A stretch of 64,000 nucleotides of DNA from Podarcis bocagei. Its lineage: Eukaryota. Positions within the stretch are counted from its first letter, which is position 1. Every line of letters starts with the position of its first letter. Both the position numbers and the translations under genes were made by a program. Under the pieces are notes generated by a model. The model saw nothing but the letters and a program-made list of their open reading frames with translations, ran no database searches and was not told the DNA's origin. Shown in pieces: positions 1-64,000 of this stretch. Location: assembly GCA_964188305.1 (NCBI GenBank), contig OZ076888.1. The stretch is one strand, 5' to 3'.

Positions 1-636
1 ATTAACATCAACATTGCACTACACATTGGGGCAAGGGAATATTGGCTCAGAGGCCTTGGCAACAGGGACACATTCCCTCTTCCCCATAAAAACCCACCCC
101 CGTGGAAACAGTTTATCACCATTTTGTAATGGGGTGCAAAATTGCTAAATGGGGTGACACTCATGAGATAAGATACAACAGTTCTGCAGGCTCAGAATGC
201 TGGCTTACCTTAAGAGGTGGACAGATTCTATCTGTGACTGAAGGGAAATCTGAGCCCTTCAGATTACTGCTTAATGCCAAAAGTTATCCAGTGATGGTAG
301 AGGAGGGGGAGGAAAATAGATATATACACATACCCCTCGTGGACCAGGATTGGCAGATGATCAGGAGCAATCAACTGATCATCAAGGCTTCACAAGCCCT
401 GCCCATAATGCTTCACAATCTCCAACAATCAGCTGAAGTTTGGGGTTTGCCAAGCCTGGTGGACAGCAATTTGCAACCCCCAGTGACCAGCTGATCATCA
501 CAGCTTAAGAAAGCTAGCAAAGCCCCAGTGATCAGTTGATCACTGGAGCTTGCAAAGTTGGGTGCGCAGAGCTTTGCACAGCTGCCTGCAACCCACCTTG
601 CAGCTCAGCTGCATCTTTACCTGCCCCACAATAGAC

Positions 637-772
637 CAGGCATAGGCAAACTCGGCCCTCCAGATGTTTTGGGACTACAATTCCCATTATCCCTGATCAC
701 TGGTCCTGTTAGCTAGGGATCATGGGACTTGTAGTCCCAAAACATCTGGAGGGCCGAGTTTGCCTATGCCTG
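637..772. mobile_element. hAT-type palindromic MITE
   Basis: Long TIRs (CAGGCATAGGCAAACTCGGCCCTCCAGATGTTTTGGGACTACAA...) and a perfect 8-bp TSD CAATAGAC at 629-636 and 773-780. Confidence 0.9.
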
Positions 773-1767
773 CAATAGACCTTATGGAAGGCATCATATG
801 TGATGTCAGGTATGTGGCAGTCGGTGTGGCTTGGCTGAAACAGCTTCATGGGCCAAATAGGGAGCCTGGTAGTCATAATTACACTTGTGGGTTCTCCACT
901 ACTGACCTAGAGGAAGTGCACACTAAGATAGAAACAATATACTTCTAACTCCATTGTGGTCAAATCAAAGGACTCAGCACCTCATGTTTAACTGTACCAA
1001 CAAAGCTCTGTGGAAGGACATAGTTTTGTTGGAAGTGATCTGAAGAGCCCATTATTGCTCGTAAAAAGACTCATAATATTAAGGACTGATTGGCTGACCA
1101 CAATGCACAAGCCTGTCAACTGCCAGAACAACCAACATTACTAGAGGCTGCATCATCACAAGATTGTTCCTCTTGTGTGTTTCTCCTAAGTTAATTTTGA
1201 GAATCCAATTGAGAATTTGTGTTTGTGTGCGTGTTTGTGTTTGTGTTTGTGTTCGTGCTTTAGACAATTTGCCACTTGCAGCAGTTTCCACAATTTTTAT
1301 GTCATTGATGCCCATGCAATAGGTTTTACGCAGGTGAGGCTACTAGAAAAAGCCTTTCAAAACATAACAAGCTGGTGAATGGACGAGGATGCATAAAAAC
1401 ATACTTTAACATCTTTTAGTGTAATAATCATGGAGACTTCTCAAAATGTTCTAGACAGGCACAATCCCAGGTGTGAAATTTAAACGAGGCAACAACAACA
1501 TATTATCATGAGTTAGTTTTATTTATTACTTTTAAAGAATTTTAATATTTACTTAGGAATAATTCATTAGAGATGTGCAGTCCTATCCTATGGCATCAAA
1601 GACCTTGGATTTCAGAGGAATTCATTCCTATGCAAATCTGTCTTCTGATAACCAAATGACACATTCCAGGGTTACTTCTGTGCAAACATGGATAAAATTG
1701 TGCTCAATCTGCAATACTATAATATATATGAAGATTGCAACAGACTATGTTTGACTTTAAAGGGTAT

Positions 1768-1968
1768 ACACAGGAAGCTGCCTTATACCAGGTCAGATGA
1801 TTTATCCTCATAGGTCAGCACTGTCTACTTGGATTGACAGCCGATCTCTGGCAGAGGTCTTTCTCATCATCTGATGGCTGATCCTTTCAACTGGCGATCC
1901 AAGGGATTGAACCTGGGACCTTCTGCATGCAAAGCAGATGCTCAACCACTGAGCTACATCATCTCCCC
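1768..1968 (-). mobile_element. tRNA-derived squamate SINE
   Basis: The minus strand reads GTAGCTCAGTGGTTGAGCATCTGCTTTGCATGCAGAAGGTCCCAGGTTCAATCCC (A and B boxes) followed by a LINE-like tail. Confidence 0.75.
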
Positions 1969-4476
1969 ATTGCATTTTCAGAATTACTGAATACATGCCT
2001 ATTTTAGTTGCCCTTGAAGAAAGGTTTCATATGTGAAATGCGTTGAACATACCACAATAAACTGTTTTCTTTCTCTCCCACTTGCTCTGCTTTTGGGGAC
2101 TGTCCTCTCTCTTTTCCCTGACTGTAAATATCTTCAGCTTAATCCCAAGGAAACACCGCCTTCCTTTAAATCATTATTTTGCAAGAAACGCATTGCGCAA
2201 AGCCATGTACTCTCGGGACTGTCAAGGATGTTCACTCAGTTGTTGCTAGAGGGCAGAACGCAACCTTTCAAGCACTGCACCTGGGACACCCAAACTTCAT
2301 GAAAAGCGTGTTCCCAAAGCCAGCTGGTTGGCAGAGGCCATCCTGTCAAAGGAAATGATTCACTTAAACTGAATGGCAGGTTGCGTGTGTGCAAACTTCT
2401 TCCTAGAATTTATTGCCATGCAAGAAGAATTAAAACGTTCCCTCCTCTGTGACTGGCATCTGTATTGCTACAACTCGCCATTCTGCATCTGCAGCTACTG
2501 ATATGATGGCTTCAGTGTTGGAAATGCTGAATTTGATGCACATCCATCTGCTGATTTTTATAGCACTTTTATAGGACTTCCTTTGGCCTTGCTTCACTTT
2601 CCTCCCTGAGGACTTCTGTGCCCCACCTTCCATGATGTTGAAAGGCCCTTTTCTCTCTTTCCAAGGGAAGAAATCTCAAATCTAAATCCTCTCTGGGACT
2701 TCCTCTTCACAGGGGCTACAATATTCCCTTCTGTTATCTCTTTGAAGATGCTGCCAAGTCGAGCTAGTGTTCCTCTGTGCACAACAGGGGTCCCTTGCAG
2801 GGAGTGTTTCATAGTTTGCCCAGCATATCTATACAGGCAGGGCAGCAAAGAAAAGAGGCACTCACTTGACCCCTAAAAAAGTGATGCTAGAAACCTTTGC
2901 ACATCTGCCTGGAGGACTGATCTCACATCTCAACCTAATTGCCAGTGTTTTGTGCCTAAGGCCAAGATGATATCTGGATTCAAATCACTGCTGGGTTGGG
3001 GTAGCACACTGCATCCAGATCTGTGTTCAACCATATTGACATCTGAAACTACTAAACAGAAAAGGAATCGAACCACACAACACTGATCACTAAGGTCCCT
3101 GTCCTCCTGCCAGTGGAAAAAATGAGACGTTTAAGCTTGCTGCATTTGTATGCATTTACACTTATGCAGCATTTGCATCCTGAGCAATCTCTGTGATAAT
3201 TTTACTAAAAGAAACCAGATATATCCATTGCCACTCAAAGGTAAATTGGAACAGCTGTATTTGAGGAGTAAAATTGCCATTGCAATATCACCCCATTCCT
3301 GCTATTTGCAATGGGAAGAGCATTCCTCTCATGGTGAATAGCTGGTGTGGGACAAGAGATTCTGATTAGGACTGCATTTGCCTGGGGAGGGGGCTGAAAT
3401 TCTCCTCCCTGCATACCACAGTCCCAATCCCCCCCACCCCCATGCTGGCTATTTGTTTAACGAAATCAGCTAAGCAATGCCAAACTGTGACATGCGTCAT
3501 ATCTGGTTTGGCCCTAATAGAAAACAACATCATAGCACAGTTAATGTATTGTATCAAGGCAATTACAAGAAAAGTCAGCGATACAGCAAAACGAAGAAAT
3601 ATTCAGCTGAAGCAATTCAGAGTCACTATCCGAGTTTCAAAATGTTCTTCCATCAAATGAACTTGTTATTCTCTGTGTAAATGTCCACACGGGCACAAAA
3701 GCGTCTTTTAGTAAAGGGCATATTTGCTATTCAAAATTTCTCCTAATTATTAATTCAAAAATAACAGATTTGGGTAGTTTTAATTTTTCAGCGCTGATGT
3801 CACTTCTAGGGAATTGGTGGGCAAACCATAACCCTTTCCAGAAACCTGCAATTACCTCTTGCAATAAAGACATCAATGTCGTGATTCAAGAAATAATGGC
3901 TAATGATATGTCTACCAGAAGGAAATGGCGTTATTAATTACCTCACTGTGAACACACCATTTATTGACAGCTTTGAGGGTCATTCGTCCAATTAAGTAGA
4001 CTGAGTAAAGCTTCAATTAGCCCATCTGTACAGCTTTGTCGAGCAAAAACATGAGAGCATTGTTTCCCAACAGGTGCAAGAGTAAATCTGAAGTAGCACT
4101 ATAGATTCTAAAGGTGTTACTCCATGTTACATGAGTAGCATAAACTAACCACAAAGATCTGAATTTGGACAGGTTTTTTTATAGTGCATGTAAACTTTGC
4201 TGCAGTAAAAATAGTAATTTAAATATAGTATCTACCATGTTTGATTGCTACTAAATATTCTGCAATACCACATGAATTCAAAATGAAAACACAAGGTCCA
4301 TCCTACTCCATGAGACCCTTGTGGAAGAAATATGCCAGTTATGTTGACCACAGCATGTGGGAAACATCAAGTTGGGAAAACCAAGTAAATCCCATCCTGG
4401 CTAGCACTAATGGAAGTTGAAGGCCAGATTAGGGTGCTCCATCCAACTTGCGGCTTCTACTAGACAAAAGAACTTC

Positions 4477-4882
4477 AGATGAAGGTGATAGACTATATGG
4501 GACTGGCTGAAATGACTGGCAGAATCCGTGATCAGGGGAAAGAGATGGTGGAAGAAGATTGGAAGAAATTTAAAATTTATCTAAAGAAATATTGTAAAAT
4601 TAATGAGTGTTAAAATGTCGAAGTTCTAAGGAAAATGGGGGGTTACATCTGCAAAAGATTAAGTAAAAGAAAAGAATAAGGTAAAATTTGATAAAATTAA
4701 GTCTTGTTAGGATTTGCTGAAATAATTTTGGAAATTGGGATGCAGAAAGGGGAGGTATGGGGAAGTCGATGAAGTAAGGTTTAAGGAAAAAAGGGATATG
4801 AAATTATACATGTTTGTTTGTGTGTTTATTTGTTTGTTTATGTCTATTAAAACTTTGTAAAATCAATTTAAAAAATTATAAA
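4477..4882 (+). mobile_element. 5'-truncated L1-clade LINE (ORF2 C-terminus, 3' UTR, A-rich tail)
   Basis: Translates QMKVIDYMGLAEMTGRIRDQGKEMVEEDWKKFKIYLKKYCKINEC*. A-rich tail. TSD AAAAGAACTTC at 4466-4476 and 4883-4893. Confidence 0.75.
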
Positions 4883-4932
4883 AAAAGAACTTCTTCACAC
4901 AGTGCATAGTTAAAGCTGTTGTGCTCAGCTCA

Positions 4933-5232
4933 CCAACAATTGGGAAACACTGGCCTGTAAGTGCTCCAAAGGTGTCATGGGCTTTGAAGACACTCGGACT
5001 CAGGACGAAAGGGAGAAATGAGCCAAGAAAAAGGCACGTTTGGCAAACCCTCACCATGATCAACTCCCACCTCGAAACCTATGTCCCCACTGTGGAAGGA
5101 CGTGTGGATCCAGAATTGGCCTCCACAGTCATTTACAGACTCACTGTTAAAACCATGTTTATGGAAGACACTCTTACTTGGCTACGAGTGATTGTGAAAG
5201 AAGAAGAAGAAGAAGAAGAAGAGAAGAAGAAG
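4933..5232 (+). mobile_element. RTE-clade LINE 3' fragment with (GAA)n tail
   Basis: Encodes ...CPHCGRTCGSRIGLHSHLQTHC*, a C-terminal CCHH motif typical of RTE elements. (GAA)n tail. Direct repeat CAGCTCA at 4926-4932 and 5233-5239. Confidence 0.8.
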
Positions 5233-6677
5233 CAGCTCAGATTCTGCTTGTGGACTTTCCATAAGCATCTTGTTGGCCACAGTGTGAACAGGATTTTGGA
5301 CTAGATGGTGTAACTGGAAAAGCAAAATTGTGGTTAGCAGGACCTTGAAAGCTGTGTAGTATTTATTGTGTCCCAACCATGTTGTATTAATAGTTTGCAG
5401 AAAAGAGTTATTCAACAACAACCTTGTTTGGAATTGGGAAATGGAGCATATGAGTTCATAATGCACAGTCTTCATCCTACTCACTTCTGTTCAGGAAACA
5501 CTAACTGAGTTTTTCCAGTTCTGGATTTGATGGTGACTGGTGGGATGAGTAAGAACAACTTGGGCAACAGTTACTCACCTATCAATGAATGGTGCACATG
5601 GCTGTTGAAGGATGAGTACTTATTGATGAGCACTAGAAGTAACCACTGAAACTAGGAGAAGACAGTGGCATGCCAGAAGAGGAGGGGAGTAAGGGAAGGA
5701 ATGATTGGCAGGAGGATAAGGTATATGGGAATGGTGTGTGCAGATCTGAGGCTTAGGAGAGATATCATCCTGTGGCTTCTTCATAGGGATGTAAGAAGAC
5801 ACCCATTTCTACCCTGACCTGTATTCATTGCATTCAACACTATTTCTGTTCCACTGCAGTTCAGCTTCAAACAAAAACTACGTTATTCGTTTCTCCATCT
5901 GCTGTGGCAGAATTTTTACATAATTAATTATGTTATCAATAATCATTACATTGTTCCACTCCATTCCCTTTCAATGCAAAGAAAACACAATAGAACTTAG
6001 GGGGGGTCATTCATTACATATCATTTACAGAATGAAAATAACAGCAAATAAGTACTGTATTGATTATTTCTATTCTGGACATAGCATGAATAAGCAAACA
6101 TAACAATTTCCACTCCTGTTTCCATTTCCATTGGAATTCTCTGACATCCCTACCTCTTGGAAGTAGTTTACTTATCCCAACATGTTCCCAAGGCAGCTTG
6201 CAATAACTGCAAGCAATAAAACCCAAAACAAAATGCAATTCACAGTAACTAAGAACAGAGAGATAAAATAAGAGCCAAGTAAACTCACTGTAAGGAGCAA
6301 ACAACAAAAGCAAAACACCTCAGGTCAAACCAACGGCCTCAGTAAAGAAAAATGTTTTTATGTTTCACTGAAACATCATAGCAGAAGCCCCTTGGACTTT
6401 TCAGGGGAAGAAGTTCCATGGTCTGGGTGCCACAATGGAAAAAGCCATGTCCTAAGTCCCAGCCACACAAAACATCAATAGGAATGGGGACACAGAGCAA
6501 GGCCTCTGATGATAAACACGTAGAACATGAGGAGTCCCATGTGGAAAAAGGCAGAGGGTTAACCCTTTATCAACCTGTTGGCATCGTATCCAAGACTTTG
6601 CCTCCTGTAGCATATGAAAGAGGTGGCTGAATTCACCAGAAAGCACTGACCCAGTAACAGCCTACATTTATCAAGTA

Positions 6678-6918
6678 CAGTGGTACCTCGGTTCCCAAAC
6701 GTAATCCTTTCCAGCAGACCATTCAAGTTCCAAAACAAACAAAAACCAAGGCACAAAGGGCTGTCTGCAAATATAATTGAGAAAATTGAAAAACATGTAG
6801 TGGAAGCCGTTCGACTTCTGAGGAGCATTCAAAAATGGAAGCATGTACTTCTGGGTTTTTGGTGTTCGGGTTCTGAACGGTTCGTCAACAGAGACATTCA
6901 AAAACCAAGGTACCACTG
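6678..6918. mobile_element. Tc1/mariner-pogo (Tigger-like) MITE
   Basis: TIRs CAGTGGTACCTCGGTT / AACCAAGGTACCACTG with a TA TSD on both sides. Confidence 0.85.
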
Positions 6919-7934
6919 TAGAATATGAAGTAGACATGGCTAGCCTGAAAACTTGTGCCATATCAAATCTGAGTACTGTAGGTATTACCCATAGCCAGAA
7001 TTAACTGCCCACCATAGCTATAAAATGTGATGGCTAACCAGCTATAAAACCAAGACCACCCTATCCTCTCCCAGCTTCCAATCTGAGGCAACACCAGAAC
7101 TGAAAAATTGCCTTCAGCTGCGTACACACCATACATTTAAAGAGCATTATTTTACCCCAAAGAATTCGGGAAACCAGTTTCTGAAGCGCTCTGGGAATTG
7201 TATTAATGCAAGGGTCAAACTACAATTCTCAGGATTCCTTGGATGAAATAATGTGCTTTCTGTGTATGGTATGCCGGCAGCCCTAGTCGCTTTTGTTGTC
7301 AGGGCATTTTGTTTTGTTTGAACAGCAGCAGATCATTATTAACATGTCCTGAACCTTGACAATCCTGCAGCATTTCAAGCCCCAATGGGATAGAGAAAGA
7401 GCAGCAACATTTGCAAACATGCCGAACAGCATCAAAAGCGTACAAACGCTTTCGGCACGTGCCCCTGGGAGCAAACTTTTTGCATTCACCTGCAACCTAA
7501 GGCTTGATCACACTCCGAAATTCAATATTTATTGCCACATGAAATGTGAGAAATGCTTTCACTCCAGCAGAAAGTGACATTACTGCCAAATGGCAGGTGA
7601 TCACAAGGGCTCCATTTCAACAGTGCACCACATACCAACAGACTCGCAGCCGCGTAGCATCCAAGACTGCCGAACGTATTACAATTATTGCATCTAATTG
7701 CACATAAATACTTCAAGTGAAACATTTTCAAATGACAGCCTCTGCAAACTGAACAGAACTGCAATAATTATCGAAGATGCTTTATGACAACACAGAGGTT
7801 AGCCAAGACATAACTCACCCATGGAAAAATTGTCTTGGCAGCAAAGTTTCAGTTAAATATTTCATCATAATAGCTACATGAAGGCTAAGGGCCATACGCG
7901 ATAAGACACCACTCATGCAATTACCAATTGCAGC

Positions 7935-7956
7935 TTTGCTGTTGTTGTTGTTGTTG

Positions 7957-8009
<53 letters not shown>
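7935..8009 (+). repeat. Compound microsatellite (TTG)n(TTA)n
   Basis: Seen directly. It explains the poly-L and poly-N ORFs in the track. Confidence 0.95.
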
Positions 8010-8012
<3 letters not shown>

Positions 8013-8551
8013 TGCCTTTCTTCTAGAAAAAATGGTGCTGGTACTCACCATGAAGTACCCTTTTTGGCCAACCAGCTGTGGGTGCTGCTGGGTGGGCTGG
8101 GCTGTGGGCTGGGCTTGATGCAGGGCGAGAATCTGCTGAGTGCCCAGAGCTGGACTCGCCACAGCCGGGAGACATGGCCTTCATCCTCTGTGCCATCCAT
8201 GAGGCCTTTGAGGAAGCTGGAGTCCTCTTGGTGCTGCCTGGTCTGGCTGCCACCGAGGTCCCACCCTGCTTGCTCTGCCTGCCAAGCGCTTTCTGCCGAC
8301 CTCAGAGCTGGCTGAATGGTGGCAGCAGGTGCAGTAGCAGCCTGGAAGCTTCCTGAAGCTGTGCCGCCACAGGAGGAAGACAAGGAAGAAGCCCCACTGC
8401 TGGGGCTGGCAGTGCCAAGGGGCCCACTGCCAAGGACATGTGAGAAAAGGTGGACCCTTCTAACACACTTTCTTTAGAAGCCAAGATTTATTTTTTGGAG
8501 GGGGAGTGTCGGTACTGTGTACTGGTGAGTACCATCATAAAAGAAGCACTG
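8010..8551. mobile_element. Non-autonomous TIR (hAT-like) element with captured gene fragment
   Basis: Termini CAGTGC(C)TTT...AAGCACTG. Exact inverted subterminal 12-mer TGGTACTCACCA (8039-8050 / 8523-8534). Degenerate 8-bp TSD TTATTATT / CTATTACT. GC-rich interior. Confidence 0.7.
8135..8370 (+). pseudogene. NUDT19-like Nudix-box exon fragment inside the TIR element
   Basis: PELDSPQPGDMAFILCAIHEAFEEAGVLLV, then after a frameshift LPTSELAEWWQQVQ*QPGSFLKLCRH. This resembles my recollection of vertebrate NUDT19 (LPGEVAFRICAxRExFEEAGVLLL...L..WR.RV..DP..FL.LC.H). It has a frameshift and a stop. Confidence 0.72.
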
Positions 8552-8700
8552 CTATTACTATTACTGTTGGAAAGCATGGCCCCTGGTCCATATTGGGCTC
8601 TTGGCAGGGAGAATAGATGGACTTTAACCTGTTCTCCCAATATGGGGTCTCAATCGAAACTGAGGCTGGTGCCTAGCAAACTTAACACTAGTTCTAGTTA

Positions 8701-8818
8701 CAGGTAGGTAGCCGTGTTGGTCTGCCGTAGTTGAAACAAACAAACAAAATTCCTTCCAGTAGCACCTTAGAGACCAACTAAGTTTGTTATTGGTATGAGC
8801 TTTCGTGTGCATACACAC
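8701..8818 (-). mobile_element. Penelope-like short repeat (truncated hammerhead motif)
   Basis: Minus strand GTGTGTATGCACACGAAAGCTCATACC...GTTGGTCTCTAAGGTGCTACTGG...CAGACCAACACGGCTACCTACCTG. 9-bp direct repeat TTCTAGTTA at 8692-8700 and 8819-8827. Nearly identical to 54020-54147. Confidence 0.7.
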
Positions 8819-10469
8819 TTCTAGTTATTTAGCCCTTTACTTAGTAGCCCACCTTAATGTACACAATCTAAGCATTTTGAAGCACATCAGAACTATATGG
8901 GTTTTGTACGTTAATATTATTTATAACAAATACCACAAGGAAAATGGGAAAGTGTTGTGGATAGACATTTATTTTATGATGATTTGAAATCTGAACTTGT
9001 GTGTTGGAAACAGAGCTGAATATTCTTTCTGGCATGGTTTTAGAACTTCCTCTAGATATGATTAAGAAGCAGGTTTGTCAGATGGCACCGCTTTCATCGT
9101 AGCACATGCTGAGCTGCTAATGAAACCATGGGGACTGCAGAATTTTAATCATTTGCCGTGTCCTACCAACCTACACAGAGCTGTGTAATGCATCTCCTGC
9201 ATGGAAACATTTGCATTGTACCTGTACATTGTACAGAAGGCTGGGGGAAAGGCTTAAAATGGAAAGCTTACAACATACTATGCTAAAGGGTGAGCCATTT
9301 GATACAACAGCAATCACTGCCTCTTATTCCCATTTTAAGCTCCGAAGACACCTTCCTGCAGAAGACATTGGTATTTTCAGTTGTGGTCTGTACCTAACAC
9401 AAATAAAATAGTGGGGTTCTGGACAGGCACAGACAATGCTTGCTCTCATTAACAGAAGTCATTTTGTCTTTTCCAGGTAAGATCTTCTTCTGCACCACAA
9501 AAATGTTGCAGAACTTCACATTCTGGATGCCAACCCATATGTTCGTATATGGAAGGCAGCTTCCAAGAATAACACATTCAAGTTTTGCAAACAAGCAGGC
9601 TCCAGCAGCAACAAGAAATGCACCACTGTAGACAAGATGCCTCAGAGACAAATGTAGTGCATGCCAGATCATGCATCTCAGAACAGGGATTCCCAAATTA
9701 AGTTTCATGAGATCTTTGCCTAGCTGCCAAGCACACTGACACCTTGATGTGGGATTTTCAATACTGACATATGCTGTCTTATTCCTGCACAACATACACA
9801 GACTATCAGGCTGCCATAAACAACCACATCAATGACTAAAGATCACGCAACCAAGACTGGGGTTAGGCAGTTTTGTTAGAATAACTACTCAAACTGTAGG
9901 CTTAGTGCAGCGGATGTGGGGGGTGGGGGAGCTACATTTATAAACATTTGTTTTGAACAATTTTGGCAGCATTAGGCATGCAAAAGTAACAGTGTTCAAA
10001 TGTTTGGAGGCACCCTCTGCACTCAGAGCCTGGCAGAATATCATGGAAATCAGAATTAACCTTTAGGCACCCCTCTTCAACACTAAACATTTGTACAGGC
10101 AAGTTAAAATATCATATAAGTATAAGGTAGCAGTGCCAGCCCCTGTAGGCAGCTTCATAGGCATATGGCTGAGGAGAGGAGGAACATGAGATGCAAAAGA
10201 CAAATTAACATGGTCACAAGAGCTAAGACTTTCCCCCTTTACCTTGATTCACCCCAGCCTCTATTCTGGTGCTAAACATCGCTAAGATTTGTGTTCCCAA
10301 CTGAACCCCAGCTGGCAAAGCATCTCATCCCCAGTTAGAAAGGTAAACAGCTAAGCAGACAGGTTGGTTCAGGGACAGGGCAAAGAAGCCAGGGTAGTCA
10401 ACCTTCCTCTTTTTGAGATCATACATATCCCAACTTCCCAGGTGATAAAGCCCAACAACAACAAACAGT

Positions 10470-11355
10470 TATGAAGGTAGAAAGCCAAATGATGCATGAG
10501 GGCAATAGAGCACAGAATGTCCCATGTATCTACTGCCAACTGGGTGTAGACAGAATGTCCCATCTGCCTACTGGGTGCCTGGTGTATTCTTGGTACAAAA
10601 AACTTCTGGCTCTCGGGGAAAAATTTTGTTCCCTCAAGATGAAGATAGCTGTCCTACAGAAGCAGAAATGGGAGAGAGGTTTATGAACAAAGCCTTCAAA
10701 GATATGATAGCAGAGTCTCATTTGGATGACTTTGCCCAGTTCTGAGGGCCACACCTCAAAAAGAATATTGTTGAGCTGGGAAAGGTTCAGGAAAGGAAAA
10801 ACAAAAGGTTCAGGGGCTGGAGCAAATCCCTTATGTGGAAAGGTTACACATTTGGAGCTACATAGTTCAGGAAAAAAGAGTAAGTTGGTGGACACAATTT
10901 AGAAGTGTGTATAATAGTGCACGTTGTGGGGGAAAAATGAACTGAGGTAATTTCTTCTCCCTCTCTTGTAATACGAGAACTAAGGGCCATGCAATGAAGC
11001 TGAAGACTGGAAGATTCAGAACAGACAGAAGGAAGTACTTCTCCACACACCACATAGCTAAACTACAGAATTGACTCCCATGGGCTATAGTGATGCTCAC
11101 CAATGAACAGCTTTATAAGGGGATTAGTCCAATTCATGGAGACAAAGCTATCAATGACTGCTAGTCACGATGGCTACATGTTACCTCGAGTATCACAGAC
11201 AATGCATCTGAATACCAGTCACAGTGGAACAGTGGGAGGGTGCTATTGGCCTCATGTCCCGCTTGTGGGCTTTCCATAGGCATCTAGCTGACCACTGAGA
11301 GAAACAGGAAGCTAGACTTTTGGTCTGATGCAGGAAAGCTGTTCTTATATTCTCA
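10470..11355 (+). mobile_element. Degenerate CR1 LINE (ORF1 N-terminal remnant joined to 3' end)
   Basis: A Cys-containing, coiled-coil-like ORF1 remnant near 10520-10720, then a classic CR1 3' end (..RTDRRKYFSTHHIAKL..) and a GTTCTTAT-type tail. Confidence 0.65.
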
Positions 11356-11684
11356 ACTCATTCATGCTAGAATATAAACCTGGGGTGCTAGCAGAAGCCA
11401 GCTCAAAGGCTCCCACTAAAATGGGGCTTCCCTCATACACTCCCTCGTACATTCCCCCAAATCTTCTCCAGAGGTCAGGAGAACCCCCATAACATTGCAT
11501 GAGGGAAAGAGAGGGTTGAACATTACATCTGGCAAGCCAAAATGCTTGTGCTGATGGAATGATCCTAATAGCATGTTGTTGAATTCTTCTCTGTGCCTTT
11601 CAATTAACAGGCTGGTTAATCCAATTAAATGCTCCCGGATCTATTTGCCAGCCTCTTACCTCCCCGTTCTTGGTTATCACTAGG

Positions 11685-11900
11685 GCTCTAATAAGACCAA
11701 AACAACTGCAGAACAGTGCCCGCAATACTCATCTCCTGTAGATGGTTCTGGTGGAAACCATGGGCAATGGTACCAAAAGCCAATGAGAGATCTAGTAAGA
11801 ACAACAGGGTCTCACTCCCACTGTCCCTCTCCCAACAGAGATCATGCTTCAAGGCAACCAAGGCCGATTCAGTCCTGAACCCGAGTCTGAACCCAGGTAG
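11685..11900 (-). mobile_element. L2-clade LINE reverse-transcriptase fragment
   Basis: GFRLGFRTESALVALKHDLCWERDSGSETLLFLLDLSLAFGTIAHG matches the L2/CR1 RT motif QSGFR...LDLSAAFDT. Confidence 0.8.
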
Positions 11901-11981
11901 GTATATGCTTAATGCATTAAATGGCAGATTGTTTTCTGAATCCACATGAAAATTAGTATGCAAATACATATTAAGATATAT

Positions 11982-12195
11982 AGAGCTAGTATGGTGCAGT
12001 GTTTAGAGTGCTTTACTAGGACCTGAAAGACCAGGATTTAAATTTCAAAACATCCATGAAGCTCACTGCATGACCTTGCGCCAGTCACTGTCTCTTATGT
12101 CTAACCTACCTCACAGGCACATTATGAAGATGAATGGTGAGGGGAAAACTTTATAGCCACACTGAGTCCATTGGAGGAGAGGTGGAACAAAAATA
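11982..12195 (+). mobile_element. Old tRNA-derived (MIR-like/Squam) SINE
   Basis: Degenerate tRNA head, ..TGACCTTG(G)GCCAGTCACT..CTAACCTACCTCACAGG core and A-rich end. Confidence 0.6.
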
Positions 12196-14382
12196 CTAAA
12201 GATATTATTACAAAATACATGTTTTAAATGCATGCATATTATTTCAATGTATACATTTCTAAATGTATTTCATTCTAAATTACATATATCAACATATTTT
12301 GATGCATTTTTGAGCTGAGAACTATATTGCAAAGTTCAGAGAAGTTTAAACTCTGAAGGAGAATTGTCCTTAGTTCTGTACTGCACTCCAGGAGTTGCAC
12401 TGGAATTCTGCATTGGAATCCACACAGAAATGAAATTCTTCAAACATCCCCACATGCAAGAAGAATATACTTTTTTTTTACATTTTATTACTGAGATCTT
12501 TCCCAGTCGCTAATCTTGAACTTGGCTTCAGTTAGGCACTTTTGGATGCCAGCCATATAATTATTTAACTGATGACTAGATCAAAAACATGCTTTAACTC
12601 ACGAGAGTCAAGCATTCCTTCCAGCATCTCAAAATGAAAGGGAGCACTCCTGCAATCCTAGTTCTCCTTTAGTCCATACAGATGGACAAAGTACCTCAGG
12701 CTAAGCCCTCTCACTCCAAGATAGTTGGGTCATCTATCATCCTGCCAAGGGCTAAGGAGAATGTTATTACACATCAGGAGCAGATGCATGGAGAAATGAA
12801 CAGGGAAAGATCATCTGCATCCACTCTGCCTTCTGCCACTCACACCCATTTCTTTAAGCAGTTCAGAAAGCAGTGAGTTCTCCAGCTTTGATGGATAGCT
12901 TTTAACTTGAGGTGTGATGGACAAGAGCAGCTTCTTTGTAAAAACAACAACAACTAGCCGCTTTAGAAAGTTCCTTACAGTTTTTCACAGATGCCGAGGC
13001 ACCTTACAAACCATTTCAACTGCTCAGTTGGGATAATCAAAACACTTCATTTGCAAAACCTCTCTCTAAAACCCAGCAAAAATAAACAAGATTCACTGTA
13101 GTTCCATTTAAGAAATCTATCTAGCATCGGCAGGCCACACAATTCCAACTGACATCAGTGTCAAATGTCTTGAGTAGTTGTTGCAAAATTGAACCATTTC
13201 CACAGTGAGCGAATCAACTTTCTTCCTTTGACTCTCATTAAACTGTGTGCTCCATTTCCCGGCAAGTTTTCCTTTCAACAGCTGTATCGATTCAACTGCA
13301 CATGATAAATTCCATACAAAAGAATGCATGTTGGAGATCAAATGGGAATCCCCCAACCAGTTCCATTACCTTTCAAGCTCCAACGCTGACTGTGGGTGGA
13401 ACTCTAAGTGAACATCTGAGACAATGCTTCCAGCCGCTCCCAACTTTGTTGATTATCTGCCCAGCCAAACTTGGGTTTTTGGTTCTCAGAAATTCAGCAA
13501 CATGCTCTATTGATAAAAGACTTCTATGATCCTGATTCCCTTCTTCCAACATTCTTGCCATAATATCATATTTTTCAACTTGATATCCCCAAGAGTAAGG
13601 CATGGTTTCAAAAGCCCCAGGAATGGGCTGCTTAACTTAGGATATTGCCTCCAGATCTGTTACTGAATTGTAGCAACATTTGCTCTGTATATTTCTTGGA
13701 AGCACCCAGCTGTAGACTTTAACTCTTGAAGAATAGCAAAAGAAAAGATGCAGCTCTCAAAAACCATCTAAATAACTTTATTATCACAATATTACACAAG
13801 AAGCTTTTAAGTACTTTTCTATATAGTTACTTCTGCAAAATTGGTTTTGTTATTATTGAAGTGTTTATTATTACTCATTTATTTGAATTTGTATACTATG
13901 ATTGAAGATGTGGCTTTTTAATAAAGCTTTGGCTGATTAAATAACTTTTGGCTTGGTTTAGGTTGAGTTTTAGTGTCTGCTGGATTTATTCATTTGTGTG
14001 CTATTTTACTGGAATTAGTTTGAAATGTTCTTTGTTTTATATTGCATTATTATGTACAGTGGTGCCCCGCAAGACGAAATTAATTCGTTCCGCAAGTTTT
14101 GTCGTCTAGCGAATTTTTCGTCTTGCGAATCACGAAATCCCATAGGAATGCATTGAAAATCAATTAATGCGTTCCTATGGTCAAAAAAAGTCCAAACAAA
14201 GCCAAATTTGGTACAACAACAGTTTATTAACTGCTCTTTAAAGTCACACATACTGTAAAGAGCAGTTCAAAAATTGAAGGGAAAATAAATTAACTTTATA
14301 AACATGACAGAAAAACATTTAAAAATCAACAAAGTGTACAGTACATTTTCTAAGACTCTGGGGGACAACTCGAAGAAGGCTC

Positions 14383-15592
14383 CTATTCCACTCTTTGCTT
14401 CTTGCTCAAGAACCTGTCCATAGTCTGCTGCTTCATCCGCCTTTTCAGCACCTCCCTGAAAGGCGACATGACACTCGTATCAAAAATGTTCCCAACGTCA
14501 TGTGCCACGTGCTTCTCAGGGTGGTGCTGCTCTGCAAAAGTCTGCACCTCCTTCCACTTCAGGCAAATGTCCCTCAGTTTTTCGGAGGACAGCCGTTCCT
14601 CAGTTGCTTCCTCCTCTTCCAGTGAGGCCTGCTCCTGCACAGCCTCTGCCTGCAGTTCGACCAGCTCCACGGTGGTCAGCTCATTGTCGTGCTCCTCCAC
14701 CAGCTCGCAGACGTCCTCCTCCGTGACCTCCAGGCCCATGGTCCTCTCCAAGGCAACAATGTCCTGCACCACTGTTGACTCTGGTGCATCAGAGTCACTT
14801 GGTGCCACACAGTCCGGCCACAGGCTGCGCCAAGCGCAATTCAAATTTCTCTGGCTGATCCCGTTCCAGGCCGTGGTGATCATCTTCAAGCAGGTGACGA
14901 TGTCGAAGTGGTCCTTCCAGAATTCCTGCAGGGTGATGGTGGTGCAGTCAGTCACCTCGAAGCATCGCCTGAAAAGCTCCTTGGTGTAGAGTTTTTTGAA
15001 ATTGGCGATGACCTGCTGATCCATCGGCTGGAGCAGTGGCGTGGTGTTAGGCGGCAGGAACATGATGTTGATGAAGCTGAACTCCTCCAACAAGTCCACC
15101 TCAAGGCCTTTAGGATGGGCAGGAGCATTGTCCATCAGAAGCAAAGCCTTCAGCAGCAGGTCGTTGTCCAGCAGGTACTGCTTGACAGCAGGGCCAAAAG
15201 CAAGATTGACCCAGTCCACAAACAGCACACATGTGACCCAAGCCTTGCTGTTGGATCGCCACATGACACTCAGCCGCTCCTTGTCGATCTTGTGTCTCTT
15301 GAAGGCCCGTGGGTTCTCTGAGTGGTACACCAGCAGGGGCTTGATCTTCAGGTCGCCGCTTGCGTTGGCACAGAAGAGCAGGGTCAGACGGTCCTTCATG
15401 GGCTTGTGGCCAGGCAACTTGGCCTCCTCCTGTGTGATGAAAGTCCTTTTGGGCATCCTCTTCCAAAACAGCCCAGTCTCGTCGCAGTTGAAGACCTGCT
15501 GTGGAACGTAGCCCTCCGTCTTCACAACCTCCAGGAACTCCGCTGCAAAGTCTTCAGCCGCAGAAACATCAGAACTGGCAGCCTCTCCATGC
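14383..15592 (-). pseudogene. Tigger transposase catalytic domain, N-terminally truncated
   Basis: Uninterrupted frame of about 400 codons from HGEAASSD, with VFNCDETG, LLMDNAPAH and QPMDQQVI (DDD triad). The CENP-B/HTH N-terminus is absent, and the track start at 15639 is a TTG inside the tandem repeat. Confidence 0.9.
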
Positions 15593-16076
15593 CAGAAAAA
15601 AACACACAAGCTTCCAGATTCTTGCAAACCGCTCCCCAACTGTTCCCCCAGCCACCCAGCACACAGAAATTCAAATCCAGATTTTTTTTAAAAAAAGAGC
15701 AGAGTGGCCCAATGGTCACAGAAAATCATAAAAATGCAGAAAAAAACACACAAGCTTCCAGATTCTTGCAAACCCCTCCCCAACTGTTCCCCCAGCCACC
15801 CATCACACAGAAATTCAAATCCAGAATTTTTTTAAAAAAAGAGCAGAGTGGCCCAATGGTCACAGCAAATCATAAAAATGCAGAAAAAAACACACAAGCT
15901 TCCAGATTCTTGCAAACCCCTCCCCAACTGTTCCCCCAGCCACACAGCACACAGAAATTCAAATCCAGAAATTTTTTTGAAAAAACAGCAGAGTGCCCCA
16001 ATGGTCACAAAAAATCATAAAAATGCAGAAAAAAACACACAAGCTTCCAGATTCTTGCAAACCCCTCCCCAACACC
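15593..16076. repeat. 144-bp tandem repeat, about 3.3 copies, inside the Tigger element
   Basis: CAAGCTTCCAGATTCTTGCAAACC recurs at 15607, 15751, 15895 and 16040 (spacing 144, 144, 145). Confidence 0.95.
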
Positions 16077-17415
16077 AAGTCCTTGAATTTCAAACACCCC
16101 AACCCAAAATCCAAAACCCCCCAAAAATGTTTTAAAAACTTAACTTACCAAATGGCTGCAAAAGAAGTTCTGGAAAAGCTTCAAAAATCACCAAAGTCTT
16201 TAAAAACCTCAAAAAAGGCTACTATGTACACTGCGTTCTATGAGTTGCTCCTCGAAGTCAAGTCGCAACTGTATTAACAGTGTTAAGAAAAAGGAAACAA
16301 ACTTGCAAGACGTTTTTGTCTTGCGAAGCAAGCCCATAGGGAAATTCGTCTTGCGAGGCAACTCGAAAACGGAAAAACCTTTCGTCTAGCGAGTTTTTTG
16401 TCTTGCGAGGCATTCGTCTTGCGAGGTACCACTGTAATATGTTAGCCACCTTGCATTTCCATGAAATGTAAGTGGGATAGAAATTGTCTGAATGAATGAA
16501 TAAGTGATACTATGGGAATAGTTAAAGTAACTCTATATTTTATGATGAAATATTAGTTAGAAAATAATCTTTGTTATGTGGTGACGCTCTAATTGTTTGT
16601 TGGCCCCTTTGACAAATATGAAATCTGTATAATATGCTTATGCTCTCTCTTTTTGTTATATCATTTTGTTATATCATTATCTTGTATTCAACTTTGGGGG
16701 ATTTTTTGTTTTTCTAAATTTTTTACTTATCTGAAAATTAAGTAATTTAAAAAACAAACAAACAAACCACATTCTTTTATGCAAAATTCTCATCAATAAC
16801 TACGAAAATATAAAACACAAGTAGAATTTTGGTAGACGTAGGTTTGTCTATTGTTTTATTAATTCTATTCCAGCCCTATTTTCTTATTATTATGTGGTCG
16901 TGGGAAGTTTCAAAAGCCGTTTTTTGTTTTGTTTTCGTTAAGGGCATTGCTGAAGAGAAAACAGTCAGACAATCGTCGGTGCCTGTGAAGCTACGTCGTT
17001 TGAAATCCATCCCTCTTTATTTCAGCATCCACTTTACCTGGCAAAAGCTGGCATGGAACTTAATGAAACATCTATAAATGTAATGTGGAACTTGAAAGAT
17101 TAAGATCAACAGGTTTGCCTTCACACAGAGTAAGCTCTTTATATATATAAAGAAATCCAGCGAAGAGAGAGCATTATCTCAGAACAGTTGGTGAGATTTA
17201 CTATGGTTTTGACTTTCTAATCAAGGATACATGTCGCTTTCAGACATGTCGATTTTCCCTACAAATCTCTCATATTTAGAGGTGCTTTTATCAATGAGAA
17301 GGATGAGGCTTATATATATCATGACTGGTCTGCGTCATGTTTTACCAGTTGCCTCTCCCCAAAAACATTTGTAAACGTCATTTGCCTTTTATGTGAAGTG
17401 CTAATGTGTAACCTT

Positions 17416-17737
17416 GGGACATAGGTGGTGCTGTAGGTTAAACCACAGAACCCAGGACTTGCCGATCAGAAGGTGGGCGGTTCGAATCCCCGCGACAGGG
17501 TGAGATCCCGTTGCTCAATCCCTGCTCCTGCCAACCTAGCAGTTCAAAAGCACGTCAATGTGCAAGTAGATAAATAGGTACCGCTCCGGCAGGAAGGTAA
17601 ACGGCATTTCCGTGTGCTGCTCTGGTTCGCCAGAAGCGGCTTAGTCATGCTGGCCACATACCCGGAAGCTGTATGCCGGCTCCCTCTGCCAGTAAAGCAA
17701 GATCACGACTGGACCTAATGGACAGGGGTCCCTTTAC
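17416..17737 (+). mobile_element. Sauria SINE
   Basis: GGGAC..GGTGG(C/T)GCTGT..GTTAAACCACAG head, GGTTCGAATCC B box, ..GGGGTCCCTTTACC end, and a 15-bp TSD CTAATGTGTAACCTT (17401-17415, 17738-17752). Confidence 0.92.
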
Positions 17738-20700
17738 CTAATGTGTAACCTTTTTGCATTTCATTGGGTGGACAAACATAGGGTTGATATTATTATTTAT
17801 TAAGTTTATAGCACTCACCTTCCTCCAAAATTGCCCAGGACATACATTTCTAATGCCTGCATAAGAGTGGAATAATAAGGTTATCATGTTTTAGCGATGC
17901 CATTATAACATCAAACCTTTAAGTTGATGGGAGTCCTGCACCTTTGTTAACTATGTTCAATGAGAAGAAGCAGATTGCACAGGGACCTACTTTCCATATC
18001 AGTATAAATTTAAGAAAGAAAAATAACTATCATTATTAGAGAGGGATGCAACCTGTTAAAAATACCTCCACATGTTAAATTTACCTTGTGGAGCCTGAAT
18101 TTTCTTTTCTCTTCCTAGCATGGGTCTTGACTCTCTTTCCTACTTCAGCTCCAGGAGGGATCTTCCTTGATCTTCTTGTTGCACCTTTCATTTTCCATTG
18201 TATATTTCACACTTCTCTCTTCCTCACTAAAAAGACGAATTGGTTATTCTCACATAGCATCCTACAGTAAAGCTTCTCATCCCAAGGCAAAATGTGAAAT
18301 TCTTTGCTGGAGAGTCCTTGGGTTCTCCAAGCGTGCCTCTTGTGAACTGCGTGATTGGAATTGCAGTCCCTCTCTATATGACCTTAGTGTTTTTACTGGC
18401 AAAAGGATGACTTTGTGTTGCTTTGTATTTGTGTTGCTGAAGGATTTTAATGCTATCTGGGGTCATTGTGGTGCTTGTAAATGTAGTTGCTGCTCTCCTA
18501 GCCATGGTGTTCTTAGTGAATTACATTTCTATCTCGCCTTTTCTCCAAGGAGTTTAAAGTGGCATTAGCTGTTCTCCCATGACACGTCTTATCCTATGGG
18601 AAGCCTGTGACGTAGGTAACTGAGAAATGATAGCTGGTCCAAGGTCACTGAGTGAGCTTCATGGCTGGCTGGAGACACTTTTAAGAACTATACCGCACTG
18701 GCTTAGTTCCTACTGACCACAGCTCCTAGCAATCTGTAGTGGAGGCAGAACTGTAGACCTTTTCTTGGTAGTGTGCTTGCTTCTTATGGGTGGAAGGTAC
18801 AATTAGGCAACACTGGCATGGCATAACCATAGTGGTCATCTGTTGATTGGGGCCTTCAGTATGTAGCTAATATGGGATGGAGCCAGGACGACTCTTTTGA
18901 TTGTTTCTTGTTGATAAAATTGTTTGGGACTCTGTAGGAGTGGTCACATCTATTGGTACAATCACTCTCTTTTCAACTTGCATTCTTGTACTTTTGGTGT
19001 TGCTGTTGCACAGGATATCACCTAATAAAAATGATCTAAGCACTGGCCATTTTAGCTGGACTCCTGCTTCTTCTGTTCTATCTTCCACCACACTACTAGC
19101 TGAAAGCAGTGTATGTGTGTTTAAAACCATGCCTTGGATTCTCTAAAATTTTGAAATTGCAAGAATTTGTGTGTTATAATCCAGTAACTGTTGAAATGGC
19201 ACAAATCCCCTTTAATTGAATAAATTTGCTGAAAAGCTTCATTGATGTAATGGTTTTATAAGTCATTTAACTAGAAAAGATTTTGCTCTTTAAGCCAGCT
19301 GTAACTTGCCCTGAGCATTGTATGAATTCTTCAGCAGAACAGATAGCTTTTTTTATTTGGTTGAACGTGATGTTCAGTAGTTTTGTTTATCAATGTAGAA
19401 AAACATGTCTCAACACAGTCGGTACTGTACTTCTGTCTTCATGAAAACCATCCTTCTGTCTACCACACTAATAATCCCGATAGATTAAAATTTATCAAAC
19501 TGTAGTCCTAAAATTCATATCTAACTGAAACTGAAATACTTTTTGACGCCTCCAAAACTTGGAAGCTGACGTAATATATTATGCATGTGTGTGTCTGGAT
19601 ATATAAAATAAGCATTCTATTGCTTATGGTTGAGGTTTTTATGTAATAACGTAGATAAAACCATCAAGAAGGGTGAGACATTCTAATTAACCCTAGGTTT
19701 TGGGATAGCTCCAAGTTTGCAGTTTTCTTTCAGCCTAGTTGCACCAGGTGCCTAACAGAGGCTCTGAGACTGGGCAGAACCAAATGTTACAAGGAACAAT
19801 GAGCAGCCTTTCTTTAATGTCATGTTTTAAGACTTAGCCCTTTCCTGGACAGGAGCCTGCCCCATTCCTTGCATGGAGAAGCTCTGGCAAAGTGGCATTA
19901 GTTTGTTGGTAACATTAGATCTGAAATACAGTGAAACGTTTGGCTGGCAAAACAAATCCAAGATCCAAGCTACATGAGCCATGGGAGATCTGTGATAAGC
20001 TCTCACAATGTCCTTAATTTTCCGTAAAATATCAGCCATGGGGCATATTAATTAGAGCACTGGTTTGGGTATTTTCCCATTCATTTTTCAGTTTACATCA
20101 TGGCTGCCATTGCTCTAGGCACTATTAACTGTGGCATATTAATGACATATACAACATGGGCAATTTAAATAGGGGAAGCAGCCTAAGGAAAATGGGTTAT
20201 TTCTCCCTCAACTTGGCTTCTGGGGAGCAGCAGCAGCAGGAAAGGGCTATCTTCATGCTTCACTTATGGACCGCCCCTTTTAGACACTGTGTAGAGTTGC
20301 TATATGTCCTCTTTTTCCAGGATAGACACCCTCTTTTTCATGGGTAGAGTTGGCATAGCGATCCATACTTAAAAGTAGACGTTGGCAAATGTGCCCTCTT
20401 TTTTGCTGTTCAAAATATGGCAACCCTACCTACAGGAAACAGAATACTAAACTAGCTGGACCTTTGGTCTGATCTGGAAGGGCCATCCTTGTTTTCCAAA
20501 CTATGCGTAAGAAATATGTTCTTCTAATGTGAAGGGTTTTAAAGAAAAGATTTGCAAAGGCTTTTCCTGCTTGTTGATATACCTGTTCATCACTTTATGT
20601 ACTCCTTGTTGGAGCAAAAAAGTTTCTAACAAATTGTATTTTGGAAGAATTAGGAATGAAATTATGCATGATCGTGTTCACAAACTATTTTGAAAGTATT

Positions 20701-22599
20701 CAGGCATGCACACTCTTTCTCTCTCTCTCTCTCACACACAAAATATGCTCTCTAGGTGAATTTTAATAACTAGCTGCTTGTTAATTGTGCTATTTTAATG
20801 GTAAAATCTCACCACCACAGAATAGCAGGACTGATAACTGATCAGCTCCACATCTGGTTAAAGCAGATTTCTGCTTTGTCTTTTCTATCTTGCTATGGAG
20901 CTAATACATTGACTTAACCAAAGAGCAAGGAGAACACAGGTTTTTCTAATGCTATTGTTCGCTCTCTTGTATAAATGGCATGATATTCATTAATGAGACC
21001 CTTTGAAGTTACCTCTAAAGGTGTCCTGGGGAGTCAATTTTCAAGGAATTCCTAATGGAAACCGCAGATATCTGAGAATGAGGCCCACATCACCTTAACA
21101 AGGCCTGCATGAATCATTTAGAGGAGGAGGTGACATGACACATTGCAGTGTTTTTCCTTGTTAAAGCTATTGGCACCAAGCGACAGGCACCTACGCAGGG
21201 CAACAATAGAAGCAATCTGGTCTGCCACAGTCCTGTGACACCAGATTTCTTAAGACGTTCCCTGCTGATATTGGTTAGTTTAATCCCTAAAGATTTATAA
21301 AAGTGTCCTAGAGACCTAGAAAATGGAGGCGACAGCAGGCTGAAGCAATACATTTGCCCCTGACATATGTCTTACAGACAACCCCTTAGTTACTAACCCA
21401 TCTGCTAAACTTCCTAACATTTGTCATTGTCTTGCACTGGAAATCAGAGCTCCACACGGATCTCTTCCTCCCACCCCACAACTGAGCTGAACTATATTTA
21501 AGATTTGTTTCAGGGTGTTGTCCGAACGGGGGATGCGGTTAAGCTGTCTCCTTAACCACAATCTGCAACACAATCTGCACTGAGCTACAAAATAGGAGGA
21601 CTGGGGAGGAGTCACCCAGCAGCAACCCTCTTCCCGTGAGCCAGTGCACTTACGCTAATCCCTGAATTACCTTAACATTCAATGGGAACATGGGCATTCA
21701 TTCTATTTGTAGTTGTTTTTATTGTGGTTTTATTTCTTAGATGATTTATTTTATCATTTTTGTTTTTGCTGTCCAGAGCTCCTTTGGAAAGAAAGGTGGG
21801 GCATCAATTTAATAATGAATGAGCAAAAACATTTCTTGTCTTCAAACACTTTTTCAACTGAAATTTCCAGGCAGGATTTAGGCATGGAGGATGAGTTGTT
21901 GGGTACAATCCTGCTGATGGTTATCTACACTGGCTACATGGGAAGCAGGTGCATTTCCAAGCACAATTTAAAGCACAGGTTACTATCCTGTTTCGAACCA
22001 GGTTTTCTAAAGGAATGCTTGCAAATGTACAAGTCTTCCTGGGCTTTAAGATCAGCCATAGGTGTAACTACATTCCCATTCCCCCCTCCCAAAATCTTCT
22101 CCAGAAGGTGCCCCAGCCCACCCCTAAAGCTGATTTTGAGGGCACTTAGTGATCAGAGGTGGGGAAAATTCTATTCCATTAGCAGAATTCTGGGCAGAAT
22201 GAGAGCACTGGATACCACCTTGTGGACCAAACCTTCCTGTGTTAAACAGATTAAGTCTGAAGGAGGCTCCTATGCATGTTTGCTTGAATGCAAGAAGCCT
22301 CCAAGTGATTGGGAACCTGCTTTATCAAGGCTCCTGATCACAAAAGGTTCTACTATTATTATTCTGCCCATGTTCAAGTGAATGTGGGAAGATAGCTCCC
22401 TTTGCATAAGAATGTCAAGGTGGGGTGGGTGTGAGGGGATGTTGGGGACAGCAACCCATATCTCCTACCTGGGTTGATAATTCTACAGCCCAGATAATTC
22501 AGAAAAACAGTCTGCGTTGACACAATCTGTACTTTTCTGCACTTAGTTTCCTTTCTGACTTCCTGGTTTACAATTCCTTCACCCTGACTGCGAATGAAA

Positions 22600-22682
22600 A
22601 CATATGTAATAAATAAATGTGTTAGCCTTTAAGATGCCATAAGACTTTTCCTTTGCTGGAGGACACTAACATGGGCAACTCT
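22600..22682 (+). mobile_element. Old Penelope-like remnant
   Basis: AATAAATGTGTTAGCCTTTAAGATGCCA...ACACTAACATGG resembles the 3' part of the repeats at 8.7 and 54 kb. Confidence 0.4.
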
Positions 22683-22691
22683 CCAGGAATA

Positions 22692-23059
22692 TAAAGGTAA
22701 AAAGGTAAAGGACCCCTGGACAGTTAAGTCCAGTCAAAGGTGACTATGGGGTTGCAGCGCTCATCTTGTTTTTAGTCTGGGAGAGCTGGCATTTGTCCAC
22801 AGACAGCTTTCCAGGTCATGTGGCCAGCATGACTAATCTGCTTCTGGCACAATGGGACACTGTGACGGAAACCAGAGCATGTGGAAATGGCGTTTCCTCC
22901 ACAGCGGTACCTATTTATCTACTTGCACTGCTATGCTTTCAAACTGCTAGGTTAGCAGGAGCTGGGACAGAACAACGGGAGCTCACCCTGATGTGGGGAT
23001 TTGAACTGCTGATCTTCTGATTGGCAAGCCCAAGAGGCTCAATGGTTTAGACCACAGCG
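22692..23059 (-). mobile_element. Sauria SINE
   Basis: (AAAGGT)n tail on the plus strand, with a body matching the reverse complement of the other Sauria SINEs. Confidence 0.88.
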
Positions 23060-23469
23060 AATATCTTGTGTTGGAAATCATGACATCAGAAAATGCAGGG
23101 CTGGTGTAGGCTACAGTTGAACTTACTACATCCATCACATTATTAATGCAACTGAAACACACACTGCAAGGAGCAACAGAAGACCTACTGCTTAAAATGA
23201 ACTGAAATGACTTGCTTACTTCATGACTACTCTTTTTATTTTCTTACAAAATTGCTGCTTTTATCCATTTTTCAGGTTTATGATTGAGAAGCTAAGTACA
23301 AATACTACTCTCAAAATTCCCAGACAATTTATGCCACCCATTTGCATCACTGATAATCAAACTTGTGTTAGTTAATTTTTCACAGTATGAATATTACAAA
23401 CCTTGAAGTGGATTTTAAATCCTTGCTGCACTGAATGTTTTAGAATGACCAGACATATGGCTGTGGCTA

Positions 23470-26400
23470 TGGAGTGCACAGTAGCATTTTATTGATGTCT
23501 GACATGCAACAATAACTGGAGTGAATCTCTAAAATTAAGATTACAATTTTGATCAAATAAAACATGTTCAAGTTTACAAAAGCAGTCAAAATAATAGTTC
23601 ATGCATTTCATCATTCTATATACACAGGTATCACATAAGATGTGACTTTTAATTTTGGAAAGGGAAAATTCGTACAAATGATTAGTCATTGCACAAAAAC
23701 AAAGGAACCCTCTTTTATCCAAGACATGCACCTATCTTTTGTATAGTTGTTTAAGTCTCTAGTACAGCATCTTGTTGTACTAAATACATTTGCAACCAAT
23801 TCAGAACAGAATGTGCTGTATTTGCTGCAGATTCCCGGAACATAGAAATGCTCTTCAGACATTACTCATGTGAAAAGGGACATATACAAATGGGTTGTGG
23901 GATGTGCATGTGGTCCCACCCCATTGCTGCACACAAATTTATCTGTACTGTAAGCACTGGAAGAGCAGTTTGTAAAGTCACACGAGGAGCCGCCATGAAT
24001 AAAGAAGGTTCTCTGCTGCAGATGTCACAGCCGAGCTCCCGATAGCAGGTAACAACTGAAGAGGCCTATATTCTACAGGACTAACTGATGGCCAACAATG
24101 CTGCTGGCAGAGGTACCTTAGTTGATAGATATCAATCTGAGAATCTTCACCAAAGAAGTCAATCTGTTAAAGTCCTGTAACTGTTGCATAATACTGCTGG
24201 TAATGGTACCTAGATTTAGAGTCAATTTGGACACGCATAAATGGGGATGTCAGAATGCAAGTCATACTGCTGCATAACCTGCTTCTCCTGCTCAGCCCTT
24301 AGAACGCCTGGGAGAAAAATATTTTAACAGAACCCACAACAGACTTGTTCATCTATCAGTGCTGTAATCCTTCATTAGTTGCTTGGGAGCAAAGAATTTT
24401 GACACACAACAAACATATTTTAAAATACATACATTTTCAATTCTTCCACTTCTACAGCTTTTAAGGACACACAGAGCTCAGCTTGTGGGGAAACCCTTAG
24501 CCTAAGTTACATTTTTTAAAAATATATAGCTGTAAATAATGTTCCATTGCAGCAGTAAATATATTTTAAGACATACGTTTCCTTTTTAATTGAGTGAAGA
24601 GCTTGGGGTGGGAGGTGGGAATAACGGTTCGTTAAAATGCTTAATTGAGGATATGACCCCATTCATAAAGCGCTCAAATACAAGGCAAGGTTTTAACAGC
24701 TGGAACATTACAACTAGCCCTTGATTTACAGCAAACAACAATAGATGTAGCTAAGCATAATCTATGAATAAGTCTACATTCATTGGAAAGTGGCAATCAA
24801 GTTCAACATAAACATTTAAAATACAGCAGTGAAAAGTAATATAACACTAAACATTCTTTCTGGTAGTAACTTTTCACTTGATAGCTACAACCCTAAGAAT
24901 GGCCTTCATATACTTTACAAGAAATGCTAGCCATTCTGCTCTTAGGTGGTGCAACTTGAAAAGGAATAAAGTACGATTGCCAAAAAGCCCTTCATGCTAA
25001 TTTTTCACAAGACAGAGAATAGAAGGATGGGTAAAATGCGGGCATTCCCAATACTGTCCATCTTGGTGATGAACTGCACGTGGCATGAAAGGATGGGTTT
25101 TGAAGCTCCTAAAACAACTCAGCAGAAATTGCTTAATGCTACAGGTAAATAAAAAAATATTGGGGGGCAGTGTTTTATTATAAAATGAATATTGTATATA
25201 GTTTAAATAGAAGACATACAAATACTGGAGTGTGCTCTCACCAAAGTTATTCTCAGGCCAGAGTTGCCTTGCGAATTGCCGAGGTGGTACAGGAACAACC
25301 ACCCTCCTTTCTTAAGAAGCCTCTCCTAATTTCTGCTTATAGCTGAACCTTGGTCATTGCTCCTAGAAGCATATATTTGTACAGGACAGTCCTGTGCCTA
25401 CCCTATAGTGTAGCTCAGAATTGCTCAGAGAATATGGATCAGTATTCAAAGTTATATTTCCAGTAGCCACTTTTTGTCACAAATTATGAAGAGGTTTTGT
25501 TGCTTATAAACACTGTATTTTTCAGTCTTAACAATAATAATTTTATGAATGTATTTGCCATTGTTTCTGATATTTGCACTTAAATATTGGAAATACAAAG
25601 GTGCTTGAATTCACTTATAGATCAGATTGAAAGCACACAACAACCCTTCACAAAATGTTAACTAAAGTTCTGTGTATGAGAAAAGCTCTATAGTCAAACA
25701 GTTTGATCTTTCACATTAAGATGCTAACAGAAGTAATTCGAAAGGTGATTGAAAATAAAAGAGTTAATAATTAACATGAGTTCAGAATTCTGTGGCTTAT
25801 ACTCTTCTGTTGTAGCTGAGGAATGCTCATTGAAGACACATAATGAACTTGCATATAATGGAAGTTCAAGTTAAACACCAGCGGCCCTGTAATTTCCAGT
25901 ATCATGGATGGTAGTCATTAAGTATGGTACTTTGGATCTGCAAGCTTTAAGTGAGCAATGGAATTTTAAAATACATTCTGGTATAAATGATGATGGTAAA
26001 GCATCTGTTTCAAACACAGTAGTTAACCTTAAAACACAAAAATAGCTTAGAATATGTATCCTTTGGTATTCATCTAAAGTGAAAGTTCACAGACTTACAG
26101 AAAAAGATCTTCATGTTCTTCTAAGACACAGTACCAACATTTAGAGTTACTCATGTATTAGGAATGACAAAATTGCTATAGGAAAGTGGAAATGAATTTG
26201 TCCATGGCACAATATTCTGCTTAATGTGGCTGAGGATATTCAATAATAGAAACACTCCCCTTTCCATCATATTCTGATGACAGCTCTGCCCTATTATTTT
26301 AGTTAAAAGAATGTTTTGATTAAGGAAAGGTTCTTGACCTGGTAACAACAAAAAAATAGAGCTATTTCAATTAGTATTCTTTATCAGTCTAAAAGGAGGT

Positions 26401-27628
26401 GGAAACCCTCTTTAGGTCTATATTTGAGAAATGTAGATTACAAGCAAGAAAAATGAAAATCTCAAAAGAAAAAGAAACCTTCTTAACACTTCATGTACCT
26501 TATGTTTAAACCTATATTTCACTTCATGTTAGCAAACATTCTGTTTAAGGTTTTGTATAAAGCAAATTAAAACAATGCAAAGTTTTTATTACTTGTATAG
26601 CAAACTATCTTTCTCTTCACGGCAGTGCTTCCCATTAGAATTGCATTTTGCTACTTTGCAACAGGCACACTATACACAAATGTCACCTAGTCAAGAGACA
26701 TGCTTAACCAAATACATCTGTCACTCATAAGTGAAGGTCAGTATTTGATTTGGACAAAGAATATAGTACTTAAGAAAAGAACAACAACTCCCCATTTTAA
26801 AAAGCACTCTCCTAGATTGGGAAACACAAGCGAGCACACAATTTCCATTTCCCAAATTTGGCAAAAGCCAAGGAAATATGTAAATGCTGACGTGTCCATC
26901 AGCATTATCTCCCATAATTCATATAAACTTTCAGAAAAAGAGGTATTCATTCATCACTTTCCTATGCTTTCTTTACTTAATGCATATTTGCATGCCATGT
27001 CCTCATATTTAGTATCCATACCAATTTTAATAAATTGCTACTTGCCATTTCAAAAGCCCCTGACTCTTATTGGGCACAAATGCTTCAAATACATTCCGTT
27101 CAGGAACCATTGCTGTCAGCATCCTTATGTAAAAACACATGACACTTCCTCACTGATAATCCTCTACTGGTGATTCCTAGTCATAAAATGCTAACAATAA
27201 AATCTCACATCTTCAGATTTTCCTTCGTTTAGAGCTGCAAAACACATCCCGCTTGTGCGCATACACATAGACAGCATGCTGTAACATCAAAGAGACTGAT
27301 TGAAGTGCAAAATAAATATTCAAGTATGTGTCTGGGACTGTGTAGCTCATAGTGGTATACAAGTTACTACAAAATTTAAAAACAAAACAAAAGACGCCTG
27401 CATGTAAATGTTAAGAGGAATGTTTCATAGCAAATGGAATTTAAATCTTACTTTTCCAAAAAGCGTTATGCAGCTCGTGTGTGGGTTGCCAGTTTTGACA
27501 ATACTAATCAGTATTTGGAGTAAAACTCTCTCAGGGTGTAAAGAGTTAAAAAGGGAAGCGAAGATATCAAAACACTGAAATAAGCAGTCCACCTTATTGA
27601 AGAAATACCATCGGGTGTTGGCACTGGC
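23470..27628 (-). other. RAB11FIP2: Probable long 3' UTR of RAB11FIP2
   Basis: About 4.1 kb of AT-rich sequence after the stop with no TE that I recognise. AATAAA (minus) occurs at 26585-26590, 25174-25179 and 23488-23493. The distal end is inferred, not shown. Confidence 0.6.
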
Positions 27629-27856
27629 TTAGCTTTTTGAAAATTTGCCAGCTCGCCGAGAAGGTTCATATGGCACTCGGAGAATACTAGGAGTTTCTTC
27701 CATTACTCGCACAAGAAGATTGTCAATATAGTCCTCAAGTTCACGAATATGGGTGTCCTTCTTCTTCAGTTGTTCTTTATGTTTCACTAATTCTTGTAAG
27801 ACCTCTTCATGTGTAAGGTTACGATACCCTGCAGCAGCATCAAAAGGATTTGCATC
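27629..27856 (-). CDS. RAB11FIP2: RAB11FIP2 coding exon 5 (third NPF, Rab11-binding domain, stop)
   Basis: tttattctag|GAT GCA AAT CCT TTT gives DANPFDAAAGYRNLTHEEVLQELVKHKEQLKKKDTHIRELEDYIDNLLVRVMEETPSILRVPYEPSRRAGKFSKS*. ELEDYIDNLLVRVME is the FIP Rab-binding signature. Total CDS is 1536 nt. Confidence 0.97.
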   Translation of the reverse strand, partial: DANPFDAAAGYRNLTHEEVLQELVKHKEQLKKKDTHIRELEDYIDNLLVRVMEETPSILRVPYEPSRRAGKFSKS

Positions 27857-30800
27857 CTAGAATAAAGAGAGGTGGGTTTTTTTGAGGGGGGACATTACAG
27901 AACTTCAAACATCACATTAATACCAGTACTAGTGCTAGAAGAGAGGATGCGAATCGGAAACCACATATAGCAACTCCTTCCCCCTTTGACATAGTATCTG
28001 ACTAGCACAATAACAGCCTATTTACATAAAGAGGAACAGAGAAAAGCAGCTGTGGTACCTTGAACAAGCTGTTTATCTGGTTCAGCTAAAGCATAGCTAG
28101 ATGATTCAGCAAGTCTATGTATACCTTGTAAAGGCATTTTTACAATGCTCAAAATTCATGCTGGCTTAAAAGTGTAATATGCCAAATTCTTTAAAAATGT
28201 GAAAAGTATAGTCAAATCTTGTCTAACCTAACTCCTCCACCCAGTCATTAAATACTGGACTGTAATACATCAGGCACTGATGCTGTGTAACTCTCATCTT
28301 CATGGAACATGAGGATAACACCCAGTGGGTCACAAACTTCATGAATTAGTGAGCAGTTTGCTGTAACAGAATCCCAGATTCTTAATACCTTACGAATCAT
28401 TATACAAAAAAATGTTGAAAGAGCACCAGAATATAGGAATACTGTCTCACTAAAGTACATATCCTTTGCACCAAATGGACTGATGTGGACTAATGACTTG
28501 ATTCTTAGGCTACACCTACCATGTGGAGCCACTGGAGATATTTCTACTGGGTGGTCAGATCACCTGAGAATATTCACTACAGGGATCTCCCACTGTGTGT
28601 AGCACAAGCTTTACATGGTACTTTGTAACCCATGCTAGCATGAAAACTACATGTAAGTTATTTCAAGTGTTTGCCCGGTGTATTTCTGTGTGGTTTAATT
28701 GGAATAGGCTCTGATAGCCAGGACAACAACTGACAACACCACCTGTGCCAGCGCCCCCTGTGCTGTTTTTCAGTCAGTTCGCCATTACACAGGAAAACAT
28801 GGGTTGAACCACTGGTTGACAATTCTCCTTTTTCTAACAACGACTATGTTATATAATGAAGTCAGTCTCAAACAACATCATTTCTGATTTGTGAGCATTT
28901 GCTTACATATAGTCTAATTCATTAAGCAATCACAGTCCCAGGAGAATATTGCAACCATCAGAATGATTTTGCTGATTAATTCTGGCAGCACTTCAGTAAG
29001 AAAGGAAAGAGAAGTTGCAGCAAAATATAAATACTGAGGAGTTTATAGTACACCAACTTTTCAAGCTCTCACTGTTGGTCTGTAGCAAAAGCAGGAGCAG
29101 GTTGTAATTGAGATCTAAGGGAAACAGGCCTCCATCTGGGACCCACAGTACAGCATTATTAAGTGAACATTTCTCTGGAACATTTCCCACTTTCCTGGCA
29201 GAAGATGCTGCAAGGGAACCAGTCTATATTTGAAAAGAATCCAAAACGATTAAAATGGATAATAGATGTGGTTCAAAAACATTTCTTGGTTGCTTCCCAA
29301 CAGTGAGATAATTCTTTTGCACTCTTGCTTTTTAATGAATCCAGGCTCTATTTTAAGACTTGTCTGCATCTATCACTTTCTATATTTAAATAGCAAGTTA
29401 TGGATAATTCACATATGCACATACCACTGTTTGCTCAAAAACCTGTGGCTCAAATGAGTGAACTGCCTCCTTTGAGAAGTATTGTATTCGTGGTTATGTC
29501 TGGTATGGTGATTTGTCTGCGATGACCATTTCACAAGTGCAAGTCATCATTTGAAGTTGCAAGTCATCAAATCACAAATATGTATAAAAATACTGCTGCC
29601 TTTTGAAAGCAGTTATATTAGTATCAGGAACACAAAATAGCGTTTTTTATTTAAAAGTATAACAGCCAGACTCATCAGCACTGTCAGACAAACAGAACTG
29701 GACAACAGTTCTACAAAAATTTGCCAGATTCCGTAGTTGCATCCCAAGCACTTTGGCAGATGGATGGCCAATGAAGAACTGACAACTGAAAAATCCCTGT
29801 TTAGCTGAAAGCTTGCTGAACCTTCTGAGTCCCAGCTAACCCCAATATCTCACCCCAATATATTTATCTATTGGCCTCTTTAAATCTGACCCCTTGCCCT
29901 AATCCTATGTGTGGAAGGGAGAGAAAACACATTCCTCTGTGTTTAATTTTCCTTTCTTTTGGTAGCTCCTCTCTGCCACTTTACATGCCAAGCCTCGTCT
30001 ACCATGGGAATGTGGAGAACGGAATTGTGTAAACCAAGGCATATCCAAAAACTACTGTTTGAACTGCCTTTCTTTCACAACTCAACCTTTAGGAATGCAG
30101 CCAAGGATTTATGTAGCTTCTTAAGCCTTGTTTGTCTAATTACCCATTCTAGTCCTCCTGTGTCTGTGATACAAAAATCAGAGCACTTGGATTTAAGCAG
30201 ATTTCAATGGGACTAAATAGTTTATGGATCAGGCTGCTTATGTTCTTTTTCCAGACTGCTTAATGTGTGTTGCAACGTTTGAACAAAGTAAGAAATATAC
30301 TACAATTATGAGACAGCAGTTAGCTGGAAAGGAAGACCTATTAAAACTGACCTACGGGGCTGCTGATGTTGCATACAGAATTTTGAGCTAGCCTACAAAA
30401 TAAAATTAGAAACTCACAAAACTGATGGGCAAATTTAATTGATTTACAGTCCAATCCTATACACGTCTACTGGGAAGGATTCTCCTCTGAGTTCAGTAAC
30501 TTACTCCCAGGTAAGCATGTAGTGAAGCTGTGGGTGGGTGGAAAATTTTTAGGGGGAAATTGAAATATATGCAGTGCTTGTATGCCTATCAAATCTAAAT
30601 ATGTTTCACACTATGATGACACACATAATTCATAACTCAACATATACAATTGTACAATCTGATAAATTTATTATATTTTCAGTGCGATTCTATGGATGTT
30701 TATTCAGACTCACTCAGTTTAGTGGGCCTTAGAAGTAAGCATAATGAAATGTCGGAGGCTGTGCTAAGAATTGTGGGGGTGGATCCCTGGAAAAAGCAAA

Positions 30801-33039
30801 CATTTTCTCCGCCCCAAATTTCCTCAGACCTTGATAATAACTTGGATAATAGCATAGAATTGAAGTATTTTAAAAAATATAAAATTAGTGTGTAAAATAT
30901 AGCTGATTAGAAAAGGCAAGCTAGTGAGCCAGTATAAATGTTACAAGTTAAAACATCAGTCAACTGTTAAATTTTTGAGCTCTTGATAATCACTGTAAGC
31001 AGAAGAATTTTTGACTGCTTTACACTTCAGCCAACTTTCCTTTATCAATTACCACAATTAAGAATATTTACATCTTGAGGTAATATTTTGTAGATTAATG
31101 TGTTTAAGAGAAACTTACAATGTGGTAAGTTTTTGTCTTAAGGATTTGAATTCAAAGCCAATTCAGTATATTCATGCATAGTCATTTTATCTCTGCATTA
31201 CAAATGAAGGGTTTGGATAATCAAAAATGTTTGTGTGTATGTACACAAACTAAAACCATGTTTGTAAACAAAAGTAATAAAATCTGACGTACTTCTAACC
31301 TACAAAAAAGCTAGTAGCAGTCATATAGTTTTTAATTATATAATATATCCCAGATGGTTCTGTGTGATGTATCTTTAAGATGTTCATTTATAAAACAGAC
31401 CATATGATTATTTCAAGAAAAATGGTCATATGCATACAAGTGCCATAGCTATTGAAAACTATAATTTTAGTACTTCAAGTAAAATGAAAACATGTGTTCA
31501 ATGACTGAGGACAAATCTTGCTGGAAAATAAATATTCTGCTGTAACTTTCTAAACAACAACAACAACAAAATCCCACAGACTATGATACCTATCATTCAG
31601 GAAAGAGCAAGGAAAAGGGTAAGATTTCAAATGCGTAAACATGTAGAGAAAGCCTTGATAACCAAATATTATTTGGGTACAAACTGATAGTCACAACTGC
31701 TGGGAAACGGAGAGATAAAATGACAACTTGGCATACTTTGATCATCTGTTTATTGTTCTAATGAGGAACTTTGCTTTGGGAATATCATCTAAACCACTTT
31801 CTCATCTCTTGTCCTACTTGCTTCATCTCCCTTTCAGTTCCTAATTAGGCTTTAAAGAGCTCTTGGTGCCCTTTCAACTGGCTATTGCTCCTGTTTAAAC
31901 ACTGTTCATTCAAAGACAGGTGTTGGCATCACCAGAGCACAAGGCATATAAACTTAATTACCAAACACCACTTCCAAGGGAATAAAAGAAATAATTCATT
32001 GGAGGAACGTCATTTAAATTACTTCAAACTACTTACAGAATAATCTTACAACATTTGAATTTTTACAATAGTTATGTTTCAAACTTACTATATAAAAACA
32101 TACTCTAACTGTATTTTGCCCAAAATGAACTGGGCATCAGCATTGCAAGTAACAAAGGTTAGCTCATTCCTAGAGAGGAACAAGTCCCAAACTGGATTAT
32201 TTTATCACCTTTAATTTCTCTAAGGAAAACTAATTGCTTTCTTAAAAAAAAATTCGTTCGCTAGCAATTTATTGCATAATGTTGGCTGTTATCATTAAAA
32301 TACACAGAAGCCAATTAGGCATTTTCCAGACAATATACTGAAAATCATCTCTAAGGCTGCAATCCTACACACACCTATTGGCAGTTAAGTGTCAACCACA
32401 AATGAATTCAGTGAGTGATATTAGTCATACTCAGAGTAGACCCATTTTAAATAATTGATTTCAATGGGTATACATTGTATGTGACTAATGTTGGATATTA
32501 AATATATATATATGTAAGATATGCCTATGGACTTAAGTTATGACTAAATTTCACTAGAATGCACCCCAAAACAAGTTAAAACATTTTTTATAAAAATATT
32601 ACCTAACTCATAGAATAGGCTTGAGCACTAGTATATTTCTAAAGCAAAGGGAAGGTTTTTGTTTTGTTTTGCTTTTAATCTCATCACATTAGCTATTCTC
32701 CTGAATTTTCAGGGTCAGATGAATATTCCAAACAAAAACAGATTACACTTTGTGAGCATTTTTAATCATCATGAGAGTTCATTTGTTATTTGTATTAGCA
32801 ATCTTGATATATTTACTCATCAACTTAGCACACTCACTTTGTTAAATCCTCCTAAAACATCTCATATTCATAGGATTTGGAATTGTGAAAGACTAGTTAA
32901 GTTCATTGTCTTCCAGTAAATCTGTTCCTTAAGAGTGTGTATTCCACTGAGCAGACTGAATAAAGACTATTGCTGCAGCTAATTTATTAACCATAGCACC
33001 ATTATGGTACTGCATGCTGACTGCTCTGGTTGTCTCAGT

Positions 33040-33160
33040 TAACATGACTAAGAGACTGGAACAACTTCCCTGCAAGGAAAAGCTGAAGAAGAGATGAGGC
33101 TGTCCATTCTAGAAAAGGGAAGAGGGACATGGTAACTGCTCTTAAAATTATGGATAAAGG
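33040..33160 (+). mobile_element. CR1 ORF2 C-terminal remnant
   Basis: TKRLEQLPCKEKLKK..LEKGRGT matches the CR1 motif LE.L.YEERL..LGLFSLEKRR in degenerate form. Confidence 0.5.
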
Positions 33161-34221
33161 ATTTTATTTTTCTTTCATGTAAGGAATGCTCACCTGCTAA
33201 GAGGGGAAGTGGGGTTATGTTAGTGAGCACACCAGCAAACCAGTCAAACGCACTGCCAGCTGCATGTTAAGCAAGTATGAGAAGAATCCCTACATGAATT
33301 CCAAAAGACATGTGTACAACTCCTCTACATAAAGCTGGATCCTAGGTCAGTCATGATTCCACCCTCCACTTCACATGAGGAGGAGCTCTACACATGTATG
33401 TCAGAATAAAAGGAGAGCACATTCTTACAACAGGTGGTGCGTGTGTGTAGTCGGTGCAGCAAATTGATGCTCCATTTGCTAGAACTCTTCATAACAACCA
33501 CAGAACTAAAGATCACCACATTACATTGATTGGCAGCCAGTTTAGGACAGACAAAAACATTTATATAATATAAATAAATATGTCATTATCATAATCTACT
33601 TGTGTAGATCTATGGTGTGATCGCACTTGAAAACTGTGTTCCATTCTAGCAGCTGCATTAAAAAAAAGATATAGAGTTGGAAAGGTTGTATGGAGCAAGA
33701 CAAACCAAGAGACAGTATGCCTTTGAATGCCAATTGCTGGGATGGAACTCATGAACAGGAGTGCACTATTGCGCTAATGTCCTTTTTCTGGGCTTCTTAT
33801 AGGCATCTGATTTGCTGCTGGGAGAACAGAACGCTGGACTTTGATGACCCAGCAGGGTTATGTTCTTATATAATTAACTGAAACTCACTACCACACTAGC
33901 TTTGATGGTGGTTGCTAAATTGAGTCCACATGTTCAGAGGCAGTAGACCCGCAAATATCAGGTGTTGGGATGAACAACAATGAAAGACTGCCTTGCTTAT
34001 GAGCTTCTTAGAAGCATCTGGCTAGACACAGTTAGATGCAAAATGCTGGACATGCAACACCCTTGGGCCTAATTCAGTAAGGTAATTCTTATGTTTATAT
34101 ATATAAAACAGCAAAGTAAATATTTATGACACACTTAAATAGGGTTAAATAAAATTTACCCTGTTTTATTTTAAAACAACTCTCAGACATCAAGTGGAGT
34201 ATTGATTAAGCAGTAACTTAC

Positions 34222-34267
34222 CACAGTTTTCCTGAGGTCTTCGATATGCGCAGGATTCACATTAAAA
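34222..34267 (-). CDS. RAB11FIP2: RAB11FIP2 coding exon 4 (46-nt mini-exon)
   Basis: tttgcttccatag|T TTT AAT GTG AAT CCT GCG CAT ATC GAA GAC CTC AGG AAA ACT GTG|gtaagt = (S)FNVNPAHIEDLRKTV. Phase 2 in and phase 0 out, exactly bridging exons 3 and 5. Too short for the ORF track. Confidence 0.9.
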
Positions 34268-34799
34268 CTATGGAAGCAAACAAAATTGTATAATAAATTC
34301 CTTTTTCCTCTTTCCTTTGTTCATATACAGGTAGAACAGAGTCACCTTCAATTCCCACCGGCAGCCTTATCACCCACAAAATAATAACATATAATGTTAC
34401 AATCAGGTTTGCCCCATCATTTTCACTGAGGAAGTCTTTATTCATTACAATCATACATGGGGACTGAAGGAAGGCAGAAGTGTGTTAGTTAGTTAGTGAA
34501 AGTCACATGTAATCCAGGTGTTAACTTAAAGAGACCCAGTGGTGGGTGTACCATTTTGTGATCCCTCCTCCAAACTCAGTGGCCCCGCCTGCCACATTTG
34601 CAAATTATTGTTGTTTGCAAGGCACTAAGTAATGACTTGCTACTGTTAAATGGCAAATATGTCCAAAACAAAACATCAATCATCCATGATTCGATCCTGC
34701 AAAAGGAAGCTGGCACAATTTATATTACTGAGATCTGTGCGGAAGAGCTAGGACTAAATTTCTCCTAACTGTGCCTGATAAGTAGGGGGATTGGTTTGC

Positions 34800-35050
34800 T
34801 ACAATCTATAAAGATTTGATCTCCCATTCCAGACTTGACAGTCAGGACTGAGGACTCTGTTAGAGTACCATCCACCACATTGCCCAATAGTTTTCCCTGC
34901 ATGAGCTGACAGAGGTGGCATGTATCTGGTTTGGTGTTGAGGACTCCCATGATGTAGACTCTGAAGGACTTCAACATCCTTGCCAAAGCTACCTTCACAG
35001 TCACCACGACAACCATGGGGCAGTCCCAGTGTGTCATCAATCAACAGAAT
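34800..35050 (+). mobile_element. L2-clade LINE endonuclease fragment
   Basis: Degenerate Y(R/H)PP...L(G/K)DFNI...TTMG.SQ motifs of an APE-type endonuclease. Confidence 0.6.
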
Positions 35051-35390
35051 GACACAAGAAAAAATGGTTATTTTCAAGCTTACTCTTGTGTCAGTGAAGA
35101 AGCCTTCTTCAAAGCACCATCCAACAGGGGTGTTCTGAAACTCATTCAACAACAACAACACCCATGTTCTTGGCTGAAATGCCAATGATGAAAGAAGAAG
35201 AAGAAGAAGGGGGGAAATGTTTTAGCAAGCTCTTCAGGACACCAATGAGGCAAGGCCTACCCTGAAGTGCAGGAGTCTGTCGTTGGAGGAGACAATTAAC
35301 AAGCTGACCTTCATTCATACTGTGTAGGAGGGGCAATCATGAAGGATGAAAAATTTATCCCCTCCACTTACCAGAAAAAGGGATTTATGA

Positions 35391-35394
35391 ATCA

Positions 35395-35437
<43 letters not shown>
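35391..35437 (+). repeat. (ATC)n(ATT)n microsatellite
   Basis: Seen directly. Confidence 0.9.
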
Positions 35438-36054
35438 GAAACTGTACTGACTCCACCAAGGGTTGCATTTTTAAATTCAATGCATCATCAACTCTAAATT
35501 GCAAGAAATAGTTTCTTAAGAGCTAGCAAACAAGGAACAGTAGATAATTTTTCCTAGTTCTCTCAGAATGACTATGGGAAAATTCACAGGGACAACTCTA
35601 AATATAAAAGCCTTAAGATATGTTTTGGCACCTCAGATACACTCCTTGGTATAATTACCACTATCTCTGTATTGCTATTAATTGTGCAACTGCAATAATT
35701 ATAAGATGACTTAAATGCCTTTTTGAATCTCAAAAATAAAAATGCCCTCGTGGAGCACAATTTTCTAAAACAGTTTATACAAGAAACAAAAAGTTGTCTT
35801 TATGAAAGGCAAGATTTTAATTGTACATTTTTTAAAAAATAACAGTTGCTAGGATCAAAAGATTATAAATTTAACTGTCACAGATTAAAAGCCCCTACAG
35901 TTTGGTATGTGTTAGTAGATCCATTTCAACATTTGCTGTTCAAAGATCTAAATGACATTCATTTGACTTTGTACTTAAAGATCTGAAAATCAAGATTATT
36001 TATTGCCAATTCTTAAAACCAATACATTTTAACCCTTTTGTAAGGAGGCTATTG

Positions 36055-37495
36055 GAACAGCCTCAGTATGATCAAGGTAGAATAGAGAGGGACTATTACT
36101 TCCCTTGATTGGGACACTCTACTTCTTTTCAAGCAGTCTAGAATAGCATTAGTGGGGGTTTCGGGGGGGGTTGTTTGTTTTGCAGCACACTGGGTACTCA
36201 TGTTAAGCTTGTGGTTTTCTAAGACCCCCTATATTCTTTTCACATGTACTACTGGTAATACAGGTGTTCCTCATCTTATATTTTGCAGCTGGTTCTTCTT
36301 GCCTAAGTGTAGAACCTTTCATTTGTCCCAACTGAAATTCATTTTGTTAGTTTGGACCCGGTTCCCGAAACTGTTACGGTAATCCTGAATTCCAATTCTG
36401 TCTTCTACAGCATTAGCTAGTTTGGTGTCATCCCAGTTTGGTGTCACCTGCAAATTTGATGAGCACCCCCTCAATACCTTCATGCAAGTAAATAATAAAG
36501 ACACTGAACAACAGTGGGCCCAGGAGAGAACCCTGCAGCACTCCACTTGTCACTTTTTTCAGCGATGACAAGAAACCATTAGGGAGTACTCTTTGGGTTC
36601 GGTCAACCTGCTACAAATCCACCTAACAGTTACCTTGTCCAGCCCACATTTTACCAGCTTCTTGGAAAGAATATAATGGGGGACTTTGTCAGAAGCCTTA
36701 CTGAAATCAAGATATACTACATCCACAGCATTCCCCTGATCCACCAGGTTTGTAACTCTATCAAAAAAAGAAAATGATTCGTCTGGCATGATTTGTTTTT
36801 GAGAAGCCCATGCTGGGTCTTAGTAATCATAGCATCTTTTTCTAAGTGCTCACAGACTGATTGTTGAATTATCTGTTCTAGGACCTTTCCTGATACTGAC
36901 GTGAAGCTGACTGGTTGGTAGTTACCTGGGTCCTCTTTTTCCCCCTTTTGAAAGATTGAAACAACATTTCCCCACCTCCAGTCTCCAAGAATTCTCATCA
37001 GGCCCTGGAGATGTGAATTCATTTAAAGCAGCTAGGTGTTCCCTTAACAACTCTTTCCCTATCTTTGGGCTAAATCTCCCTCCTTGCATCATTTATTCTG
37101 TTGGGCACTGCTTTCCTTCAGAGTGAAGACAGAGGCAAAATAGGCGTTCAGCAGTTCTGCCTTCTCCCTGTCACCCAATAGCATTTTTCCATCATCTCCA
37201 TGCAAGGGACCTACTGCTTGCTTGTTCTTGCTTCAAACATAGTCAAAGAAACCTTTTAAATTATCTTAACCTCCCTTGCAAGCCTGAGTTCATTCAGAGA
37301 TTTGGCCCTCCTTACCTTCTCCCTGCAGCTGTTGGCATCTCTTTATGATTTCTCCTTTCTTCCATTTCTTATATATGCACTGCTTACATCTCAGATCATC
37401 TGTAAGCTCCTTATGCAGCCACACCAGTTTCTTTAGGTGCCTCCCACTTTTCTTTCTTGCTGGAACTGTCTACCATTGTGCCTTCAATATTTCAG
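36055..37495 (-). mobile_element. CR1 LINE ORF2 (RT) fragment, frameshifted
   Basis: Overlapping minus-strand ORFs: DWRWGNVVSIFQKGEKEDPGNYQPVS, QHGLLKNKSCQTN and VDVVYLDFSKASDKVPH. Confidence 0.92.
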
Positions 37496-37623
37496 CCTTT
37501 TGAAAGTCCAGAGTGCATGTCTAACTTCACTCAGCTTTCCCTTGCCTGTGGTGTTTACCTCTCCTACAATTTTTACCCATATACTGTAAGTAACCCAGGG
37601 ATTCAGAGGGATTCAGAATGACA

Positions 37624-37626
<3 letters not shown>

Positions 37627-37671
<45 letters not shown>
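37627..37671 (+). repeat. (CT)n microsatellite
   Basis: Seen directly. Confidence 0.95.
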
Positions 37672-37675
<4 letters not shown>

Positions 37676-51231: not shown

Positions 51232-51670
51232 CTGTATTTTTCGCTCCATAAGACGCACCTTTCCCCCCTTAAAATCTAAGGGGAAATGTCTGTGCGTCTT
51301 ATGGAGTGAATGTGTGGTCCCTGGGGCTGGGGGGGGGACCCGGGCTTCCCCCGCCAGCCCCCAACTGCTCTTTGGGGCTGGCGGTGGGGGAAAGCCAAAC
51401 TTCCCCTGCCAGCCCCGACAAGCTCCTGAGCAGCTCTGGGGTAGCCCGCGAAGCCTCCGCAGGGCAGCGGGGAGCCTTCATCCCACTGCCCTGGGGAGGC
51501 TTCGCGCGGCTTTTGCGGGAGGTGGGAGAAGGGACAGAGCAAGGCTCTCTCACTTCCCCCACCTCCCACAAAAGCCCCCAAGAGCCGCATATTTATTTTC
51601 TTGAACCCCCCCCCCCAAAAAAGTAGGTGCGCCTTACGGTCGGGTGCGTCCTATAAAGCGAAAAATACGG
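51232..51670. mobile_element. pogo/Tc2-like non-autonomous element with GC-rich interior
   Basis: TIRs C(T/C)GTATTTTTCGCT..ATA(A/G)GACGCACC with TA TSDs. Confidence 0.85.
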
Positions 51671-52141
51671 TACATGTATGATTGTAGTACCAAGGGGAGT
51701 ATTCAGTCACCAAGAGCAAAGAATAAATTTGAAAACACTTTGTTAAAGGTATTTCTTAATGGCACACTCATTAAGGCAAGAAGTGAGAGAACAGCTTGTG
51801 AATGGTTTCAAATGATGGCACAGATACTAGCCAAGAGATACTCCTAATACTGATGCAATTGTGGAACAAACGGAACTCCAAACTGCAATGTGGAGAGTAC
51901 AGCGGTAGGCAGAGGCGCATCACCTTTCGCCAACAACAAAATGTTGTTTACTGCTTGGCAAAAGCAATTTCTCTTTAATAAATGCACTTATTGGTGTAAA
52001 AGAATAAAAGGCAGGCAGATGCTTCCGCAACTACAAGTAACAATTTCACATTTATTTTGTAATAAACACTTAACTGAAACAGAACTATGACTGCTGCAGT
52101 AAGTGTGTATGCTTAGGCATAAATCTTAAATTCACATAGGA

Positions 52142-52295
52142 TAATAGAATTGTAGATAGGAAGGCATCATAAGGGTCACCTAGTCTAACCCGGCAAATGC
52201 AGGAATCTCAACTAAAGCCTACATGACAGATGGCCATCCAACCTCTGCTTAAAAGCCTCCAATGAAGGAGAAAGTCCATCACCTCTAGAGGGAGG
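52142..52295 (-). mobile_element. CR1 3' end
   Basis: The minus strand encodes SPSLEAFKQRLDGHLS and ends in an (ATTCTAT)-type tail. Confidence 0.75.
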
Positions 52296-52554
52296 GTATC
52301 CAATGTGAGGACATGGAATCAATTTTGTAGCTCCAGAGACACAGCATGGCCCCTGACGGTCCTGCTCTCTTGTGTCACGTTCCTCCAGGCGTTCACCTCC
52401 TGAATCACTTTCCCTCCTGCCACTAGATAGCACTGCCTCAGAGTAAGTTCCATTGAACTCAGTGGAATCTACTTTCAAATGCAAGTGCAAAGGAATGCAC
52501 TACAGAAGTTGCAAGATTGGAATTTACAGTCTCTGACACTGAAGAAGTTCACAT

Positions 52555-52683
52555 ACAACAACAATTTATTATTTAAATCCCACCCATCTGACTGGGTTTC
52601 CCCAGCCACTCTGGGCGGCTCCCAACAAATTAAAAACAGAATAAAATATCAAACATTAAAAACTTCCCTAAACAGGGCTGCTA
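52555..52683 (-). mobile_element. L2 3' tail
   Basis: CCCAGCCACTCTGGGCGGCTCCCAAC is the reverse complement of a lizard L2 3' terminus, with an (AAT/AAC) tail. Confidence 0.65.
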
Positions 52684-52734
52684 CAAGACAAGCAGATTAA
52701 AAATGCAAATTATAAATATACAGGCGAATCCTGA

Positions 52735-52763
52735 TTTAGTATATGTGCTGCCGAAGCGAGCAC
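52735..52763 (-). pseudogene. U6 snRNA 5' fragment retrocopy (nt 1-29)
   Basis: The minus strand reads GTGCTCGCTTCGGCAGCACATATACTAAA, identical to U6 nt 1-29. Flanked by the 19-bp direct repeat CAGGCGAATCCTGATTTAG (52721-52739, 52764-52782). Confidence 0.92.
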
Positions 52764-52872
52764 CAGGCGAATCCTGATTTAGGCGCATCCTATGTGTGTG
52801 CGATCGTGCACATGCGCACAGTCTGGAAGTTTTTAGATATTTCTAGCCCACCTTTCCTCCAAGAAGCTCAAG

Positions 52873-53163
52873 TGTCAAGCTGGGAGTCAGGAACCAGTCA
52901 GCAATAACTCACAAGGTGTCAATGAAGTTAATTTTTTACTCAAGAAAACAAAACAGCTCAGTCCTATTGAGCACAGCAACTCTTCCCAGCAGGTCTTGCC
53001 CCAATGGGGGAATTGCAACTGAAGGTCCACAGCTCCCTAAGTTTCCTCCTCTCCCAGGTCCTTCCTAAGCAATCTGAAACACCCATGTCTAGTCTGTCTC
53101 TGCTCCACCCTCTTCATACCTTTGTGGGTTCTGAGAGACCAGCAGGGAGGGGACCTGATCACA
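52873..53163. mobile_element. Possible solo LTR
   Basis: TGTCA...TCACA termini with flanks CTCAAG / GTCAAG. No internal coding sequence. Confidence 0.35.
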
Positions 53164-53207
53164 GTCAAGCTTTACTTGTCAGTTTATTTCAGCGTGTTTA
53201 TAAAATG

Positions 53208-53452
53208 TAGGGTTGCCATATTTCAAAAAGTGAAAATCCAGGCACAAAAGTTGTTGAGTATTGTTGGCAGAGTTGTAGAACTTTTTTGGGGGGGGCAAGA
53301 TTTCAAAAGAAGAAGAAGCTTTTAAGCTGTTTTTAAGGAAATTCGACAAAATCTACACTTCTGACATGGGTTGCCATATATATGTTCGGATCTGATTCTG
53401 CTGGCCAAAATCCCAGCAATGTCCAGGAAATTCTGGATGTTTGGCAACCCTA
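53208..53452. mobile_element. hAT MITE
   Basis: TIRs TAGGGTTGCCA / TGGCAACCCTA with an 8-bp TSD ATAAAATG / ATACAATG. Confidence 0.85.
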
Positions 53453-54019
53453 ATACAATGGATGTGGTGATGTTGCAATCAGTGAATCACTTCCCTGTAA
53501 TGAATTCATTTGCATTTCATAAACATTTCAGTTTGACTGACTACAAATGACATTTCATTATTTATTCATCATGTCATTCCATTAGTCTTCCATTAACCAT
53601 TTTTAGCAGTGATCTGTGAATAAGAAACTATTTAATAATCATTTTACCTTATTTTATCTTAGACTTTGAAGTGGTGGACATTTCAACCAGACATTCTAAT
53701 TTGACATGATGTCAAAATTTGAATAATAAACATTATGAAACCTTTATGGTTCTCTTGCAATGCTTAAGGCCCAGAACTCTATCCTACAACAAACAGCATT
53801 GCAGTTAAGAGTCTTAGACAGAATTCACTGCCTGTTAAATAATAAATTATATATATAGGCTGTTTTGTAACATGTAACACATGAATAAGGGAGATGTTAA
53901 ACATATAACAGCATTATGGGGACAGATATCTATTAGCAACAGTTATGTGCAAAAAAACCCAACCCTGAAATAGTTAAGACTTCCAAGTTTGGAATCAAGG
54001 GTTAACTAGGAAAACTAGT

Positions 54020-54147
54020 ATCTGAAGAAGTGTGCATGCACACAAAAGCTCATACCAATAACAAATTTAGTTGGTCTCTAAGGTGCTACTGGAAGGATTT
54101 TCAAAATTTTGTTTCGACTACAGCAGACCAACACAGCTACCTACCTG
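54020..54147 (+). mobile_element. Penelope-like short repeat with minimal hammerhead motif
   Basis: GTAT-CTGAAGA-A-GTGTG(CATG)CACAC-AAAA-GC-TC-ATAC followed by the same body as 8701-8818. 17-bp direct repeat TAACTAGGAAAACTAGT at 54003-54019 and 54148-54164. Confidence 0.75.
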
Positions 54148-54843
54148 TAACTAGGAAAACTAGTTATTCTGAGATGTTATACCATCCCAATAAACCAAAA
54201 GCTGTATGACCGACACAAGTAGATACCACATGCTCATATTGTGTCTGCCATTATAAATTACAATACCAAAGGCTTCATTGGGAACAAATTGATTATTGTC
54301 CTAAGGGATAATGTAAAAGAATGCAGTACTGTACTGAAGCATGTAACGGTTCAGACATTCATGTGTTATGGAATAACAGAAGAACAACCAAATTTATGAG
54401 TGACAGAACAGAAGACAGAGTGAACCTACAAAACAGAGTAGGCCAAAATGATGTACAGTATTTTAAAAATAAACCATTTCTTTCAAACTTCATAGTATGG
54501 AGGTATACCAGTGGGATTTACTTTCTTCTGCATTTCAAATTAGCATTTTGGTTTCATCCAAAGTGAAACTCCTGCACAGTTTGTTCTGCATCATCCAAAT
54601 ACCTTCTGTTGACAGGCTAGCAATCCTCAGCCCCCAATTACTGATGAGACCCTACGTACCATTTGGGAATTATTACTATGTATGACCACACATCAGTAAT
54701 GAAGTGTGCATGTATAAATTTCAAAATGATAATACAGTCATACACCTATTAATACTGCTCTGCATATAAACTGGTTTTTGGAGCATATGGGTAAACCTTA
54801 AAGCAAAAAAAGTTCCCAGCATATATAAGAAAATAACACTTAC

Positions 54844-55193
54844 TCAGTTTTCCTTCTGAGCTTGTCCTCAAAGATATCATTCAGATTTATTGCCACTTGT
54901 CCCAGAAACTTATCAAGCCCAACAAGTGACCTGTGCATCACTATCAGGCAGAGGACGTATTTCTCAGGATTCCCTTCCATCAGCAATCCGGGCAACTCAA
55001 AGGAGGCCTCTTCTTTCCATACAGGATCCAGGGTCTTCTCTGCCACGGAAGTGGAGTATTTCTCCTTTCCCAACTGTATGATTGTGTATGTATCATTAGT
55101 GCCACTTTTGCCCTTTGGCTTCAGGTCTCTGGCCTGCAGGACTGTGACCTGCACGTGAGTTGGGAACCACTTCTGGGCTTGCTCGGCCAACAT
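54844..55193 (-). CDS. RAB11FIP2: RAB11 family-interacting protein 2, coding exon 1 (N-terminal C2 domain)
   Basis: Translates MLAEQAQKWFPTHVQVTVLQARDLKPKGKSGTNDTYTIIQLGKEKYSTSVAEK...RRKTE, the class I Rab11-FIP C2 domain. Ends at GA|gtaagt (donor 54843-54838). 350 nt, phase 2. Confidence 0.97.
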
Positions 55194-55739
55194 ACTGTCG
55201 GCCGGGGTGGGGGGTCTTCAGCAGCAACAGCGACACAGGTAACCTGTTCTACAGGCAGGTACACTTATTACTAAGGCAGCTCACTTTAGGCTGACAGACC
55301 TTTGAGGACATACAGGCACAAGGGTCTCAACTGCTCCTTGGTCAGCTTCCTAACAAGTGGGGCAAGATTCTAGCTTCGATTATGCCCTCAGTATTCATTT
55401 GCACTGTTTCCCTCCCCACTTTCTAGCATCAGCCCTGTTTCCCTGCACTTGTGTTCAGGGCGCAGCTTATATCTTAAGCCCCCTGCTCTGACTCTGGCGA
55501 GCGGGATTTCCACCTGCTACCCCCTTTGCTTTTTAAAAAGTGGCGGGGTGGAGGAGAGGGCAGAAACCAGCACTGCAGGATTTAAAGAAGCAGGGAGAAA
55601 GTCCCCAAGGGAAACTTCCCTCTCCCTCCCTCCCTAGCAAACACCCTCTCTGCGCTTCCCCCACAGCCTCGGGGACGAACCCAGCGCCCTAGGAGTGGGG
55701 CGGGGAAACCCCAAGAGAGCGGCATTTAAAAACAACCAT

Positions 55740-56640
55740 TGGGAGGTGGGCAAAGGGGGCTCCTGCTGAGGGAAACCTGCGCCCGCCCGGGCGAGGCCTG
55801 TCTCCTTGCTTCCCCTTGCGGTTCTCTAATGCCTCCCCCCCCCCCACTGAAGCAGCTGGGGGAGCCTAGCCGGGGCAGAGGGAGAGGCAAAGCCGCCGCT
55901 TCCCGCCCACGGAGGCGTCGCTTGGGGCGAAGTAGCGGCGCGTCCTACCGCGGGAGCGAGAGGGAGAGACGCCCCGCCGGCCCCTCAGCGCTGCCCGGCC
56001 GCCTCCCCTGGGCAGAGGCTGCGAGGCCGCCGGGCCGAAGCCGCCACTTCCGCCTTCCCCATTGTTGCCTTGAGCCGGCGCCGCTGAGTGGGAGAGGACG
56101 AGCAGCAGCAGCAGCAGCGCCGCCTCTTTCCCTGGGCGGTCAGAGGGCGGAGGGCAGGGTTCACACCGCCGCCGCCGCCGCCGCGCCTCTCCTCGCTACT
56201 CCCGCTTTGCCCTGCCCAGATCGCAGCTGCCTCCGCGCACGGGGTGGGGGTGCTTTTATTTATTTACCCCCCCCCCAAAAAAACAAAATCCTTTCCCAAG
56301 GCATACAGAGGAAGAAGGACGGGGCTCCCTGGCAAGCGGAGCATTCCCCGCAAGGCACCGATGCGCCGAGATTGGGTGCGCGCAGCTGAGCACCCTTTGT
56401 AGGACATCTCTCCCTCTCTCTGCGCGCGTCTGGTGTGGCGTTTAAAGTCAGCGCTCCCCCCAGGACTGAGAGATCGGTCTTGCCTCTCTATGTACCCAGA
56501 GTGGGGTCTTTTTCTTAACACCGCCGTCGGACGGTGGGGCAGACGCGGGAAGCCTCCCGATGGGTGCCTAGTCCTTTCGAGCCGATCGGTTTTGTACTTC
56601 TATGCCGCGACCAGCTGTGTGCCCAAAGCGGCTTACTACA
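55740..56640. promoter_or_regulatory. CpG-island promoter of RAB11FIP2
   Basis: Abrupt GC- and CpG-rich block upstream of the start codon, with an ETS-like GGCGGAAGTGG on minus (about 56044-56054), GC boxes and (GCA)n/(GCC)n runs. A possible 5' UTR donor GCG|gtagga lies at 55949/55948. Confidence 0.8.
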
Positions 56641-57390
56641 CAGCAGACATCCCAGAACAGCAAAACGGAGAACGTTGGACATAACAGATGTACAAAAGGC
56701 AAAACATGTCGGTAGTTTCGAAATAACTTGAAATTTAGCAAGCACAGAATGCTAATAGTGCTAGCACAGGACTCACACAATTTTGAGCTTTGATTCGCAC
56801 AAAATCAACCCTGGTAGTTGAAATCAATGGGTGATAGTTAAAGGTAGTCATGATGGGAATAGGTCCACTGAAACTAATGGTCTTAAAAGACCATTGATTT
56901 CTACTGGTCTACATTGTGTGTGAACAGATTTGTTTTAACACTCATTATTCAGTATGTTAAAACCATGACCTCTTTTCTGCCACAATAGAGCTGGGCGGTA
57001 TTCTGCTAAATTTTACTTGGAGTGGTTCCACTGAAATTAACATAACGTAAGTTAAATCCTTTAATTTCAGTGCATCTGCCCCGAGTAAAACTTAGTTAAT
57101 TATCACCTTCAGTGCCAAAGAAACTCTTATTCAATTGCCCATAGATTAAAAATTACATTTTTATGGGTCATGATGGCCTGAGAAACTACAGTGAAAATAA
57201 GAGCCAAACCTGAACTGAAAGGTGGAAAAACTCCAAAGAGGAATCGTAGGGAATGGGCACGATTGATGTGCAGTGACTATAGTGGAATGACCACAAGAAC
57301 AATGAAGTAAAAGACCCCCCAAAGTAGGAAAACAGCACAAAACAGAACAATGATTTTCAGCATACAGGAAAAAAGTGTAATTAATATAAT

Positions 57391-57752
57391 GGACGCGGGT
57401 GGTGCTGTGGGTTAAACCACAGAGCCTAGGACTTGCCGATCAGAAGGTCGGCGGTTCGAATCCCCGTGATGGGGTGAGCTCCCGTTGCTCGGTCCCTGCT
57501 CCTGCCAACCTAGCAGTTCAAAAGCACGTCAAAGTGCAAGTAGATAAATAGGTACTGCTCCGGCAGGAAGGTAAACGGCGTTTCCGTGTGCTGCTCTGGT
57601 TCGCCAGAAGCAGCTTAGTCATGCTGGGCACATGACCCGGATGCTGTACTCCGGCTCCCTCGACCAATAAAGAGAGATGAGCGCCGCAACCTCAGAGTCG
57701 GTCACGACTGGACCTAATGGTCAGGGGTCCCTTTACCTTTACCTTTACCTTA
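57391..57752 (+). mobile_element. Sauria SINE, full length
   Basis: Highly similar to 45150-45512, with an (ACCTTT)n tail. Confidence 0.93.
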
Positions 57753-60560
57753 CTGTTCTGAAGCAGAATTATAGTGCCACAATAATTCCACAAATGGAGT
57801 AACAGCAATTAAGAATGGTAAATTCAGAGAAAAACTAGTTTTAGTATATTATAATTCCCCAAAATATTCAAGTCCACGAGTTTTAATGATAGTAGCATTT
57901 GTACCATATTATTGTTGCTGCATACTCCTTTCTCTCTGCCTTGCTCAGCACCTGAAAAAAGGAGATTCAAGCTGAGCTCCAAAACTTTGAATGATTGGTA
58001 CTGTGTATTACAGGGATTATTCTGGGATAAAAGTGCTGCTAGGAGTGAGATGTTGGTGGCATAATCTTAACTTCTTAACGTTAGGCACAGAAACGGAATT
58101 ACATTTTCTGGAACAGTATGACCATGGAATGGCAGTCCATAACACAGAATAGTATAATAAAGCCTGCTAATGCGTGTCAGGGTATAGAGAGGCTGGTATG
58201 ACAGAAAACAGGAATGTCATGTGACTAAATCATAGTTGACTAATCTTACCTATTTCATTAAAATGTATTATTGAATTAAAACTGTGTGTATCTGTGTAAA
58301 AGCAAAAGCACTGAATAAGAAACATGCTTTGTTTGTATTTAATGTATGTGATGTCACAGCAGGCACCATTGTTGGAGAAGTAGTTCTGCTGTGTTAAAGT
58401 GAAGGCATAATACTTAAAATTTTGCATTTCTTTTCAAGGTTGATCTTTCTTCAACCTTGGGTTCCCAGGTGTTGGACTCCCTTCCCCTATCATCCCAGCC
58501 AGCCTCACCAATTATCAGGCATGATCAGGACCCAGTGCTGAACAACACTGATCTAGTGAATGCAATAATACATCAGTGTTTGTCTCCCCTCTACAGCCTC
58601 TCAGGTCTTTTTCAGCAGCCTAAGTATGTCCAAGACCATACCTTGTCATTGCCTCTTAAAGCAATGATGTTATTCCTTAAAGCTATTCCATAAAATAAGC
58701 ATTTTTAATTGTAAAACCATGGACTCACTGTACCTCAGTTTGGTTCCACAGACCAAACACTGGAAGTGGCACTTTAAATCATACACAACTTGGTATGTGT
58801 GCAATTCATTAATACAGATCGCCAAACACTTTTGTGTCATATGTGCCTTACATTGCAATAGGATTGCACAAAAATAAGGACTATTCCAGCTGAAACAAAT
58901 AGATCTTGTTTGCCCAACACTGGGGCTTGGTGGATTTAATCCTTGAAAATCAAGGTAGGGTTACTATTTTGATACTTCAAAATGAAAATGCAAGAATTTG
59001 ACTATATTTTTCTCAATCAACAAAACAGCATTAATGTAGTAAACTACCTTTACCCAACCTAAAATGAAGATGAAAAAATAGCCCTATCTTTAAAAGAACT
59101 ATCGTGCTGTCAATTAATTAAATTGACAGCACACTAATATGCAAGTATTCCAATCCTATACCCACTTATTATGAATAAGGAGGACTTCTAAGACCACGCA
59201 AGACTTATTTTTTCTTACTGTTTATTCTTCATGTTGATAATTTTTGCCTGAAGATAAGCTACATAAAGCTCAAACCAATTGCTCTGTTTTTCTGTTTCCA
59301 TCAACAAATGATCTGTTCAAGGAGGCCTTATCCATTGGTAATTAATTGATTAATTAATTGTATGTCATGTGTCTACAACTGAGATGTAAAATCAACATTA
59401 ACTAGAATTTACATTCAACAAGAAAATGATTCTCTTTATCTTCCTGTTCCACTTTCACATTCACAAGCAATACATCCCAGATTAAAATGTGTTCTTGGCA
59501 TCCAGTTAAGGAAATTATCTAATGAATGACAAATAATAATACATATTTCCTCTATGGAGAAAACCTGAAATAAGGAAATACCCACCAAAATAATTTGACA
59601 TGTATGAATTAGTGGGTAAATACTTTCATCAGTAATTGTTATCTGCACACATGGGAATAAAAACACAAAGTATGATTGTGCACATATATACACCCTATGT
59701 GAAATTAAATTGGTTTGAAAGCAGCCTCACTCAGCTCAAAGATCATGATTTTTCAGGATTTTTTTCTCCATGTCTGGAGCTCATTATGATTTTCAAAGGG
59801 GCTCCAGTTTGTAGGAGAGGGCAATTCCTGGCACATCAACTCCAAGACTTGATTCAGCTGCCATTGAAGCTTCTGCACTGGAGATATCCAATAACTTCAG
59901 CGTGAGTGGGTTTCCCCTGCCCCCAATATGGGCACAATCAAAAGACATTCAAGCCATCTGTTAATCTCTCTAAACCAGCAATGGTTCGATTTACTTAATG
60001 ATATGTATGTATGTGTGTTTGTGTATGTGTGTCTCCAGAGCACAAACATATGCATTTACATATCTGTCTCCATACAAACTTAGATCATTTAGGAATACAG
60101 GAGTATCTTCATATTAACAAGACTACTATTTCTGCAATCCTGAAATCACTTCATGTGGAAGAATCCATTGACTTCTATAAATATAGCCCTATGTTTATGT
60201 TTTGGGGGTTGCTGGTTTGCTGCATTGGACTTGAAAATGTATGCAAGGACAACCACAAGCACATCTTCCTAGCAATGTTTCTGGGCACAATTTGGTGAAG
60301 TAATGGGATTTACTCATCCCAGCTGTTTGCCAATCCATAGCATTAGCCTGCAGAATTGTTAAGTGACAAGCTGGTGGCAACAAACAACCTTAAATAACAG
60401 GGTGAAGGCCCAGGGATTTAAGATCCTTGCAAGGGTTCCCGTCTTCACAATTTACCAACCATGAGCCCTTTGAAAGGTAAGTTTATAGATCAAATGATGA
60501 ATCTTTAGATACAACTGAACTAGATTACCATGAATGGATTCAGTTTTACAGATTTAGGGG

Positions 60561-60849
60561 TGTTATGTACTGAGTTGAATAGGATCAAAAAGGCAGCAGT
60601 CTGATTGGTTCTAGGATCCAGAATGCAGCAGTTTGATTGGTCCACAGGAGCCACCCAATCCAGCTCCAGGTGGAAGGGAATCCGCAACCTGATTGGCCTA
60701 TAGGAGAATCCCGGAATTAGCCAATCACGTGGGGCCCATTGTGTAAATAATGTAAATAAGGCAGACATTCTGGGGGAACTCCATTCTTCCTCTCCTCTAT
60801 GAGCGGAATAAAGAGCATGAAATCCAATCTTGACTCTGAGTATCTTTCA
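60561..60849 (+). mobile_element. Solo LTR
   Basis: TGTTATG...TTTCA termini, several CCAAT/ATTGG boxes, a TAAATAA TATA-like element and AATAAA near 60808. The TSD is only a partial match (AGGGG / AGGAT). Confidence 0.7.
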
Positions 60850-62389
60850 AGGATGTTTATGAGGACCACTATATTCATTCACTAAGTAGGCCTTCCTCTC
60901 TAGTACAACCTAACCAGTTGAATCCAGCAGAGTGGGCTCAGCTGAGCTACTAATTTACCCAGTGGCCCTTCAATAATTACTATTCAGTGACTGGCCTTGA
61001 TAGTACAACAGCTTTCTTGCATTTACAGCTTTGTTTAAGCAAAGTTTGGTCCACCTGCAACTGTTCAGATAAATCACACAGTATTGGAAACTGCTGCATG
61101 GCTTCTGAGCCATGTGCTATTCCAGCTCCTCCCAGGCATGCCCATGTTTTGCCAGATTCTAAGTCTCTCCACGAGTTCAAGTCGCACCACAGGCACTATG
61201 GCAGTTGTTCTATTAGCACAAGCAGTGATGGGGGTGGGGAGTGACTTTCCCATTATGGACAATTTTGAAATACTAGTAACACAGCATGAGCAAAAGCAGA
61301 ATGACCACACATCCTTTAACACAGTATGGTAACAGACAGAGGTTCAGGCCTGCTTTTGATGTTGCGCCTGCGTGAGTGCAAGCTGAGGGGGCAGAGTGAC
61401 GCATGAGTCAGAAGGAGATAAAACATCACAGTGCAGCTCCAAACCTCCATCTCAACTCCAGCTAATAAAATGGGAGTCAGAGGAGAAGGAAGACACAAGC
61501 AGAAATTCACAGGTGTAAGAAACATCTTAAGGTTTCAGCAGACCTAGCATGCCGTTTCCTTAAAAACAACAAACCAGTTTTACGTAGAAGCTTCACAAGA
61601 AATGAATGAGCCAGTTCCTAATTTATTGGCTATTAGTTGATTGATTTCACAGAATTCTAGATTTTAATATTTCTAATTATTATTTCAAATAGTAGTAAGA
61701 ACTCTTGTGATGTAGTTGCTCAAAAATGGAGAATATACACATTAGGTATGTAAACTAGGCAAGCATACTGTTGTGTCAGCTAATAGGGTAAGTTAGCGTG
61801 GTTTTGGTTTGCTTGGGCTCCTGTGGTTCTCTCCTTGTTCTAACTGATAGGAAAGAAAGGTTGAATTTGAAGGCCTGGCTATGCATTGCTTACTTCCTGA
61901 ACCCCCCAAAAACAAAACACTATAAAATAATAAGACTATATATTCCAACTGTTTCTGTTAGACACAGTCCATTTTTTCCAACACCTGTCTCTGGTAAATT
62001 ACCATCCTTCTTTTTGTCTTATGAGGAGCTCGGGGTTTGTGTTCTATTTATTTATTTACGGTAAGTTAGCCTGTGTGTGTGTATGCGTATAGACAAGAGT
62101 ATAGACTCCCAATAGCAAATGTTACTGAGTGTGTTCTGAGTTGCTACTCTTCTATGCGTAGATCCATTGCATACTGTTTTATCATTCTTACTTTCTTGAA
62201 AAACAATTAAATATCTTAGAGGGCTGAGTTAAACATCAGCTCAGCTGAACCTGCAGTGCAGGGTTGAAGGTCAGGATGACCAATAGAGAGCCAGGCTAAG
62301 AACCTCTAAAGCCATATTATAGGGCCATCAAAAAGCTAAAAGCACAAAGCCATTTTAGAAAGCTAAAGACTATTTCTCTTTCTCATGTT

Positions 62390-62977
62390 TGTCACTTTGC
62401 CACCTTTTGCAGAGGCAGCAAGCATGCAAGCTTGTGGGTGCCGCTAGCTTGCCCCTGCAGGAAGTTTGCTAGTTGAGGTTAAGCCATTTCTGAGAAACGA
62501 CCCCTGACAAAGGCAAGTAGCAGGATGTTTGCTGACCGCCAGGCTCCAGAGATAACGCTTAGGTGTGAAGTTGCTAAACCACAAGGACATTTCTTGGAAG
62601 CGGGGGGTTCAGGGGCACTTCCTGGAACTAGTACAGAGGTTAAGTAGATTATAAGCCAGTAGCGCCACCTAGTGGAATAGGCAACTTGGAACCGAAAGGA
62701 CACACCAAATTTATTCATTGGTTGAGCTTTAATGAATATGCATCAATGACCATAGGAAATTGTCAATCATTGGCTAAAGGGATGCCAAGGGGCTGAACTG
62801 TGCTTTGCAGAAAGATATATAAGTTGACTGCCCCAAAGGGGGGGCGGGCATTCTTCATTTTCCTGAATGCACCCTATTTGCTTTTTGTCGGACAAAAATC
62901 CAAATAAAAACTTTTTCTTTAAGAAACTTTGCTGCCTGATTTTTACATTCCTGGTCTGAATACCGATGTCCCTTTCA
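62390..62977 (+). mobile_element. 5' LTR of an endogenous retrovirus
   Basis: ATTGG boxes, TATATAA at 62816-62822, AATAAA at 62903-62908, and a ..TTTCA end 4 nt before a PBS. The 5' boundary is uncertain. Confidence 0.7.
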
Positions 62978-62981
62978 TTTC

Positions 62982-63003
62982 TGGTGCCAAAAGTGACTCG
63001 GAT
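62982..63003 (+). other. Primer-binding site, tRNA-His-like with a 4-nt insertion
   Basis: TGGTGCC-AAAA-GTGACTCGGAT compared with the His PBS TGGTGCCGTGACTCGGAT. Confidence 0.75.
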
Positions 63004-63592
63004 CAGAAGGACTTTAAGTGTCCTCAGAGACCAGGAGGCAGCTCCCTTGCCCTCTGGGCAGAGACAGGGGAGGGTCAACAGACCTCCTGGCTTCCACGTG
63101 CACACCGAACCTTTTCTTCGGAGGGGGGCAGAAGGCAACTTGACCCTCTTGCTGTATCCTGGGACAGAGGACAACGGATTTGAAGAGCCGAGGTTGGGAG
63201 GACAGGACAGAGAAAAGCCGGCTGGGGTGAGTACATGGCAACAAGCCCTGAGGGGATAGGAAATCCTCCTTTTAATTAAGGAGAAGGGAGATACTGATCA
63301 CATCTCCAGCGTGGATAGTGGCATTAAGTAGAAGGGTTGACTGCTGACAACCACCCACGCTTTGGTATTAGGAAGGAGAAAAAGGGGGGGCACAGGGTGG
63401 TTAGTGTGTCGTGCAAGCGTCCAACGAGAGAGGCATTTTGTGCATGTATGTGTGTTACCCCGGGGCATTCCCCTGGGGTCGTAGCAACAAGTACTCCATT
63501 TCCCAGTCGGGCGACCGCACCTGGGTGAGAAAAGTTGCGAAATGAATGTGTGAGTGTTTGGTGTGGGGACGCTGTACAGGGCCATACTGAAA

Positions 63593-63800
63593 ATGGGAGG
63601 GGGGAGGCTTGAAAGCCTTGAAAGGTCCAGTAATTCCCCTTCAATGTATGTTAAACAACTTCAAGGAAGGACCAAAATCAGCATAGACCAGGGGGGACAT
63701 CCTGACCAGATTCCCTATATAGACAACTGGCTGAAGGTGGTAGATGACAATCACCCCCCCCCCCGGTTGAAGAAATGCAGGACTGAACATTGCAAAGTCA
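63593..63800 (+). pseudogene. Class I (gamma/epsilon-like) ERV gag matrix remnant
   Basis: MGGG.. start, IPLQCMLNNFKEG in a shifted frame, and GHPDQIPYIDNWLKVV...PPRL. The central MA segment appears to be deleted. Confidence 0.75.
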
Positions 63801-64000
63801 CTCCCTCATGTCAGGTTTTGGAGAGGGAAGATGTCCAGAAGAAGTGCAGTGTTTATGGAGAAGAGTGTACAGAACAGTAAGCAGTTATTACTGCATTAAC
63901 AGAGGAAAATAAAAGAAAAGAGCATGAAACAGGATGCTGCTATAGAATTAATGTAACAGGATCTTGAACAGACAAATGAAGGACTTAATAGATTAAACAC

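Follow-up and report, generated by a model that had tools for sequence, protein, structure and literature searches.

Capture of gene fragments by cut-and-paste transposons is common in plants. Carriers there, such as the Pack-MULEs of rice and maize, hold GC-rich pieces of host genes between their ends, often as mosaics from several sources, and have been amplified by transposition. They belong to Mutator, with 9–11-bp duplications and long terminal inverted repeats (TIRs), and they exist in thousands of copies with many cargos that are often transcribed. Ds-like elements (hAT MITEs and ordinary hAT derivatives with internal deletions) keep terminal tens of base pairs with clusters of subterminal motifs, lack a transposase and need an autonomous partner. 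The outermost bases of Ac, hobo, Hermes and Charlie follow the terminal motif YARNG. In animals, gene-fragment capture of this kind is already known, mainly as single-copy events without later movement. Tan et al. (2021, Nat Commun 12:4280, PMC8277862) surveyed 100 animal genomes and described 370 Pack-TIRs, of which 208 are hAT and four are multicopy, with an entry of 0 for the one lizard genome in their table (anoCar2). Among their multicopy examples is Pack-hAT-N8_XT of Xenopus tropicalis, which carries a piece of the CAPSL 5'UTR. Template switching, in gap repair or at a stalled fork, has been proposed as the source of such cargo, and their filter for young captures asks for a unique parent of at least 90% identity and 80–120% of the cargo length (PMC8277862). 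A Pack-TIR in their sense also has a parent free of flanking transposable elements and a cargo that is no retrocopy.

Here we describe a 542-bp unit within a 64-kb stretch of lizard DNA, which we analysed at its full length of 64,000 nucleotides and call the window. Taken as a whole, the explanation that we moderately favor is an old, non-autonomous hAT-type element whose interior has been replaced by foreign DNA, the centre of it probably being a piece of NUDT19. The unit resembles the animal Pack-TIRs in being a non-autonomous, hAT-like TIR element with a few hundred base pairs of host-gene-like interior (PMC8277862). In a Pack-TIR both termini retain 10 bp or more from the ends of a single repeated TIR family, around 100–5000 bp of DNA that is not transposon-derived; here 8016–8056 recurs in about 100 contigs per sequencing run and the 3' end, from 8506/8511, in 4–6, and the interior measures 450 bp. 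Unlike the Pack-TIRs of that survey, its parent-like copies reach 81–93% over blocks only, and its interior is mosaic, built on a backbone that was inherited (PMC8277862). The locus also differs from Pack-MULEs, having one decayed cargo and, in one RNA run, no transcription of its own. Like Ds-like hAT derivatives it keeps terminal tens of base pairs with subterminal motif clusters, but its interior is not a deletion product, since the canonical interior of the family (62–77 contigs per run) differs from it from 8057 on.

Ends of the element and the family they belong to

The initial annotation had outlined a unit running from CAGTGC to GCACTG with an inverted subterminal 12-mer, and this outline holds. 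The unit begins with CAGTGC at 8010 and finishes with GCACTG at 8551; the 12-mer TGGTACTCACCA stands at 8039–8050 on the plus strand and at 8523–8534 on the minus strand, with no third match in the 64 kb at one mismatch or fewer (0.35 expected). Inverted similarity between the two ends is beyond chance. The first 60 nt align to the reverse complement of the last 60 nt with a local score of 36, whereas shuffled ends give 14.3 ± 2.8 and reach 36 in 0 of 5000 trials; pairs of 60-mers at the same spacing across the window reach it in 0 of 4000. The ends are nonetheless asymmetrical, as 12 nt of the 5' end are absent from the 3' end. Every GTAC motif of the unit (8041, 8055, 8512, 8519 and 8529) falls within 47 bp of one end or the other, where about 0.2 would be expected in 93 bp given a window background of 2.2 per kb, and the 450-bp interior contains none. 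Both ends read CAGTG(C), with outermost bases fitting YARNG, and the GC content of 0.55–0.63 within the unit stands against 0.32–0.45 in its flanks.

The element sits between simple repeats. A compound (GTT)n(ATT)n microsatellite (7942–8009) adjoins the 5' end, and its last 8 bp, TTATTATT (8002–8009), form the candidate left copy of a target-site duplication; the candidate right copy, CTATTACT (8552–8559), lies within a decayed (TTA)n tract. An 8-bp degenerate duplication had been claimed here. The two 8-mers are indeed identical at 6 of 8 positions, but both flanks are (ATT)n-like microsatellite in which such a match is expected anyway, and the candidate duplication is uninformative. It is compatible with a hAT insertion and is no proof of one. 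Assembled contigs of all three organisms compared below break inside the microsatellite. Rfam returned nothing beyond a CrcZ match at 7872–8002 (E 0.006; 21 bits, gathering score 95), which we set aside as a low-complexity artefact on the same microsatellite. To the right, some 140 bp from the element, lies what we take to be a squamate SINE-like repeat (8690–8830, plus strand), with a core that includes GGTAGCCGTGTTGGTCTG, CAGTAGCACCTTAGAGACCAAC and TATGAGCTTTCGTGTGCAT.

The 5' end belongs to a large repeated family. We aligned Logan contigs of organisms A (run X1), B (X3) and C (X13), and raw RNA reads of organism B (X23, about 12% of the run read), to 7500–8700 at 80% likeness; for the 5' end the contig comparison covers 8016–8056, with 7930–8016, including the outermost 6 bp of the unit, masked. 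Position 8033 is covered by 90–102 contigs per run. Their summed depth is 29,226 in X1, 13,160 in X3 and 7,006 in X13 against single-copy depths of 45, 13.9 and 8.4, and this ratio of 645–950, although not a copy number as such, suggests a family of hundreds of copies. About 90% of the family depth has A at 8033, where the element has T. No other difference from the majority is listed for the 5' end, so the retained end lies near the family consensus, though the cargo has decayed. The 5' terminal region (8010–8056, plus strand) closes where this high-copy match does, at 8053–8056: after 8056, 62–77 contigs per run continue unlike the element, and further contigs depart after 8053–8055. The divergent continuations past 8056 have one common consensus, beginning TGTTACAGTAAGTGCC, which we take to be the usual, canonical interior of the family.

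The 3' terminal region (8506–8551, minus strand), which holds the inverted copy of the 12-mer and three of the GTAC motifs, is a low-copy variant of the family end. It is matched by 4–6 contigs (at 8535) with a depth 6–10 times single copy, and loose contig ends occur before 8506, 8507 or 8511. Across the public contigs the 5' end exceeds it about 100-fold in abundance (about 100 contigs against 4–6), an asymmetry that is unexpected for a simple TIR family. Either canonical copies carry 5'-type sequence at both ends and the 3' end marks a small subfamily, or indels defeat the aligner. Joints from 8053/8054 to 8506 are present in contigs of X3 and X13, which means that other loci carry the same pair of ends. 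The proposal that this is a small TIR element of a repeated lizard family is thus borne out by a 5' end found in about 100 contigs per run and by both ends joined in other copies.

Judged from these letters, the element appears hAT-like, an assignment that rests on the YARNG-type termini, the clusters of subterminal motifs and the compatible 8-bp duplication; the GTAC clusters and CAGTG termini are the predicted transposase-binding parts. Neither the ends nor the interior recur elsewhere in the 64-kb window, which also lacks the canonical family interior and any hAT ORF that could represent an autonomous partner. Metagenome and viral contig collections held no other family copies. A transposase of another type is present in the window, a 417-aa ORF at 14383–15636 (minus strand) with a DDE_1 endonuclease domain (PF03184, E 3.3e-37) of the Tigger/pogo type; short matches at 144-bp spacing (about 15594–16050) mark a tandem array beside it.

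A mosaic interior with a Nudix-like centre

The 450-bp interior (8057–8505) is unlike the canonical consensus from 8057 onward, and contig matches divide it into two arms and a centre, all given here on the plus strand. The left arm (8057–8135, GC 0.63) and the right arm (8371–8505, GC 0.52) are each common to a few other elements. One of these, X13 record 12 (640 nt), matches 8045–8115 and 8388–8487 at about 82% and has 240 nt of other sequence between the two. The stretch 8045–8115 is matched with 12–13 differences (X1 record 3; X13 records 11 and 12) and the right arm, over 8388–8487, 8400–8457/8487 and 8430–8489, with 9–19 differences; besides X13 record 12, the records matching the arms are 3 and 7 of X1, 21 and 22 of X3, and 11 and 14 of X13. 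Elements with the same arms have other middles. The initial annotation had suspected that the GC-rich segments flanking the centre were further captures. They do recur in other elements, but at about 82% and around different middles they look like a backbone inherited in the subfamily, and a fresh capture is not supported.

Joints in the contigs link separate parts of this interior. They run from 8062 or 8068 to 8158, 8200 or 8400 (8068 to 8400 in two runs, 8062 to 8158 in X1); others connect 8241 with 8400/8403 and 8423 with 8463. The short ones, with sides of 20–44 nt at 80% likeness, could partly be spurious. One contig (depth 28.3 in X1 and 8.45 in X13) combines several of them: it passes from 8062 to 8200–8241, on to 8403–8423 and, after seven other letters, to 8463–8534. 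We read it as a second relative, shorter than this element, in which the same arms enclose a 42-bp centre piece that would encode EAFEEAGVLLVLPG.

The centre (8136–8370) behaves differently from the arms. It is matched at 81% over 8136–8241 (X1 record 4, 1966 nt), at 87% over 8138–8238 (X3 record 18), at 85% over 8172–8238 (X13 record 13, 1999 nt), at 93% over the 60 nt of 8158–8217 (X3 record 19) and at 82% over 8275–8370 (X3 record 20). The long contigs among these matches have about single-copy depth and are without match to the arms or ends. Parent-like homology is accordingly confined to 8136–8370, well inside the TIRs, and does not extend past them as it might in a duplicated gene segment. 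No second match to the cargo exists in the 64-kb window, so the parent is not in cis. One RNA read pair of organism B falls on the same two centre blocks, from which it differs at 12 or more positions; the first mate is on the minus strand. If the library is stranded as usual, this would be RNA in the sense of the plus-strand ORF, and with a single pair the expression of the parent is no more than hinted at. Our reading is that 8136–8370, nearly the 8135–8370 that the initial annotation had singled out for a protein search, would be the captured piece, that the arms would be backbone inherited in a small subfamily, and that the cargo was probably already aboard when the lineage last transposed. 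A 21-nt direct repeat (8157–8177 and 8365–8385, 81%) was considered as capture microhomology and rejected, as it does not coincide with the two borders of the cargo and GC-rich DNA can yield such a repeat by chance.

Two peptides had been reported from this centre, with a frameshift between them, and both are present: the frame of 8054 gives PELDSPQPGDMAFILCAIHEAFEEAGVLLV, and that of 8212 gives ELAEWWQQVQ*QPGSFLKLCRH, whose stop is the TAG at 8335–8337. Within them we define block A (8165–8239), which reads PGDMAFILCAIHEAFEEAGVLLVLP, and block B (8308–8370), which reads LAEWWQQVQ, the TAG and QPGSFLKLCRH; a -1 frameshift lies somewhere in 8240–8307. The centre is a candidate decayed coding segment resembling a Nudix box. 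Of the consensus GX5EX7REUXEEXGU it has the second half only, HEAFEEAGV, with R replaced by H and with no E eight residues upstream. A six-frame search of the window for [RKH]E..EE.G[ILVM] finds this peptide and nothing else.

The origin of the centre from NUDT19, a Nudix gene, had also been put forward, and only Atlas features and a comparison of peptides point that way. In the Atlas feature search the nearest entries are clusters of Nudix fragments, with scores of 0.88 and 0.86 that both fall under the 0.9 line and count as leads only; all ten matches that bear a family are in the Nudix clan. Human NUDT19 presumably reads PEDVAFRICAVREAFEEAGVLLLRP and then, about 20 residues later, LASWRDRVRQDPRHFLRLCAH. 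Against this presumed reference the element gives BLOSUM62 scores of 90 and 57 on the plus strand, in the same order and 23 codons apart, where the null maxima are 34 and 37 over 231 window tiles and 37 and 49 over 1000 shuffles; this too counts as a lead only. PMC5688067, a paper on the human NUDIX family, prints in its supplement four siRNA targets for NUDT19, which translate to TYHRHL, HVTVQP, KNSVVR and RRLAN; these agree with the presumed C-terminal part, so the presumed human sequence is probably sound. On the Atlas leads and the presumed NUDT19 peptides together, we consider an origin of the cargo from NUDT19 quite likely.

Confirmation from the sequence databases did not follow. A Nudix or NUDT19 hit had been expected of a protein search, but there was no match in Pfam (four ORF pieces and two core peptides), in NCBIfam or in the PDB by phmmer (100-aa and 44-aa queries), and phmmer against 1.84 billion protein representatives gave 0 matches at E ≤ 0.001. 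Word-index protein searches with the plus-strand ORF and the longer minus-strand ORF were likewise blank, their length window excluding full-length NUDT19 for the 100-aa query, and a full-text literature search for the peptide EAFEEAGV returned nothing. We estimate the in-frame match at about 25 aa and about 38 bits, for which significance is not attainable in a library of 2.4e11 residues. Because a match of about 25 residues is too short, the blank searches probably reflect a lack of power and weigh little either way. Two ORFs were dismissed as functional candidates: the 100-aa ORF of the plus strand has no homologue and crosses the border between backbone and cargo, and the 142-aa ORF of the minus strand has no homologue.

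Age and transcription of a shared insertion

The insertion is shared by all three organisms at the same site, as contigs run through the element and none skips it. Single contigs span 8027–8700 in X3 (691 nt, 10 differences) and X13 (692 nt, 13 differences), and X1 covers the stretch in two pieces with 0–3 differences. The left junction is never bridged, because the contigs break in the microsatellite. An empty orthologous site in related lizards would have appeared as a contig skipping 8010–8551, and none was seen in organisms A, B and C, which are closely related. Since they differ by only 0.5–2% here, the shared site gives a shallow minimum age only. In the alignments X1 differs from the window at 7646, 8298, 8401 and 8569, so the window comes from an individual distinct from X1; at 8569 all three organisms have A and the window has G, which is private or derived.

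Further signs of age come from the letters of the element. The ratio of observed to expected CpG is 0.26 in the centre and 0–0.14 in the backbone, and these low values, with the broken coding frame, are consistent with old, methylated, neutral sequence. The parent-like copies of the cargo, at 81–87% over 8136–8241 (93% over 60 nt) and 82% over 8275–8370, lie outside the bounds that Tan et al. set for a young parent, and the capture is therefore older than their filter admits (PMC8277862). RNA-seq coverage gave no sign of transcription from the locus in the one organism B run, about 12% of which was read: 17 reads aligned, 12 of them continue past 8056 into the canonical interior and so derive from other family copies, and no read lies on the flanks of the element. 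The initial annotation had pictured a family that is now duplicating host exon sequence. The element, which is old, common to three organisms, CpG-depleted and interrupted by a frameshift and a stop, gives no evidence of ongoing duplication. Our verdict is an old, non-coding, immobile, multicopy Pack-type hAT-like element with no sign of a function of its own.

Origin of the cargo and its meaning for the lineage

We weighed the preferred reading against explanations that dispense with one or other of its parts. The blank protein searches, the Atlas scores below 0.9 and the recurrence of parts of the interior in other elements would all suit an interior that is merely a GC-rich patchwork internal to the family, with no host gene involved; the Nudix/NUDT19 likeness of 8165–8239 and 8308–8370 would then be chance or an artefact of the presumed reference, as a short motif may arise by chance across about 250,000 scanned windows, and the 81–93% copies would be members of the subfamily. 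Yet the two peptide blocks match the presumed NUDT19 sequence on one strand, in order, at the right spacing and far above the nulls, and the siRNA-target peptides agree with the presumed human protein. The long contigs with parent-like matches (1966 and 1999 nt) moreover have about single-copy depth and neither backbone nor ends, and we judge a family-internal patchwork to be improbable. That the unit is no transposon at all, being instead a NUDT19 pseudogene or a fragment of a segmental duplication bounded by short inverted repeats beside a microsatellite, is in our view highly improbable. The unverifiable target-site duplication and the lack of an empty site in three organisms leave room for it, but its 5' end belongs to a family of hundreds of copies whose match stops sharply at 8053–8056, other contigs join this end to the 3' end, the inverted similarity and GTAC clustering are far beyond chance, and the parent-like homology is limited to 8136–8370.

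A capture in place deserves separate consideration, as gap filling gave rise to most animal Pack-TIRs, which are single-copy (PMC8277862), and as this element is fixed and old. An ordinary family member could have inserted here and had its interior replaced later by gap filling independent of transposition, in which case the cargo was never mobile. Against this, 57% of such cases have their parent within 15 kb (PMC8277862), and the 64-kb window holds none. Another contig joins the same backbone to the 42-bp centre piece, and more contigs combine the backbone with other middles, which argues that the lineage transposed after its interior had been acquired. We consider capture in place unlikely. 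The lack of a nearby parent and the presence of part of the cargo in a second element fit the rare multicopy, transposition-dependent class of Pack-hAT elements, whose members likewise have no parent nearby and share cargo between elements, and not in-place gap filling (PMC8277862).

We propose that an element of this hAT-like family kept its ends, about 47 bp at the 5' side and 41–46 bp at the 3' side, and had its original interior replaced by GC-rich foreign DNA, which could have entered by template switching during the repair of a post-excision gap or by switching at a fork. The central 235 bp (8136–8370) would derive from a coding exon of the host that contained a Nudix-box-like motif, NUDT19 being the most probable source, and would by now have decayed to a pseudogene fragment, broken by a single frameshift and a single stop; the outer interior would be the backbone of a small subfamily in which the middles vary between members. 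Capture probably took place in an ancestral element that then transposed, making the present copy a descendant and not the capture site. A second element with the 42-bp centre piece between the same backbone parts indicates that the capture predates this copy. Once loaded, the element may have been mobilised in trans by a hAT transposase recognising the CAGTG termini and GTAC clusters, and later internal deletions and exchanges may have produced the patchwork seen among its relatives. Insertion into the (ATT)n microsatellite would have preceded the split of the three sampled organisms.

By itself the element is a decayed, silent relic with no evident host effect. It adds a lizard case to the record of gene-fragment capture, one whose captured piece apparently moved together with its transposon and whose relatives have swapped middles. 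It may also be, though we judge this less likely than not, that a lacertid hAT lineage has repeatedly exchanged GC-rich pieces of host genes in a defined internal slot between its conserved backbone arms and then transposed with them. For a genome-wide study of this possibly capture-prone lineage, the present locus is one data point. The animal record so far consists almost only of single-copy, non-mobile Pack-TIRs, with four multicopy cases (PMC8277862). If this is true, the exchange-prone lineage would be a multicopy, many-cargo Pack-hAT system and a vertebrate counterpart of the plant Pack-MULEs.
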